Positions 1 to 64,000 of a stretch of DNA of 64,000 nucleotides are shown in pieces (position 1 is the stretch's first letter; the number at the start of each line of letters is the position of its first letter). Origin of the DNA: an uncultured archaeon. GTDB taxonomy: Archaea; Micrarchaeota; Micrarchaeia; Micrarchaeales; CABMGC01. A program made the position numbers and the translations under genes. Where the stretch lies: contig CAWBCT010000013.1 in assembly GCA_963787445.1 (NCBI GenBank), positions 32,001 through 96,000 on the forward strand, in the 5' to 3' direction. The notes beneath the pieces were generated by a model. It was given only the letters and a program-made list of their open reading frames with translations. It ran no database searches and had not been told where the DNA came from.

Positions 1-311
1 TGAAGGAGCTGAGCAGGAACGGTGTCGAGGTTGGCACCATAACCGAGGAGGCCATGATTGAGATCTTCAGGGAGTTCAAGAAGGACGCAATAACGAAGAG
101 TGCAATCGGGGAGATACTTTCCAACACCCCGAAGAGCCCCTCAGATGTCAAGAACCTAATAAAGGAGAAGAAGCTCCACCGGATAACCGGCCAGGAGCTG
201 GCAGAGATAGTTGCGCAGCACAAGTCAGAGAACAAAGGCGCTGCGATGAAGGAGATAATGTCGAAGTACCGCCTCAATATCGACGGCGAGGAGCTTGGCA
301 AATTGCTTTAG
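1..311 (+). CDS. gatE: C-terminal part of Glu-tRNA(Gln) amidotransferase subunit E (5' end outside window)
   Basis: Open frame from the window edge; helical tail 'ITKSAIGEIL...AAMKEIMSKYRLNIDG' resembles the GatE/YqeY-like C-terminus. Confidence 0.6.
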   Translation, partial: KELSRNGVEVGTITEEAMIEIFREFKKDAITKSAIGEILSNTPKSPSDVKNLIKEKKLHRITGQELAEIVAQHKSENKGAAMKEIMSKYRLNIDGEELGKLL

Positions 312-318
312 TGTTTTT

Positions 319-1011
319 ATGGAGTATCATATTCTAGGAAGCTCGATGCAGGCCCTCACCATAAACCTCGGCGAGGGCGAGCGCATCTTCGCCGACTCCG
401 GCAAGCTGGTCAGCAAGAGCGAGAACGTGGTGATGGAGCCGCGACTCGTCGGCGGGCTCGTGGGAGGGATGGAGCGGAAGATCGTCGGCGGGACCGGGAT
501 GCTTACGCAGTTCAAGTCGCAGGATGGGGAGGGCAGCGTTTCACTTGCCGGTGTCATGCCTGGAAAGATCCGGAGAATCCAGCTCGCCGAAGGGGATATA
601 GTAGTTGCGGAGGACTACGCTTTCCTCGCCTGCAGCGACTCGGTGAAGTTCACCATGCAGACGGTTAACATAGGGGCGGCGTTCTTCGGAGGCGCAGGCC
701 TGCTGCTGCAGAGGTTTGTCGGGCCGGGTGAGGTCTTCATACACGTCATCGGCGACGTGCTCGAGTACGAACTTGACGGCACCCTCAAGCTCGAGGTTGA
801 TCCTGGGCACATCGCTGCCTTCGATGGCACCCTTAACTTCAACATACGATTTGTAGACAACATACGCACCGTCCTCTTCGGCGGCGTAGGGCTGTTCCTG
901 GCCACTTTCAAGGGAAAGGGTAAGCTGCTGCTCCACAGCGTCTCCAGGTTCAAGTTCTCCTCCGAGGTCTTCATCGAAGGCGTCAGGCAGGAGAAGGGCA
1001 AGAAAGGGTAA
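319..1011 (+). CDS. AIM24 family protein
   Basis: 'FLAC...FFGGAGLLLQRFVGPG', 'VDPGHIAAFD', 'LFGGVGLF'; ATG at 319 preferred over 295. Confidence 0.85.
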   Translation: MEYHILGSSMQALTINLGEGERIFADSGKLVSKSENVVMEPRLVGGLVGGMERKIVGGTGMLTQFKSQDGEGSVSLAGVMPGKIRRIQLAEGDIVVAEDYAFLACSDSVKFTMQTVNIGAAFFGGAGLLLQRFVGPGEVFIHVIGDVLEYELDGTLKLEVDPGHIAAFDGTLNFNIRFVDNIRTVLFGGVGLFLATFKGKGKLLLHSVSRFKFSSEVFIEGVRQEKGKKG

Positions 1012-1019
1012 GCCACTCT

Positions 1020-1844
1020 TTATCTGGGGTAGACAAATCTTACGAACAGGTATAGGAAGAACACTATGGTTGTCACGAAGAAGCTTGCAGGATAGGGCAC
1101 GAAAAATGCGACCAGAAGCCCTACCCATGTTGCAAGCAGGGCGATGAGCACCGCCACAATTATTGCGTGCACCGGCTTCTTTGTCAGCCTGACCGCTATG
1201 GCCGCGGGCGTGACCATCAGCGAGAAGATAAGGAGCACTCCCACAACCTGGACCGCGATCGAGACCGAGGCTGCAAGCAAGAGCATGAAGACAATTCCGA
1301 GCAGCATAGTTCTCATGCCCTTGGCCTCCGCAACGTCCTCGTCCAGCGAGGCGAACAAGATCGGCCGGTACACGATTGCGGCGACTGCAAGGATTATCGC
1401 GCTGACCACGAGAGTCAAAAGCACGGCGCTGCTGCTGATGCCCAGGATCTCCCCGAAGAGGATGGAGTAGGCCTCGGTGGCGTAGCCTGTGTACAGGCTG
1501 ATGAACAGCACCCCGAGGCCAAGCGAGAATGCAAGAATTGAGCCCACCTGGACGTCGCTGTATGTTGCGCGCTTGCTGAGCAGGGCCATCCCTGCGCCGC
1601 TCACGCTTGTGAACAACAAAAGGCCAAAGACCGGGTTTATCCCGATTAGCACCGCCCCCGCGGCCCCTGCAAAGCCAATGTCTGCAAGGGCGTGCGCGGC
1701 GAACGCCGTACGGCGAATGACCACAAGGTAGCCGATTATTCCCGCGACGATTGCGGCGATGGTGCCTGCCTCAAACGCGTGCTGCATGAACTGGTACTGA
1801 AAAATCCCCTGAATAACTGAGATTACGTTAATATCAAACAACAT
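1020..1844 (-). CDS. Mn/Zn/Fe ABC transporter permease (ZnuB/MntB-like)
   Basis: 'FAAHALADIGFAG', 'SILFGEIL', 'VVGVLLIFSLMVTPAA'; multi-TM. Confidence 0.9.
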   Translation of the reverse strand: MLFDINVISVIQGIFQYQFMQHAFEAGTIAAIVAGIIGYLVVIRRTAFAAHALADIGFAGAAGAVLIGINPVFGLLLFTSVSGAGMALLSKRATYSDVQVGSILAFSLGLGVLFISLYTGYATEAYSILFGEILGISSSAVLLTLVVSAIILAVAAIVYRPILFASLDEDVAEAKGMRTMLLGIVFMLLLAASVSIAVQVVGVLLIFSLMVTPAAIAVRLTKKPVHAIIVAVLIALLATWVGLLVAFFVPYPASFFVTTIVFFLYLFVRFVYPR

Positions 1845-2631
1845 AATCCTCGCCCTCGTGGTGCTCTTCAGCACCTACAATCACAATATTGCCCTTCGAA
1901 TCCCTCAGTACCTCAACGTCTGTGCCGTACAGCGCGCTCAGGCGCTTTGATGTTAGTACTTCCTTCGGAGTGCCTGTTGCGACCTTGCCATTGGCCATGT
2001 AGATGACCTTGTCAAGGTACTGTATGAGCGGGTTGATGTCGTGCGCCACCAGGAATGCTGTAACGTTCCTTGACTTGACGACCGAGCTTATCAGCCCGAC
2101 CAGCTCCTTGATGCGCCTGATATCAAGATTCGAGAGCGGCTCGTCGAGCAGCAACATCTCCGGGTTGCTTACCAGAGCCTCCGCCAGGAAGATCCTCTGC
2201 AGCTCGCCCCCTGACAACGAGCCCAGCGGCTTCCTTGCCAGCTCAGTGGCTCCGACCGCCGCCAGCGTATCATAGGCTATCCTCTTCTCCTTGCGCGCGG
2301 AGAGGCTAAAGCCCCACTTGTTGCCCGAGAACGCGAGCCTGACGAGCTCGGCGCACTCGATGCTGGTATCGCTATCGATTGTGTGCCGCTGGGGGATGTA
2401 CCCGATCTTCGGGTTGCCACGCCTTGGGTTTGCATTAAATATGTGTATCGCTCCGCTGATCGGCTGCTGAAGGCCCAGAAGCAGGCGGAACATGGTGGTC
2501 TTGCCTGCCCCATTGGGGCCTATGACCGCCACGAACTCGCCGCGTTTCACGCTAAAGCTCGCGTCCTGCCATACCGGCTTTCCGGCGTAGCCTACCGTCA
2601 GGTTCTTGGCTACAACAATCTCCTGTTGCAT
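1834..2631 (-). CDS. Metal ABC transporter ATPase (ZnuC-like)
   Basis: Walker A GPNGAGKT, LSGGELQR, LLLDEP, H-loop. Confidence 0.92.
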   Translation of the reverse strand: MQQEIVVAKNLTVGYAGKPVWQDASFSVKRGEFVAVIGPNGAGKTTMFRLLLGLQQPISGAIHIFNANPRRGNPKIGYIPQRHTIDSDTSIECAELVRLAFSGNKWGFSLSARKEKRIAYDTLAAVGATELARKPLGSLSGGELQRIFLAEALVSNPEMLLLDEPLSNLDIRRIKELVGLISSVVKSRNVTAFLVAHDINPLIQYLDKVIYMANGKVATGTPKEVLTSKRLSALYGTDVEVLRDSKGNIVIVGAEEHHEGEDYVV

Positions 2632-2641
2632 TTTATTTCCC

Positions 2642-3598
2642 TTACTGGCCCAGCGCGTTCGCATTCAGCCCGTTCTCCAGCCCGAGCAGCTCCGCGTTCA
2701 TCCAGACCTGGAACGGAACGTCCGACGGCTGGATGGTCTCCGTCACTCCTACTATCGTGACGTTGTACTGCGTGGCTATCTGCTTCATCTGCTGCGTTAA
2801 AGGAGTTACAGTCTGCTCATTATATACCAATAGGGTGACGTTCCCGCTCTTGAGCTGGTTCTGGAACTGTGCAACACTCGCTGCAGGCGGGTCGTTGCCC
2901 TCGGCCACCGCTTCCATGTACGCGGGCGGGGAGATCAGGTCAAGCCCTGTGGCGTTTGCAAGGTACACGAAGATGCTCTCCGTCGATGCAACCTTGGTGC
3001 CTCCAAACTCGTGCTTGATCTGCGTCATTCTGCCGTCAACCTGTGCTAGCGAAGCGGTCACGTTTGCGTACTGCTGCGCGTAATAGCTCGCATGGGCAGG
3101 GTCGATCGATACAAGATCCAGGTACATCTGTTTAACCGTCTCGTTTACGTAGGTCGGGTTATACCAAAGATGTGGGTTTGAGCCGTTAACTACCCCAAGC
3201 AGATTTGCTACGTTTAGTACTGTTTGGTTTGGATTGTTGCTAGCAGAGATTAGTCTGAGCGCCCAATCATCATAGCCCACACCATTTACAATTACCATAT
3301 TGGCATTTGCTATATTTCTGGCATTGGCAGCGCTACTCTCATATTCATGTGGATCAGCATTAGGATCCGTGACAATGCTCGTTACGTTGACATATTTTCC
3401 GCCCACCTGCTGCATCAGACTGCCCCAGAAGTTTTCTGCTGCAACGATCTTTATCTGACCAGAGCTGTTGCTGTAGGTGTAATTGCTAACTTGACCAGTT
3501 GCCTGGCCGCCGCCATACGCAACAAAACCGACAATTGCGACTATTATTAAAACTACGGCTGCGACTCCTGCTAGGGCATATTTATTTGTTTTCTCCAT
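2642..3598 (-). CDS. Metal ABC transporter substrate-binding protein (cluster A-I), N-terminal membrane anchor
   Basis: DPHEYE, NPHLW and STESIF ligand motifs; N-terminal TM. Confidence 0.9.
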   Translation of the reverse strand: MEKTNKYALAGVAAVVLIIVAIVGFVAYGGGQATGQVSNYTYSNSSGQIKIVAAENFWGSLMQQVGGKYVNVTSIVTDPNADPHEYESSAANARNIANANMVIVNGVGYDDWALRLISASNNPNQTVLNVANLLGVVNGSNPHLWYNPTYVNETVKQMYLDLVSIDPAHASYYAQQYANVTASLAQVDGRMTQIKHEFGGTKVASTESIFVYLANATGLDLISPPAYMEAVAEGNDPPAASVAQFQNQLKSGNVTLLVYNEQTVTPLTQQMKQIATQYNVTIVGVTETIQPSDVPFQVWMNAELLGLENGLNANALGQ

Positions 3599-3606
3599 TC
3601 CACCAC

Positions 3607-3671
3607 TTAATAACTATTTGCAAATATATTAATAACAAAGATTAATAAAGCTTTCTGCCCAAGTTATTAAT
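3607..3671. promoter_or_regulatory. Candidate operator in divergent promoter (TTAATAAC repeats and inverted GTTATTAA)
   Basis: TTAATAAC at 3607 and 3629, TTAATAAA at 3642, GTTATTAA at 3663. Confidence 0.45.
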
Positions 3672-3692
3672 TAAGAGAACAAAGGCAATATC

Positions 3693-4088
3693 TTGGAAAT
3701 ACTAAGCATCTCGATAGACAAAGAGGCACTGGCGCAGCTCAACGCGATCCAGAAGAAGCTGGGTTTCAAGAGCCGCTCAAAGATGCTAAGAAGCGCCGTC
3801 TTCAACATGCTGAAAGATTACGAGGCGCTTGACTCTCTCAAGGGGGAGGTTGAGAGCGTGTTCGTGCTAACCTACCGGGAGTCGGAGAAGAATCATGTCT
3901 CTGACAATTTGCACAAGTTTGAGGAGTTCATAAAGACCGAACTGCACCAGCATAACAAGGGCGTATGCATAGACATACTGAGCGTCCATACCGATGCCGA
4001 GAATACGCGCAGGATGTTCGGCGTGCTGAAGAAGAACAAGTGCATCTCCTCTGTCACGTGCTCGGTGATAGGCAGTGCTAGAAGCTAA
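3693..4088 (+). CDS. NikR-family ribbon-helix-helix metalloregulator
   Basis: RHH 'ILSISID...GFKSRSKMLR'; ACT-like domain with H...HxH...C; TTG start; divergent from the metal ABC operon. Confidence 0.85.
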   Translation: MEILSISIDKEALAQLNAIQKKLGFKSRSKMLRSAVFNMLKDYEALDSLKGEVESVFVLTYRESEKNHVSDNLHKFEEFIKTELHQHNKGVCIDILSVHTDAENTRRMFGVLKKNKCISSVTCSVIGSARS

Positions 4089-4109
4089 TTGCCTCACGCA
4101 ACACTACTC

Positions 4110-4117
4110 TTATATAC
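4110..4117 (+). promoter_or_regulatory. TATA box of the 5S rRNA gene
   Basis: TTATATAC starting 28 nt upstream of the 5S 5' end; T-tract at 4255-4259 after the gene. Confidence 0.6.
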
Positions 4118-4137
4118 CTTTTCTGGCAATATAATGC

Positions 4138-4253
4138 TGTCAAACGGCCATAGGGACGGGGAAACGCCCGAACCCATTCCGAACTCGGAAGCTAAGCCTG
4201 TCCACGATGTGAAATACTGCCGTAGCGGTGGGAAGACACATTGCTGTTTGGCA
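4138..4253 (+). rRNA. rrf: 5S rRNA (stand-alone)
   Basis: Terminal helix TGTCAAACGGC/GCTGTTTGGCA; conserved CCCATTCCGAACTCGGAAGCTAAG. Confidence 0.93.
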
Positions 4254-4348
4254 CTTTTTATCCCTTAGCGCAAGCCCTAAACGGCACAATTCAGGTCCAC
4301 CCACAAGGCTTATAAATCAGGCTCGGTCCTATCCTATTGGATGATTGA

Positions 4349-4762
4349 TTGCCGGTATTAGAAATACACCTATCAGGCCACGACGCCTATTTGATGGCTA
4401 CTGCCCAGTACAATGATGCTAAGACCCTTCTAGAGGAGGGAGACAAGGCCGGTGCAGGCACAGTAATACTAAAGAACCTGGACAGGTGGATGGAGATAGG
4501 TTTTCTGCTGGAGCCAGCAAAACTCGCCGAACACGCCGATCGGCCTGATATTGCTGGTGAACTGTTTGAGAAGCATGGCGACACTGAGAAGCACGCTATG
4601 GAGGGAACAAGGGGCAAGTGGCATGCTTACGAGAATGCTCTGAGAAACTATAGAGATGCAGGCGATAGAGCGTCTGTGGGCAGGGTGCTGGATAAATTGA
4701 CACTCGGCACAAGGCCCGTGTCTGGTAGCTCGCCAGCTCCACAACGCGCTCTTAGATCCTAA
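4349..4762 (+). CDS. Hypothetical helical (TPR-like) protein
   Basis: 137-aa ORF, TATA TTATAAAT upstream, TTG start; helical repeat-like pattern. Confidence 0.55.
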   Translation: MPVLEIHLSGHDAYLMATAQYNDAKTLLEEGDKAGAGTVILKNLDRWMEIGFLLEPAKLAEHADRPDIAGELFEKHGDTEKHAMEGTRGKWHAYENALRNYRDAGDRASVGRVLDKLTLGTRPVSGSSPAPQRALRS

Positions 4763-4771
4763 TTTCATAAA

Positions 4772-4847
4772 TGGTGCGAGTGCCGGGATTTGAACCCGGG
4801 TTATTGGGTTGGAAACCCAAAGTTCTACCAGGCTATACTACACTCGC
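4772..4847 (-). tRNA. tRNA-Gly(TCC), intron-less, CCA encoded
   Basis: Acceptor GCGAGTG/CACTCGC followed by ACCA; anticodon arm TTGGG-TTTCCAA-CCCAA; T-arm CCGGG-TTCAAAT-CCCGG. Confidence 0.96.
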
Positions 4848-4961
4848 ATAGAAGCGGATAATACTTCATATCTTAACCAATATAATACTTTTCAGGGCAC
4901 TAAACCGAAGAGCTCAGAAAGCTATTTATTAACCAGCGTGCTTATAGCGTCAAGTGATAGA

Positions 4962-5603
4962 ATGGGACTACTTTTAGACGGTGTAATCGGCGTAGTGCTG
5001 CTGATAATAGTGCTGGCCGTGATAGCGATATACAACGGGCTTATCTCGAAGCGCAACCGCGTCCAGGACGCATGGGCTCAGATAGACGTGCAGCTGAAGA
5101 GAAGGTACGACCTCATTCCTAACCTGCTCGAGACTGTGAAAGGCTACGCCAAGTACGAGAAGGGCGTGCTGACCCAGGTCACAGCACTGCGTTCCTCCAT
5201 AATAACCGGAACACCTGAGCAGAAGGCTGATGCAAACAACAAGCTCAGCGCTGCGTTCAAGAGCATCTTCGCGGTTGCGGAGAACTATCCCGACCTGAAG
5301 GCCTCGCAGAACTTCAGGGACCTGCAGAGCTCCATCCAGGACACGGAGGACAAGATCTCGTTCGTCCGCACATCGTATAACGACTACGTGCTTGACTACA
5401 ACAACGGGCTGCAGCAGTTCCCGAGCAGCATCTTTGCGAACGCGTTCCACTTCCAAAAGTTCGACTACTTCCAGACCGCTGCCGAGGCAGAGCGCGAGCC
5501 CGTGAAGGTGAACTTTGACGACCTGAATGGTGGCGCACCAGCTTCACCTCTTCCTGCCCACAAAAGTGCAGGAAAGGCGGCAAAGGGCAAGAAGGGCTCC
5601 TAA
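4962..5603 (+). CDS. lemA: LemA family protein
   Basis: 'AWAQIDVQLKRRYDLIPNL', 'AVAENYPDLKAS'; start at 4962 because the longer ORF overlaps the tRNA. Confidence 0.93.
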   Translation: MGLLLDGVIGVVLLIIVLAVIAIYNGLISKRNRVQDAWAQIDVQLKRRYDLIPNLLETVKGYAKYEKGVLTQVTALRSSIITGTPEQKADANNKLSAAFKSIFAVAENYPDLKASQNFRDLQSSIQDTEDKISFVRTSYNDYVLDYNNGLQQFPSSIFANAFHFQKFDYFQTAAEAEREPVKVNFDDLNGGAPASPLPAHKSAGKAAKGKKGS

Positions 5604-5616
5604 TCAGGCGTAGCGG

Positions 5617-6522
5617 ATGGCCAGCTTCTTTGACGAGATAGCGCGCAACAAGCTCAAGTCGCTGCTGCTCATGGCCATCTTCATCGCCTTCTTCGCATTC
5701 ATAGTTCGGATTTTCGTCCTGCTTCTCGGAGGCGGGCTCCTGCTCTTCCTCTTCGGCTTTGTGATAATACTCCTCTACGCCGGCTTCGTCTACCTGTACG
5801 GAGACAGCCTCACCCTGAAGATGGCGGGCTCGCAGGAGGCTGATAGAAAGCAATACAGCTCCTTGTATAGCATAGTCGAGGGAATTGCTGCCGCATCGCA
5901 GGTTCCGATGCCCAGGGTCTATCTAGTCAACGATTCTAGCCCCAACGCCTTTGCGACCGGGCGCAACAAGAAGGTGTCGGGCATCTCAGTCACCACCGGT
6001 CTGCTAAACATCATGGACAAGCGCGAGCTTCAGGGAGTGATAGCCCACGAGATGTCCCACATAGCCAACGCTGACGTGCAGTTCATGATGATCGCGATAG
6101 TTTTCGCAGGCGTGATAGGCCTCATAGCCGCCGCCATAAGGCTCAGCTTCTTCTTCGGGGGAATGAGTGGCGGCAGGGGGCGCGGCGAGGGCGGCATTAT
6201 ACTCATACTTATCGGCCTACTTATCGGAATACTTGCTCCCATCTTCGCCCTGCTTATTCGCCTTGCGATCTCAAGGCGCAGGGAGTACGTAGCTGACGCA
6301 AACGGCGCAAGGATAACTCGGGATCCGCAGGGCCTCGCCAGCGCGCTTACTAAGATAAAGGGCTACGCCTCCTCTCCGAACGCGCAGGGCGTAAAAAAGG
6401 CTAACGAAGTTGACGCACCGATGTATTTTGCAAATCCGCTGAGCGGCAAGAACATAGGCAACCTGTTCTCAACACACCCTCCGATAGACGAGCGGATCGC
6501 GCGTTTGAAGAAGATGTACTAA
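5617..6522 (+). CDS. htpX: Zinc metalloprotease HtpX (M48)
   Basis: PNAFATG, AHEMSH, SRRREYVAD, FSTHPP; typical lemA-htpX pair. Confidence 0.95.
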   Translation: MASFFDEIARNKLKSLLLMAIFIAFFAFIVRIFVLLLGGGLLLFLFGFVIILLYAGFVYLYGDSLTLKMAGSQEADRKQYSSLYSIVEGIAAASQVPMPRVYLVNDSSPNAFATGRNKKVSGISVTTGLLNIMDKRELQGVIAHEMSHIANADVQFMMIAIVFAGVIGLIAAAIRLSFFFGGMSGGRGRGEGGIILILIGLLIGILAPIFALLIRLAISRRREYVADANGARITRDPQGLASALTKIKGYASSPNAQGVKKANEVDAPMYFANPLSGKNIGNLFSTHPPIDERIARLKKMY

Positions 6523-6604
6523 ATCAATTAGTGACTGCGCACACTCCTAAGCTCTTAAGCAAATCCATAAATATGTCAAACGCCTGACTATAACTTGTGG
6601 TGAA

Positions 6605-7408
6605 ATGCAAAAAATGAGAAGACTAGCTTCAGCTGCAATTCTTGCCTGCGCTTTAGCTGGGCAAAAGGGATTGCTAGGACAGCCGGAGCAACAAAACCTG
6701 CAAGGTCCTAATTTATCATTTGCAGCCAACGAAACGGTTTCGTCCAGATATGTGAAAAGCACGGGTAGCCCGATAGGCATAGGTCCTGTACAGCAATCCC
6801 AGCTAGATCTTAATCTAGGTAACTATTTCACGGCAACAGGTTGGCAGGATTATGACACTACGCGCAGGGCCATGGATGAAGTGGACGCCTATGTGACGGC
6901 CCACAAGGAGCTCTACGCCATTAAAAATCCATATCTGGCCGGCCGCATATCTGCCAGCATAAGTGCACAGGACTGGCTTTATCCTTCTAAACTGATTAGC
7001 AGCCATGATGACCAAGCCCTTATCTCAACACTGACCTATGCCGGCCCTATAACCCTAAAATTTACTGAGAAGCACATGCTTACTAATGGTTTGACTTGGA
7101 GCAGAAATAATTATGTCTTTGATTTATCAAAAGCGTTTGAGGTAGGTTCATGGGGGAGCTCAAAACTTACTCTAGCTCCTACCTTTAGGGTTGCATACGA
7201 TGACAATTTCTTCGGGTATAACGGCTGGAATATCATGACCCCAGGCGGCTCTCTGAAGTTCTCCACAGACAACATTTCAATAGAGGTATTCGAAAAGAAG
7301 GAATTTAGAATGAATGTCCCACCAACAAAAAGAGGGTTTTCTTACGGGGGCGTGTCGGTGACATTTAATGACTTACCAAGGACTATTAAAGGTCTGAAAA
7401 GGCACTAA
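6605..7408 (+). CDS. Secreted beta-strand-rich protein, TorF/Gcw_chp porin-like candidate
   Basis: Signal peptide-like N-terminus; amphipathic strands; 'SSRYV', 'GPVQQ', 'DEVDAYV', 'WLYP', 'YGGVSVTF'. Confidence 0.5.
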   Translation: MQKMRRLASAAILACALAGQKGLLGQPEQQNLQGPNLSFAANETVSSRYVKSTGSPIGIGPVQQSQLDLNLGNYFTATGWQDYDTTRRAMDEVDAYVTAHKELYAIKNPYLAGRISASISAQDWLYPSKLISSHDDQALISTLTYAGPITLKFTEKHMLTNGLTWSRNNYVFDLSKAFEVGSWGSSKLTLAPTFRVAYDDNFFGYNGWNIMTPGGSLKFSTDNISIEVFEKKEFRMNVPPTKRGFSYGGVSVTFNDLPRTIKGLKRH

Positions 7409-8095
7409 CTTCTTACTAGATATATGAGGACCGACTTGCCTCGTTCTCCTTTCCTTTAACACTCCTTGACTCCCGTGGCTTTCCGCAAACTCCGCGTAGT
7501 ATCTGTCTACTGTGGTCTGAGGATCATCCCTATTTAGCCTTTTAAGTATGCTAACCTTTTTCATCCCGTTGCGACCACGGCCCAGGGCGCTCCTAACCTT
7601 AGGGTCCCTGAAGATTTTTCCAAGAAAACCGACCAGCTCGCGGGAAAGACTCTCGTGATGTCTCTCAAGAATACCTTCTATGGCAATTTCATTTGCGTTT
7701 ATTGGAGAGCTTAACAAATCTATCCTGTTGTCATTAATCAGCCGCTTTGCAACCACGACCTGTGCTATTGCAAGTTTTAAGATCTCAGGCTTTACTTTTG
7801 GCTTTGATAGCAACAGAGCGAGCGCACCCTTCTCGCTTCCCGAGGCGATGTACTCCTCTAGCGTGTTCCCTCCACTGCTCCTCATGGCGAGCGCCTCGTC
7901 GTCTTGCACGGCAACAGCGACATGGTTTTCATCGTTCCTTATCGCAATGAATAAATTGCGGCCATCCGGAGGATTTGGGTTCTTCTTGAATTCCTGTATG
8001 AATCTGAGGGACTCTGCCCTGAGCTGAACTGGTTCTCTCGGAGCCCCGCTGCCCCCTCTCGCTGCGTGCTTTGGAGGAGCTGCGCTTACGATCAT
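7373..8095 (-). CDS. Hypothetical protein
   Basis: 240-aa ORF with upstream TATA-like TTTAAATA; no recognised family. Confidence 0.6.
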   Translation of the reverse strand: MIVSAAPPKHAARGGSGAPREPVQLRAESLRFIQEFKKNPNPPDGRNLFIAIRNDENHVAVAVQDDEALAMRSSGGNTLEEYIASGSEKGALALLLSKPKVKPEILKLAIAQVVVAKRLINDNRIDLLSSPINANEIAIEGILERHHESLSRELVGFLGKIFRDPKVRSALGRGRNGMKKVSILKRLNRDDPQTTVDRYYAEFAESHGSQGVLKERRTRQVGPHISSKKLVPFQTFNSPW

Positions 8096-8147
8096 AATAT
8101 CACAACCTAACCCTTGTTGAATGTGATATTTAAATCATTTGTATAGG

Positions 8148-8936
8148 CTAGCCGCCACCGCTTGTGTATTTCCTCATCAGGTAGTAGAAGAGCTTGTAGG
8201 ACACCACGGTTATTGCAGCCGATGCTATCACTGCACCTGCCACGAAGACTGGGTCGAGCCTCCCGAGGAGCGTGTTCACGGAGTAGTAGTATGCGAACCC
8301 TATCGGTATGACCAGGCTGAAGAACACCTTTCCCAGGATGCCGAATATCGTGAGGGGATAGTTGCCCACCGAGGAGGAGAGCATGGCTATCCTGTAGAAG
8401 AACTGGGCGCTCCTGAGCAGGTGGTACGAGAGCACCGTGAGCATGGAGAGGAAGGAGACCAGGGCGATTATCCCAAGGCCGAACAGAAGCGCGAACTCCG
8501 CCAGCGCCGATGCGCCCAGCCCAAGCTGCGACCATGCCAGCAGGAGCACCAGGGCCCCGCCCAGCAGAACGGTGATGGACGAGACGTCAGAGAAGTTTGA
8601 GAGGATGATTGTGAGCTTGCCGTACGGCCTCATGAGATACATGTCCACCGAACCCACCTGCATCGCCTGAACCACCTGCCACCCGCTGATAAGCATGTAA
8701 ACTATGCCCATCATCATGGTGCTCGCTCCCGTGAGGAGCAGCATCTGGTAGTAGCTCCACCCGTTTATGCCGCTCGAGACGGAGTAGATGGCGATAACCG
8801 GGATAATTGCGCTTAGCACGGTGAAGATGCTGTCAAGGGACCAGAGTATCGTCTGCTCCCGGTACGCGAACAGAGACTTGAAGTTGTACTTTTGGGAGGT
8901 CAGGAAGTAGGAGATGTTTTTATTAAGATCTTCCAT
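8148..8936 (-). CDS. ABC-2 type exporter permease (DUF990-like)
   Basis: 'SGINGWSYYQML', 'GSVDMYLMRP', 'YPLTIF', 'IPIGFAYY'. Confidence 0.88.
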   Translation of the reverse strand: MEDLNKNISYFLTSQKYNFKSLFAYREQTILWSLDSIFTVLSAIIPVIAIYSVSSGINGWSYYQMLLLTGASTMMMGIVYMLISGWQVVQAMQVGSVDMYLMRPYGKLTIILSNFSDVSSITVLLGGALVLLLAWSQLGLGASALAEFALLFGLGIIALVSFLSMLTVLSYHLLRSAQFFYRIAMLSSSVGNYPLTIFGILGKVFFSLVIPIGFAYYYSVNTLLGRLDPVFVAGAVIASAAITVVSYKLFYYLMRKYTSGGG

Positions 8937-9740
8937 TCAGCCACCCACCGCCGCCACGCTCCTCTTCACAGAGCGCCACATCAACCCGGCGCACAGGAGC
9001 AGGATTGCGCACCATACCGCCCCGAGCAAAAGCGTTCCCGGGATGTCCGTGTTAACTCCGAGTATCGTGGAGACGGGCACGTACACCATGTACTTGAACG
9101 GCAGCAGGTTGACCAGGGCGCCGACCCATCCCGTAAGGAAGTTAAGCGGCACGATCCCCCCTCCTATCGCGTACTCCAGGGTCCAGGTTATGATTACCAG
9201 TGTCCAGATCTGCGTCATATAAACGGCTGCGCAGCCTATCATGAAGTCTATGCTGCATATTATCACGTAGCCCATCGCGATCTCAACCAGAAGCACGCCT
9301 ATCGTATAATAGCTAATCGGGGCGACGTGGATGAAGAGCAGCGTACCTATGAGTATTGGTAGCGAGACGACGAGAATGGTGCTAAGAAGGCTGCCGAACG
9401 AGCCGAAGACCACCTGGTAGACATACTTTATCGGGCGGGCTAGGGCCACGGCTATGCTCCCGTTCGTTATGTCGGTCTGCATTATGTCGCTGATATTGCT
9501 GCCGAGGAGTTGGCGGATGCCGCTTGCGAGGATGAAGTAGGCGTAGAGCGTTGCCAGGCTTATTCCCGCGATGGTTGTCTGACCGGAGCTTCCGTAAACG
9601 GCTGTCCACGCAAAGATCAGCACCACCGCCATCAGCACCGAGAAGGTGAGAGTAAGCGCGAGGTCGGACCGGTACGCGGTGCTGTTCTTGAAGTTCACCA
9701 CGAACACGGACCAGTACGCGTCAAACGTCTCGAACGTCAG
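8937..9740 (-). CDS. ABC-2 type exporter permease (DUF990-like), probable CTG start
   Basis: 'AYRSD', 'DITNGSIAVALARPI', 'GGIVPL..LPFKYMVYVP'; frame extends to CTG at 9740, which overlaps the upstream TGA. Confidence 0.85.
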   Translation of the reverse strand: MTFETFDAYWSVFVVNFKNSTAYRSDLALTLTFSVLMAVVLIFAWTAVYGSSGQTTIAGISLATLYAYFILASGIRQLLGSNISDIMQTDITNGSIAVALARPIKYVYQVVFGSFGSLLSTILVVSLPILIGTLLFIHVAPISYYTIGVLLVEIAMGYVIICSIDFMIGCAAVYMTQIWTLVIITWTLEYAIGGGIVPLNFLTGWVGALVNLLPFKYMVYVPVSTILGVNTDIPGTLLLGAVWCAILLLCAGLMWRSVKRSVAAVGG

Positions 9741-10741
9741 ATCCCCTCCTTCATGCTCTTGGACTTCTTTCGGGGGCCATAGAACCTGCTGATGATGCTC
9801 GTCAGGCTGGGCTCCGAAACGGTGTAATCCACTACGCTCTTGTCCTCAAGGAGGTCTATGAAGGCCGCGGTCTTTAGCAGCTTCCTCTCAACTTCCAGCT
9901 TTGCGTAGAACTTCCCGCGTTCGATTATCTTGCCGTATCTTTTAAGGTTGAGAAGCTTTGGCTCCGCATCGAAGGAGAGCTCCACCGTCCTCTTGTCCCC
10001 AAAGAAGCGCTCCAGCTTCGACTTGCTCCCGTCGAAGATCACCTTGCCGCCGTCCAGCATTATGATCCTGTTGGCTATCGTTATGTCCTCGATTATGTGG
10101 GTGGTCATGAGGAACGTGGTCCTGTATTTCCTGTTGAGATCCAGTATCGTGTTGCGCAGCGCCGCCTTCGATGGCACGTCCACCCCTATGGTGGGTTCGT
10201 CGAGTATCACGATGTCGGGCATCTGGAGCATTGAGGCCACAAAGTTGCACTTCATCTGCTCCCCGAGCGAGAGCGAGCGCACCTGGCGCGTGTACACCTC
10301 GCGCAGCTCGAGTATGTCCAGGAAGTAGTTGAGGCGCCTCTTGTACTCCCTCTCCGGGATACGGTAGATGCTGCGTATGAAGTTGAACGTGTCGAGCGGC
10401 GGAAGGTTCCAGAAGAGCTGACCGTGCGCGCCCAGGACCACGCCTATGTGCTGCGTGGCCTTCGCCCTCTCCTCCCAGGAATTTAGGTCCATGACCTCGG
10501 TGTGCCCCTTGTCCGGATACACTATCCCGGTTATTATCTTTATCAGCGTGGACTTGCCGCTCCCGTTCTTCCCGAGCAGCGCGACTATCTCCCCCCGCTT
10601 TATCCCAAAGCTTACTCCGTTGAGGGCGTGTTTGGTGTACTTCTTGCGGCTAAGCCATCCGACTATGCCGCTATCCTCAGACTGCTTGTACGTCTTGAAG
10701 CTCTTCGAGACGGCTGACACTAGGATTGCATTTTCCTCCAT
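9737..10741 (-). CDS. ABC exporter ATPase
   Basis: GKNGSGKS, LSLGEQMK, ILDEPTIG. Confidence 0.92.
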   Translation of the reverse strand: MEENAILVSAVSKSFKTYKQSEDSGIVGWLSRKKYTKHALNGVSFGIKRGEIVALLGKNGSGKSTLIKIITGIVYPDKGHTEVMDLNSWEERAKATQHIGVVLGAHGQLFWNLPPLDTFNFIRSIYRIPEREYKRRLNYFLDILELREVYTRQVRSLSLGEQMKCNFVASMLQMPDIVILDEPTIGVDVPSKAALRNTILDLNRKYRTTFLMTTHIIEDITIANRIIMLDGGKVIFDGSKSKLERFFGDKRTVELSFDAEPKLLNLKRYGKIIERGKFYAKLEVERKLLKTAAFIDLLEDKSVVDYTVSEPSLTSIISRFYGPRKKSKSMKEGI

Positions 10742-10809
10742 ATCACTCTGTTTTATTTTAGCTTAAAAGTATTTAAATATCGCTAGCGAATAATTGATGG
10801 GCTTTTTGA

Positions 10810-11400
10810 ATGATAATCTATCTATTACGACACGGCGAAACAACCGGCGATGTAGAAGACAGGTACGGCGGTGATTATGATGACCATTTATCAAACAAAG
10901 GTCTCAAACAATCAGAAAATTTATCAGAAAAGCTCGATAAAAAGGGCATAGAAGTAATTTACGTAAGTCCGCGTATACGCGCCATCGAAACGGCAAAAAT
11001 TATAAACAAGTCACTTGGAGCCAAATTAGAAGTTGTTGATGACCTGAGAGAAAGAAATAACTATGGTGTTCTTACTGGGCTAACCAAATCCGAAGCAAAG
11101 ACAAAACACCCGAAAGAAGTAAGTGAACTGGAGAAAGGAATCCGACACGGTGTAAAAGGTTCTGAAGAATACGAACCCTTTAAAGAAAGAGTAACGAGAG
11201 TTTTTGGGAATATTACAAAAGCCAATCAAAAGACCGTCGCGATTCTCACCCACGGCGGAGTGATCAGGTGCATAATCCGGGAAATACTGAAGTTTGGTGA
11301 ATTGGAGAAACTGGGCGATTGTGCAATAATAGAGTTCAGTAAAGATGGGAATAAATTCTCATTAATAGCCTCCGATGGTGTGGTTTTCAGTAGGGAATAA
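10810..11400 (+). CDS. Histidine phosphatase (PGM/CobC-like) family protein
   Basis: RHGET, 'SPRIRAIETA', 'LRERNNYG', THGG; AT-rich. Confidence 0.9.
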   Translation: MIIYLLRHGETTGDVEDRYGGDYDDHLSNKGLKQSENLSEKLDKKGIEVIYVSPRIRAIETAKIINKSLGAKLEVVDDLRERNNYGVLTGLTKSEAKTKHPKEVSELEKGIRHGVKGSEEYEPFKERVTRVFGNITKANQKTVAILTHGGVIRCIIREILKFGELEKLGDCAIIEFSKDGNKFSLIASDGVVFSRE

Positions 11401-11422
11401 CACACGTCAAACCATCATAACG

Positions 11423-11430
11423 TATATAAA
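11423..11430 (+). promoter_or_regulatory. TATA box of the 16S rRNA transcript
   Basis: TATATAAA about 190 nt upstream of mature 16S. Confidence 0.6.
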
Positions 11431-11560
11431 GCTTCTTACGTATAATATACCTCATCCGCTCTCGAAACGCCTAGGCTTTTCGGAAGGATAATCATGACCA
11501 TGATTGTCGGGCTTCTCGCCCGCTTTGTCGTCGTGATTGGTGAAAATTCCTATTGGAATT

Positions 11561-11600
11561 AGATGTAGTCTTGAGAATGCAAAGAGGCAACAACGCAATT
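11561..11600 (+). other. 5' arm of 16S processing stem with bulge-helix-bulge motif
   Basis: Pairs with 13151-13188; central 4-bp helix ATGC/GCAT with 3-nt bulges AAA and TAA on opposite strands. Confidence 0.8.
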
Positions 11601-11615
11601 GCAAATTAAGAATCA

Positions 11616-13102
11616 ACTCCAGTCGATGCTGCTGGAGGACACTGCTATCAGATTTCGACAGCCATGCAAGTCAACATCTCGACATGAGGTGTGGCACACG
11701 GCTCAGTAACGCGTGGTCAATCTAACGTAGAGAAGGGCATAACCTTGGGAAACTGAGGCTAATTCCATATAGGCTACGGATGCTGGAAGGCACTGTAGGC
11801 GAAACGGGATGCGAAATGGAGCATTTCCGCTCTACGATGAGACTGCGTCGGATCAGGCAGATGGCGGGGTAACGGCCCACCATACCTTTGACCCGTAGGG
11901 GATATGAGAGTATGAGCCCCGAGAAGGGCACTGAGACAAGGGCCCTAGCGCTACGGCGTGCAGCAGGCGCGCAAACTCCACAATGCGGGAAACCGTGATG
12001 GGGGGAGTCTGAGTGGCAAGCTTTTAGCTTGCCTTTTGCTAAGTTTAGTCAGCTTGGCGAATAAGTGCTGGGTAAGACCGGTGGCAGCCGCCACGGTAAT
12101 ACCGGCGGCACAAGTGGTGTTCACTATTATTGGGTTTAAAGCGTCCGTAGCTGGCCGAAACCGTCTTATGTGAAATGTAGGCGCTCAACGTCTATACGTG
12201 CATAAGATACCTTTCGGCTAGGGAGCGGGAGAGGTTTGGAGTACTTATGGGGTAGTGGTAAAATACTGTAATCCTATAAGGACTACCTGTGGCGAAGGCG
12301 CCAAACCAGAACGCATCCGACAGTGAGTGACGAAGGCTAGGAGAACGAATCGGATTAGATACCCGAGTAGCCCTAGCAGTAAATCATGTAGACATTGGTG
12401 TTGCACCTATCTCGAATAGGTGCAGTACCGTAGGAAAACTGTTAAGTCTACCACCTGGGGAGTACGGCCGCAAGGTTGAAACTTAAAGCAATTGGCGGGG
12501 GAGCACACAAGGGGTGGATGCTACGGTTTAATTGAATTCAACGTCGGGAATTTTACCTGGAGCGACGGCAGGATGAAGGTCAAGCTAAAGACTTTGCCTA
12601 ACGAGCCGAGAGGTGTTGCATGGCGATCGTCAGTTCGTGGTGTGAACTATCAGGTTAAGTCCTGTAACGAACGAGATCCTCGCTGACAGTTGCAACCGGC
12701 GCAGATGTGCGCCGAGCACTCTGTCAGGACCGCCTGCGTTTAAGCAGGAGGAAGGAGAGGGCTACGGTACGTCAGTACGGCCCGAATCTCCAGGGCTACA
12801 CGCGGCATACAAAGGTTGGCACAATGGGTTGCCACTCAGAGATGAGGAGCTAATCCCCTAAAACCAATCTAAGTTCGGATTGAGGGTTGAAACTCACCCT
12901 CATGAAGTTGGAATCCCTAGTAATCGCATGTCACCATCGTGCGGTGAATATGTCCCCGCTCCTTGCACACACCGCCTGCCAAGTCATCCAAGTGGGGTCT
13001 TAGTGACGCCGTATCCTAACAGATGCGGTCGAACTAAGGTTTCGTGAGGGGGGCTAAGGCATAACAAGGTATCCGTAGGGGAACCTGCGGATAGATCACC
13101 TC
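11616..13102 (+). rRNA. rrs: 16S rRNA, archaeal, divergent (DPANN/Micrarchaeota-like); not linked to 23S
   Basis: Conserved blocks GCCATGCAAGTC, ATTAGATACCC, AAACTTAAAG.AATTGGCGGGGG, TGCACACACCGCC, TAACAAGGTA, GATCACCTC; about 1.49 kb, no intron; ends approximate. Confidence 0.97.
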
Positions 13103-13150
13103 AAAACTTTTTACAAAGTTTTATTATAAACTAGTGTGCGTACAGAACAG

Positions 13151-13188
13151 AATTGCGTTGCCTCGCATTAATACTCAAGACTACATCT
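13151..13188 (+). other. 3' arm of 16S processing stem
   Basis: Complementary to 11561-11600. Confidence 0.8.
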
Positions 13189-13282
13189 TTCCTTATTTTT
13201 ATGGTTCTTAGCTGAGCCGTATCTTTTTACAGCCCTACGGTACTATTATATATCTATTATACACCAATTATATAATGATTAT

Positions 13283-13519
13283 ATGTACACCACAATACAG
13301 ATAACAAAGAACACGCGTGAGAAGCTCAATGGCCTGAAGCTATACCGGAAGGCCACCTACGACGAGATAATTGGGGCGCTGATAGACATGATACCAGAAA
13401 AGGATGAGGAAGGAAGATATACGACCGAATTCAGGGCCTCGCTGCTACGCGGATTTCTTGACATAAAACACGGAAGAACGCACACGCTAAAGGAGATGAA
13501 GGAGCGATTTGGTGCTTGA
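13283..13519 (+). CDS. Antitoxin (RHH-like) of RelBE-type module
   Basis: 'TTIQITKNTREKL...TYDEII'; directly upstream of the RelE-like toxin. Confidence 0.75.
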   Translation: MYTTIQITKNTREKLNGLKLYRKATYDEIIGALIDMIPEKDEEGRYTTEFRASLLRGFLDIKHGRTHTLKEMKERFGA

Positions 13520-13777
13520 TTGGCGTACGAGGTCGAATTCTCAGATGAAGCGGCCATGCAGCTGGAAGGCATTGATAAAAACACGGCAAAACGAATACTC
13601 AAAAAACTAGAGTCTGTAAGGGAGAATCCTGGCGCATTTTTGGAGGGGCTTACGGCGCGACCTCAGCGCAAATTGAGAGTTGGAGACTATAGACTATTAA
13701 TAATCGTTGATAAAAGCAAGCGTAAAATCTTCATAATGTCCTTGGGGCATCGAAAAAACATATACGAAAGGCATTAA
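13520..13777 (+). CDS. relE: RelE/ParE family toxin
   Basis: 'YEVEFSDEA', 'KLRVGDYRLL', 'GHRKNIY'. Confidence 0.9.
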   Translation: MAYEVEFSDEAAMQLEGIDKNTAKRILKKLESVRENPGAFLEGLTARPQRKLRVGDYRLLIIVDKSKRKIFIMSLGHRKNIYERH

Positions 13778-13827
13778 GAAGATCCGAACCGTGAGAACTC
13801 TTTTATATCAGAAAATCTAGAAGAATA

Positions 13828-14472
13828 ATGATGGAGAAGATAGCCACGCTGCCTAGTAGGGCGGAGCTAAAGTTGGTTGCAAGGGATCCCAAAATTACAC
13901 TTGGTCAGGGAGAGCGAGACCGCAGGGATGTGCTCCTTGACCGCTTCTGGATCAGCCATGGCTGGTTTAAAGGTCCGGATTCAGGGAAGGTTCTTATAAA
14001 GCCCAAGTGGAAGGACGACGAAGAGGCACAAGTAGAAGCGGTTAGACTTCTCTGCGAGCAGCTACTTAACAAGAACCCTCGGAATCTTGTGGCAAAGGAC
14101 TTTCACAGGAATAGGCTTGGAGGACTGCTGGCCCATCATTTCAACGGAAGCCCGTTCGCTGCTGCGTCAAAAACCTATCCAAGGGAAAGGATAAGGGAGT
14201 GGGAGATGGTTTCCACCCCGCGCATATTTTTCAAGAAGAAGCAAAATAGGATAGCCGCGGTGGAATGGCTTGTCGACAAGCTAGCGAAGGACCCGCGAGA
14301 GATAAAAAAGACCGATTTCTATGACAACTATCTCGGAGGAATGTTGTGTTACCGCCACCACGATAGTCCCTATTGGGCATTACTCGAAGCCGGCTTTGTA
14401 ACGGAGGAGGATAAGCGATACATGAAGCGCACCGGCATAAGAAGAAAGGATTTATTAGTTCTTTTAAGGTAA
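13828..14472 (+). CDS. Protein with two internal repeats (DUF4046-like)
   Basis: Repeat 'AV..L...L.K.PR.....DF..N.LGG.L......SP' occurs twice. Confidence 0.65.
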   Translation: MMEKIATLPSRAELKLVARDPKITLGQGERDRRDVLLDRFWISHGWFKGPDSGKVLIKPKWKDDEEAQVEAVRLLCEQLLNKNPRNLVAKDFHRNRLGGLLAHHFNGSPFAAASKTYPRERIREWEMVSTPRIFFKKKQNRIAAVEWLVDKLAKDPREIKKTDFYDNYLGGMLCYRHHDSPYWALLEAGFVTEEDKRYMKRTGIRRKDLLVLLR

Positions 14473-14491
14473 AGTGTGATATAGTTAAGGT

Positions 14492-14989
14492 TTGTCCATG
14501 AAGATCAAGCTCCAGCCCTATTTGTGCTACCTCGCTGGCCTTCAGAGCAGGAGCCGCACCGAGCAGAATGCCATAGGTATCTTCACTCATGATGACGTTT
14601 TCGAGAGCAAATTTGTCAAGATGTGCCTTGACAAGGTAAAGATTGAGCCGAACCGCATAATTATAGAAGAGGGCGCCGGCGGAACACGTCACATCTTCTT
14701 CTATCACTCCAAGCTCGGCGGCCAGCTCCGCAAGATCTCGGAGAACTGCGGCAAGATGTTCCGGGCCCCGACCAATGAGTCAAGAAGCTACCTTGCAGGC
14801 ATCTTCGACGCTGCAGGCCATCTGACTGTAAGCGGTCTTTACATCAGCAAGATAAGCGTTCAGGAGTCGATTATGTTGCAGCAGCTCGGGGTTCACACCC
14901 AGGGCGAGAAAGTACTGAACATCAGCCAGTTCCTGAAGCTCATAGATGGATTCAGTTTCAGGCCGCACGCACTTCCAAAATCGCGCTAA
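14492..14989 (+). CDS. Degenerate LAGLIDADG-fold protein
   Basis: 'CYLAGLQ' and 'SYLAGIFDAAG' helices about 90 aa apart. Confidence 0.6.
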   Translation: MSMKIKLQPYLCYLAGLQSRSRTEQNAIGIFTHDDVFESKFVKMCLDKVKIEPNRIIIEEGAGGTRHIFFYHSKLGGQLRKISENCGKMFRAPTNESRSYLAGIFDAAGHLTVSGLYISKISVQESIMLQQLGVHTQGEKVLNISQFLKLIDGFSFRPHALPKSR

Positions 14990-15056
14990 TTGTTCTATTT
15001 CCGACGAAATCTTCGCAAGCTATATAAACTTCTTTAACTCATATTCATCTGATAAA

Positions 15057-15599
15057 ATGGAGCAGCGAGTCATACTTGTGGACGAGAATGATAATCCACT
15101 TGGAACCGAGGAGAAGATGAAGGCCCACCAGAACGGAGGCAAGCTTCATCGCGCACTTTCGGTGTTCGTGTTCAACAAGAACGGGGAGACGATGCTTCAG
15201 CAGCGCGCCGCCATAAAATACCACACGCAAAATAAGTGGTCAAACACCTGCTGCAGCCATCAGATGGAGGGTGAAGACACCATAACCGCGGCCCATAGGC
15301 GGCTCAAGGAGGAGATGGGTTTCGACTGCCCGCTTAAGGAGGCGTTCAATTTCACTTACCACGCCGAAGTCGGCAACGGGCTCAAGGAAAACGAGTTCGA
15401 CCACATAGTATTTGGCACTTTTGATAAGGTTCCCCGGCCCAATCCAGACGAGGTGCAGGACTGGAAGTGGATTAGCCTGCCTGAACTCAAGGCGCGGATA
15501 AAGTCCGACCCCGGCTCCTTCACTCCCTGGCTCCGCCTTATGATTGACGAGGTAATCAAGAACTACGAAAAGCTGAGTCCGGGCAGAAAAGCCAGCTAG
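15057..15599 (+). CDS. idi: Isopentenyl-diphosphate delta-isomerase type 1
   Basis: 'KMKAH...LHRALSVFVFN', 'WSNTCCSH', 'ENEFDH', 'FTPW'. Confidence 0.95.
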   Translation: MEQRVILVDENDNPLGTEEKMKAHQNGGKLHRALSVFVFNKNGETMLQQRAAIKYHTQNKWSNTCCSHQMEGEDTITAAHRRLKEEMGFDCPLKEAFNFTYHAEVGNGLKENEFDHIVFGTFDKVPRPNPDEVQDWKWISLPELKARIKSDPGSFTPWLRLMIDEVIKNYEKLSPGRKAS

Positions 15600-15655
15600 A
15601 ACTTCCTTCACATTCCACTAATACTTATTTAAGCTTAATCGCCCTCTGTGTATCC

Positions 15656-16102
15656 GTGAGTCATGTGATTCTGGGCGTCCGCAGTATCTATGAAAAAGCC
15701 TCTTTTACTGACGGGAAGCGCATCCTTGTAGAGCGTCTCTGGCCGCGAGGCATAAGGCGCAGCACCGCGAACATCGACACCTGGGCGAAGGACATAGCCC
15801 CCACAAACGGCCTCCGCCTGCGGCTTGCCGCGCACAATGAGTGGTGGCCGGTCTTCAAGAAACGCTACCTCAAGGAGCTTGAGGTCAACAAGGCCGTGCC
15901 AAGGCTGCTTAACCGGATCACAAGAGAGGACATAACCCTAGTCTACTCATCAAGGAATGACCGTAACAATAACGCGACCATACTTTACACCTTCCTGAAT
16001 ACGAGGCTCAAGAGACTGCAGAAGCAGCAGGCACTAAAATCCGCGGGCCTTGCCAAGCGCGCTGCAAATCGCGAGAAAATGCTCGGGATCCCAAGTAATT
16101 AG
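15656..16102 (+). CDS. DUF488 (YeaO-like) protein
   Basis: 'DGKRILVERLWPRGI', 'WAKDIAP', 'FKKRYLKEL', 'ITLVYSSR..NNA'. Confidence 0.88.
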   Translation: MSHVILGVRSIYEKASFTDGKRILVERLWPRGIRRSTANIDTWAKDIAPTNGLRLRLAAHNEWWPVFKKRYLKELEVNKAVPRLLNRITREDITLVYSSRNDRNNNATILYTFLNTRLKRLQKQQALKSAGLAKRAANREKMLGIPSN

Positions 16103-16141
16103 AGCTAAATATCTGAAAATTGCTTAAATTTTAAGAGATTA

Positions 16142-17044
16142 ATGGCTACTAAATTGTCTGCCAATCGGGCCCAGGCACTGGGTGACACAAGGACCCTCAG
16201 TTCTTTTGATCTAGGGATTCTGCGGCGCGTGTTCGACGAGCACAAGAGCTCTGTAATATGTCCGACGTTGAACGGCAGTTCGAAGTTCGTATATTTACTG
16301 AGGGGCTACTTTGACGGCCGCGGCGCCGAACCTCCTCTTCTTCTCCCGATGAACGTAAAGAGCTTGCGCTACAATCTTTTTGACTTTCTGGCCAACTCCG
16401 ACTTTGTCTATTCACAGGACTTCGAGAAGATGAGGTCCGAGGCAGGCCGACGTGGCTTCGGAGCGGAGATTACCTCATTTATTAGGGCTGCTTTGGAGGA
16501 GCCTGCAAAACGGCTGAAAAAGATTGTCAGGGAGACCGAGACTGCTTCCGCCACTCTAAACTCCAACAGGTTCCTCATACTGGATTGGAGTTATACGCAC
16601 AGTGCCGGACCGGTTACCTGTGTTGGAAACCCGAATCGCTCCACGGTTGACGCCGTCGCAACTGTGCTAAATGCTTTACGAGATAGGCCAGAGATACATC
16701 TGCTCGCGGTAAGCGACTACAGCCCGCTCTTGCCCATAAGCGTCCCGGACAGGTCCCACGCGAGCAATGTAGAATGGCCAGCCCTACGCGACCGCGCAAG
16801 ACTTCCAAACAAGGTTTTCTTGGAGTGCTATGACCTCCTCCAGAGCTGGGCACAAGATAAGTATCTGCCTCAAACAGAGGGGGTTAGAATGCACTTGATG
16901 GACGGTGCGTTCAGAGGATCCGTGCTTGCTGGCGATTTACTCCGCGAGAGCGTAAGAAACGCCGATTTGCTGCTCAGCAAGGGCTTTGAATCGGGCAGTA
17001 AGGATAAGTATGGTTATCCTGAAGAGCGGGACCTGGTTTTCTAG
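16142..17044 (+). CDS. Hypothetical protein (possibly divergent PRTase-like fold)
   Basis: 300-aa ORF; 'VICPTLNGS' and 'FLILDWS' weakly PRTase-like. Confidence 0.55.
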   Translation: MATKLSANRAQALGDTRTLSSFDLGILRRVFDEHKSSVICPTLNGSSKFVYLLRGYFDGRGAEPPLLLPMNVKSLRYNLFDFLANSDFVYSQDFEKMRSEAGRRGFGAEITSFIRAALEEPAKRLKKIVRETETASATLNSNRFLILDWSYTHSAGPVTCVGNPNRSTVDAVATVLNALRDRPEIHLLAVSDYSPLLPISVPDRSHASNVEWPALRDRARLPNKVFLECYDLLQSWAQDKYLPQTEGVRMHLMDGAFRGSVLAGDLLRESVRNADLLLSKGFESGSKDKYGYPEERDLVF

Positions 17045-17608
17045 TCAGAGCTCGAGCTTCTTGACTTCGAGCCTTCCGATGCTCGCTATGTTGTGTATGC
17101 GCTTGGTTGCCTCGCTCTGCATCGTCCCGTCTATCACGTCCTTCACCACCGCGCTGCTGTCCCTCTCCTTCATGTAGGCCGTCGCGAAGTCCGAGAGCTC
17201 CTTCCTGAGCGCCTTTCTCTTCTTTGTGGTTACTCTTCGCGTGGTTGTCAAAAGAAGCTTAAGTATTACCGTCTTGCCGTTCTTGTCCTTGACCTTGTCG
17301 ACCGTGTACATCGTGCTCGCGTGCCTCTTCACCATCGAGTGCATGTAGCTGTAGGTCTGCTCAAGGTACTTCAGCTCGGTGTGCACAGCGTTGCCATTTA
17401 CGCTGCTGACCCTCAGCCCCACCACCAGGAAGACGTGGTTGGGGTTGTTTGTTATCCAGGACATGCTCACCTTGATCAGCCTGCCGATCGCGTCCTTGTC
17501 CTCGCTTGCCGGCATCTCTCCAATCGTCTGGTTTCCGAGCATCTCCGGAGTGTAGATGTTGAACCACTTCTTTGCCTTCCACTTCTCCATCCCTTTTGTT
17601 ACCGCCAT
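17045..17608 (-). CDS. rps3ae: 30S ribosomal protein S3Ae (eS1)
   Basis: 'KWKAKKWFNIYTP', 'IGRLIKVS', 'LEVKKLE'; follows rps15. Confidence 0.9.
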   Translation of the reverse strand: MAVTKGMEKWKAKKWFNIYTPEMLGNQTIGEMPASEDKDAIGRLIKVSMSWITNNPNHVFLVVGLRVSSVNGNAVHTELKYLEQTYSYMHSMVKRHASTMYTVDKVKDKNGKTVILKLLLTTTRRVTTKKRKALRKELSDFATAYMKERDSSAVVKDVIDGTMQSEATKRIHNIASIGRLEVKKLEL

Positions 17609-17611
17609 CTA

Positions 17612-18073
17612 CTAACCCTTGATGATAAGCGCAGCCTTCTCTGGGTTGTACTTCCAGTCCTCCGGAAGCCTTCCCTCGCGCTTGTAATACTTTGTCAATC
17701 GCCATATCTTCGATTCGGTCCTCTGCAGGCTCGTTTTGTTGTGCATGTCCTTCTTGTTCGTCGCCAGGTGCTTTCTCAGCCCCACTGCCTTCTTCATGAG
17801 GTCGAGCATGTCCTGCGGGAACTCCTGTTTGAAGCCTTTCTCCTTCATCACCACGACCAGGCGCTTGCCCAGCGTGTTCTTTATGTAGTGAACGTTATCC
17901 TTGTCCTTCAGGTACTGCCCTATCAAAGTGGGTCCCAGCCCCTGCTTCATGTACTGGTCGATGGCCTTGCCGATCTCCTCCTTGCTCTTCGCTCCCTCGA
18001 TGGGGGTTATAGCGTCCAGCGCCGGCTTCCTAGACTTGGACTTGCCGTGCTTCTTCGTATGCATTCTTGCCAT
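17612..18073 (-). CDS. rps15: 30S ribosomal protein S15 (uS15/S13e)
   Basis: 'MARMHTKKHGKSKS', 'ESKIWRLTKYYK', 'LPEDWKY'. Confidence 0.97.
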   Translation of the reverse strand: MARMHTKKHGKSKSRKPALDAITPIEGAKSKEEIGKAIDQYMKQGLGPTLIGQYLKDKDNVHYIKNTLGKRLVVVMKEKGFKQEFPQDMLDLMKKAVGLRKHLATNKKDMHNKTSLQRTESKIWRLTKYYKREGRLPEDWKYNPEKAALIIKG

Positions 18074-18203
18074 TAGACCACAATATTTTGATACCGTCTT
18101 GAAATGTTAGATGAAAAAGACTAACCTAGTGCAATATCAAGCTATATATTGCTAAGGAATATTTATAAGGGTTATTGTTGGCAACTGCCCTCTAAAATAG
18201 GCC

Positions 18204-20552
18204 CTATTTCAGCACGCTAATCCTCAGTCCGGTCTCAGGAAGTTCGATCTCGCCTTTTCCTTTAGTGATCTTCTTTACTTTCATGGCGCCCTTGATATCC
18301 TCAAGCCCTTCTTTCAGGTCGCCCTCTATGGTCAGTTCTGAGAGATCCGCGTTAAGCGCCATCTTGTTGTCGTGCTTCCAGGACCTTACCGCAGAGATGA
18401 CCTTGCAGATCTTCTCGCCCTGCTCAATGGACTTTTCGTCCACCAGCTTCTTTTCGAATGCAGGCCAAGATGAGATATGTATCGAGCTCTTCCCTACCTC
18501 ATCCCTGTAAAGCTCCTGGTAGATCTCCTCGGTTATGTAGGGAATGAAAGGCGCGAACAGCTTCAGGAGGGTGAGAAAGACCTCATTGAGCGCGTAGTTC
18601 GCGCTGGTGTCCTTGTCATAGATCCGGTATTTGATGAACTCAAGGTAGTTGTCGCAGAAGAACCAGAAGAACTCCTCCACCACGCGCTTCGCGCCCGCGT
18701 AGTTGTACTGCTCGAACTCCTCGGTTGCCTGCTTCACCACCAGCCTCGCCCTGGAAAGTATCCACTTGTCCATGATATTTGTAGGAACCTTGTCCGTGCT
18801 CTTGTTGCTCGAGACAAACCTTGCCACGTTCCAGAGCTTGTTGACAAGCCTTGCCCCTGTGATTACATCCTTGTCCTGGAATGAGGCATCCTCCCCAAGC
18901 CTTGTCGAGCTTGCCCAATACCGAAGTGCGTCGGCTCCGTGTCTTTGGATTATCGGCATTGGCTCTACCGTATTGCCCTGCGACTTATGCATCGGCTTTC
19001 CATGCTGGTCAAGCCCATGGCCCGAGATGATTACATCTTTCCATGGGAGCTTGCCCGTGTGCAGGTAGGACTTTACAACCGTTGTGAAGAGCCAGAAGGA
19101 GATTATGTCGTGCGCCTGTGGCCTAAGCGACATCGGGAAGATCTCCATGCGCTCTCCCTCGAGGCCCCATCTTGCATTTATCAGCGGAGTTAACGATGAG
19201 GTAGCCCAGGTGTCCAGCACGTCCTGCTCAGGCACGTACTCGGTTGAACCACATTTGCCGCACTTCTTGCCCGGCTTTGAGCTCAGCGGGTTGACCGGCA
19301 GTTCTTTCTTGTCTGGGAAGATGGGCTCATCGCACTTCTTGCAATACCAGACCGGGAATGGGATTCCATAGTAGCGCTGCCTGGAGATCCCCCAATCCCA
19401 CTGCAGACCGTTGACCCAGTTATCGTAACGCACCTTCATGTGCTTCGGGGTCCAGTTGATCTGGCCGCCGAGCTCGAGAAGCTTGTCCTTCAGGTCGAGG
19501 TATTTTATGTACCACTGCTTCTTGACCAGGAACTCTATCTCTGTCTTGCAGCGTTCGTGAACATTAACATTGTGCTCAATCTCCTTTTCTGCTATCAAGA
19601 ACCCCTTCTCCTTGAGCTCTGTGATTATCGCCTCCCTGGCCTCTTTGATCTTCATCCCCTTGAAATGGGGGTCTAGCATCCGTCCGTGCCCATCAATGAT
19701 TATCTTGAGGGGGAGGTTGTATGCTTTGTACCATTCTATGTCGGTCAGGTCGCCGAAAGTGCAGCACATAACCACCCCCGTGCCCTTCTCCGGGTCTACG
19801 CGCCTGTCTGCAAGTATCGTAACTTCCTGCTCAAAGATCGGCACCTTCACCTTCTTTCCTACAAGCTTCGCATTCTTTTTATCATCCGGGTTGACGAAAA
19901 TGGCGACGCACGCCGGGAGCATCTCAGGCCTGGTCGTTGCTATCACCACGTCCTTCGAGAACTTCAACGTGACAAATTTTGACTTGAGTAGCTTATCCTC
20001 AAGTTCCATCTGCGAAAGCGAGGTTCCCTCCTTGGCGCACCAAATGGTGGGCGTCTCCTTTCTGTAGGCCCTGCCCATCTTGTTTAGCTCTAGGAATGAG
20101 TACTGGGAGATCTTCTGCACGTCCCTGCTTATCGTAGTGTAAAAGAACTGCCAATCGACAGAGACGCCGACCGTCTTCCAGATGTCAACGTACATCTTTT
20201 CATACTCCTTTATGCTGGTCTCCACCAGCTCAATGAACTTCTCGCGTCCCACCTTTTCCGCAGTCACATTGTTCTGCTTCTCAACAAGAATCTCCGTTGG
20301 CAGCCCATTGTTATCAAGGCCGAACGGATAGAAGACGCTGAAACCATTCATTCGCTTGTAACGAGCTATGAAGTCTGCCTGCGAATAGGAGAAAACGTGG
20401 CCAACGTGAATGAAACCTGAAACTGTCGGAGGCGGTGTGTCTATGGCATAGATCTCGCCGGCCTTCTTGCCCTTGAATTTGTAGATGCCCTCCTTCTCCC
20501 AGAACTCGCGTAGGCGCGGCTCCGCTTCCTTGGGGTCGTATCTATCCTGCAT
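18204..20552 (-). CDS. valS: Valyl-tRNA synthetase (archaeal type)
   Basis: DTPPPTVSG, HVGH, ATTRPE, DWGISRQR, PMHKS. Confidence 0.96.
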   Translation of the reverse strand: MQDRYDPKEAEPRLREFWEKEGIYKFKGKKAGEIYAIDTPPPTVSGFIHVGHVFSYSQADFIARYKRMNGFSVFYPFGLDNNGLPTEILVEKQNNVTAEKVGREKFIELVETSIKEYEKMYVDIWKTVGVSVDWQFFYTTISRDVQKISQYSFLELNKMGRAYRKETPTIWCAKEGTSLSQMELEDKLLKSKFVTLKFSKDVVIATTRPEMLPACVAIFVNPDDKKNAKLVGKKVKVPIFEQEVTILADRRVDPEKGTGVVMCCTFGDLTDIEWYKAYNLPLKIIIDGHGRMLDPHFKGMKIKEAREAIITELKEKGFLIAEKEIEHNVNVHERCKTEIEFLVKKQWYIKYLDLKDKLLELGGQINWTPKHMKVRYDNWVNGLQWDWGISRQRYYGIPFPVWYCKKCDEPIFPDKKELPVNPLSSKPGKKCGKCGSTEYVPEQDVLDTWATSSLTPLINARWGLEGERMEIFPMSLRPQAHDIISFWLFTTVVKSYLHTGKLPWKDVIISGHGLDQHGKPMHKSQGNTVEPMPIIQRHGADALRYWASSTRLGEDASFQDKDVITGARLVNKLWNVARFVSSNKSTDKVPTNIMDKWILSRARLVVKQATEEFEQYNYAGAKRVVEEFFWFFCDNYLEFIKYRIYDKDTSANYALNEVFLTLLKLFAPFIPYITEEIYQELYRDEVGKSSIHISSWPAFEKKLVDEKSIEQGEKICKVISAVRSWKHDNKMALNADLSELTIEGDLKEGLEDIKGAMKVKKITKGKGEIELPETGLRISVLK

Positions 20553-20603
20553 GTTGTTCTATTAGCGGGAATATGTATAAAAGGATTAGGAATGCCGAGG
20601 AGT

Positions 20604-21317
20604 CTAGCCCCACATCTCTGCGAATATGTGCTTCTCGTCAACGCCCATGGAGATGAGCCCTGTCTTCAGTGCCTTCACGAATTCAGGCGGGCCGCAGATA
20701 TAGCTGACCCTGTCCTTCACATCCGGAACCTCACGAAGTATCATGTTCGTGTCAACGTGGCCCTTCTCTCCATTCCATCCGTCGCCATCGGCTGGCCTGG
20801 TCACCGTCACCACGGTCTTAACCCCGAGCTTCTGTTCTATCTCACCAAGCTCGTCCTTGTTGATAATTTCTGTGGGATACCTCACGCTGTACAGCATCCT
20901 GCCGTCAATCTTCTGGGCCTTCCTCTCTATGTTCCTGAGCATGGAGAGGAATGGCGCAAGCCCTGTGCCGCCTGCGAGGAAGAGGAATTTCTCTCCTGAG
21001 TTTATGTCAAACTTGAATTGTCCATACGGAGCCGAGACAGAGTAAACGTCACCAACTTTTGCTAACGCGAGCTTGCTGGTGAACTTTCCGCCTATCAGTG
21101 CAATAAGAAATTCAAGCGTGCTTGAAGGCGGGGCGTTGGCTATCGAGAATGCCCTGGCTATCTTTTCGCCTGTGGTAGGATCATTGTACTGCAGCATCGC
21201 GAACATCCCCGGGACGAAATCGATCTCAGTGCCGTCCTGCGCCCTGAAGGTGAACTCTGAGACCAGAGGCGTAAGCTTCTTGACTTCTGTAAGGATATAG
21301 GGCTTGTTGGTTATCAT
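20604..21317 (-). CDS. FAD/NAD(P)-dependent oxidoreductase, ferredoxin-NADP reductase family
   Basis: RAFSIA, GKFTS, AGGTGLAPF, YICGPP, terminal EMW. Confidence 0.9.
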   Translation of the reverse strand: MITNKPYILTEVKKLTPLVSEFTFRAQDGTEIDFVPGMFAMLQYNDPTTGEKIARAFSIANAPPSSTLEFLIALIGGKFTSKLALAKVGDVYSVSAPYGQFKFDINSGEKFLFLAGGTGLAPFLSMLRNIERKAQKIDGRMLYSVRYPTEIINKDELGEIEQKLGVKTVVTVTRPADGDGWNGEKGHVDTNMILREVPDVKDRVSYICGPPEFVKALKTGLISMGVDEKHIFAEMWG

Positions 21318-21337
21318 CGAAAAGCCTGCTTGGAGAG

Positions 21338-21676
21338 CTACTGGCTCTTCATGCTCGTCATGTTCTCTATGGCGCGCTCGTGCTTCTCCATCGCCTTCAC
21401 TATCTCCTTGAGCTTGGGGTTGATGTTGTAGCCGAGGTCGTAGCCGCGCTCTGTCCTGATGTGCGTAGGCTGAAGAACATTGAGTGTCATTGAAAGAGTT
21501 CTAAGGGTGAGTATGAGGGTCTTGCGCGTGAAGCTCTTTCCGAGCTCCAAATACAGCTCGCGCGTGGTTCTTGGCGACTTTATCATGAGGAGTTTCAACA
21601 CCGCATAGTTTGGCTTGCTCATCAGCTTTCGGATAAGCCAAATCTCATCATCATTCTTATCTCTCTTCGCCATCAA
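21338..21676 (-). CDS. Winged-helix DNA-binding protein
   Basis: wHTH-like pattern; 20 nt upstream of the FNR-like gene. Confidence 0.55.
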   Translation of the reverse strand: MMAKRDKNDDEIWLIRKLMSKPNYAVLKLLMIKSPRTTRELYLELGKSFTRKTLILTLRTLSMTLNVLQPTHIRTERGYDLGYNINPKLKEIVKAMEKHERAIENMTSMKSQ

Positions 21677-21819
21677 TCTCCCAGTCTAATATGAACAAGT
21701 AAGTTTTATAAATACCTTTCCCTCGTTCTCCCCTCCACATCGCTACCGAATCCTAGCCTAATAGAAAGGTATAAAAAGAGTAATGGGTATTACATATACC
21801 AAAGTAATTTTCTGATACT

Positions 21820-23331
21820 ATGCTCCTAGCCAAATTACGTCGACAGATGCTTTTTCACTCTAACAAAAAGCAGGAAATGGTGAGTTCACAAAGATTGAGC
21901 TTCGAGATAGATACGCCCATCTCCGCGCCTCCTGTAAAATCCTTTACAATGGGCACATCCTGCACAATCGTGACTGCGCATGGCACAAATTTCTACAACG
22001 TAGGCGACCATCGCCTCTCAAGGCACGAGCACGAACTCCTGTCGCTTGCCAAATCTTCAGTCATAGAGGCGCTGGCCTCCCTTGATGTCCCGATCTCCAT
22101 GTCCCTGTTTGAGCAGGCACGGGCGATAGCGAACGCGCGCCTTGCGCAAAGCGCTGACCAGCCCACCGCTTCGTACCTTTCGTACCTGGTCGCGCACGAC
22201 ACCGTTGGCTTTGGCCCGATAAGCCTACTGATGGAGAACCGCTCTAACATGGAAGAGATAGAGATCAGCTCTCCCAGCGAGCCCATCTCCGTGTACCTGT
22301 CGGATTTTGGCCGCTGCAAGACAAACCTCTCTTTCAGGGATGAGCAGAGCTTCAGGCAGTACATCAATAAGTTCATCTATGAAAGCGAAAAGGAGCTAGG
22401 CGAAAACATGCCGATCATCGACGCCCAGGTCGGGGAAGCCCGGATTCACGCCCAGATAAGGCCCTATGCGGTCAACGGCGGTGCAGCCTCCATAAGGCTC
22501 GGGCGCGGCAAGCAGATGGGCGCGTACGCGCTTCTAAGGAGCTCGACGCTGTCCCCGGAGATTCTCGCCTACCTGTGGACGGCCCTGGACTCGTCAATGA
22601 ACTTTGTGATCTCCGGCGCTCCCGGGAGCGGGAAAACCACGCTGGTCCACGCGTTGGCGCAGTTCGTCCCGTGGCACAGCAAGCTGGTCACCATAGAGGA
22701 TGATGTCAACGAGCTGAAGCTGGACGGCCCGTCGATGAACACGGTGGCGCTCTACGGGTCCAAGTTCAGCGGGATAAGCGCCAAAGCCCAGGTGATAAAT
22801 GCGCTGAGGATGCGTCCGGACCGAATAGTGATAGGGGAGATAAGGGGCGAGGAGGCGTCGGAGCTGTTTTCCGGCGCAAACCTCGGGACGCCCTTCATGA
22901 CCACCATGCACAGCAGCGAGGAGCCCCTTGGGGTCATAAAGAAACTGCTTGTTAAGCCCATGCGGGTTGAGCCGGGCTCCCTGAGCATGCTTGACTTCTC
23001 GGTTTACATGAAGCAGCAGGACCTGAAGAACAGGACGGTAAACGGAATATCAGAATACAAATGGCTGAGCCGCGCCGAGACCGAGGAGGGGACCGTGGTC
23101 GGCGACTATGACCTGGTGAAACACAGCTGCATCGTTGAAGACTCAAAGCTCGCTTCAGGGTTCATGGAGGTCTCGAAGGTCATCGCTGCAAACGCCAGGA
23201 TAACTGGGCTTTCAGAGGCTGCAGCAAAGAAAGAGTTCGAAAGCCGGGTCTCCATAATCAAAAAGGCCCTATCGTCGTCCAAGAATGAGGATGAGTTCAG
23301 GCAAAACATATGGAAGGCATGGTACTCATGA
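21820..23331 (+). CDS. Type IV pilus/secretion ATPase (CpaF/VirB11/FlaI-like)
   Basis: GAPGSGKTT, TIED, ALRMRPDRIVIGEIRG, TTMH; start uncertain. Confidence 0.92.
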   Translation: MLLAKLRRQMLFHSNKKQEMVSSQRLSFEIDTPISAPPVKSFTMGTSCTIVTAHGTNFYNVGDHRLSRHEHELLSLAKSSVIEALASLDVPISMSLFEQARAIANARLAQSADQPTASYLSYLVAHDTVGFGPISLLMENRSNMEEIEISSPSEPISVYLSDFGRCKTNLSFRDEQSFRQYINKFIYESEKELGENMPIIDAQVGEARIHAQIRPYAVNGGAASIRLGRGKQMGAYALLRSSTLSPEILAYLWTALDSSMNFVISGAPGSGKTTLVHALAQFVPWHSKLVTIEDDVNELKLDGPSMNTVALYGSKFSGISAKAQVINALRMRPDRIVIGEIRGEEASELFSGANLGTPFMTTMHSSEEPLGVIKKLLVKPMRVEPGSLSMLDFSVYMKQQDLKNRTVNGISEYKWLSRAETEEGTVVGDYDLVKHSCIVEDSKLASGFMEVSKVIAANARITGLSEAAAKKEFESRVSIIKKALSSSKNEDEFRQNIWKAWYS

Positions 23332-24029
23332 ATAGATTATCGGTTCTGCATACTTCCTGTTTTGTGCTGCTCGGCTCCAGCATTTTTGCTGTTTCCACAA
23401 TAATGGCAGAAGGACTAACCCTCTCTTCGTCCCTGCTCGACCTACTCCTCTCCTTTTCCTCATCGTTCATAATCATCCTTTGCATAAGCATAATAGAAGA
23501 CGCGCAAAAATCAAAGGTCCTGGAAGAGGCCTTTGTAAATTGTCTGCGTTCCACCATTTTTTACAACTCTAACGGAACCCCGCTTGCCCATGCTCTCGAG
23601 CTTTCCCTGACCCCGTCCACCCCGAACCCCATAAAAAGCGAGATAAGACGCACCGCAAGCAGGATCCAACTCGGAATCGACAAACCCGAACTATTCATCT
23701 CCCCGAACCTTCTGAAGTTCTGTAACACCTTCAAAGTCTCTCCGGGCAGGGTCACCGATGTTGGAGGCCTTGGCGCGCTTCTGGAAGCCCACGACCTTCA
23801 TCTCAACGAGCAGCTCTCCTACATCGAGTCTTCAATCCAGAAGTTCGCCACGGCAAACATGTTTTTAGCGGTGATAGCACCATCGTTCATTCTTTTTGCA
23901 TTTATTGGCAACTCCATAATCTCCCAGGGCCAATCTGACCTGCGCTTGCTGTACGTTCTGCTTCTTGGCGTTATCCCGGCTCTGTACGCTCTCTCGAGCC
24001 TGCTCTTCTCAAGGCGAATAAATGCTTAA
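23328..24029 (+). CDS. Pilus assembly platform protein (TadB/TadC-like)
   Basis: ATGA overlap with the ATPase; TM-cytoplasmic-TM layout; 'GTPLAHAL...RIQLG'. Confidence 0.7.
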   Translation: MNRLSVLHTSCFVLLGSSIFAVSTIMAEGLTLSSSLLDLLLSFSSSFIIILCISIIEDAQKSKVLEEAFVNCLRSTIFYNSNGTPLAHALELSLTPSTPNPIKSEIRRTASRIQLGIDKPELFISPNLLKFCNTFKVSPGRVTDVGGLGALLEAHDLHLNEQLSYIESSIQKFATANMFLAVIAPSFILFAFIGNSIISQGQSDLRLLYVLLLGVIPALYALSSLLFSRRINA

Positions 24030-24777
24030 ACACGTGCCTGAACTGCTTTTTTGCGCCTTGGAAGTGGGTCTGCTTCTCGCTTACCTGTTTTGGGGCTTTG
24101 GTTTGCTGCTTTTCGCCCTGCTGGCAGTTGCAATATCGCACCTTCTTTGGAGGCGAAAGCAAAAAAGGCCCAATGAGGATTGGCTCTCATCCTACTGCCA
24201 CGTGTTAGGTGCCAAATACTCCGCCAGCGGTGCCCTGGTTCATAGCGTTGAAAAGGTTTGCTCAGATCTAGGCTCCTCTCCCTTTTCAGAGATTCCAAGA
24301 CGGTTCCGCCTTGGCGATGATGAACCTTCACGTAATTCGGCGCCCCCTGGCTTCACAAAAAGCTTGTACGAGATGCTTGGGTTCAGCATAAAAACCGGAA
24401 GATCGGTGCGATCATCGGTGGAAAAGCTGCATAGGAGCCTATTGCACGAGACCAAGTCGAAGAACCTGACTTCAGCCAAGGTGGGCACGATGAGCTCCAT
24501 AACCTACCTGGGCTTGGTCTTCTTCCTTCCGATGTTTGGTGCCGTAAGCTCGACCATCTTCTCCACCCTTTCAACATCGGCCGCAGCCTCAGCGGGCTCG
24601 GCCCAGAACCTGGCATTCGCCGTTTTGATCTACATAGCGCTGGGCCTTTACATAACCGCCTATGCCTATGGGGAGCGCAGGAGATTCTCAGAGATGACCT
24701 CTGCCATCCTGCCTCTACTTTCGGTAGCAGCCTTTGTGCTGTTCTTCACCTACACCTACATTTCCACTCTACTATGA
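24022..24777 (+). CDS. Second pilus platform protein (TadB/TadC-like)
   Basis: 'RRFRLG', 'SIKTGRS', 'FFLPMFGAV'; C-terminal TMs. Confidence 0.7.
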   Translation: MLKHVPELLFCALEVGLLLAYLFWGFGLLLFALLAVAISHLLWRRKQKRPNEDWLSSYCHVLGAKYSASGALVHSVEKVCSDLGSSPFSEIPRRFRLGDDEPSRNSAPPGFTKSLYEMLGFSIKTGRSVRSSVEKLHRSLLHETKSKNLTSAKVGTMSSITYLGLVFFLPMFGAVSSTIFSTLSTSAAASAGSAQNLAFAVLIYIALGLYITAYAYGERRRFSEMTSAILPLLSVAAFVLFFTYTYISTLL

Positions 24778-24786
24778 GGTAATAAT

Positions 24787-25086
24787 ATGAGAAATACGAG
24801 AAGAAATTGGAAGACAAGAACAAACATCGCAGTCCGTTGCGTGACCCGGCTCCTGGTGCCGCCCGAGGCGCGCTCGCTGCTCGCTGTGGCGAGCTCCAGG
24901 AAGGGGCAGGGCTCGCTGGAGTACATCATGATGGTGGCTGCCGCCAGCGTGGTGATCGTGATAGCCCTGGCGATGGTGGTGAAGCTGAAGGGTTCCGCCT
25001 CGAGCACGGTCTTGGTGAACGGGAACTCGATGAGCGTCTCCCAGGCCATTTCGACCGAGCTCGGGAACCTGACCAGCGGAGTCTGA
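24787..25086 (+). CDS. Type IV pilin with class III signal peptide (candidate major pilin)
   Basis: RKG/QGSLEY plus hydrophobic helix; about 59-aa mature protein. Confidence 0.85.
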   Translation: MRNTRRNWKTRTNIAVRCVTRLLVPPEARSLLAVASSRKGQGSLEYIMMVAAASVVIVIALAMVVKLKGSASSTVLVNGNSMSVSQAISTELGNLTSGV

Positions 25087-25106
25087 AAACAGCCAGCGGT
25101 GGAGAG

Positions 25107-25466
25107 ATGCATCTGCAGCTATCGGTAGAGTTTCTGATCTACCTCGCCATCTGCGGGGTAGCCCTTCTCGTCTCGGTAGCTGCGCTTTCCACCTACCTGC
25201 GCAGCCTCTCCGGCTCGAGCAGCGCCCAGGCGAACTCGACCTTTGCCTGGCTTCTCTCCTCTGCGGAGTACTCCGGCGTGAGCAACTTCAGCGCCTACGT
25301 CCCAAGCGGGATCTGCGCTTCAGGATCTCCCCCACAGCTGACTCCGGAGAACTCAGGCTATTACCTGCCCGAGGCCGTGGGGCTGGACAGGGCCTCCCTG
25401 TGCCCCTCCGGACGGAGCGAGCAGTTGACGCTGGAGGAGAGCAACGGGAGTGTGGTGCTTAGATGA
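25107..25466 (+). CDS. Minor pilin-like protein
   Basis: MHL/QLSVEF plus hydrophobic helix; Cys pair. Confidence 0.75.
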   Translation: MHLQLSVEFLIYLAICGVALLVSVAALSTYLRSLSGSSSAQANSTFAWLLSSAEYSGVSNFSAYVPSGICASGSPPQLTPENSGYYLPEAVGLDRASLCPSGRSEQLTLEESNGSVVLR

Positions 25467-25672
25467 GGCTCCAGATCAGCTTCGAGCTCCTGGTCTCGCT
25501 CTCCCTAGCGTTCGCCCTGATGTTCTACCTGGCCGGTGCGCTGCTGGGCCTTGCGCCACGGCTCAGCAACTTGCAGCAGAGCGCCTCATCCCAGGTCGCG
25601 AACTCCGTGAACCTGACGCAAAGCATGGCGCTCCAGGCCGGATGCTTCGAATCAAGCCAGGTGCCAGGATGA
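25463..25672 (+). CDS. Minor pilin-like protein
   Basis: MRL/QISFEL plus hydrophobic helix; ATGA overlap. Confidence 0.75.
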   Translation: MRLQISFELLVSLSLAFALMFYLAGALLGLAPRLSNLQQSASSQVANSVNLTQSMALQAGCFESSQVPG

Positions 25673-26007
25673 GGGCCGTGCTGATCTCCCTTGACCTGCT
25701 GATCGCGCTTCCGATACTGTTCACCGCGATCACCCTCTTCCTGGTTTATTCCTACTCTTCGGTTGGGTACCTTTCCTCAAGCTCTTCGGGCGCCTCCGCC
25801 TTGTTTGAGCTTTATCTCCGGTCGGTCCCGTTTTACAACACGCTGAGCTCCTCGCTGGCGTACAACCAGAGTTCCGGCCTACTGTACTCCTCCCCGAACG
25901 AGAGCTTCGCACTCGAACCCCTTGCCATCATTAGCGGTTGCGGATCAGAGTACGCCTGCAGGATAGTTCCGGTGTCTGGAAAACTTGAGGTGTTGGTGGG
26001 AAGATGA
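25669..26007 (+). CDS. Minor pilin-like protein
   Basis: MRA/VLISLD plus hydrophobic helix; ATGA overlap. Confidence 0.7.
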   Translation: MRAVLISLDLLIALPILFTAITLFLVYSYSSVGYLSSSSSGASALFELYLRSVPFYNTLSSSLAYNQSSGLLYSSPNESFALEPLAIISGCGSEYACRIVPVSGKLEVLVGR

Positions 26008-27296
26008 ATAAAAGAATTCAGACGAGCATAGAATTCGTCATACTGCTCACGTGCGTCTCCACGCTTTCCCTCTCGGGGATACTTTTGTTTAAGAGCCTCG
26101 AGACGCAGGGCTCAAGCGCCGTGTCCGCGATTGCGAACAAGACCCTGACCGCCCAAACCAGGTCCTACGTCCCGGTGAGCACAGGATCGCCCTACCTGAA
26201 CATTTATTTTCCGGAAAACTCGACCCTCGGAACCCCAAACCGAATGCAGATAGACGCCTACGGCTGCGATAGCGGCCATGCGCAGATAAACATCTCATCA
26301 AACTCCCTCACCTTTTCAAGGACAAAGATAACCGCGAATCTTACCGGGATCTCTGTCGAAAATGTATCCTTCGAGCCGTTGCAGGCCGGGCCGGCGACAG
26401 GTTCTGTCACGTACACGATGAACTGCGGTTCCACGAATGACTCTGGTTCCTACCCCCTTTGGACATACGCGACCTACAGGCAGCAATCCCCCGGCCAGCA
26501 GGACGATTACGCGGTCATCACCGCAAGAAATGAGAGCCTACTCTACCGCCTGCTGAATCTGGGCGGAATCTACAACTTCACCACCTTCAACCACTGCACC
26601 TTTGTGAACTTTTGGACCGTCCCCTACAGCGCGGACAGGCAATGCTATTATGACACCGGAGCCTCGGATTATCTGGCATTTGATGGCAGTTGCCTGGCCC
26701 CAGACTACCCCTACAGCAGAGCCTACTGCGATGTTCCAGACCTTCTGAATTACAACATCAGCCAGCTCAACTCATCCTACTCTCTAGACTACTCGTTTAA
26801 GCTCACGCTTCAGACCGCCCTTGGGCTTGCCTCAGCAAACCTCACCTCGGCCTCCCAAAACTCTACGGTGTACTCAAACGGGCAGGCGATAGGCACTGCC
26901 AGCGTCTCAGAGTCCTACGCCCCTTCCTATCTGCCGCAGCAGATTATCGTGCAAGGGCCGGGCCAGGCCTACAGCTACGGAAACGCGACCGCCTACTCGC
27001 AGTATGAGCAGGCCTACGACAGCCTCAACGATCTTTTGCAGTTTTACAACAATGCCGAGATATCTGGAGACAGCCAGGCCAGCATACAAGTCTCGCTGTA
27101 CGCGGTCTCAACAAGCTCATCGGCTTTCCTGCGCTCGCTCACCGGCATAACCGGAAGTTCCTGCGAAGTCAATGGGGGAGTATACCGATGCCCTTCCAAG
27201 GTGCCGTTCACCTACCAGATAAACGTGAACCTGCCGGGCCTGGAAGGTCAAAACGAGTCGCTGAACTATGCGGGAACCCTGGTAAGGATAAATTAA
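26004..27296 (+). CDS. Large pilin-like adhesin, Cys- and N-glycosylation sequon-rich
   Basis: KRI/QTSIEF; many NxS/T sequons; several Cys. Confidence 0.78.
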   Translation: MNKRIQTSIEFVILLTCVSTLSLSGILLFKSLETQGSSAVSAIANKTLTAQTRSYVPVSTGSPYLNIYFPENSTLGTPNRMQIDAYGCDSGHAQINISSNSLTFSRTKITANLTGISVENVSFEPLQAGPATGSVTYTMNCGSTNDSGSYPLWTYATYRQQSPGQQDDYAVITARNESLLYRLLNLGGIYNFTTFNHCTFVNFWTVPYSADRQCYYDTGASDYLAFDGSCLAPDYPYSRAYCDVPDLLNYNISQLNSSYSLDYSFKLTLQTALGLASANLTSASQNSTVYSNGQAIGTASVSESYAPSYLPQQIIVQGPGQAYSYGNATAYSQYEQAYDSLNDLLQFYNNAEISGDSQASIQVSLYAVSTSSSAFLRSLTGITGSSCEVNGGVYRCPSKVPFTYQINVNLPGLEGQNESLNYAGTLVRIN

Positions 27297-27303
27297 TGGT
27301 TTT

Positions 27304-27666
27304 ATGAAGGCACAATTTGCAACATTTGAAGCGCTTGCAGCAGCGTTCGTGATTACTTTGGCGATGGCTTCCGGATCGGCCATCATCGGCTCCTATGCCT
27401 CACGGCAGTACTACTCATCGGAGCACCTCCGCCTGGTGCTTGCCGAACATGACTTCGTGGAATCCTCGCTGGTTAACTATTCCTTGGACTCCTGCATACT
27501 CTCCTATGTGCAAAACAGGAGCAGCTGCATGGGCTATTATTCCTCCTATTTTTCCAAGCTCTATGGCCTGGGCCAGTTCAACATCTCGGCACCTGGAAAC
27601 TTTACCACTGGCGAAAGCTGCTTTCCGGTATTGAATTCGACCCGGCTCCTTTGTTTTGGTGATTGA
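27304..27666 (+). CDS. Minor pilin-like protein
   Basis: MKA/QFATFE plus hydrophobic helix; Cys pairs. Confidence 0.75.
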   Translation: MKAQFATFEALAAAFVITLAMASGSAIIGSYASRQYYSSEHLRLVLAEHDFVESSLVNYSLDSCILSYVQNRSSCMGYYSSYFSKLYGLGQFNISAPGNFTTGESCFPVLNSTRLLCFGD

Positions 27667-27945
27667 CTGGCCTTCTATGGAATTGCGATCACGATGACCA
27701 TAGCCCTGTGCGGATTTTATTTGGCGGCGATCAGCAACGCAACCTCTAATCTGGGTCTCATCGGGCTCCAGATGTATAAATTAGCCTCCATCACCGCTCT
27801 CCAAGCAAGCGGCTCCTCAACGGTAGGAAATCCGCCCTATGCTAACTTATCATTAAGAATAAACGGAGTCTATTCAAAGAACCTGAATGGTTCTACGATT
27901 ATGGGCTACGTTGGTTCGGGATTTTACTGCCTATTTCCGTCATAA
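27667..27945 (+). CDS. Small membrane-anchored protein of the pilus locus, probable CTG start
   Basis: In-frame CTG directly after the previous stop with GGTGA upstream; N-terminal hydrophobic helix. Confidence 0.55.
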   Translation: MAFYGIAITMTIALCGFYLAAISNATSNLGLIGLQMYKLASITALQASGSSTVGNPPYANLSLRINGVYSKNLNGSTIMGYVGSGFYCLFPS

Positions 27946-28033
27946 AAGAACAAAATATGCAATTTTGTAATACCTCTTGTATTCTTATAGTAATACATAT
28001 ATATCTTTGTAACTGTATAATATTGGTGAATTT

Positions 28034-28252
28034 ATGTCAGAAGTTATAACTCTTCGGGTAAGCCATGAGACAAAAAGGCTCATGAATCAGATGGACATAA
28101 ATTGGAGTGAGGAAATCCGGGGATACATAGAAGGAAGAACAAAATCTTTCCACCTGCATGGTCTACTGAATAGGATCAAGAAAAATGCAAAACAAATCAA
28201 AGTCAACACAGACAGCACCCGGCTGGTAAGAGCAGATCGTGATGCCAGATGA
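28034..28252 (+). CDS. vapB: VapB-type antitoxin
   Basis: 'VITLRVS...INWSEEIR'; ATGA overlap with the PIN toxin. Confidence 0.82.
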   Translation: MSEVITLRVSHETKRLMNQMDINWSEEIRGYIEGRTKSFHLHGLLNRIKKNAKQIKVNTDSTRLVRADRDAR

Positions 28253-28671
28253 CCGTAATAGACTCAAGCGCCCTCATCAAGCTGCTTATAACTGAAAATG
28301 GCTCTGCCGAAGCCACGAAAGTCTTCTATTCGCTTACCGGCAAAGGCGAACCGCTGATCGCCCCGGATATAATTTTTTCAGAAGTCATGAATGGCCTATG
28401 GAAGCACAATGTCCTGCTGAAGGACATAACTGACAAGAAACTCGGAATGGCCAGGGAGAGCCTGGAGCTGGTGTATGCAGACCTAGAAATATCCAAGGCA
28501 ACAGAACTGGCAGAAGACTCCATTCGGATAGGCATGGCCCACAAGATTACTTTTTATGATTCTTTGTATGTTGCATTGAGCCTTAATACCAACTCTCCGT
28601 TATTCACGTTTGACAAATACCTTAAAAGCAAAGCAGAAGAGATTGGGTTTGAGGTATTAAATTTAAGCTAG
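28249..28671 (+). CDS. vapC: VapC PIN-domain toxin
   Basis: VIDSSAL, SEVMN, FYDSLYVAL, TFD. Confidence 0.9.
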   Translation: MTVIDSSALIKLLITENGSAEATKVFYSLTGKGEPLIAPDIIFSEVMNGLWKHNVLLKDITDKKLGMARESLELVYADLEISKATELAEDSIRIGMAHKITFYDSLYVALSLNTNSPLFTFDKYLKSKAEEIGFEVLNLS

Positions 28672-28702
28672 CTGCTAGGGTCTGTATAGGATTCAGAAAG
28701 AG

Positions 28703-28903
28703 TCATACTTCAGAACGGGCGCTCTTGTACCTGCCGCGCTTCTTAAGGTCGCTCCAGCAGTCCTTGCAGATGAAGGCCTTCTCGGTCTTGCTCACGCGCT
28801 TCGAGCTCTTGAGGCAGTCGTAGCACACCTTTCTGCTGCAGTAGCCGCATACGTTGTACTTGTATGCCTCTCGACCGCATCGCTCACATAACATAGAACT
28901 CAC
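28703..28903 (-). CDS. Small Cys-rich zinc-finger protein
   Basis: Four CxxC motifs in 66 aa. Confidence 0.75.
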   Translation of the reverse strand: MSSMLCERCGREAYKYNVCGYCSRKVCYDCLKSSKRVSKTEKAFICKDCWSDLKKRGRYKSARSEV

Positions 28904-29052
28904 TGTGCTTCTATATTAGGATAACAAATGTATATAAATGGTGCAGAATCAGGCCGGCAAAACCTGCTGCCCAAGAAATTCAGCCGCCATAACGTCAGAA
29001 AGGCTTTAAATACATATCTATTAATAAGATATTGCGACCACAGAGTGTCTTC

Positions 29053-32000
29053 ATGCTTTATCTGAAGTCATTGGCTATAAACAAGTTCAAATCCTTCAAT
29101 CACGCTGAGCTGCTGATCGACAAGGGCTTCACGTGCATAATAGGCCCCAACGGGAGCGGAAAGAGCACCATCTGCGACGCGGCGCTCTTCGCGCTTGGCG
29201 AGAACTCGCTGAAGCGCCTGAGGGTAAACCGCTACGACAACCTAATTAGACAGTCAAAGGATGGGAAGGACAAGCTGAGGACCGCCTACGTCCGCATGGA
29301 GTTCGGCGGCGATCAGGACCTCTCCATAACGCGTTTCACAAGAAGCGACGGAAAGACGAAATACAAGGTTAACGGCAAGAACATGAAGCGCTTCGAGGTT
29401 CTTGAGCTGCTTGCGCAGCACGGGATAAGCACCGACGAGACCAACACGATTGTTCAGGGAGAGATTGCGCAGCTCGGCCAGATGAACCCCTCCCAGCTGC
29501 GCGAACTGATTGACATCGCATCCGGAATCAGGGAGTTCGACGCCAAGAAGAACGAGTCGCTCAAGGAGCTCGACAAGGTAAACCAGAAGATAGGGGAGGC
29601 AAAGATAAGCCTGAGCGAGCGCAGCGGCTTCCTCAACGAGCTTGCGGCGGAGAAGAAGTCGGCGGAGCAGTACCTGCAGATGAGTGCGAGGCTGAAGGCG
29701 CTCACCTACAGCATCCTTCTGGACAAGAGGGAGACCGCGGAGAAGTCCCTCTCGGAGTTCACCTCAAACCTCGCGATTGCGGATTCAAAGCAACAGTCCG
29801 CATCACAGAAACTTATCGCAGTTAATGCCAATCTTGAAAAGCTCACGGCCGAGAGGCAGAGGCTCACGAAGCAGCTCGGGGAGAGCACGGACAGCATGGG
29901 CTCGACCAAGGCGAAGCTCGAGTCGGTCAACATACAGATCGCGAAGAACGAGGCGGAGATGGCCGCGCTGGTCTCATCAGTGGCAGAGACCAAGAAGCTA
30001 ATTGAATCGACGGAGAACGAGGGCCGAGAGAAGGAGGGAGCGATAGTCAACAACAAGGCAAAGATAGCCCAGCTAGAGAAGGAGCTCGCGCCGCTCGAGG
30101 AGGCGATTAAGAAGGCGAAGATTAAGCCGGAGGAGTTCAAGTCGAATCCTGACAGGATAAAGAAACTGAGCGAGGAGGTGCAGAGGCTTGAGCAGCAGCT
30201 CACCGAGGCAAACGAGCAGGTCTCGCAGATAAATGCGGAGCTCTCCATTTCAGGAAACACCAGATCCTCAAAGTCGTTGGAGCTTGATGCGGCCAACGCG
30301 CGGCTCGCGAAGATGCTTGAAGAGACCCAGGCGCTCGAGAAGCAGCACCAGCAGTCGGGTAAGAAGCACAAGGAGCTTGCGCTGGAGTCGGCCGCACTGG
30401 TAAAGGAGATAGACTCGATAACCACGAGCATCTCCAAACTTGATGATGAACACATCGCGCTGATGGAGCAGAAGGCGTACCTTCAGCCGAGGTCCCAGGC
30501 GCTTCAGGACAAGCTCAAGCAGCAATTCGGGGAGTCGAAGGGCTTCTTCGGAAGGGCGTCGGAGCTGTGCACCTACGATGCGAAGTACGCCTTTGCGGCG
30601 GAATCGGCGGGCGGCTCAAGGCTAGAATATCTCGTGGTGGACACGATCGAGACCGCCAACAAGATGATAGACTACATGAAGAAGAGCGGGCTCGGCAGGG
30701 CGACCTTCATCCCGCTAAGGGACGTCAGCGAACCGCGAGAATCCACTGCACCGAAAGGAGTGCAGCCGGTTCTAAAGTTTGTGAATTATGATTCAAAGTA
30801 TGTGAAGGCGTTCGCCTACATCTTCAGCAACACTTACCTGATCGACAATGTGGCAGATGCGAAGAGTCACGGGATCGGTCGCTACCGCTACGTTACGCTC
30901 GACGGCGACATAGTCGAGCCCGCCGGCGTGGTTTCCGGAGGCTCGATGGGCAAGCGCCAGTCAATGGCATCGCTTACTGCTCGTATGAGCACTGTTCTTG
31001 CTGAAAAGACCAAACTAAAGTCCTCGCTCGAGTCAAAGAACGTTGAACTAGCATCCACAAGAAAGGGCGAGGCCTACGCTGAGATGGAGGTCAAGAGCGC
31101 GCAGTCCCAACTGGACGCCTCATCATCGCAGCTTACGCTTACAAAGAAGGAGATAGCAGAGGCGAGCAAGGCGATAGAGCAGCTGAACAAGAAGGAAGCC
31201 GAGCTCGTCAAGAGCCACACCCAACTGGTGTCGGGTAGGGAGAAGCTTGACAAGTCGCACATCGAGAGGCAGAAGGAGCTCGACGACGCGGTGAGCGAGA
31301 CCGTAGAGCTATCAAAGAAGATGGCGGCGGGAGGGATCACCAAGGAGGAACTTGAGGAGCTTGAGGCGAAGAGGAAGAGCGCCGAGAACCTGCGAATAGG
31401 AAGGGCCTCATCGGAGAAGGAGAACACGATGCTGAATGTGAGGATAACCGAGCTGCAGAAGGAGGCGGGCGACAGGAGGGCAGCGCTCAAGGCGACGGAG
31501 AAGACGATCAAGGCGAAGAACGAGGCGCAGTCCGCGCTGGCGGTGTCAAGGAACTCAATCGAACTTCAGATTTCAAACGCGAACGGGGAGAGCAAGAAGG
31601 TGTTCGAGAAGTTGAGCACGCTCGACAAGGAGCTCGAGAAGGTCGGGATGGAGAAGGGCAAGTTCAGCGCAGAGCTCAACACCCACGAGCGCCAGGTCGG
31701 CGAGCTGAAGATAAGGAGAAGCCAGGTCGAGACGACGCTCAAGGACCTCATCGCGGAACTTTCCATGTACAAGGAGGCGATCGAGCCGGTAAGGCAGCCG
31801 ATCACCGAGATGGAGAACGAGTCGGTGGTGATAAGCTCAAAGCTTAGGGAGATGGGCAACGTCAACCTGAAGGCGCCGGAGCTCTACGCAGAGAAGTCAA
31901 AGGACGTGGAGGAGGCGCGCGGCAAGGTGGAGACGCTTGAAACCGAGCAGCTCGCCATAAGGCGCATGCTCGAGGAGATAGAGTCCAAGAAGCTGCAGAC

Positions 32001-32457
32001 CTTCATGAGCACCTTCAACGACGTGCTGGTGAACTTCACCAAGTTCTCAACAACCTTCTTCAAGGACAGCCCGCTGCTAACACTTCTCAACCCGAAGGAC
32101 CCGTTCAACGGCGGCCTCGATGTCACCATAATGGAGGGCAAGACCAGAAAACACCTCGCCTCGCTGAGCGGCGGCGAGAAATCGCTCGTGCTCCTGCTTT
32201 TGCTCTTCTCGATTTACATGTGCAGGCCTGCGGCGCTCTACGTATTCGACGAGGTCGACGCCGCACTCGACAAGGAGAACGCGAAGAAGCTCTCCCAGCT
32301 CATGAAGCAGCTAAGCGAGAACGCCCAGTTCATAGTGGTCAGCCACAACGACTCTCTTATAACGAATGCGGACGTGGCCATCGGCGTGGTCAAGACGGGC
32401 GGCGAGTCAAAGGCCCTGGGGCTGGAGGTATCTGGAATGGCGCCAGGCGTTAAGTAG
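29053..32457 (+). CDS. smc: Chromosome segregation protein SMC
   Basis: GPNGSGKS, coiled coils, hinge 'GRATFIPL..VTLDGD..GVVSGG', LSGGEKS, FDEVDAALD. Confidence 0.96.
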   Translation: MLYLKSLAINKFKSFNHAELLIDKGFTCIIGPNGSGKSTICDAALFALGENSLKRLRVNRYDNLIRQSKDGKDKLRTAYVRMEFGGDQDLSITRFTRSDGKTKYKVNGKNMKRFEVLELLAQHGISTDETNTIVQGEIAQLGQMNPSQLRELIDIASGIREFDAKKNESLKELDKVNQKIGEAKISLSERSGFLNELAAEKKSAEQYLQMSARLKALTYSILLDKRETAEKSLSEFTSNLAIADSKQQSASQKLIAVNANLEKLTAERQRLTKQLGESTDSMGSTKAKLESVNIQIAKNEAEMAALVSSVAETKKLIESTENEGREKEGAIVNNKAKIAQLEKELAPLEEAIKKAKIKPEEFKSNPDRIKKLSEEVQRLEQQLTEANEQVSQINAELSISGNTRSSKSLELDAANARLAKMLEETQALEKQHQQSGKKHKELALESAALVKEIDSITTSISKLDDEHIALMEQKAYLQPRSQALQDKLKQQFGESKGFFGRASELCTYDAKYAFAAESAGGSRLEYLVVDTIETANKMIDYMKKSGLGRATFIPLRDVSEPRESTAPKGVQPVLKFVNYDSKYVKAFAYIFSNTYLIDNVADAKSHGIGRYRYVTLDGDIVEPAGVVSGGSMGKRQSMASLTARMSTVLAEKTKLKSSLESKNVELASTRKGEAYAEMEVKSAQSQLDASSSQLTLTKKEIAEASKAIEQLNKKEAELVKSHTQLVSGREKLDKSHIERQKELDDAVSETVELSKKMAAGGITKEELEELEAKRKSAENLRIGRASSEKENTMLNVRITELQKEAGDRRAALKATEKTIKAKNEAQSALAVSRNSIELQISNANGESKKVFEKLSTLDKELEKVGMEKGKFSAELNTHERQVGELKIRRSQVETTLKDLIAELSMYKEAIEPVRQPITEMENESVVISSKLREMGNVNLKAPELYAEKSKDVEEARGKVETLETEQLAIRRMLEEIESKKLQTFMSTFNDVLVNFTKFSTTFFKDSPLLTLLNPKDPFNGGLDVTIMEGKTRKHLASLSGGEKSLVLLLLLFSIYMCRPAALYVFDEVDAALDKENAKKLSQLMKQLSENAQFIVVSHNDSLITNADVAIGVVKTGGESKALGLEVSGMAPGVK

Positions 32458-32465
32458 GTGCCGCC

Positions 32466-33503
32466 ATGGTGGAGAGGAAGCAGAAGCAAAAAAAGAAAAA
32501 GGACGACCGGTTGATTTATCTTTTGTACGCAGCTGTCCTAATTTTGATAATTCTGTACATACTTCAGAACAGCATAATAATCGGGGCGCTAGCCTTTGGT
32601 GCAATAATAGTGACCATGGCGGTGGAGTTCAAGAGCAGCATAACCTCTGAAGGAGTGCGCAAGACCGCGATTGACCTGGTGATAGCTGCGATAGCGGTCG
32701 TGATTGTCGTATGGATCCTGCCCTCCTTCCTGCTCCAGAGCTCTAGCCCGACCAACGTGGTGGCGAGCTGCAGCATGCTCCCCTCGCTGGGCAGGGGCGA
32801 CCTGGTGCTGGTCCACGGGATCAGCAACTTTTCATCCTTCATACGGCAGAACCGCATCCCGACGGTGAACGTCAGCGCCCAGTCATTCAACTCGATGCTG
32901 AAGAACATCACCTCAGAGTACCTGGAGCCGTTCGCCTACTTGAACAATGACAAGTCAGACGTGGTCCTGGCGCCCTACCTAAACTCCAGCCTTAGCAGCT
33001 ACAGCTTCGGCATGTACAACCTGGGCTGCATCCAGTTCTACCTGAACTACGGCGAGACAAGCCTGTTTTACAAGTGCTATGTCGCAAGCCAGGCAAACAA
33101 CCTGATAAGGTACAATTACACCCTAGGGAACGTGACCGTCTCAGGCAAGGAGACAAGGATCTTGGAGACGAGCAACATCACCATAGCAAACACCATGATA
33201 ACCGAGGACTACGGCAACCCGGTCGTTGTGTACCAGACCGTCCAGGGCGACTCGTTTGCAACTGATCCGCAGGTCATACACCGGGTCTATGCGGTCATAA
33301 ACGCCAGCGGCTCCTACTACGTGCTTACCAAGGGAGACAACAACCCGGTGCTCGACATCCAGGCGGGCAACTATCCCGCAGGCCAGGCTCAGGTCATCGG
33401 CTATCTCTTTGCCTCTGTGCCGTACCTTGGCTACCCCTCACTGATAATAAAAGGGCAGCTCGCGCCTGTGGCCCAGTGCAACCAGACCATACTGAATAAT
33501 TAG
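32466..33503 (+). CDS. Signal peptidase I (Sec11/S26B type) with large insertion
   Basis: Three N-terminal TMs; VVASCSM.P..RGD, VIHRV, TKGDNN...D, VPYLG. Confidence 0.85.
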   Translation: MVERKQKQKKKKDDRLIYLLYAAVLILIILYILQNSIIIGALAFGAIIVTMAVEFKSSITSEGVRKTAIDLVIAAIAVVIVVWILPSFLLQSSSPTNVVASCSMLPSLGRGDLVLVHGISNFSSFIRQNRIPTVNVSAQSFNSMLKNITSEYLEPFAYLNNDKSDVVLAPYLNSSLSSYSFGMYNLGCIQFYLNYGETSLFYKCYVASQANNLIRYNYTLGNVTVSGKETRILETSNITIANTMITEDYGNPVVVYQTVQGDSFATDPQVIHRVYAVINASGSYYVLTKGDNNPVLDIQAGNYPAGQAQVIGYLFASVPYLGYPSLIIKGQLAPVAQCNQTILNN

Positions 33504-33506
33504 CGG

Positions 33507-34247
33507 CTACGTCTCGCTCGGGAAGAACTCGCTGTAGGCCTCCAGCGTGCCTATGTCATACCATCTTCCCTTGTTCACGACGGCGTGAACCTCCTGGTTC
33601 TCTAGGAGGGACTGTATGAAGTATCCTGGAGAGTCCGGGTTGTTCTGCTTGCCAAGGTACTCCGAGAACTCGGACAGGCTCTCCGCAGGGAAGACATAGA
33701 TGCCGGTGCTTATCAGGCTTGACTCGGGAACCGCAGGCTTCTCCCGAAAGTTTACAACCCGGTGGCCTTCGACCTTTACCACCCCAAAGCGCGTTGCGGA
33801 CTCCGTGGAGCCGATGTCGTAGGCGCAGATGGTCGGCTTCCTGTGCTCATTGAAGTGGCTCACCACGCCCTTCAGGCTGAAGTCGTAGTAGTTGTCGCCT
33901 GCAATGATTATCGTGTCGTTTTTCAGCCCCGCCTGCTTTATCGCGTACTCTATGCCCCTTATGGCGCCGAACTTTCCTTCATGGTACCTGGTGGGCTCGA
34001 CCACGAGCTCCATCTTCGTCTCGCTCTTCGCCTGCTTGTGGCTCATCCAGTACTCAAACTGGTTTGCGAACTTCTTGTTTGTCGATATGACTATCCGGTC
34101 GACTCCCAGCGAGGAGACGTCCTCAACTATGTAGTCGATTATGGGCCTGCCGTTTATGGGAAGGAGCGGCTTTGGCAGGAACAGGCTGATCGGCTGTAGC
34201 CTTGTTGCGAAGCCTCCGCATAGTATAAGTGCATCCATTTTTTTCAC
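33507..34247 (-). CDS. Sugar-phosphate nucleotidyltransferase
   Basis: LCGGFATRL, PKPLLP, AGDN, WYDIGT. Confidence 0.9.
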   Translation of the reverse strand: MKKMDALILCGGFATRLQPISLFLPKPLLPINGRPIIDYIVEDVSSLGVDRIVISTNKKFANQFEYWMSHKQAKSETKMELVVEPTRYHEGKFGAIRGIEYAIKQAGLKNDTIIIAGDNYYDFSLKGVVSHFNEHRKPTICAYDIGSTESATRFGVVKVEGHRVVNFREKPAVPESSLISTGIYVFPAESLSEFSEYLGKQNNPDSPGYFIQSLLENQEVHAVVNKGRWYDIGTLEAYSEFFPSET

Positions 34248-34349
34248 ATTTTAGCCGTATTTTAAGAATACAGCCGCGCCTAGCTGCCTATATGTTTAAA
34301 TGTCAAATAACTGATATATATACTTTATGAGAGCTATATTCGTGATTTC

Positions 34350-34613
34350 ATGCTGAGCGCCATAGTCACCTCTCTCGACGAGGACAACCTGCTAGCCACG
34401 CCTTCCGGAAACATCGACGTAAAGGCCTTTATCGGCAAGAAGGCCAGGTACATGGACAAGTCGAACAGGTGCTGGCCCGCAGTCGTAACCGGCGCTGACG
34501 ACCCCTATGTGATAATAAAGTTCGACAAGTTCCCGAGCGGGATTGGCCAGGGCCAGATAGTCGACCTGATGGAGGACGGAGATGACGAGGCCGCCTTCCT
34601 GCGCGGAGAGTAA
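34350..34613 (+). CDS. Small beta-barrel protein resembling an acidic L35Ae (eL33) homolog
   Basis: 'AFIGKKARY...VIIKFDKFPSGIGQGQIV' parallels the L35Ae pattern. Confidence 0.45.
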   Translation: MLSAIVTSLDEDNLLATPSGNIDVKAFIGKKARYMDKSNRCWPAVVTGADDPYVIIKFDKFPSGIGQGQIVDLMEDGDDEAAFLRGE

Positions 34614-34618
34614 GCGGC

Positions 34619-35230
34619 TCAGCGCCTGAACATCGTCTTGATCCTTCCAAACCCTTCCGAGATCACAGCGTAGCTCCCGCTTATGGTGATTATCGCAGGC
34701 AGCGGGTTGAGCGTAAGGACTGAGGTCGCTATCCCGGACACTATGAGCGTCTTGGTTATGGGCATGTCCAGGAACTCCATCAGCTTCTGCTTGTTTGTAG
34801 TTGTGAGGTTGGTCGCCGAGTCTATGTCCGTGGTGCAGAAGCCGTTTGCGAAGGCGCGAATATGCCCGTCCTCCTCGCTCGCGAGTATGCAGGTTGTGCC
34901 CCTAATCTTCTTGCTCGTGCCCAGCGCAAAGGCGTGCCGCTTCCCGTGGCCGATCATCCTCCCCGAGTGTATCAGCGTGGCGCCGTAGTGAAGCATGAAT
35001 CCATAGGGATCTATGATGATTGCGCCATCGAGCGCAGCGAGCTTCCGTATCGTCTGCTTGTCGTGCTCGTTGAAGACCGAGAGCCGCCGGTTGTCCTTCC
35101 GGTAGATGTCCGGATTGTAGTCCTTGTAGTAGATCCCGTTACCGCGCTTGAACTCGACCACGAACAGGCAGCCCTCTGGCTGTCCGCGCGCAAGCTCGAA
35201 GCACGCATCTAAAATGCGTTTGTTTTCCAT
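34619..35230 (-). CDS. Diadenylate cyclase (DisA_N/DAC domain) protein
   Basis: 'GCLFVV', LDGAIII, GKRHAFA, ASEEDG. Confidence 0.82.
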   Translation of the reverse strand: MENKRILDACFELARGQPEGCLFVVEFKRGNGIYYKDYNPDIYRKDNRRLSVFNEHDKQTIRKLAALDGAIIIDPYGFMLHYGATLIHSGRMIGHGKRHAFALGTSKKIRGTTCILASEEDGHIRAFANGFCTTDIDSATNLTTTNKQKLMEFLDMPITKTLIVSGIATSVLTLNPLPAIITISGSYAVISEGFGRIKTMFRR

Positions 35231-35301
35231 GATCGCCGATACTATGTAAAATGAAATGGTTTATAAATGTTGCCTGCACTTGCGGGTTAGTGGAACTCCC
35301 G

Positions 35302-35340
35302 AAAAATAAAAAAAGAAGTTGGTGCGGAAACCGCACCAAC
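35302..35340 (-). terminator. Hairpin plus U-tract terminator of the PadR-ABC-COG1361 operon
   Basis: GTTGGTGCGG-TTT-CCGCACCAAC (10-bp stem) then TTCTTTTTTTATTTTT on the minus strand. Confidence 0.8.
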
Positions 35341-35348
35341 CAAAACCT

Positions 35349-36950
35349 TTACTTCTTCTTGTCTCCTGCCTTCTTCTTGCTTCCAATCAGGCCGCGCTTT
35401 CTAGCTATGAAAACAACAGCTACAATAACGACAACGGCAACTACGCCGTAGATTATGCCGCTGCTGCCGCCCGACCCGGACCCGACCGTTGCGAAGTAGG
35501 TGTTCGAGCCCGAGTACTGCTGCTGGACCGCGCCGTTGGGTTGCCTCCAGGTCTCATAGACGGTCACCGGGTAGTTGCCCAGCGCGCCGTTCGAGTCGAC
35601 GCTGACGGAGAACGAGACGTTTGCTGACTGCCCCGGCATCAGCGATGGGATGTAGTAGGTGCTCGTTATCGGGGTCACCGGGTAGCTGCTCTGGAAGGTC
35701 ACCTGCACATTCTCAGCCTCTATGTTGCCCGTGTTGGTCACGATGAGCTTGATCGGCATGTTCGTAGAGCCTGGCTCGAGGCTGTAGTTGCCCGCCGTTA
35801 TGCTGAACGTCGAAGAGGATGCAACCGAGAGGTTCAGCTGCTCGTTCTGCACGAACTGGGAGGCGTAGTTCTGCGAGGTGTAGGTTACCTTCGCATTGAT
35901 CGCCGCGCTCGATCCGGTGTTGTTGTTTGCGGCAACCAGCAGCGTCTGGGTCGTGGTCTGGCCCGCTGCCAGCGAGCCGATGAAGAACTTGCTCACCGAG
36001 CTAAGCACCTCTATCCCGGCGCTGGGCTGTATGTTTATGCTGACGTTCTTCGCCGTCCCGGTCCCGACGTTGGTGATGGAGAGGACGAGGCTCTGGTTGT
36101 AGCCCTTGTAGAGCGCGCTCGGCGTAGCGGAGGTGATGTTAACGATCACGTCCGGGTTGTTAACCGCGACCGAAACCTGCGCATTGGAGCTGACGTTGTA
36201 TTTCTGCCCCGTGTCGGAAGAGTAGGTGACGTACATCGGTATCTGGTAGGTGCCGTTCACCAGCCTGGAGTTCACGCTGTAGACCGCGTTTATCACCGAG
36301 GCCCCTCCCTGCTCGAGAGTGCCCACGCTGAACCTGGTGCTTCCCTGGGTCTCAAACTGGGGCGTGCTTACCAAATTCAGGGTAACGTTCTTCGCCTCGC
36401 CGTAGCCCGCGTTCGAGACGTCAAGAGTGAGTGACGCCGACTGGCCGGGGCTGATGGCTGAGGACACTGCGCTGACGCTGATGCTCGGCGCGCCGTTGAC
36501 GTAGAAGCTCAGCGGCATTACCGACTGCCCGGTGACCTCAACGCTCTGCCCGCTGATCAGCTCGGTTGTCTCGTAGTTGGCCACCAGGTTGAGCGTGTAG
36601 GTGCCCGTTGCGGTGGTCTTGGGTATGTGTATGTTGTAGGTGAAGTACTGGGTGGAGCCGCCGTAGAGCCCCTGGGACATGCTCGTTATTATATAGGAGC
36701 TGACCGGGGAGAAGTTCAGTATCGGGTAGCTTCCGGTGAGCTGTAGGTTCACGTTCTGCAGGACCGATGAGTACGAGTCGTACAGCTGCAATGTCAGCGT
36801 CACGTTGCTCCCTGCAACCACCGGGTTGGGGTTCGTCTGTAGGTTGTAGACCGACAGCGCGCTGCTTATGCTCTGCGCGCCGACCAGCGCTGGCACCAGT
36901 AGGGCGAGCACCAGGCCTGCCATCATTCCGATTCTTAGTCCTTTGTTCAT
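35349..36950 (-). CDS. COG1361/CARDB-repeat S-layer-like surface protein
   Basis: Signal peptide, repeated 'N.G...A.NV' Ig-like units, C-terminal TM plus basic tail. Confidence 0.85.
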   Translation of the reverse strand: MNKGLRIGMMAGLVLALLVPALVGAQSISSALSVYNLQTNPNPVVAGSNVTLTLQLYDSYSSVLQNVNLQLTGSYPILNFSPVSSYIITSMSQGLYGGSTQYFTYNIHIPKTTATGTYTLNLVANYETTELISGQSVEVTGQSVMPLSFYVNGAPSISVSAVSSAISPGQSASLTLDVSNAGYGEAKNVTLNLVSTPQFETQGSTRFSVGTLEQGGASVINAVYSVNSRLVNGTYQIPMYVTYSSDTGQKYNVSSNAQVSVAVNNPDVIVNITSATPSALYKGYNQSLVLSITNVGTGTAKNVSINIQPSAGIEVLSSVSKFFIGSLAAGQTTTQTLLVAANNNTGSSAAINAKVTYTSQNYASQFVQNEQLNLSVASSSTFSITAGNYSLEPGSTNMPIKLIVTNTGNIEAENVQVTFQSSYPVTPITSTYYIPSLMPGQSANVSFSVSVDSNGALGNYPVTVYETWRQPNGAVQQQYSGSNTYFATVGSGSGGSSGIIYGVVAVVVIVAVVFIARKRGLIGSKKKAGDKKK

Positions 36951-36969
36951 TTTATCACTCTATTAAACA

Positions 36970-38085
36970 TCAATCGATCGTGCTCTTGAACATCGCAAAC
37001 GCCAGCGCCACCACGACCACCGAGAAGACGACGAGCACGACGAGGTCAAGGAGCATCTGCGTCGGCACGATGTAGCCGGCGAGCATGACCTGGCGCACCG
37101 CGTTGGTGGCGTAGGTCATCGGGTCTCCGGCGCTGAGGGTCTGCAACAGCGGCGGGAAGGCCTGCACCGGGGTGAACGCTCCGGAGAGCACCCAGGCGGG
37201 CATGACCACTATCTGCGCGATGATTGCGTACACTTCCACGGCCTTCAGCCTGGACGCTATGAGCAGCGCGATGGCGCTGAAAGCTATTGAGACGAGCACC
37301 GTGACGATCAGTATCCAGAAGAGCCCCACCGCGCCCATGGCTATACCTGCGCCAAGGATGATTCCGAGAGCCAGGGCAACGAAGCCGTACAGGGTTGACT
37401 GGACTGTTCCGGCGAGCAACTTACCGAGTATTATCGAGTTCTTGCTTATGGGCGTTATGAAGAAGGATTTCATGTTGCCGAGCTGCCTGTCCAGTATCAC
37501 CGAGAAGCCGCCGCTGAACACCGAACCAAAAGCCGCAGACATGATTATGATGCCGGCGACCAGGAAGTCTTCATAGGTGCTGTTCGCGCCCTGGGTCGGT
37601 ATGGGGTTAACGAAGCTGCTGCTCTTGCTGAGCGCCTGGTTGAGCGTCGCCACCTGTGCGCCGAATGGCTGGGCGGCGCTCTCAACGAAAGGCAGCACCG
37701 CAGCCACGGAGCTCGCCTGGCTGCTTGCGTAGTAAACATCGATCGCGGGCCCGCCCGCCGCGCTCGGGAACTGGGGGAGTATCACGACCACCGCATCCAC
37801 CTGGCTGGTGTACAGCATGTTCATCCCCGACGCCTGGTCCGTGATTGCGGCTATCTGCACCGTTGACCGAGCCTCGAGCGCGTTGATGAACTGCTGCGAC
37901 TGCTGGTTGTTCGCGTAGTTGACGACTGCGATGGGCACGTTGCTCACACCGTTGCCTATGTTGCCGAAGAATATTATAAAGATGAGCGGAAACATTGCGG
38001 ACCTGATCAGGTTGGTCCTGAGGTTGGACTTGAAGATCAGCATCTCCCTGTTGAATATCGTCAATGCGTCTTCTAGTATGCCCAT
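36970..38085 (-). CDS. ABC-2 type permease
   Basis: 'PIAVVN', 'DRQLGNMK..TPIS..IILGK', 'LSGAFTP', 'PMTYA'. Confidence 0.9.
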   Translation of the reverse strand: MGILEDALTIFNREMLIFKSNLRTNLIRSAMFPLIFIIFFGNIGNGVSNVPIAVVNYANNQQSQQFINALEARSTVQIAAITDQASGMNMLYTSQVDAVVVILPQFPSAAGGPAIDVYYASSQASSVAAVLPFVESAAQPFGAQVATLNQALSKSSSFVNPIPTQGANSTYEDFLVAGIIIMSAAFGSVFSGGFSVILDRQLGNMKSFFITPISKNSIILGKLLAGTVQSTLYGFVALALGIILGAGIAMGAVGLFWILIVTVLVSIAFSAIALLIASRLKAVEVYAIIAQIVVMPAWVLSGAFTPVQAFPPLLQTLSAGDPMTYATNAVRQVMLAGYIVPTQMLLDLVVLVVFSVVVVALAFAMFKSTID

Positions 38086-38086
38086 C

Positions 38087-39085
38087 TCATCTCCTCCCTC
38101 TCGCCAAGGCCTGGCCCCTGGCGTCCTTAGCGTCACCAAGAGTGTCTCTGAAGCTGCTGCCGGTAAGCTTTATGAAAACGTCATCAAGGGTAGGCAGGTG
38201 CATGTTGAATGCAAGCACGTCCTTCTCCTCGTTTTCGAGCAGGTGCGCCACCCTCATCGAGGTTCTAAGTGAACGCTTCTCGAAAGTGATTATTATCTTG
38301 TCATCCTTTATCACGCCGTCCACGCCCATCTTATTCTTTATCATCTTATGGACCCGCTCCACGCTCTCCGGCGTGGTGGTTATCTCGACTATGGTGCCCT
38401 GCGAGGCCATGCGCTTCAGCTCCGAAGCGGTGCCCATCGCTTTTATCTCTCCATGGTCTACTATGGCGATTCGGTCGCAGAGGGTGTCGGCCTCTTCGAG
38501 ATACTGCGTAGTGAGTATGACCGTGATCCCCTTCTTATGGAGCTCGTTGATGTGCTTCCACATTGCAACCCTGCTTTGAACGTCCAGGCCTGTCGTTGGC
38601 TCGTCCAGAATCAGGATCTTCGGCTCTTGTATCATCGACTTGACCAGGTTCAGGCGCCGCTGCATCCCGCCGGAGTAGGTGCCAGCCGGAACGTTGCCGA
38701 AGTCTGTAAGGTTTGCCTCCTTAAGCGACTCCTTCACACGACCCTCTATCTCCTTTTCAGGTATGTGGTAAAGTTTTGCGAACATGTGCAGGTTTTGGGC
38801 ACCGGTCAGCGCCGATTCGACTACCGTCTCCTGGGTCATGAACCCTATCATCTGTTTGACCTTTATGGTGTTCTTGACGTTGTCATATCCCTCGATGATT
38901 ATGTTGCCCGATGTAGGCTTTAGTATCGTAAGTATCATGTTCAAGGTGGTGGTCTTGCCTGCTCCGTTGGGCCCGAGCAATCCGAAGATCTCCCCCTTTT
39001 CTATCTTGAAGCTGACTCCTTTGACCGCCTGAAAGTCGCCAAAGCTCTTCTTTATGCTATTCACTTCCACGGCGTATTCAGGCAT
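38087..39085 (-). CDS. ABC exporter ATPase (DrrA-like)
   Basis: GPNGAGKT, YSGGMQRR, LDEPTTGLD, PTLDDVF. Confidence 0.93.
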   Translation of the reverse strand: MPEYAVEVNSIKKSFGDFQAVKGVSFKIEKGEIFGLLGPNGAGKTTTLNMILTILKPTSGNIIIEGYDNVKNTIKVKQMIGFMTQETVVESALTGAQNLHMFAKLYHIPEKEIEGRVKESLKEANLTDFGNVPAGTYSGGMQRRLNLVKSMIQEPKILILDEPTTGLDVQSRVAMWKHINELHKKGITVILTTQYLEEADTLCDRIAIVDHGEIKAMGTASELKRMASQGTIVEITTTPESVERVHKMIKNKMGVDGVIKDDKIIITFEKRSLRTSMRVAHLLENEEKDVLAFNMHLPTLDDVFIKLTGSSFRDTLGDAKDARGQALARGRR

Positions 39086-39446
39086 TGAAATCAGCTATCA
39101 GCTCTTTTGCGCGCTTTATGTGCAGGACGATTATGGCCCTGGCCTTCTTCAGCATCTCCTTGCCCTTGGGTGTGAGTTTATACTTTTTCTGGACCTTGCC
39201 CGAGATGAGCCTCGCCTCGCTTGTGACAAAGCCCTCCTTCTCCAGCGCATTGAGGTTGTTGTACACGTCGTTCTTCGTGACTTTCATCGGCATGTGGTGG
39301 TTTTTGTGGGAGAGCGCTTTCAGTATCGCGTAGGGGTAGTCCTCACCGGCCTTTATCTTCCTAAGGATGATGAGCTTCAGTATCCCGTTCATGAAGGACT
39401 TGTCTATGTGCTTTCGCACCTCCAAACCTATTTCTTCAGTGTTCAT
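39078..39446 (-). CDS. PadR family transcriptional regulator
   Basis: 'YPYAIL', 'VYNNLNALEKEG', 'KKYKLTPKG'. Confidence 0.88.
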   Translation of the reverse strand: MNTEEIGLEVRKHIDKSFMNGILKLIILRKIKAGEDYPYAILKALSHKNHHMPMKVTKNDVYNNLNALEKEGFVTSEARLISGKVQKKYKLTPKGKEMLKKARAIIVLHIKRAKELIADFNA

Positions 39447-39452
39447 GCAATC

Positions 39453-39472
39453 TTAGTTTAAACTTAAACTAA
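39453..39472. promoter_or_regulatory. Probable PadR operator
   Basis: Perfect inverted repeat TTAGTTTAA-AC-TTAAACTAA just upstream of the padR start. Confidence 0.7.
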
Positions 39473-39601
39473 TTAGTTATTACACCATAATGAATATAAA
39501 CATATTGCCGATTTGCAAGTCGCTTTGGAAAAGGCTCCGGCGGGTTCGGGATTCCATGCAAAAACCATTTAAATTACTTTATACGATATAAGTTCGATAG
39601 C

Positions 39602-42436
39602 TTGATCAATTATCAATCCGTAGAGGAGCGGTGGCAGAAGGCCTGGAGAGAGGCGAAGATCTTCGAGCCCGGCGTCAGCCCAAGGCCTTCCTACATGGTC
39701 ACTGCTGCATTTCCTTACACCAACGGTCCGCAGCATCTTGGTCACCTCAGAACCTACTGCACCGCCGACGTGCTGGCAAGGTACAAACGCATGAAGGGCT
39801 TCAATGTCCTCTTTCCAATGGGCTTCCACCTTACTGGAACGCCTCTACTTGCGCAGGCGAACAAGCTTAAGGAGAAGAATACCGAACTCATTGCCGACTT
39901 TAAGTCCTTCGGAATCTCCGACGAAGAGATAGAGAAGATGAAAGACCCCCTTTACATGGGCCTTTACTTTGCGAAGGAGATTCGGTCGGGAATGGAGAAA
40001 GCTGGCTACAGCATCGATTGGACAAGGAGCTTCACCTCGATAGACCCGCAGTTCAGCAAGATGATCGAGTGGCAATTCGGAGTGCTTAACAGGCTGGGAT
40101 ACCTGGTCCAGGGCAGGCATCCGGTAGGCTGGTGCCCCAGGGAGAACAACGCGGTTGGGATGCACGACACCAAAGGGGACGTGGAACCTGAGATAGAAAA
40201 GGAGATAGCCGTTGCGTTCAAGGTTGATGGCCAAGATTACTCAATCCTTTGCACGACCTTCAGACCAGAGACCCTCGAAGGAGTCACAAACCTGTTCGTA
40301 AACGAAAACGAGGCCTATGTGAAGTGCAAGATGGGCGGCTCGCAGACTTTATACTGCATATCAAAAGCAAGTGTGGACCAGGTGGGTTACCAGCTCGGGC
40401 TTCAGGTGGTCGGGGAGATTTCCGGCAAGGAGCTGAGTGGAAAGAGCTGCAGAAACCCATTCAACGGCGTCGCCCTCCCGATTTTTCCAGGGTACTTCGT
40501 GAAGCCGGACGTTGGAACCGGGGCAGTTATGAGCGTTCCAGCTCATGCACCGTTTGACTACGTGGCCCTCATGAAGCTCAAGAAGTCCGGCTATAATGTT
40601 GGCGAAATCAAGCCGATAATTGTTCTGGAGATTCCCGGTAAGCAAAAGACAAGCAGCGCGCCTGCCTCATTGGACATTCCTGCCCTGGCGTATCTTGAGG
40701 CAGTGAAGGCCGACATAAATGCTGAAGACAAGCTCATAGAGTCTGCAACAAAGCTGCAGTACAAGGAGGAGTCGCACAAGGGCAAGATGCTTACCAAAGG
40801 CTTTGAGGGAATGAGCGAGCCCGAAGCCAGAGAGAAGATGAGCAAGCAGCTGATCGACAGCAAGGACGCAATCGAGCTGTACGTCCTTGTGAACGAGGAA
40901 CCAGTCCTGTGCAGGTGCATGACGCGAATAGTGGTAAAAGTCGTTGACAATCAGTGGTTCATCAATTATGGGGACAAGGAGTGGAAGGAGATTGCAAGAA
41001 AGGCTCTTGCCAACGTCCGGATAATACCGGAAAAGAGCAAACCGGCCTTCTCATCGGCGCTCGAGTGGATAAACCTTAGGGCGGTAGCCAGGGCCCAGGG
41101 GCTCGGAACTCATTTCCCGCTGGATAAAAATTATCTTATAGAGTCTCTTTCCGACTCAACCATGTACATGACCTTGTATACCATACAGAATCTCCTAAAG
41201 GGTGTTGAACCCGAGAGACTCACCCCTGAATTCTTTGAGTATGTGTATCTTGGTAAGGGCGACCTTCAGGAGATCTCAGGCAGGACCGGAGTGGATTCCG
41301 AGCTGCTGAAGCGTTGCAGGGAGGCCTTTTCCTACTGGTACGCCGACACCTCCCGCCACTCAAGCCTCGAGCTGATCTTCAACCACTACACCATGTACAT
41401 TTTCAACCACGCCGCAATCTTCCCGAAGGAGAACTGGCCGAAGCAGATAGTTGCAAACGGCGTTGTGATGATGGAAGGGGAGAAGATGAGCAAGAGCCTA
41501 GGGAACATTATCATGCTCTCCGATGGAATAAAGAGGTTCGGCGCCGATCCGCTCCGCTTCGTGATAGTTGCAAGCACCGACCTGTTCAACGATTCGAATT
41601 TTGCCGAGGACTCGGTTCGCGGGACCCAGGAACGGTTCGAGTACCTTTACAAGGTCTGCTCCGACCTGGATGGCATGGAGGCCGGGGAGCTCTCCCAAAT
41701 CGACTACTGGCTGTACTCGAAGATCAACAGGAAGATCAGCTACGTAACGGAGGCGATGGAAAAGCTCGAGCTCAGAGACATCTCAACTGAGCTGCTTTAC
41801 AACACCGTGCTCGAGCTGAAGCACTACTTCCTGCGCGGAGGGAAGAACAGCCTTGCCGTGAGGGAGTACATCTCGCAGCTGATACTCATGCTTCAGCCAG
41901 TTGTACCGCACCTCGCTGAGGAGCTATGGCACCTCATCGGAAATTCCAGCTTTGTATCCATCGAAAGGTGGCCCGAGGCGGACCCATCCATGCTGAGCGA
42001 CCAGGTGGAGAGCCAAGAGGAGTTCGTCGAGAACGCGCTGAACGACTCCAAGCAGATAGCGGCGCTGATGGGGAAGAAGTCGGAGAAGAGGGCGAGGGAG
42101 ATAACACTCATAGTGGCGAGCCAGTGGAAGCACGACCTGCTGGAGAGCCTCTCAAAGAGCAGGAGCATGGAGAAGGCGCTTGCCACGATCGCGGACAAGA
42201 AGGAGCCGGGTAAGGAGGCCGCCGCAAAGTATCTCGGCGGGTACATGAAGCGGGTAAATGAGCTGAAGGTGCCGGGCCTCTCATCCGACGAAGAGCTCAG
42301 CGCGCTGAAGGGCGCCATTCCTTATCTTTCGCAGATGCTGGGCTGCAATGTAAAAGTTGAACCAGAAAATGAGTCAAAGTCAGAGCGTGCAACCCGTGCG
42401 TCGCCGTCGAAACCCAGCATAGACCTAGTTTATTGA
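39602..42436 (+). CDS. leuS: Leucyl-tRNA synthetase (archaeal type)
   Basis: FPYTNG..HLGH, TFRPET, GTGAVMSVPAHAP, IESLSDST, KMSKS. Confidence 0.96.
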   Translation: MINYQSVEERWQKAWREAKIFEPGVSPRPSYMVTAAFPYTNGPQHLGHLRTYCTADVLARYKRMKGFNVLFPMGFHLTGTPLLAQANKLKEKNTELIADFKSFGISDEEIEKMKDPLYMGLYFAKEIRSGMEKAGYSIDWTRSFTSIDPQFSKMIEWQFGVLNRLGYLVQGRHPVGWCPRENNAVGMHDTKGDVEPEIEKEIAVAFKVDGQDYSILCTTFRPETLEGVTNLFVNENEAYVKCKMGGSQTLYCISKASVDQVGYQLGLQVVGEISGKELSGKSCRNPFNGVALPIFPGYFVKPDVGTGAVMSVPAHAPFDYVALMKLKKSGYNVGEIKPIIVLEIPGKQKTSSAPASLDIPALAYLEAVKADINAEDKLIESATKLQYKEESHKGKMLTKGFEGMSEPEAREKMSKQLIDSKDAIELYVLVNEEPVLCRCMTRIVVKVVDNQWFINYGDKEWKEIARKALANVRIIPEKSKPAFSSALEWINLRAVARAQGLGTHFPLDKNYLIESLSDSTMYMTLYTIQNLLKGVEPERLTPEFFEYVYLGKGDLQEISGRTGVDSELLKRCREAFSYWYADTSRHSSLELIFNHYTMYIFNHAAIFPKENWPKQIVANGVVMMEGEKMSKSLGNIIMLSDGIKRFGADPLRFVIVASTDLFNDSNFAEDSVRGTQERFEYLYKVCSDLDGMEAGELSQIDYWLYSKINRKISYVTEAMEKLELRDISTELLYNTVLELKHYFLRGGKNSLAVREYISQLILMLQPVVPHLAEELWHLIGNSSFVSIERWPEADPSMLSDQVESQEEFVENALNDSKQIAALMGKKSEKRAREITLIVASQWKHDLLESLSKSRSMEKALATIADKKEPGKEAAAKYLGGYMKRVNELKVPGLSSDEELSALKGAIPYLSQMLGCNVKVEPENESKSERATRASPSKPSIDLVY

Positions 42437-42452
42437 CAAGTCCCGAGATTGC

Positions 42453-42875
42453 TCATTTGCCCATGAACTTCTCGCCGAACTTTAAGAATGCCTTGCAGTC
42501 CTTTATAGCCTGCGTTGATTCCAGCTCGGAGGAAAGTTCGCCGCTGTACTGGATAGCGTGCCTTGAGATCCTGTAGGAGTTCAAAATATTCACGAACCCA
42601 AGAATCTCTTTGTTTGACTTGTACAGTTGCTCAAGCGCACTTACCATTGCAAAATGGCCGCGCTCTTTGTAGCCCGCCTTGAAAAGTAACGCCCTCGCGA
42701 CATGGAACATGCTGTTGTAGGCCAGCAAGAATGCGGTGTCATAAAAGTTCATCTCCATGTTGCCTTCCGCCCTTTCCAAAAAGTGTTTAGCCATGCTGAT
42801 GGAACCACTCATCTCTTCGGGCTTCACACCTTCTCTTCTAATAAACCCTTTCTCCAAAAGCTCTTCAATTTTCAT
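42453..42875 (-). CDS. HEPN domain protein
   Basis: 'AYNSMFHVARALL', 'ERGH', 'RHAIQY'. Confidence 0.88.
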   Translation of the reverse strand: MKIEELLEKGFIRREGVKPEEMSGSISMAKHFLERAEGNMEMNFYDTAFLLAYNSMFHVARALLFKAGYKERGHFAMVSALEQLYKSNKEILGFVNILNSYRISRHAIQYSGELSSELESTQAIKDCKAFLKFGEKFMGK

Positions 42876-43420
42876 ATCTTCGCCCCACCAAGCAGCACAT
42901 GATCCTTAATCACCGAATAATAAAATAAGTCTTTCTTTGACTCCAGTTTCCTCCATTCCGCAAAATTCATGATTTCTACCTTGACTTCTTTGTTTACTTC
43001 CCCTTCAATTTCCCTTATTTTCTTCAAATCTAAGGTTTTTACACTGCTTATCGCTAGCAGATCAACATCACTACCTTTGTCATACTCGCCGGTTGCATGA
43101 CTTCCATACAACAAGAGTGTGGAGATGTGCGGGTTGGCCTTTAGAAAACCGTCCATGCGCTCTGACACCAGGGCCAGGAAATACAGTTTTTTGAGTTCGA
43201 GCGTCTGATAGTTAGTTACCAATGAATACAATTTGAGATTCCCAAGCCTTTCGCTTTTCAGGAAACCATTGCGCTCATAAAATTCCAAATATGTTTGAGC
43301 TGTTCTGGGGCTAACACGAAGCGCTCTTGTTAGGCCCTTTACGTGCACTTTTCCGTCTTCTCTGAGGAAGAACTCCAGAACTGCCCAGCCCTTAAAACGC
43401 CGCCAATCAGTAAATATCAT
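42872..43420 (-). CDS. Minimal nucleotidyltransferase (MNT) with N-terminal wHTH
   Basis: YGSHATG...SDVDL; ATGA overlap with the HEPN gene. Confidence 0.9.
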   Translation of the reverse strand: MIFTDWRRFKGWAVLEFFLREDGKVHVKGLTRALRVSPRTAQTYLEFYERNGFLKSERLGNLKLYSLVTNYQTLELKKLYFLALVSERMDGFLKANPHISTLLLYGSHATGEYDKGSDVDLLAISSVKTLDLKKIREIEGEVNKEVKVEIMNFAEWRKLESKKDLFYYSVIKDHVLLGGAKI

Positions 43421-43550
43421 AATAAGAAATACGATAGTATGATATATAATACTTTCGTATTATTGATTAATATAATCCCTAGCCTCTGGCTTGTTAAAAT
43501 CCGCTGGAAGCTTAATATAGTTTCTTTTTCTATCCGTAATCGGTGCGCAG

Positions 43551-44621
43551 ATGCTCAAAAAGGCGTTCGAGTCCAGCGTAAATTATCTTCAGGTAATGGA
43601 CGAGACCGGAGCCATCGACCAGACTCTTTTTCCAAAGGACGTAAACGACGCAAAGATCCTTGAGATGTACAAGAACATGCTCTTCGCGCGCAGTGTCGAT
43701 GCGAAAACGCTGAGCCTTCAGCGCCAGGGCCGCGCCGTAACCTACGCCCCGCTCCTGGGAGAGGAGGCAACGCAGATTGGAAGCGCGATGGCGATGCGGA
43801 AGGATGACATCTTCGTCCCCTCGTTCAGGCAGCATGGCGTATTTCTTACAAGGGGCGCGTCACTAGAGCTTCTTTATGTAGGCTGGAGAGGGTTCGAGGA
43901 TGGCAACGTGATACCCAAGGAGATGAACGCCTATCCTGTCGCAGTCCCTGTTTCGACGCAGATCCCACACGCCGTGGGAATTGCGTTCGCCCAGAAATAT
44001 CTCAAAACCGGCAAGGCGGTGGTTGCATACGTCGGAGACGGGGGAACGTCGGAGGGCGACTTCTACGAGGGAATGAACTTCGCGGGCGTCTGGAAAGTCC
44101 CGCTTGTGATAATTATAGAAAACAACCAGTGGGCAATCTCAATTCCGCGCGCAAACCAGACCGCAGCCCCGACGCTTGCACAAAAAGCGATAGCTGCTGG
44201 AATAGATTGCATTCAAGTGGACGGGAATGACGTTCTTGCAGTCTACAAGGCAACCCAGGACGCGATAAACAACTCTTCCAGGGGCCCGACAGTGATTGAG
44301 TGCCTCACCTACAGAATGGGAATGCACACAACTGCGGATGACCCGTCAAAGTACCGGTCTGACGCCGAAGCAGAGTTGTGGAAGCCCAAGGATCCCCTCC
44401 TCAGAGTCAAAACCTACCTTATGCAGAAAAGAGTCATAGATGCCAACTTCGATGTGCAGACAACGGAGCAGCAGAACGCGCTGATAGACAAGGCTGTGGA
44501 GAGCGCCGAACAGTTCAAGCCCGACCCGGCCACGATGTTCAAGCACATTTACAGCTTTATGCCGCAGCTCCTCCAGGAGGAGCTTGACGAGGCAACAGCC
44601 GCAAAGTTCTGGCAGGAGTAG
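43551..44621 (+). CDS. pdhA: Pyruvate (2-oxoacid) dehydrogenase E1 alpha
   Basis: LQRQGR, GDGGTSEGD..NNQWAIS, HTTADDP. Confidence 0.93.
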   Translation: MLKKAFESSVNYLQVMDETGAIDQTLFPKDVNDAKILEMYKNMLFARSVDAKTLSLQRQGRAVTYAPLLGEEATQIGSAMAMRKDDIFVPSFRQHGVFLTRGASLELLYVGWRGFEDGNVIPKEMNAYPVAVPVSTQIPHAVGIAFAQKYLKTGKAVVAYVGDGGTSEGDFYEGMNFAGVWKVPLVIIIENNQWAISIPRANQTAAPTLAQKAIAAGIDCIQVDGNDVLAVYKATQDAINNSSRGPTVIECLTYRMGMHTTADDPSKYRSDAEAELWKPKDPLLRVKTYLMQKRVIDANFDVQTTEQQNALIDKAVESAEQFKPDPATMFKHIYSFMPQLLQEELDEATAAKFWQE

Positions 44622-44629
44622 ATGATATT

Positions 44630-45595
44630 ATGCAGATGAACATGGTTTCCGCTTTGAACAACGCCCTCTCGCTAGCGATGCAGGAAAACGAGAAGATCGT
44701 CATTTTGGGTGAGGATGTTGGGAAAGACGGCGGAGTTTTCAGGGTAACCGACGGTCTTATTGACAAGTTCGGAGCCGGTCGGGTGATTGACACGCCCCTC
44801 GCAGAATCCGGGATAGCCGGCACTTCAATAGGAATGGCTCTCGCAGGTATGCATCCAATCGCAGAGATGCAGTTCGCCGGCTTCGCCTTCCTCGGTCTTG
44901 CCCAGATTCTTAATCATGCCGCAAGATACAGGGGCAGGACGCGCTCGGTGATGACGGTTCCCATGATGGTAAGGATGCCCGTAAGCGGAGGGGTAAGAAC
45001 GCTGGAGCACCACTCGGAAAGTCCTGAGACCTACTTCTCGCATGTCGGCGGTCTTATTGTCCTAGAGCCATCAAATCCGTACGACGCAAAAGGCCTGATG
45101 ATAAAGGCGGCGAGGATGAACGACCCAGTAATCTTCCTTGAACCGACAAAGCTCTACAGACTTATCAAGCAGGATGTTCCAGAGGATGTTTATGAAGTCC
45201 CAATAGGAAAGGCTAATGTCGTTAGGGCAGGAAGCGACCTCTCGATAATAACCTACGGCACGATGGTCCCGCTGGTCAAGGAGATAGTTGAAAAGAAGAA
45301 GCTCGATGCGGAAATAATAGACCTGAGAACGATAAATCCTCTCGATGAAACCACAATAATAGCCAGCGCCATGAAGACCGGAAGGGTGGCGATAGTGCAC
45401 GAAGCGCCGGAGAGCTTCGGAGTCGGGGCGGAAATCGCCGCAAGGATAGCAGACAAAGCGATCTTCGAGCTTCAGGCCCCGATCATAAGGGTCGCGGCCC
45501 CGAGCCTGCCCTATCCGTACCCCGGATACGAGAATTATTATGTTCCAAACGAGCTGAAGATCTCGCAGGCGTTGGATAGACTGATGAGCCCGTGA
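44630..45595 (+). CDS. pdhB: Pyruvate (2-oxoacid) dehydrogenase E1 beta
   Basis: GEDVG..GGVFR, DTPLAE, EHHS, DLRT. Confidence 0.93.
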   Translation: MQMNMVSALNNALSLAMQENEKIVILGEDVGKDGGVFRVTDGLIDKFGAGRVIDTPLAESGIAGTSIGMALAGMHPIAEMQFAGFAFLGLAQILNHAARYRGRTRSVMTVPMMVRMPVSGGVRTLEHHSESPETYFSHVGGLIVLEPSNPYDAKGLMIKAARMNDPVIFLEPTKLYRLIKQDVPEDVYEVPIGKANVVRAGSDLSIITYGTMVPLVKEIVEKKKLDAEIIDLRTINPLDETTIIASAMKTGRVAIVHEAPESFGVGAEIAARIADKAIFELQAPIIRVAAPSLPYPYPGYENYYVPNELKISQALDRLMSP

Positions 45596-45599
45596 TTGC

Positions 45600-46829
45600 T
45601 TGAAAGAGATAAGATTTGTTGATGTTGGGGAGGGGATAACCGAGGGTCACATTCGGGCCTGGCTGGTCAAGAACCTGGATACGGTGAAGGAGGACCAGCC
45701 GGTGGTGCAGGTAGAGACGGACAAAGCCATAGTTAACGTTCCCGCGCCAATCTCGGGAATCATAAAAATTGCAGCCCAGACCGGAACCACTGTCAAGGTG
45801 GGCGACCTGGTCGCCTCGGTCGGAGAGGCTTCAGAATTTTCTTCCACGCAGCAGGTAACACCTTCAGCACAAGCATCGACTGGTGCAGCACCAATCCTAC
45901 AACCTCAGAAATCAGTTCCGCAGGTTGAAAAACCCATGGCAACAAACGAGATACTCGCCCCGCCATCGGTGAGGAAGCTCGCCAGGGAGCTCGGCATAGA
46001 CATAAACCGGGTTACGGGCACGGGCCCGAGCGGAAGAATAACCGAGAATGATGTAAGGAACTTCATAAGTAAAACGCAGAAGCGGGCGATCCCGAAGTTT
46101 TCCGGAACGCTGGAGGAGCAGCACAAGGAGGAGCTTACACGCATACCAATGTCGCAGACAAGAAAAGCGATTGCGCGGAACATGGAGCTCTCCTGGACGA
46201 TACCGCGTGCGGTCCATATGGACCTGATCAATGCAAGCAGTCTCTTCGCACTTGAGCAGAGGGAGAAGCCGCGGCTGGCCGAGCTGGGGATAAAGCTCAC
46301 CTTCCTCCCGTTCATAATCAAGGCCACGGTTGAGGCACTGAAGGAGCATCCGTACTTCAACTCCAGCTACGACCACGAGACCTCGGAGGTGATACTCAAG
46401 AGGTACTACAACTTGGGCATAGCCGCGGAAGCGCCCGATGGCCTCAAGGTCATCGTGATAAAGCAGGCGGACACGAAGAGCATAGCGCAGATAGCCAAAG
46501 AGCTGCAGGTCCTGGCCGAAAAGATAAAGAACCAGACGATAACGGTGGAGGAGATGTCCGACTCCACCTTCACCATAACGAACATCGGGAGCCTGGGCGG
46601 CGGATTCCTCTCGGTGCCGATGATAAATTATCCGGAGGTCGCGATACTCGGGATACAGGCGATCAAGGACATGCCCGTCGTCGTTGACGGCAAGATCGCC
46701 ATCGCCAAGATGCTTCCCTTCTCGCTCGCCTTTGACCACCGGGTGGTTGACGGCGCTGACGCTGTCAAGTTCGGAAGCACGCTGATAAAGTACATCGAGG
46801 ACCCTGACTTCCTCGAGATACTGGGTTGA
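45600..46829 (+). CDS. pdhC: Dihydrolipoamide acyltransferase E2
   Basis: Lipoyl ETDKA, E3-binding 'PSVRKLARE..GTGPSGRI', DHRVVDG. Confidence 0.94.
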   Translation: MKEIRFVDVGEGITEGHIRAWLVKNLDTVKEDQPVVQVETDKAIVNVPAPISGIIKIAAQTGTTVKVGDLVASVGEASEFSSTQQVTPSAQASTGAAPILQPQKSVPQVEKPMATNEILAPPSVRKLARELGIDINRVTGTGPSGRITENDVRNFISKTQKRAIPKFSGTLEEQHKEELTRIPMSQTRKAIARNMELSWTIPRAVHMDLINASSLFALEQREKPRLAELGIKLTFLPFIIKATVEALKEHPYFNSSYDHETSEVILKRYYNLGIAAEAPDGLKVIVIKQADTKSIAQIAKELQVLAEKIKNQTITVEEMSDSTFTITNIGSLGGGFLSVPMINYPEVAILGIQAIKDMPVVVDGKIAIAKMLPFSLAFDHRVVDGADAVKFGSTLIKYIEDPDFLEILG

Positions 46830-46833
46830 TGGC

Positions 46834-48213
46834 TTGGTAATGGGCTCGCTTCCTGAAAAGGTTGACCTTGTTGTGATAGGCGGCGGAGTCGGCGGGTACA
46901 CCGCGGCGATACGTGCAGCAGAGCTGGGAATGAGCGTTGCACTTGTGGAAAAAGAGAAGATGGGCGGGGCCTGCTTGAACTATGCCTGCATCCCGTCCAA
47001 GACCATGATCAACATCGCCAAGATGTACTACGACACGAAGAACGCGGGACAGTTCGGGATAAGCGGCCAACTGCAATTGGACGCGAACAAGATTTTTGAG
47101 TGGCGTGTTGGCGTATCTAACAAGCTTCAGGAAGGCGTAATCTTTCTGTGCAAGTCAAACGGCGTCGAGCTGGTTAAGGGCGCGGCCACATTCACATCCT
47201 CAAATAAGATCCTAATAACAAACGGCACAGAGATAGAGTTCACAAAGGCAATAATAGCGACCGGCTCTCAGCCCACTCCGCAGGACACCGTCCCTTTCGG
47301 CGAAGGCGTTCTTGACTACAAGCAGGTGCTTCTTCTTGATTATATTCCTAAGAGCATGACGATTCTCGGAGCAGGCTATGTTTCTGTTGAAGTTGCGATG
47401 CTCTTCGCGAAGTTCGGCACAAAGGTAAATATCATAGCCAGGTCAGACCTGCTCTCGCGGTTCGACAGAGAGGCCGTGGATGTTGTGAAAAAGAAGATGC
47501 AGGAGCTCGGGATAAAAATATACGCCGGTGCGACAGTCACCTCCAAGGAAGGCAAGCAGCTGAAGCTCAGCACAGGCGAGACGCTTGATCAGGAGATAAT
47601 CGTTGTTGCGGTTGGACTGAAGCCCAACACAATGGGCCTTGGGCTTAGGAACACCAGAGTTACGCTGGATGATAAAGGTTTCGTAAAAGTTGACTCCTCT
47701 CTCCGAACCACCGATTCAAACATACTCGCGATAGGCGACGTGGTCGGGGAGCCCATGCTTGCCCACAAGGCGATGAGGCAGGGTCCGATAGCCGCAGAGG
47801 TTGCGTACGGGATGAACTCTGGGTTCGACAATGTAGTCATACCCGCAGTAATCTTCTCAGACCCGGAGATAGCGATTGCCGGAATCCTGGAGGGCGATGG
47901 CATCCTCACTAAAAAGTATCCCATGTCCGCAGTCGGTAGGGCGATAGCGGTTGGCAAGACCGAGGGTTTTGTCAAGTTTGCATATACAAAAGATGGAATA
48001 GTGAAGGGAGTGGAGATAGTCGGGGAGGATGCGAGCTCTCTCATCAGCGAGGCGACGCTTGCGATCGAGATGGGCGCCACCCTGGAAGACATCGCAAGCA
48101 CGATTCATCCGCATCCGACTTTCAGCGAGGCAATCCAGGAGGCTGCCGAGGCTGCGCTTGACAAACCGATAAACTTTTTCTACGGGAAGAAACCCGCTCA
48201 AGGCACTGTGTAG
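46834..48213 (+). CDS. pdhD: Dihydrolipoamide dehydrogenase E3
   Basis: GGGVGG, GGACLNYACIPSK, HPHPTFSE. Confidence 0.94.
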   Translation: MVMGSLPEKVDLVVIGGGVGGYTAAIRAAELGMSVALVEKEKMGGACLNYACIPSKTMINIAKMYYDTKNAGQFGISGQLQLDANKIFEWRVGVSNKLQEGVIFLCKSNGVELVKGAATFTSSNKILITNGTEIEFTKAIIATGSQPTPQDTVPFGEGVLDYKQVLLLDYIPKSMTILGAGYVSVEVAMLFAKFGTKVNIIARSDLLSRFDREAVDVVKKKMQELGIKIYAGATVTSKEGKQLKLSTGETLDQEIIVVAVGLKPNTMGLGLRNTRVTLDDKGFVKVDSSLRTTDSNILAIGDVVGEPMLAHKAMRQGPIAAEVAYGMNSGFDNVVIPAVIFSDPEIAIAGILEGDGILTKKYPMSAVGRAIAVGKTEGFVKFAYTKDGIVKGVEIVGEDASSLISEATLAIEMGATLEDIASTIHPHPTFSEAIQEAAEAALDKPINFFYGKKPAQGTV

Positions 48214-49136
48214 CCATTCGCCCACGCATTCGTGAAGATTATATTCGCGGGTACGCCATTGTTGCCGTTTCCGGAGTAATCGTTCACATCTCCGTTAAGT
48301 GGCCACCATGCCGTCAAATACTTGGGCTCCACCGGAGCGCCGCCTATGCCCTCCTGATATAGGAGCTGGACTGTGTTCGCGTCGAGCAAGGTGTTGTAGA
48401 TTTGGACGTTGGAAATAAAGCCGTTGAAACTGTTCGCGCCGGGGTTATGCAAATCAGTTCCCAAATAGGATGTTGTGGTCACAATATTAGAGGGCACCGG
48501 TCCCGTAACAACAACACTAAGTCCATTCAGATAAAAAGTATATTGCGTATTTCCGTTCCAGGTGTATCCAACAAACTGCCAGGTGTTCGGAGTCATTCCA
48601 AAAGCAGTAGTAGGACCTTCTCCATCTTCGTCTATGGCCATGCTTGTTGCGCTTACTCGCAGAGCGAGATAACTTCCTAGGAAACCGGTGGTGCTTCCGT
48701 AACTTTCTACGCCACCAAACCCGGAGATGGGATCTGGACCATTATAGTAAACCCATGCAAAAACCGATACAGGATTATTGCCTGTCGGGAAGCCCGCTGT
48801 TCCGGTGCCAACCCAGCTGCTCTGCCCGTTGAACTGCGCGACGTATTCGGGGAGTTCCCCGTTACACACCCCTTGGAGATTGAGGTTTGCTGTGCTTCCA
48901 ACACCTCCTGGCCTGAACACCCTGCAACTGTTTGGCTGCGCCCTGGGCGAGAGGTTGCCACCACCAAAGACTCCCAGTTCAAACAACGCCGCAAGGACTA
49001 TCGCGATGATGAGTATGGACCATCCGTAGGTCATCAGGTACTCCATCGCGGACTGGAGCCGCCTGGTCCTACGGCCGTCACCGTCTCCAAGCTTTGCCTT
49101 GACTCTTCCTACGACGAGCATGAGTAGTATCCACAC
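48198..49136 (-). CDS. LamG-like domain protein with class III signal peptide
   Basis: RRL/QSAMEYLMTYGW plus hydrophobic helix; 'WQFVGYT', 'FNGFISNVQIY', 'WWPLNG..DYSGN'; start uncertain. Confidence 0.85.
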   Translation of the reverse strand: MWILLMLVVGRVKAKLGDGDGRRTRRLQSAMEYLMTYGWSILIIAIVLAALFELGVFGGGNLSPRAQPNSCRVFRPGGVGSTANLNLQGVCNGELPEYVAQFNGQSSWVGTGTAGFPTGNNPVSVFAWVYYNGPDPISGFGGVESYGSTTGFLGSYLALRVSATSMAIDEDGEGPTTAFGMTPNTWQFVGYTWNGNTQYTFYLNGLSVVVTGPVPSNIVTTTSYLGTDLHNPGANSFNGFISNVQIYNTLLDANTVQLLYQEGIGGAPVEPKYLTAWWPLNGDVNDYSGNGNNGVPANIIFTNAWANGYTVP

Positions 49137-49188
49137 CTAACGCTTATAAAGATTGCGTGGTCATATATCATCATCTACTGGTGCAATT

Positions 49189-49461
49189 ATGGCAAAAATG
49201 AGCAAGGAGGAGTTGCAGCACGAAATCCGCATGAAGCGCTACCTGCATTACAGGGAGAAGCACAGCGGCTGGCACATCTTCAACGCGGTGTACTGGGGCA
49301 TCTACATCCTGATAGTGGGGCTGATCCTCATATTCGAGAGCTCGTTGCATTACACGACCACCATCTCGGCAGGCGTCTCGCTGGTCATCCTTGCAGTAAT
49401 GCTGGTGGTCTACGGCTTCGCCTCCGCGCTTCACCTGAAGTTCATGAAGAAGTACGGCTAA
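49189..49461 (+). CDS. Small 2-TM membrane protein
   Basis: Two hydrophobic helices; 9 nt upstream of secF. Confidence 0.7.
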   Translation: MAKMSKEELQHEIRMKRYLHYREKHSGWHIFNAVYWGIYILIVGLILIFESSLHYTTTISAGVSLVILAVMLVVYGFASALHLKFMKKYG

Positions 49462-49470
49462 GCCTCCGCA

Positions 49471-50655
49471 TTGCCCGACCAAAGGAAGAATGATCTCATG
49501 GTTACTATACCGAACATATACAAGAGCAAGCATGCCAAATACTTCATACTCATACCCTTGGTCCTTTTCGTTGTCGGCATCTACTTCGCCACGCATATAA
49601 CCCTGGACTCCTCCCTAAGCGGCGGGGTGAGCATACTCATACAGACCAACACCACCATCAACCAGCAGCAGCTCGCCTCCCAGATCTCGAGCAGCCTCCA
49701 CGTTTCAAGTCCCTCGATACAGGGCAGCCCGAGCGGGGTGCAGATAACCCTGAGCCTCAACCAGAGCATCGCCAACGCTGAGTCTAGCCTGCTGGATGTC
49801 TACGGCTACGGGAAGAACTACTCCAACGCGAACTTCAACATTACGACCCTCAGCGTGGCGCTCTCGAACTCGCCGAACAACCAGACCCTAATAACGCAGC
49901 TCGACGCCGCAAGGAAGCTCTCCAACTCCTCGCTGGCAAATGCGAGGAGCTCGCTGCAGTCCGAGCTCGCCTACCTTGAGCCGTTTGTCGGAACAACCTA
50001 TCTCAACTCCACGATAACCCCTTCAGAAATGGCGACCGTGGGCCAGTCCAGGTACACCAACGCCAGCGCAGTCTACCAGAACCAGATAATAACCGCGCTG
50101 CACAAGGTAATTCCGTTCACCACCTACTCCTACCAGCAGGTGACCGCGACCCTGGGAAGCTACTTCCTCGGGCAGCTTACTGACGTCGTCGTAATCGCAT
50201 TCATACTCATCTCCATAGTGGTATTCTTCATCTTCAGGTCGGTCGTCCCGGCATTCGCAGTAATATTCGGCGCAGCAAACGACATGATAGTGGCGCTCGG
50301 GGCGATGGGTCTGTTCGGGATCCCGCTCGGGATAGCGAGCATCGGCGCGCTGCTCATGCTGATAGGCTACGCCATAGACACGGACGTCCTCACGGCTGTG
50401 AGGATACTCAAGCGCCACGAAGGAACGCCCGAGGACCGCGCCTACTCGTCCATGAAGACCGGGCTTACCATGACCGCGACCGCGCTGGTCTCGTTCTCCG
50501 TGCTGTTCATCGTCTCGCTCTTCGCCTACGTCCCAACCTACTATGAGATCTCGGCAGTCATGATCTGCGGCCTGATAGCGGACGTATTCACAACCTGGTT
50601 CATGTCCGCAAGGCTCTCGCTTTGGTACAAGAACAGGAAAGAGGGGAAGAAGTAG
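49471..50655 (+). CDS. secF: Protein translocase subunit SecF (archaeal)
   Basis: 'LSGG', 'IGALLMLIGYAIDTD', 'TGLTMT'. Confidence 0.9.
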   Translation: MPDQRKNDLMVTIPNIYKSKHAKYFILIPLVLFVVGIYFATHITLDSSLSGGVSILIQTNTTINQQQLASQISSSLHVSSPSIQGSPSGVQITLSLNQSIANAESSLLDVYGYGKNYSNANFNITTLSVALSNSPNNQTLITQLDAARKLSNSSLANARSSLQSELAYLEPFVGTTYLNSTITPSEMATVGQSRYTNASAVYQNQIITALHKVIPFTTYSYQQVTATLGSYFLGQLTDVVVIAFILISIVVFFIFRSVVPAFAVIFGAANDMIVALGAMGLFGIPLGIASIGALLMLIGYAIDTDVLTAVRILKRHEGTPEDRAYSSMKTGLTMTATALVSFSVLFIVSLFAYVPTYYEISAVMICGLIADVFTTWFMSARLSLWYKNRKEGKK

Positions 50656-52245
50656 ATGCTCGGAATCGAATACGTAAAGGACAGGCACATCGCAACCCTG
50701 CTAGTCATACTTCTGCTTCTGGGCTTCGCGGCCTACTACTACGGCATCCACCTGGGAATAGAGTTCTCCGGCGGAACAGAGATCCCGATAACGCTGGCCC
50801 ACAGCGTGGACCCGAACACGATGAGCAGCCTACTCTCCACCCTGCAGCAGAGAATCTCAACCTTCGGCCTCAAGCAGGTCACGATCGAGGGAATCGGCGA
50901 CTCCCAGGTCTACCTAATCATACCTTCCGTTAATCCGGGCGACATCAACAACACCATCGGAGTGATAGAGCAGCAGGGTCTCTTCCAGGGAGTCGTTGCC
51001 GGAAGGGAGGCGCTCAACGGCTCGGCGATACTCGGCGGAAGCGGCGAGATACAGCCCTCCTACTCGGTAAGCGGCAGCAACGTCACCTGGATCGTGAACT
51101 TCTACATAACCCAGGCGGCTGCGCAGAGCTTCTCCAAGGTGGTCTTCGGCCAGGCGAACCAGCCGCTCTACATGTACCTTGACCGACCGACCGGCGCCAT
51201 AGTGCTGCTCAACAACTCCCTCCTCGGAGTGGCCGGTGCCGGCCAGAACGCGGAGCTCACCGCCATGGAGTCAGCGCTGGCGCTGGGAAACCAGACGATC
51301 CCCGTGAAGCTGCTGAACTCCAACCAGAGCAACTGGAACAGCCTCTCCGCCTACTTCGCCCAGTCCCGCTCGCGCTACTACCAGGTGGTGCTAGCAAACA
51401 ACACCTCGCCCAGCATAATCCAAAACCTCACCCGGCTAAACTACACGCTAATCAGGGAGTCGACTACGCAGATGACCCCCGTCTTCATCAGCCAGTCCTC
51501 GCTCAACAGCTCCACCATCCTTGACACCTGGCCCGCGCTCGGGCTTCTCTCCGCGCCGGTGCTCAACCCCTCCATAACCAACGGCGAGGTAGGGGAAGCC
51601 TACGCGATCTCCGGAGTCGCGCAGCCCGCCTCCACCGTCGCGGGCGAGATAGCAAACGCCAATAATCAGTCCCAGACCATCGCAAGCGTGCTGAGCGGCG
51701 GGGCGCTGCCCGTCAGCGTCATAGTCGGCACCCCGTTCACCACGCCACCCACACTAGGAAAGAGCTTTGAGTACATCAGCATCCTTGCGCTGCTGCTCGC
51801 GGTGCTCGCGGTGGCGATAACCATAGCGATCAGGTACAAGAGGCTCTTCCTCATCTGGCCCATAGTCTTCACCACCGTCGCCGAGCTCTTCATAATAGCG
51901 ACCATAATAGGCGTCATAGGAACCATCGACCTCTCCGCGGTCGCAGGAATGATTGCGGTGATAGGAACAGGCGTCGACGCCCAGATCATCATCACCGACG
52001 AGGTGCTGCACGGAGGAAGCGAGAGCTTCAAGTCGAAGCTCAACCACGCCTTCTACGTCGTCTGGGCCGATGCGATACTTCTGGTCATAGCCATGCTGCC
52101 GCTGCTCTTCTCCTCATCCCTGGTTTCGGTAATCGGCTTCGCCGAGTCGACCATACTCGGGGGCCTTCTCGGGGCGCTGATAACAAGGCCCGCCTACGGG
52201 GCCATAGTAAGCCGCCACTTCGCAAAAGGCACGAAGGTGGAGTAG
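50656..52245 (+). CDS. secD: Protein translocase subunit SecD (archaeal)
   Basis: 'LGIEFSGG', 'GALP', 'PTLG', 'GTGVDAQIIITDE'. Confidence 0.92.
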   Translation: MLGIEYVKDRHIATLLVILLLLGFAAYYYGIHLGIEFSGGTEIPITLAHSVDPNTMSSLLSTLQQRISTFGLKQVTIEGIGDSQVYLIIPSVNPGDINNTIGVIEQQGLFQGVVAGREALNGSAILGGSGEIQPSYSVSGSNVTWIVNFYITQAAAQSFSKVVFGQANQPLYMYLDRPTGAIVLLNNSLLGVAGAGQNAELTAMESALALGNQTIPVKLLNSNQSNWNSLSAYFAQSRSRYYQVVLANNTSPSIIQNLTRLNYTLIRESTTQMTPVFISQSSLNSSTILDTWPALGLLSAPVLNPSITNGEVGEAYAISGVAQPASTVAGEIANANNQSQTIASVLSGGALPVSVIVGTPFTTPPTLGKSFEYISILALLLAVLAVAITIAIRYKRLFLIWPIVFTTVAELFIIATIIGVIGTIDLSAVAGMIAVIGTGVDAQIIITDEVLHGGSESFKSKLNHAFYVVWADAILLVIAMLPLLFSSSLVSVIGFAESTILGGLLGALITRPAYGAIVSRHFAKGTKVE

Positions 52246-52884
52246 ATGCCCAAGCGATGCCCGATCTGCAACCGCTCCTCGGCCGAGATAGCCTTCTGCG
52301 GCGAGTTCTGCCGGAGCTGCACCGAGGAGAAGCTGCTGAAGAAGCTGCCCGGCGAGGTCGAGATCACGGTGTGCAAGCGCTGCGAGCGGGTCAGGTGCAA
52401 GGGCCACTTCGTCGACCCATCCATTGAGAACATCCAGGCCGCTGTCGAGCAGCAGTTCAAGGGCTACAAGATAAAGTTCAGGATCGCCGACGAGACCACC
52501 GCCAAGATCGACGTGACCGAGTACAAACCCGACTACTCCATAACCGTAACCAAGCAGATTCCTGTGATAACCAAGTACGCGATGTGCGACTCGTGCAACA
52601 AGCGCGCAGGGTCGTACTACGAGGCTGTGTTCCAGCTGAGGGGACCTGACCTGGAAAGGATGGAGCGGTTCATCGAGAGGCTCACCAGGTACTTCGAGGT
52701 GAGGAACGAGTTCATAGCGCACGTGAAGGAGGCGGACAACGGGCTTGACGTCTACGTGAGCAACAAGAAGCTGGCCGCAGAGTACATACGGAGCCACAAG
52801 CTGGTCGCCGTGACCTCCTACACCCTATATGGGCTGAAGAATGGGAAGAAGGTGTACAGGCACACCTACGCGATACGGCTGTGA
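52246..52884 (+). CDS. nmd3: NMD3 family ribosome biogenesis protein
   Basis: Four CxxC motifs; 'YYEAVFQLR', 'GLDVYV'. Confidence 0.88.
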   Translation: MPKRCPICNRSSAEIAFCGEFCRSCTEEKLLKKLPGEVEITVCKRCERVRCKGHFVDPSIENIQAAVEQQFKGYKIKFRIADETTAKIDVTEYKPDYSITVTKQIPVITKYAMCDSCNKRAGSYYEAVFQLRGPDLERMERFIERLTRYFEVRNEFIAHVKEADNGLDVYVSNKKLAAEYIRSHKLVAVTSYTLYGLKNGKKVYRHTYAIRL

Positions 52885-52946
52885 CGAGGACAACAGTCCA
52901 ACAAGCTATAAATATCTAGAAAGCCACTAAGAATAGCAGTAATTTC

Positions 52947-53387
52947 ATGTTTCCAAGAATAAAGAGCAATGACAACACGGCTACACTTGAGCCAGCCACA
53001 ACGGCGGCTATGCGGCGCCTGTTTCTTGAGCCAAAGTCGGCCCTGAGGCAGGAAAGGGAGTTGGCTGACAAGGTACATGAGAGGAGGAAACTCCGCACAG
53101 CCATACTGGCCCCTCTGGAAAGTTATAGCGACCGTGAAAGCCATGGCCTGACCACAAGGAACCAAACAGATCTCATAGTTGCTGTGGGAATAACCGCCCA
53201 GGCCCTTCAAACTGATGTAAACAACAGGAGCATCATCTCTCAGGCATGGGCTGAAAGCATACAGAGGGATCATGACAGCCCTGAAGGCAGACTTAAGTCA
53301 GTAGCCCTAATGAAACTCACCGCCGCAAGGCAACTGGGCATCGGAAGCGAAGTTGACGCGCTTCTCATGCAGCAGCTTGAAGATTAA
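52947..53387 (+). CDS. Hypothetical protein
   Basis: 146-aa ORF with TATA (TATAAATA) upstream. Confidence 0.55.
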   Translation: MFPRIKSNDNTATLEPATTAAMRRLFLEPKSALRQERELADKVHERRKLRTAILAPLESYSDRESHGLTTRNQTDLIVAVGITAQALQTDVNNRSIISQAWAESIQRDHDSPEGRLKSVALMKLTAARQLGIGSEVDALLMQQLED

Positions 53388-53469
53388 AGTAGCAAAGAGC
53401 ACTCATTCCATATACTCGGGCTTCCAGAAGCGATATATAACAATAATACGGGAATAATACTGGGCTTTT

Positions 53470-54717
53470 ATGATGAAGTTCGCATCCCTGATTGGAGCTT
53501 TACTCGTCCTCGGCTTTATCTACGCGGCCACCATCTCGCCGCTTCCGCAGGTCTTCAACAATGTGGGACTTGGCTGCACGCAGCCCAACGCAACCGGGCT
53601 GATCTGCACCAACGGCTCGCCGATCCAGATAAGCTTCGTCGCCTCCTCCACCTACTCGCCCTCCTACGGGAGCTTCACGCTCGTCTCCCTGAACCCGAAC
53701 ATCACCCAGCCGGTCGACGCCTACGGCGCCCCCTGCGCGGTCGGGAGCGGGCAGACCAACATCTGCCTTGTAACCATAGCCCCTTACTCGCCGCTGCTGG
53801 GCAACGCCACGGTCTCTCAGAAAGTCGCCCTGAAGTTTACCTCGGGCGCGTACCCGCAGGTCTACTCGTACCTCAACTTCTCGATCTCCCTACACCACTA
53901 CCTTAACTCGAGCGATGCTGCTCTGCTGCAGAGCTACAGGAGCACGCTCTCAACGTTTTCAACCCAGGCAAGCTACTACAACTATGTCTGCGCCGGCTAC
54001 GGGATCTGCAACGCCACCGTGGCGGAATCGATCTCCGCCTCGAACGTCCTTCTCCTGAACGTGCACAATGCGCTCCAGCTCTCCAATCTGGCGCAGGCCT
54101 ACACCAACATGACCGTTGCCCAAACCGCGGCCATACAAGAAAACACCACGTTCCTGCCCTTCTACTCCAATGCAAAAGCAATACTCTCCTACCTGACGGC
54201 CGCGTTCTCCGACATCAATGCGGCGCAAACAAACTACAGGTCAAACTTCGCCCTGCTCCAGAACTGCACCTACTCAAGCGGCTCCGATGCCGCAGCCTAT
54301 CTGAACAACAGGATCCAGCTTGCCCTCTCATCCGCCGTGCCTTCGACGCTGGCCCAGGCCCAAAGCTATGAAGGGTACGCCTCCGGGATGCTGCAAAACA
54401 GCACCAGCATAATAGCCTCCTGCAGACAGTACCACTCCTACTCCCCGCCGTTCCTCGGGATAGGCTTCGCCCTGCCCAACCCCTTCGGAGGGGGCCTGCT
54501 GTGGGATGCAGTCCTTGTGGTGATCATACTAATCGCAGCCCTGCTCATAAGGTCAAGGATCATAAGCAGGAACGAACTGAAGAGGATACGGAACCCGGTC
54601 GAAGAGGACCTGGACAGCACCTACAGTAAGAAGGAGCTGGGGAAGGCCGAAGAAGTAGTCGACGCCGAGATCGACGATGACGGGGAGTACCTCAACAAGG
54701 TTTCAAAGAAGAAGTAG
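53470..54717 (+). CDS. Secreted, C-terminally anchored glycoprotein
   Basis: Signal peptide, Cys pairs, NxS/T sequons, C-terminal TM and acidic tail. Confidence 0.75.
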   Translation: MMKFASLIGALLVLGFIYAATISPLPQVFNNVGLGCTQPNATGLICTNGSPIQISFVASSTYSPSYGSFTLVSLNPNITQPVDAYGAPCAVGSGQTNICLVTIAPYSPLLGNATVSQKVALKFTSGAYPQVYSYLNFSISLHHYLNSSDAALLQSYRSTLSTFSTQASYYNYVCAGYGICNATVAESISASNVLLLNVHNALQLSNLAQAYTNMTVAQTAAIQENTTFLPFYSNAKAILSYLTAAFSDINAAQTNYRSNFALLQNCTYSSGSDAAAYLNNRIQLALSSAVPSTLAQAQSYEGYASGMLQNSTSIIASCRQYHSYSPPFLGIGFALPNPFGGGLLWDAVLVVIILIAALLIRSRIISRNELKRIRNPVEEDLDSTYSKKELGKAEEVVDAEIDDDGEYLNKVSKKK

Positions 54718-54727
54718 AAGTGAAAAC

Positions 54728-55228
54728 ATGATCAACAGGCTTTACAAGGGACTCAGGCAGGTGTACGCGCCAAGGTATCTGGCGCTAAACCTGGTGCTGA
54801 TCGGAATCTACTACCTCGTATTTGACTTCCTGATACGCTACCAGAACTACGGCCTTTTCCTCTCCGCGGTCCCTGTCTATATCGAGTACCTTACGATCCT
54901 CACCGCCTCGATCCTACTGACCGTCTCAATATACGAGATATACCACGTAAAGAGGCAGCTCGAGGAGCTATCGGCGGGCTCCGCCAGCATAATCACCCTG
55001 ATCCTTAGCAGCGTGTTCGGAGGATGCGGATGCGCAACCCCCATCATATTCGGCCTCACAGCGCTCGGGATAAGCTCCACCGAGCTCTTCTCCGTGAACG
55101 CTATCCTATCGGGTTACATAATCTGGATCTTCTACGTGCTGCTGGTCGTAAATGCCGTCCTAATCCTCTATTATCTCAATAGGATCTCCACAGGACCCTT
55201 GAAATCAAAGCGCAGAAATCGCAGGTAA
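54728..55228 (+). CDS. 4-TM membrane protein with GCGC motif
   Basis: Hydrophobic helices; 'FGGCGCATP'. Confidence 0.7.
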   Translation: MINRLYKGLRQVYAPRYLALNLVLIGIYYLVFDFLIRYQNYGLFLSAVPVYIEYLTILTASILLTVSIYEIYHVKRQLEELSAGSASIITLILSSVFGGCGCATPIIFGLTALGISSTELFSVNAILSGYIIWIFYVLLVVNAVLILYYLNRISTGPLKSKRRNRR

Positions 55229-55269
55229 GAAATATATATCTGGCTCTGCAACTATAACTCGGTGCTAAA

Positions 55270-55818
55270 ATGGGGACACCTTCGCCTGCAACAAAAACTG
55301 CGACAGCAAATGTCAATCTAGCTAGGCCGTTTGTCAGCGCAAGGCGGACCGAATCTGTTATCGGCGAGCTTATGTTTGCATTAAAAAGAAAAATTGGTGA
55401 CGTTGGAGTATGCGAAGGAGTCCTCAACCCAAATAACTCCACAGAGCAAGGTTTTCTTTATCTGATGAGGGAAGAGAACGCTGCAGCGCCATTTGAAACA
55501 AAAAACGCCAGGTGGCTCTCCTATGGTTTTCATCCTTTCGTTGTGATTCCGCCATCTAGCGTTTACGATAAAGGCTCGTCAATAGTCTCACCCGGCGGGG
55601 TCAGGTTCTGGGAAGGCGAGATGATCCTGCACTACGTTTTCAAGGACTCCAAATTCGCCCTATCGGCAAGAGAGATGTCGCTGCCCATACTGCCTGCTTT
55701 GAAGGCATTCGGCATTACTATACTTTCTCCGAAACAGATGAGCAGGCAATCATTTACCAACACCATAGCGGAGGTCTTCGAGCGCCAGGGCAATACCTTC
55801 GATATAGATTGGGTTTAA
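55270..55818 (+). CDS. Hypothetical protein
   Basis: 182-aa ORF, TATA-like element upstream. Confidence 0.55.
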   Translation: MGTPSPATKTATANVNLARPFVSARRTESVIGELMFALKRKIGDVGVCEGVLNPNNSTEQGFLYLMREENAAAPFETKNARWLSYGFHPFVVIPPSSVYDKGSSIVSPGGVRFWEGEMILHYVFKDSKFALSAREMSLPILPALKAFGITILSPKQMSRQSFTNTIAEVFERQGNTFDIDWV

Positions 55819-55839
55819 CTGAACTTTCATGGTGTGCAA

Positions 55840-56163
55840 ATGGCTTTCAAACAGATAAAGATCGATGAGCTCAAGGCGAAGCTGGGCAAGAAGGAGACGA
55901 TCGTAGTCAATGTTCTTGACAAGGAGGACTACGATGCGCTTCACATCAAGGGCTCGATCTCCATCCCCTACGAGGAGATGGTCGCGGAGGGGTGGAAGAG
56001 GCTGGACAAGGGCAAGGAGATCATAACCTACTGCAAGAACTACCTGTGCTCTGCCTCCCGAGAAGCCGCGGAGTTCCTTCAGGCGAAGGGCTTCAACGTG
56101 AGGGCCTACGAAGGCGGGATAGAGGAGTGGAGCAAGGCAGGGCTCCCAACGACCAAGGGCTAA
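55840..56163 (+). CDS. Rhodanese-like domain protein
   Basis: HIKGS, YCKNYLC, YEGGIEEW. Confidence 0.9.
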   Translation: MAFKQIKIDELKAKLGKKETIVVNVLDKEDYDALHIKGSISIPYEEMVAEGWKRLDKGKEIITYCKNYLCSASREAAEFLQAKGFNVRAYEGGIEEWSKAGLPTTKG

Positions 56164-56203
56164 TTATTTTATACACCAAGCAAGCTATAATCTAGGTAAT
56201 AAC

Positions 56204-56590
56204 ATGGCCGCAATAGACATAGCCTTCAGCTGCTACCCTGTCACGAGCCTGAAGAGGGCGCGAGAGTTCTACGAGAAGGTGCTGATGCTCAAGCCGACAC
56301 AGGAATACGTGAAGGATGATGCAAACGGGATGATAGAGTACGACATCGGGCCCGCAACCCTCGCGATCGGTGCGGGTGCAGAGAGCATGAAGGTGGGGCC
56401 CGGAGGCGCCACCGTCGCCCTAGAGGTGGACAACTTCAAGGAGATGATTACACACCTCAAGAGGAAGAAGCAGGCCTTCCTGATGGAGCCCTACGACGGT
56501 CCGATCTGCCAGATGCTACTTCTCAGCGACCCCGATGGGAACAAGATAATGATTCATCAGCGAAAACTTCAGGGCAAGCAGCGAGCATAA
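56204..56590 (+). CDS. VOC (glyoxalase/bleomycin resistance) family protein
   Basis: 'RAREFYEKVL', 'DPDGNKI'. Confidence 0.9.
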   Translation: MAAIDIAFSCYPVTSLKRAREFYEKVLMLKPTQEYVKDDANGMIEYDIGPATLAIGAGAESMKVGPGGATVALEVDNFKEMITHLKRKKQAFLMEPYDGPICQMLLLSDPDGNKIMIHQRKLQGKQRA

Positions 56591-56626
56591 CTTTATAGAT
56601 ATTGCGATGCTGTTTGATTTGATAAC

Positions 56627-56719
56627 ATGGCAGCAAAAAAGAGACACGCGAAATCCAGAAAGACTTCTCACAAGAGAAAGACGGTTAGGAGAAAGACTGT
56701 AAAGAGGAGAAGAAGATAA
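56627..56719 (+). CDS. 30-aa protamine/histone-H1-like basic peptide (not in ORF track)
   Basis: MAAKKRHAKSRKTSHKRKTVRRKTVKRRRR; TATA TTTATAGA at 56592; hairpin and T-tract downstream. Confidence 0.7.
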   Translation: MAAKKRHAKSRKTSHKRKTVRRKTVKRRRR

Positions 56720-56724
56720 GTGTG

Positions 56725-56754
56725 GTGCTGATTTTCAGCACTCTCTTCTTTTTT
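56725..56754 (+). terminator. Hairpin plus pyrimidine/T-tract terminator
   Basis: GTGCTGA-TTT-TCAGCAC followed by TCTCTTCTTTTTT. Confidence 0.7.
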
Positions 56755-56833
56755 CAGCCCAATTTACGCTACTTTTAGGGGCAGAAGCCCCTTCAAAGAA
56801 TCTATTTATATCTGGAAAGCGGTAACATTAATC

Positions 56834-57241
56834 ATGGAAACGCTGAAGGTATTCAAGGCGGGTATGGTCGCCACCTCTATACTTGTCTCCCTGTCCGCTG
56901 TTTACGATAGGAATAAAGTCCCGAATAGCAGGGTCGCCTTTCCTAGGCCGATCCAGCAGCTCGTTCGGACGGATGCTACGAAGTTACCTGATGGCCGTCC
57001 TCTCTCAATCCAGGCCAAGGCTCTTCTCGACGCGCAGCTGAAGGAGCAGCTCAGGCGCGACGCCGAGGCCAGTGTCGAGCGTGAAAAACTGATAAAGGAA
57101 CAAAAGTTCGTAAGAACCAAGGAAGAGGCAAAGTTCGCAGCCATCGTGATAGGATTCATCCTTGCCACAGGTACGATAAAGTGGACTCTCGAAAATCTCC
57201 CAAGGCTTTGGAGCAAGCGCAAACCCGCCGCATCGGCCTAG
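56834..57241 (+). CDS. Hypothetical membrane protein
   Basis: Two hydrophobic segments; TATA TTTATAT upstream. Confidence 0.55.
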   Translation: METLKVFKAGMVATSILVSLSAVYDRNKVPNSRVAFPRPIQQLVRTDATKLPDGRPLSIQAKALLDAQLKEQLRRDAEASVEREKLIKEQKFVRTKEEAKFAAIVIGFILATGTIKWTLENLPRLWSKRKPAASA

Positions 57242-57268
57242 AGTCCAGTGGTGGCTACATAAACTATA

Positions 57269-58456
57269 TCAGTCTTTCCCATCTTTCAACGCCGCATCGC
57301 TTCTTATTGCATCATAGACCTCTACGATTATTATCGCCGCAATTACAGCCAACGCGATTCCGACTATGATCCAAACCCCTGTGTCATCGCTGCCTGCCCG
57401 TGACCTGGCGGAGTCATTGGTAGTGTTGCTCGGCGCCGCGTTGATGCTCGTTGTGGTGTTCTTCTGTGGATATGCCTGACCGACGCCTATCGTGGTCACC
57501 GTCGTTTTGGCCGTAGTGTTCAAGGTCCCGGACTGGCCCACCATGAGGGCCTGCATTTTGACAAGAGAAAATCCCAACCGGTTTGTGTTGGGAGTATTGA
57601 TGTTCGATGCGAAGGTTATGGTGTAGCTGTTTGGTATGGCCTTCAATATTGAGACCCTCGGGTTCTGTGTTATCAGCATTATGACCGCCTGCTTTGTCGG
57701 CATTCCAAGAACCTGCCATACCGGACTCTCTCTATTTATAGCTGAGATCGCGTTATCGGTCGTGTTGATCGCCGCTGCCAATGCCACTGTGGAATTTAGG
57801 CAGTTGGCAGTCGGGTTGGGAAGACTTGAAGGCGCAACTTCTTTGCACGTACCGGTCGTGGCGTTCGGAAAGATGTTAGGGTCCAGGACGCTCACCCTGA
57901 TGACATACGTTTTCGAATAGGTACTATTTTCCAGTGGCGAGACTATGATATCACGGGCAGGATTCGGAAGCACTCCAGCCAGAAGTCCGTCTATCCCGTT
58001 TGAAAACCCTATCGCCTCCTCGGCCAGTTCGTACAACGGAGAATAGATGTACAATGACTTGTTCCGGCATGCGGCCTGTGAGGTCGAAACCCCACACTGG
58101 GTTACTATGGCTGTCCCGTTATAAATGGGATACGTGTTTACCGTAAGGTTGTTGTTATAGATGCCAAATGCCGAGAGGCCGGCAAAGGCTGGGGTTATTG
58201 CCCAAATAGGAACTAGTCCTACGACGCCAGATACTGGAGCCTTGCCGGTTTCGCAGTCCGTCACTGCAAGAGCGGCCTGCGCGTTGCTATTGTTGTATAC
58301 GCTCCCAGTACATGTATCATTTACGTAGACATATAACACGACATTTCCATTCTGGAAAGCGAGCGTCGAATTTGAGCTGTTGACTATTCCGGAAGCGCTG
58401 ATTGTTGAAGGAGCGAAGAGAAGCAGTATTGCAAATAGAAAATAGAGGGGCTTCAT
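57269..58456 (-). CDS. Secreted, C-terminally anchored surface glycoprotein
   Basis: Signal peptide from ATG 58456, Cys pairs, Thr-rich linker, C-terminal TM. Confidence 0.75.
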   Translation of the reverse strand: MKPLYFLFAILLLFAPSTISASGIVNSSNSTLAFQNGNVVLYVYVNDTCTGSVYNNSNAQAALAVTDCETGKAPVSGVVGLVPIWAITPAFAGLSAFGIYNNNLTVNTYPIYNGTAIVTQCGVSTSQAACRNKSLYIYSPLYELAEEAIGFSNGIDGLLAGVLPNPARDIIVSPLENSTYSKTYVIRVSVLDPNIFPNATTGTCKEVAPSSLPNPTANCLNSTVALAAAINTTDNAISAINRESPVWQVLGMPTKQAVIMLITQNPRVSILKAIPNSYTITFASNINTPNTNRLGFSLVKMQALMVGQSGTLNTTAKTTVTTIGVGQAYPQKNTTTSINAAPSNTTNDSARSRAGSDDTGVWIIVGIALAVIAAIIIVEVYDAIRSDAALKDGKD

Positions 58457-58578
58457 CAAAACATAAAATATAAAATGACAAGCTATATAGAATGTGTTAT
58501 GGGTCTGTGGCAAAGCTGCCCCTGGCCCACCCGCTAACACCAGCGATTATTGCAGTCTTGGCAACGGTCCAAATTTGC

Positions 58579-59355
58579 TTATTCTGCGTTCCAGCCCCCA
58601 TCAACCGTCAGGGTGTGGCCGGTAACATAGGACGCGGCCTCGGACGCGAGGTAGACCACCGCGCCCTTCAGCTCCTCCGGGTCACCCACCCTTCCCATCG
58701 GCGTCCGCTCCACTATGTGCCCCAGGGCATTCTTGTCCTCAAAGATCCCCCCGGTCATCTCGCTCGGGAAGAAGCCCGGCGCTATCGCATTGATGCGTAT
58801 GTCCCGCTTTGCGTACTCTATCGCCAGCGAGCGCGTAAGGTTCACCACGGCGCCCTTGGTGGCGTAGTAGGGCGCAGCCGGGAAGATGTCTCCCTCAAGC
58901 CCGTAGATGGAGGCGAGGTTTATGATGCTGCCCTTTCTCTTCTTTGCGAGCATGCTGGCTATCACGTGCTTTGAGAACAGGAAGGTGCCGGTCAGGTTGA
59001 TGCTGACGACCCGGTCCCAGTCCTCCTCCTTCATCAGGTGGGACGGGCCCAGGGCCGCCACTCCGGCGTTGTTGACCAGTACGTCTATCTTTCCGAACTT
59101 CTTCTCCGTCGCCTTGACTACCCGGATTATGTCCTCCTCTTTTGAGACGTCGCAGGTCATGGGCATTATCTTTCTCTTCGTCTTCTTGGCTATCCTCTTC
59201 GCGCTCGCCTCAAGCTTGTCAGCCCTTCGGGCAACGACTACCACGTCCGCCCCTGCCTCGGCAAGGCCCTCTGCAAATGCTATGCCCAAGCCGCTTGAAA
59301 CGCCCGTGACTATCGCCACCTTCCCCTCCAATTTGAATTTATCAAGTACTGCCAT
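58579..59355 (-). CDS. Short-chain dehydrogenase/reductase
   Basis: TGVSSGLG, NNAG, YYATK, INAIAPG, VDGG. Confidence 0.93.
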   Translation of the reverse strand: MAVLDKFKLEGKVAIVTGVSSGLGIAFAEGLAEAGADVVVVARRADKLEASAKRIAKKTKRKIMPMTCDVSKEEDIIRVVKATEKKFGKIDVLVNNAGVAALGPSHLMKEEDWDRVVSINLTGTFLFSKHVIASMLAKKRKGSIINLASIYGLEGDIFPAAPYYATKGAVVNLTRSLAIEYAKRDIRINAIAPGFFPSEMTGGIFEDKNALGHIVERTPMGRVGDPEELKGAVVYLASEAASYVTGHTLTVDGGWNAE

Positions 59356-59421
59356 GCCATTACCAAGAGTAACAAGATGTAAAAGGCTAAAAAGTAGTAG
59401 CTGCCGGTTGCCTATTTGATA

Positions 59422-60303
59422 CTATTGCCCATCAAGGTGTTTCAGGATCTCCGGAATGAGGTCTACGACGTCAGATGCAAGTGCGTGATTGCCTTTCTTC
59501 GCATGCAGCGTGTCCCCTATCCTCGAGTGCAGGTACGCAGCTGCGACGCCGCAAAGGAAAACGTCGCCGTTGCCCGCCATGAACCCCCCGATTATCCCCG
59601 AGAGGACGTCGCCCGTCCCCATCGTCGCAAGGGCTGCGCTCTTCGACCTTACGATCCTGACGCGAGCGCCGTCGGTGATGACCGTGTCGTGCCCTTTCAG
59701 CAAAACAGTTGCACCAAGCTTCTGTGCAAGGCGTTTTGCGGCTTTTACTCTGGAGTTGATCTCCTTGCCAACTTTATCTTTTCCGAGTTCAGCTAGCTCT
59801 CTCTCATTAGGGGTCAGCAGTATCCTCTTCGAGAGGCCGCCGTGAACGTATCTGATTGCAAAGATGGCGTCGGCATCAACGACGGTTGGCTTACGCGCCT
59901 TCACGCAGTAGCCCACCAGGCCGGCGATCGCGAGCAGGCTTCCTGGACCCCTTCCCACGCCCATCCCGACGACCACCGCGTCCGCCTTCTCAGCCTCCGC
60001 GCGCAGCACCGGAAGGTCCTTCATGGATATTATCTCCCCTGAAAGCGGCCTAACTATTATGTTTGCCGAAAGGCCCCTGACTGCGGGAGCAATACCTTTG
60101 GGCACGCACGTTACGGCGTAACCCGCTCCCACCCTGAGCGCTGCAAGGGTGTCATAGGCCGCAACAGAAGCAAGGACCGGCGCGCCATGGAACCTGTCGT
60201 TGCCTCCGACTATCAAAACGCGTCCATTGTCGCTCTTGCTGGAGTAAGGACTCCTTTTGGGCATAGCCTGTTTGAGATCCTTTACGCCGGCAACTCCCTT
60301 CAT
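59422..60303 (-). CDS. nnrD: ADP-dependent NAD(P)H-hydrate dehydratase
   Basis: 'KSDNGRVLIVGG', GMGVG, DADA, TPN..E, LKG, GTGDVLSG. Confidence 0.92.
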   Translation of the reverse strand: MKGVAGVKDLKQAMPKRSPYSSKSDNGRVLIVGGNDRFHGAPVLASVAAYDTLAALRVGAGYAVTCVPKGIAPAVRGLSANIIVRPLSGEIISMKDLPVLRAEAEKADAVVVGMGVGRGPGSLLAIAGLVGYCVKARKPTVVDADAIFAIRYVHGGLSKRILLTPNERELAELGKDKVGKEINSRVKAAKRLAQKLGATVLLKGHDTVITDGARVRIVRSKSAALATMGTGDVLSGIIGGFMAGNGDVFLCGVAAAYLHSRIGDTLHAKKGNHALASDVVDLIPEILKHLDGQ

Positions 60304-60351
60304 GAGTTAATACTAAAAGGGCAACTTATATAGAATTTGGCGAACAAGGGC

Positions 60352-60912
60352 TCAGAATCCGGCGCGCTTCTTTCCTTCCTGTATAATTAGTGCTGAAGCC
60401 CCGCCGATGAGGGCTGTAGTCAACTGAAGGATGCCCATTGCTGTGAGGAAGGCCACCGGCACAAGGCCCACGCTAAAGAGAACGAAGGCTGAAAGGAAGA
60501 GGAAGCCCGCCTTTGCCCCTGCCCCTATTCCAAGCGAGAGCAACCTGTTTTGCTTCATCGCAAGAGTCAGCTTCTTCATGGAAAAGACAAGGATCAGGTT
60601 TCCGGCCCAGATGAACGGGATCATAGTCAGCAGAGCGCTTGAGGCGACCCCGAAGATCGCTCCTGCAGCGTAGGCGCCTACGGAAGGCAGAATTATGACC
60701 GGTAGAAGTCTGTTTCCCTTAAGGTTGAACGCCGCAAGGACCAATGCGCAGTTCACCACGCTTCCGACAAGCAGCTGCGGCTGGCCAAGGACGAACGGGA
60801 TTGCGAATGAGATGGTCGCGTAGAGGAACATCTCGGCATACTCCTGCACCTGCGTTAGGGAGTACTCCTGCCTGAAGAAGGAAACCGGGATAAAGTCGTA
60901 GTCGAATTCCAT
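60352..60912 (-). CDS. 6-TM membrane protein resembling an ECF transporter S component
   Basis: Six hydrophobic helices; 'QLLVGSVVN', 'PFIWAGN', 'QLTTALIGG'; 4 nt downstream of the hydrogenase. Confidence 0.65.
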   Translation of the reverse strand: MEFDYDFIPVSFFRQEYSLTQVQEYAEMFLYATISFAIPFVLGQPQLLVGSVVNCALVLAAFNLKGNRLLPVIILPSVGAYAAGAIFGVASSALLTMIPFIWAGNLILVFSMKKLTLAMKQNRLLSLGIGAGAKAGFLFLSAFVLFSVGLVPVAFLTAMGILQLTTALIGGASALIIQEGKKRAGF

Positions 60913-60916
60913 TTAA

Positions 60917-62026
60917 TCACTTGAGCGGAGGCTCGTGCGCCTTCCAGGACACTGCCGCAAGGTGGAGCAGCTGTTTTGCCTTCACTCCCCCTACCTCCCC
61001 TAGGAAGTCCTTGTAGAGCTGAGTCGCTGCCGGATTCTGTCCCGAGTCCGAGTAGGCGGCCTTGGCGCCGAGCGAGTAAAGCCCCTGCTTCCTCTTCTCT
61101 ATTGTCTCCGGCGTTGATGGCGGCTGGCCCGCTCCCCCGATGCACCCTCCCCTGCAGTTCATTACCTCTATGAACTTGTACTGCTCGCGGAGCTCCCTCT
61201 CCTTCAGGACAGGCTCCGCATTCTGGATCCCGTCAATGACCAGTATCTTTATCTCCTTTCCATCTATCTCGAACTTTATCTCCCTGGTATTCTGGAATCC
61301 CCTAAGCATGTTTATCTGAGGCTCGGCGAGCGCCTTGCTGTGGCGGTTCGCGTGATATCTTAGAGTGGCCTCTGAAACCCCTCCGCTTACCCCGAATAAT
61401 CTGGCTGCTCCTGAAGAGGATCCCAGAAGCAGATCAAACTCGCTCTCCGGGCAGTCCCTCAGGTCTATCCCCTTTGCCTTGAGGAACTGCGCGATCTCAA
61501 CGGTGGTAAGCACCAGGTCGACCGCCGCCAGGTTCCCTCCAAGGAGCATCTCCTTCTTCTGGGCCTCCAGCTTCTTGACCAGGCAGGGCATTGCAGCCAC
61601 AGAGTAGATGCTGCTCGGCTGAATCGACTGCTTTGCCGCGAAATAGGTCTTGATGAGCGTACCCATGGTCTCCATGGGGCTCTTCGTTGTGGCCATATTC
61701 CTCTCCCTTAGCTCGGGGAAATCCCTCTCCAGGTCCATCACGAAGCCCGGACAGCAGGAGTTCATCAGCGGGAACGGCCCGCCCTCCGCCTGGCGCTGCT
61801 CCAGCTCCGCATCCTCCTCCATCACCACTATGTCTGCTGCAAAAGTAGTGTCAAAAACGTAATCAAACCCGAGTTTCCTGAAGGCGCCTATGATCTTATT
61901 GGTAAGCGGGGTCCCTGCCTCGTAGCCGAACAGCTCGCCCATCGCCACCCGGACCGAGGGTGCCATCTGGATGACCTTCACCACGCTCTTGTCTGCGAGC
62001 ACCTTCTCTAGCTCCGCGGTGTCCAT
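60917..62026 (-). CDS. hydA: Minimal monomeric [FeFe]-hydrogenase (H-domain only, group A-like)
   Basis: APSVR; L1 NSCCPGF; L2 MPCLVKKLE; L3 EVMNCRGGCIGGAGQP; C-terminal SSU-like 'NP...LY..FLG...LLH'; no F-cluster Cys. Confidence 0.93.
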   Translation of the reverse strand: MDTAELEKVLADKSVVKVIQMAPSVRVAMGELFGYEAGTPLTNKIIGAFRKLGFDYVFDTTFAADIVVMEEDAELEQRQAEGGPFPLMNSCCPGFVMDLERDFPELRERNMATTKSPMETMGTLIKTYFAAKQSIQPSSIYSVAAMPCLVKKLEAQKKEMLLGGNLAAVDLVLTTVEIAQFLKAKGIDLRDCPESEFDLLLGSSSGAARLFGVSGGVSEATLRYHANRHSKALAEPQINMLRGFQNTREIKFEIDGKEIKILVIDGIQNAEPVLKERELREQYKFIEVMNCRGGCIGGAGQPPSTPETIEKRKQGLYSLGAKAAYSDSGQNPAATQLYKDFLGEVGGVKAKQLLHLAAVSWKAHEPPLK

Positions 62027-62115
62027 GGTCTCCTGATTCTTCTATCATGCACTAAATTAATAAGCCTGATTCAGTAGCGGTATGAAATTTGATACTATCT
62101 GTGCTGGACACATGC

Positions 62116-62161
62116 CCATATGTCTACCTTATTGCAGATTTGTTAAAATGTAGACATATGG
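62116..62161. repeat. Perfect 12-bp inverted repeat, 22-nt spacer
   Basis: CCATATGTCTAC (62116-62127) and GTAGACATATGG (62150-62161). Confidence 0.85.
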
Positions 62162-62267
62162 CTTAGTTTTGGGCCAACGGAATTACTGGTTAATAGTTTA
62201 GTTTAAAATAAACCTGCGATGCAAAGAAAAGTAATATAACGGATAAATCCCTAATAGTATTGATAAA

Positions 62268-62501
62268 ATGGAGTTGGACATATATGGGTCCAAGGCCCAG
62301 GTATGGAAGGAGGGCAAGTACTACGGTGCTACGGTTAGGGAACTCCATGCAAATACCCAGGCCAAATCCTTGAGGGAGTTGAAGGATAACTTAAAAGAAG
62401 TAGTTACGCTGGTTTTTGAAGACGTACTTAAGCATGAGAATGAGTATAGTAAATCTGTAGTCATAAAAATAAAGAAGAACCTAATTCAGAACTTGGCGTG
62501 A
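62268..62501 (+). CDS. HicB-like antitoxin
   Basis: 'VWKEGKYY.A...L...TQAKSL.ELK.NLKEVV'. Confidence 0.75.
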   Translation: MELDIYGSKAQVWKEGKYYGATVRELHANTQAKSLRELKDNLKEVVTLVFEDVLKHENEYSKSVVIKIKKNLIQNLA

Positions 62502-62505
62502 TGCC

Positions 62506-62598
62506 CTGGGCAGGCTCAGACCGATAAAAAGTTCTGAGCTTATACGCATTCTAACAAAGCAATACGGAGAGGCACTAGGCATCTGTTACAAAACCTAA
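62506..62598 (+). pseudogene. Truncated HicA-like toxin remnant
   Basis: CTG-start frame (M)GRLRPIKSSELIRILTKQYG matches HicA N-termini; stops before the GSH motif. Confidence 0.6.
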
Positions 62599-62603
62599 AC
62601 TTT

Positions 62604-63434
62604 TTACTCCGACCTGATGCTGGCGAGCTTCGGGGCCTCTGTAATGCTCAGCTGGTTTTGCATCTTGCCCAGCTGCTCGCTTATCCACCAGTCAAAGTTT
62701 TTGCGCTCAGGGTATCCCACCACCGTGGTCTCCCACTGGTTGGTCCTCCGGTCGAAATTTCTACTCATGGCATATCCCAGCGTGACCCCCTGGTGTTCGC
62801 CGTGGTTTGTGACCTTGTCGTACCTTTCCTCCAGCTCTTCTATTGCCGCGCTTATTTTAGGTATCTCCTCCTTTTTCCTGCCCGCCATCATCTCGACCCC
62901 GGCTTCGAAGATCCTGGCGTGGCCCTCCTCGTGCTCCAGCAGCGCTTCATAGAACCTGTTAAACATGTGGGACACCTCCCGCGAGGCGTTTTCGACCTTC
63001 GGCAGGGAGATGACTATCTTATAGCTGAGCTCTGTTACCTTGTGGCTTGTGGGATCCGAGGAGTAGAAGTAACTCCAGGTGGTCTCTCCGTTCATCCTTC
63101 CGGGATTTGGGCTGTTTTCAAGAATGCTTTTGCGCAGCGCCTTGAGGCTCTCGCCGTTTACCTTGTAGTGCTGATAGATTATCGTCTCAGAGAGGGTCCC
63201 ACCATTCACGCCGTAGGACCTGTATGCTGTCTTGTCCGTCTGGCTGTTTTCGGCCCTGACCGCAATCACCGATGTTAACGGCCTAGTGTCAAAAGACGCC
63301 GGAGCCAGCTTCGCATTCTGCGGGGCTGAGGTACAGCCAGAGACCGCGAGCGCTGCGGCAAAGCCGACAGCCCTGAGCACGGACGTAAGGGCCGGGTCCC
63401 TTTCCTGGGCCTTTTGTGAGTGCTTTAGCGCCAT
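62604..63434 (-). CDS. DUF922-like putative Zn peptidase with lipobox
   Basis: 'AALAVSGC' lipobox; 'Y.V.G.S...LR', 'GETTW', 'LP', HEEGH. Confidence 0.72.
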   Translation of the reverse strand: MALKHSQKAQERDPALTSVLRAVGFAAALAVSGCTSAPQNAKLAPASFDTRPLTSVIAVRAENSQTDKTAYRSYGVNGGTLSETIIYQHYKVNGESLKALRKSILENSPNPGRMNGETTWSYFYSSDPTSHKVTELSYKIVISLPKVENASREVSHMFNRFYEALLEHEEGHARIFEAGVEMMAGRKKEEIPKISAAIEELEERYDKVTNHGEHQGVTLGYAMSRNFDRRTNQWETTVVGYPERKNFDWWISEQLGKMQNQLSITEAPKLASIRSE

Positions 63435-63501
63435 CCTATAACCAGTACTATTCTAATTTTTATGGTATTTAAGCTCTTTGGAAGGGCCTACCTTTTCCTT
63501 C

Positions 63502-63813
63502 TCAGTGGGGGCCATGGCCGGCTGGCCTCGCCCTGCCGCCCGTCTCCCGGTATCCGAGCCTCATCTTCGCGTCCAGCCCTGCCGGCTCCAGTTTCCTCCT
63601 GAGGGCCCCGAAGGCCGGGTCGGCCATGAGCTTTTCGGCCCTTACCAGCTTCTTGAGTGCGCTGTGCCTGTGGGACACACCCAGGTACTCTATGGCGTCC
63701 ATCCTCAGCTCCAGCGGCAGGTGGCGGTCGAGCACTGCCCTCCGGCACGCGGCGAAGATCGCCTTCCTTGAGTTTACGATGGGCCTCCTTACCTGCGCAT
63801 CATCAGCTTCCAT
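63502..63813 (-). CDS. Hypothetical protein
   Basis: 103-aa ORF with TATA-like TTAAATA upstream. Confidence 0.45.
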   Translation of the reverse strand: MEADDAQVRRPIVNSRKAIFAACRRAVLDRHLPLELRMDAIEYLGVSHRHSALKKLVRAEKLMADPAFGALRRKLEPAGLDAKMRLGYRETGGRARPAGHGPH

Positions 63814-64000
63814 CTTGGCACGGGCAGTATCTTTCCTCTATAGGTATTTAAGGTTTCTTTTAGCCATCCAACCTGGCCTCAGATTAAGGGCCAATGCGAG
63901 CTGCGCAAAAAGCTATAAATATCTGGAAATGCACAAAACATTTGTGTTAAAATGAGAACAAAAGCTCGAATTTCCGAAGTGAAATCACGACTGCCGGAGC

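Follow-up and report, generated by a model that had tools for sequence, protein, structure and literature searches.

As far as we know, OMP-type barrels that span a membrane are regarded as characteristic of the outer membranes of bacteria and of organelles with a bacterial origin, and they are thought to depend on an insertase of the Omp85 type. In mitochondrial barrels, the signal carried by the last strand is trailed by further residues. The Ignicoccus pore complex Ihomp1/Imp1227, an archaeal outer-membrane pore, is a small helical oligomer and not a beta-barrel; it is not known to be related in sequence to the protein described here, for which a beta-barrel is predicted. In the portions of the Klingl review available to us, Ihomp1/Imp1227 is the only archaeal outer-membrane pore-forming protein reported (PMC4243693). 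A term search in the text of a large survey of transmembrane barrels returned no instance of the word archaea (PMC10629564). Our searches of the literature outside the subscription journals found nothing that joins Micrarchaeota with beta-barrel and outer membrane, nor 'archaeal outer membrane' with beta-barrel, and in the excerpt of one match for Micrarchaeota and porin, the porin refers to CPR bacteria.

Here we describe a gene from a small, uncultured soil member of the Micrarchaeota, found in a stretch of 64,000 nucleotides that was analysed as a whole (the window), whose closest described counterparts are the TorF proteins. TorF proteins, for which we know of no established function, are about as long as the window protein, for which a signal peptide and a barrel like theirs are predicted, and an N-terminal motif of the type S.YV..G...GP.Q is common to the window protein and to those relatives that match the TorF model TIGR02001. 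The window protein differs in its archaeal host and in its C-terminus, where Asp and a predicted basic helix stand in place of the terminal aromatic. We are highly confident of the fold and the ancestry taken by themselves, that is, of a monomer-sized barrel of about 12 strands, of the bacterial OMP type and distantly related to TorF/Gcw_chp. The complete explanation that we prefer, in which this barrel would in addition be exported, form a channel, descend from a bacterial donor and insert independently of BAM, is in our judgement evenly poised between right and wrong. Positions of the gene and its parts are collected in Table 1.

Table 1. The barrel gene and its features in the window.
Feature	Position	Strand	Basis or remark
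CDS of the 267-aa barrel protein, stop included	6605..7408	+	ORF list, translation
Alternative start ATG, giving 264 aa	6614	+	This shorter form is P0002 of the protein collection
TATA-like box ATAAATAT, ~30 nt 5′ of the start	6568..6575	+	Read from sequence; candidate archaeal promoter
GGTGA just before the ATG	6599-6603	+	Read from sequence; candidate ribosome-binding site
Signal-peptide-like N-terminus, residues 1-25	6605..6679	+	MQKMRR, Ala/Leu-rich h-region, putative cleavage site LLG/Q
Most conserved motif of the family, S.YV...G...G.GPV.Q, residues 47-64	6743..6796	+	First long loop and start of strand 2
Predicted beta-barrel body, residues 37-255	6713..7369	+	AF2 pLDDT 90-98, VIA-align, strand dyad hydrophobicity
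C-terminal extension, residues 256-267, DLPRTIKGLKRH	7370..7405	+	Basic; AF2 helix 257-266; alignment columns

The first-pass annotation, made from the letters of the window, had read this ORF as a candidate outer-membrane barrel with a signal-peptide-like start, no internal transmembrane helix and a series of TorF-type motifs, and each of these observations holds. The motifs are SRYVKSTGSPIGIGPVQQ at residues 47-64, W80, EVDAY (92-96), WLYP (124-127) and YGGVSVTF (247-254). They coincide with conserved columns of the family and are thus not chance occurrences: across 102 aligned sequences G54 is invariant, and Q64, W80, E92 and D94 are conserved in at least 90%. Of all stretches of 19 residues only one, at the N-terminus, is hydrophobic (residues 7-25, Kyte-Doolittle 1.44), which leaves no internal transmembrane helix, and the alternation of hydrophobic and polar residues along the strands is likewise there. 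A basic n-region is followed by an h-region of 13 residues whose position is conserved among the relatives, and an alignment of close relatives has a conserved LLRGQ at the end of the signal peptide, where cleavage probably takes place; export would be through Sec. Two other export signals were considered and set aside. The lipobox-like ILAC at residue 12 would be a poor lipoprotein signal, having Leu at -2, and no lipobox-like motif occurs elsewhere in the group of 22 sequences to which the protein belongs in our tree (below); an RR pair, as for Tat export, precedes the h-region in several relatives but is not conserved in the window's own clade.

The gene is real and its location is archaeal. 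A complete archaeal 16S rRNA gene (11616-13104) lies in the window 4.2 kb from the barrel gene, together with a 5S rRNA and a tRNA gene, in keeping with the earlier assignment of the host to the archaea. The window comes from C13, a contig of 107 kb and one of 19 in a source genome (G000) of 1.05 Mb that is estimated to be 82% complete with 5.4% contamination, and on this contig the barrel gene stands between genes that are conserved in the genus. Metagenome contigs run across both junctions of the barrel gene, at 5977-6712 and 6354-7154 on the HtpX side and at 6869-8161 on the side of the following ORF. All of these come from four soil runs of a single study, which may include the genome's own sample, so the bridging backs the assembly rather than giving independent proof of occurrence.

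These observations bear on the suggestion, made in part in the first-pass annotation, that horizontal transfer left the gene behind as a decaying relic, or else that a bacterial gene was brought in by an assembly or binning error. Such a reading could point to the patchy distribution of the gene, to its place in a variable region downstream of HtpX and to its GC content, which at 45.3% is below that of HtpX (55.3%), of the ABC genes (55.5-56.9%) and of the genome (52.9%). The gene is therefore AT-richer than neighbours at about 55% GC, as had been noted, but the directly adjoining opposite-strand ORF (7373-8095) has 49.4%, and the value for the barrel gene lies at the 11.7th percentile of the genome's 804-nt windows, so its AT-richness is not exceptional. 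Against an error of assembly or binning stand the archaeal 16S on the same contig, the genus-conserved genes on either side, the junctions bridged by contigs of several runs and the orthologues found in archaeal contexts in other assemblies. Against decay, the ORF is intact in all six carrier genomes with the family motifs conserved. Comparison of the four closest sequences as DNA gave a dN of 0.25-0.35 and a dS that is 1.96-3.9 or, through saturation, not computable; dS could not be estimated for three of the six pairs, and omega values of 0.09-0.16 serve as rough upper-range figures only, yet they lie well under 1. Intact frames together with this dN at saturated dS lead us to reject the relic, and relic and artefact together are largely refuted and very improbable. 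Selection has maintained the protein even as its sequences diverged to about 30% identity.

Kinship of the protein to named families had to be traced through its relatives. The window protein itself (P0001) has no Pfam match at E ≤ 1 and no NCBIfam match at E ≤ 10; neither PF09694 nor TIGR02001 is matched even at E 1 to 10, and a six-frame search of the source genome with PF09694 gave nothing at E ≤ 10. A word-based search recovered four close relatives at 57-66% identity, and an exhaustive HMMER scan recovered 107 cluster representatives at E ≤ 1e-3, of which 43 reach 1e-10 and nine reach 1e-30. None of the 107 clusters passes a Pfam cut-off. Weak Pfam matches at E ≤ 1 among 102 members fall mostly on outer-membrane barrel families, namely Autotransporter (4), Gcw_chp (3) and YaiO (2), with single matches to OMP_b-brl, DUF481, MtrB_PioB, Porin_4 and OMP_b-brl_3. 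TIGR02001 (gcw_chp, 'TorF family putative porin') is matched at E ≤ 1 by 15 of the 102, while every other NCBIfam model is matched by at most one. When 97 members were scanned singly (all except the window's five-member clade), 13 matched TIGR02001 at E ≤ 0.05, and these matches are co-linear with the model. The best of them (P0049, E 4.2e-08) reaches 33 bits against a cut-off of 47.15, which leaves the match of every relative under the cut-off, and the model has no match at all in the archaeal clade defined below, which comprises 13 sequences, the window protein among them.

The window protein matches P0049 at E 1.1e-10, and an HHalign comparison of the 13 archaeal-clade sequences with 12 TIGR02001-matching members gave a probability of 100% (E 1.1e-46) over 210 columns, the N-terminal motif among them. 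The Atlas model of another relative (P0099) superposes on a TorF cluster with TM 0.76/0.79; for the window protein itself the Atlas has no model. No TorF-family structure is found among the solved-chain matches of the window protein's model, and a profile search of solved-structure sequences with the 102-sequence alignment gave no match at E ≤ 10. Other searches added little: a profile word search returned 15 proteins, all lacking informative names and Pfam domains; a narrower alignment returned two short metagenome contigs only (L007 and L008); tblastn against plasmids gave no match for P0001 and P0091 and one chance-level match (E 0.6) for P0055; and a scan of viral contigs with the F-ending subgroup found no relative. 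What had been called a TorF/Gcw_chp-like protein thus keeps TorF/Gcw_chp as its nearest named family and loses membership in it; by sequence comparison, the protein fits an unnamed sister family.

A quick maximum-likelihood tree of the 102 sequences, midpoint-rooted only, places the window's clade (five sequences, support 100) within a clade of 13 sequences (SH-aLRT 93), here called the archaeal clade, which is nested in a group of 22 that is surrounded by the remaining 80. Three sub-clades of the archaeal clade can be tied to Micrarchaeota. One is the window's own; a second (P0014, P0016, P0020, P0022 and P0024) is tied by a protein of the carrier genome G284 that is 44% identical to P0024; the third (P0008, P0009 and P0019) is tied by the contig L007, which encodes P0009 along with an MFS gene that is 76% and 72% identical to those of two genomes of the order, most of its other matches listed being 40-57% identical. 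A small ORF on L007, a zinc-ribbon lead, has no Pfam match. The 80 outside sequences carry classical signal peptides, have lipobox-like motifs in 11 cases and mostly end in F, and the Atlas neighbours of both queries are clusters from bacteria (Verrucomicrobiota, Bacteroidota, Pseudomonadota) or phages. From these features we infer that the F-ending relatives are bacterial, and the archaeal genes would then most likely go back to acquisition from bacteria by an ancestor within this order of Micrarchaeota.

Structure prediction gives an all-beta protein. With the alignment of 102 sequences, AF2 reached pLDDT 90.5 and pTM 0.82, with 212 residues at or above 90 (an earlier model from five sequences, at pLDDT 61 only, is superseded); the beta structure spans residues 37-255, a detached N-terminal helix of low pLDDT corresponds to the signal peptide, a C-terminal helix covers residues 257-266, and the barrel has no internal helix or plug. 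The prediction is of a closed barrel whose antiparallel strands are even in number and show the alternating pattern of the OMP superfamily. Its DSSP string has 13 strand elements, most likely representing 12 antiparallel strands if residues 168-183 are taken as one bulged strand. Turns are short on one side (2-6 residues) and most loops are longer on the other (2-15), as in bacterial OMPs. Each predicted strand, in the window protein as in the family average, is hydrophobic on one face (family mean about +0.65 to +2) and polar on the other (about -0.5 to -1.6), and the conserved Q64, E92 and D94 sit on polar faces.

Comparison with solved structures places this fold among membrane barrels. Foldseek found 83 matches in the PDB at E ≤ 0.001, with TM up to 0.48 by model length and 0.61 by target length; each of the matches listed is an outer-membrane barrel or was engineered from one, examples being OmpG, Tsx, FapF, PcoB and NanC. 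A VIA-align search against 48,161 chains gave KdgM as the best match (Z 16.2, rmsd 2.7 Å, 168 of 171 residues aligned), followed by VhGalP (16.1), PcoB (16.1), FapF (15.7), a COG4313 channel (15.3), NanC (14.4), autotransporter barrels (13.5-14.6) and a designed 12-strand transmembrane barrel (Z 13.8, 176 of 179 residues); all of the first 46 rows are outer-membrane or designed transmembrane barrels. The KdgM/NanC porins (4pr7, 8xua and 2wjr, with Z 16.2, 16.1 and 14.4) are thus the best solved matches, superposing at 2.7-3.7 Å over 168-188 residues, and like the model of the window protein they are monomer-sized, with 12 strands. Their sequence identity to it is only 7-12%, and their Pfam family is matched neither by P0001 nor among the matches listed for its relatives. 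As PcoB, FapF and the autotransporter barrels score about as well, the match indicates the fold class only. OEP21 (7bgh), from the class of chloroplast and mitochondrial outer-membrane barrels, aligns at Z 11.5 and has no sequence relation to the window protein. The prediction is accordingly of a transmembrane type of barrel and not of the soluble beta-sandwich that had been named as a finding against the first reading.

A barrel need not be a membrane protein, and we considered whether this one is instead secreted and soluble, for example as a binding protein or an adhesin module. Strand alternation alone cannot tell which face is outside, and the loss of the terminal aromatic signal described below would fit release from a role in the membrane. 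Yet the top structural matches are all membrane barrels, down to the designed 12-strand barrel that aligns over nearly its whole length; the residues on the hydrophobic faces are aliphatic and too small to pack the lumen of a 12-strand barrel, with the conserved charges on the other face; and nothing in the model plugs the interior. A soluble barrel is therefore improbable, and the fold matches together with the strand pattern suggest that the hydrophobic face points outward, as it would in a transmembrane barrel.

The C-terminus is where the archaeal clade departs most clearly from its relatives. Bacterial OMPs end in a beta-signal with a terminal aromatic residue, and in the window protein the column of the terminal F is occupied by D256. 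Thirteen residues, NDLPRTIKGLKRH, follow the beta-signal-like strand YGGVSVTF, as the first-pass annotation had counted; F254, however, aligns two residues before the canonical C-terminal aromatic of the family, so that the canonical end is D256 and the extension past it amounts to 11 residues, not 13. On the opposite strand, the 3′ end of ORF 7373..8095 runs into the DNA that encodes this extension. The last residue is F, W or Y in 64 of the 80 outside sequences, in five of the 22 in the group and in two of the 13 in the archaeal clade, and tails of at least five residues past the F254 column occur in 3/80, 13/22 and 8/13, respectively. The tails are alike, with the pattern xDLxxGxKxLxxxR/K. 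Loss of the signal is not universal, since P0005 and P0006, members of the window's own clade, keep the terminal F. Barrels of mitochondrial and chloroplast outer membranes offer a parallel, in that their beta-signal is internal and residues follow the last strand as they do here, but they need an insertase of the Omp85 type (Sam50/Toc75), and none over cut-off was found in the carrier genomes.

The first-pass annotation had remarked that archaea have no known BAM system, and the carriers were searched for insertion machinery. Omp85 (PF01103) has no match at E ≤ 1 in the source genome, and its one match in the five other carriers (E 0.01) scores 14.6 bits where the cut-off is 24; POTRA (13 bits) and the chaperone family OmpH (Skp; 18.9 bits) also stay below their cut-offs, and OMP_b-brl has no match. 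In the control genomes, in a count that does not separate matches over and under cut-off, Omp85 was found in all diderm bacteria, and some archaeal controls also match Omp85, POTRA and OmpH. Given that the source genome is 82% complete, the BAM parts are best described as not found rather than absent. If no machinery of the BAM type is encoded, insertion of the barrel would have to be BAM-independent. In the archaeal clade the C-terminal recognition signal has been remodelled, with the terminal aromatic mostly lost and a putative basic amphipathic helix often added.

Which membrane would receive the barrel is less certain. After export through Sec the nearest lipid membrane is the cell's own, into which the protein might insert from outside, or to whose surface it might be anchored by the basic C-terminal helix, acting as a gated uptake channel or as a surface receptor. 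The basic amphipathic tail could indeed lie on an anionic membrane surface, and a sugar regulator of the TrmB type is the divergent neighbour of the gene in two of the six carriers. Were the membrane energised, however, an open pore of 12 strands would dissipate the proton gradient, and we know of no beta-barrel of this type in a cytoplasmic membrane; we regard this placement as distinctly unlikely.

A general porin of a true micrarchaeotal outer membrane, inserted from a periplasm-like space, would account for the OMP-like architecture and for the signal peptide, and ARMAN cells have been described from cryo-tomography, in the portions of the review at hand, as having an inner and an outer membrane that enclose a periplasm (PMC4243693). 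The first-pass annotation drew on this two-membrane picture. It is weakened by a preprint on the cultivated 'Ca. Micrarchaeum harzensis', which, in the text available to us, reports one membrane and an S-layer in place of a second membrane and reinterprets the earlier ARMAN images (10.1101/2021.04.28.441871). The distribution of the gene is a second difficulty, as a general porin should be widespread: the family profile matches three of 201 sampled genomes of the phylum and six of 248 genomes of the order (the source genome included), and one of ten other genomes of the genus carries the gene. Paralogues, a possibility raised with the first reading, are missing from the source genome, where the gene is single-copy, and no BAM, POTRA or Skp homologue rises over cut-off. 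Presence in 6/248 genomes together with the one-membrane preprint argues against a general outer-membrane porin, which we consider unlikely, and favours an accessory role.

Our preferred explanation is that the gene has been retained under purifying selection as a patchy accessory gene in variable genome regions, and that its product most likely functions as a water-filled channel, with a polar lumen lined in part by the conserved acidic and amide residues Q64, E92 and D94. Such a channel would sit in whichever lipid membrane the exported protein meets outside the cytoplasm. We would guess at the membrane of a partner or host cell at a contact site, the first-pass annotation having also listed delivery to a host membrane, and in second place at an outer membrane of the cell itself, if the lineage has one. 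On the other side, cultivated Micrarchaeota whose hosts are known live with wall-less Thermoplasmatales, and we know of no case in which a 12-strand barrel inserts unaided into membranes of archaeal ether lipids. In its boldest form, the proposal is that a clade of Micrarchaeota took over an outer-membrane barrel from bacteria and rebuilt its C-terminus for insertion without Omp85, giving the first functional transmembrane beta-barrel channel of archaea, placed either in an archaeal outer membrane or, as a feeding pore at the contact site, in the membrane of a partner; this we put forward tentatively, with doubt somewhat outweighing belief. Already at the level of the genomes, archaea in which no insertase was detected over cut-off encode an OMP-type barrel that is under selection and has a rewritten recognition signal. 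If the protein is inserted into a membrane, it would serve as a marker for the disputed second membrane of Micrarchaeota or, alternatively, as a candidate for the conduit by which DPANN symbionts draw metabolites from partner cells, and it would be a natural example of BAM-independent barrel insertion.

The surroundings of the gene are archaeal and differ between carriers. The LemA-HtpX pair upstream of the barrel gene is conserved in five congeners that lack the gene, and the 1.5 kb downstream of HtpX differ in each of them, with no homologue there of the barrel gene, of ORF 7373..8095 or of the ABC genes; the barrel gene thus lies in a variable region. In the carrier G259, LemA-HtpX is followed by a TrmB regulator on the opposite strand and then by the barrel gene, while in G295 a TrmB regulator adjoins the barrel gene and SecY is nearby. 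In G055 the gene is set within a 2-oxoacid dehydrogenase operon, with the E2 gene on one side and the E3 gene on the other; in G181 it follows a peptidase A4 gene, and in G284 it stands after AspRS and ahead of genes for a NUDIX protein and aIF2-gamma.

In one other carrier of the barrel gene (loci L002 and L005), the gene lies within a 2-oxoacid dehydrogenase operon, on the same strand as its neighbours and between the genes for E2 (lipoamide acyltransferase) and E3 (dihydrolipoamide dehydrogenase), and is therefore probably co-transcribed with genes of central metabolism. In two further carriers (L009 and L010), the divergent upstream neighbour is a TrmB-family regulator. These two regulators are much alike, and the arrangement suggests that regulator and barrel gene form a two-gene module; the window itself has no such regulator.

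Features of the barrel-gene loci in the window and in other carriers
Feature	Locus	Coordinates	Strand	Remark
E2 gene / barrel gene / E3 gene	L002 (also L005)	4649-8211		2-oxoacid dehydrogenase operon
TrmB-family regulator	L009	623-1381	-	Pfam TrmB, E 2.4e-12
TrmB-family regulator	L010	655-1374	-	Pfam TrmB, E 1.1e-10
5S rRNA gene	window	4140-4252		
tRNA	window	4775-4847	-	overlaps listed TTG start (4809) of LemA ORF
ORF, 240 aa	window	7373-8095	-	converges on barrel gene, shares its last 36 nt
16S rRNA gene	window	11616-13104		

The 3′ end of the barrel gene in the window is overlapped by a convergent 240-aa ORF that has no match in Pfam or NCBIfam. In contigs from three of the soil sequencing runs (X1-X3), a single nucleotide is deleted at 7439 or 7442, in the 3′ end of this ORF, making its true C-terminus, or its reality, uncertain. 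Within the shared segment, a C>T change at 7376 would turn P258 of the barrel protein into Ser, the residue found there in its relative P0003.

Upstream, the listed start of the LemA ORF lies within a tRNA gene and the Pfam LemA domain begins only at residue 88, so the real start must lie further downstream. The solitary 5S rRNA gene is 7.4 kb away from the 16S gene, and the two are thus unlinked; a listed ORF at 4089-4268 covers the 5S gene and is spurious. In the congeneric carrier G259 (L023/L024; C12 20662-21563), the match to the HtpX (peptidase M48) gene adjoining the barrel gene is split between two reading frames, one covering residues 1-189 and the other 187-301; the cause is either a frameshift or an error of assembly. 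Genes 3′ of the conserved LemA-HtpX pair, among them NUDIX hydrolases and unnamed proteins, differ in each examined member of the genus (L018-L022), and the region downstream of HtpX looks like a hotspot of gene turnover.

Within the barrel family, one member, P0076 (582 aa), has a long N-terminal region followed by the barrel, which forms a C-terminal domain at residues 369-550; this fusion resembles the architecture of autotransporters. Among the protein-language-model clusters that lie nearest to the family in the Atlas, several bear phage (Uroviricota) labels together with partial MipA or Porin_4 annotation, which hints that small OMP-like barrels are carried by phages.
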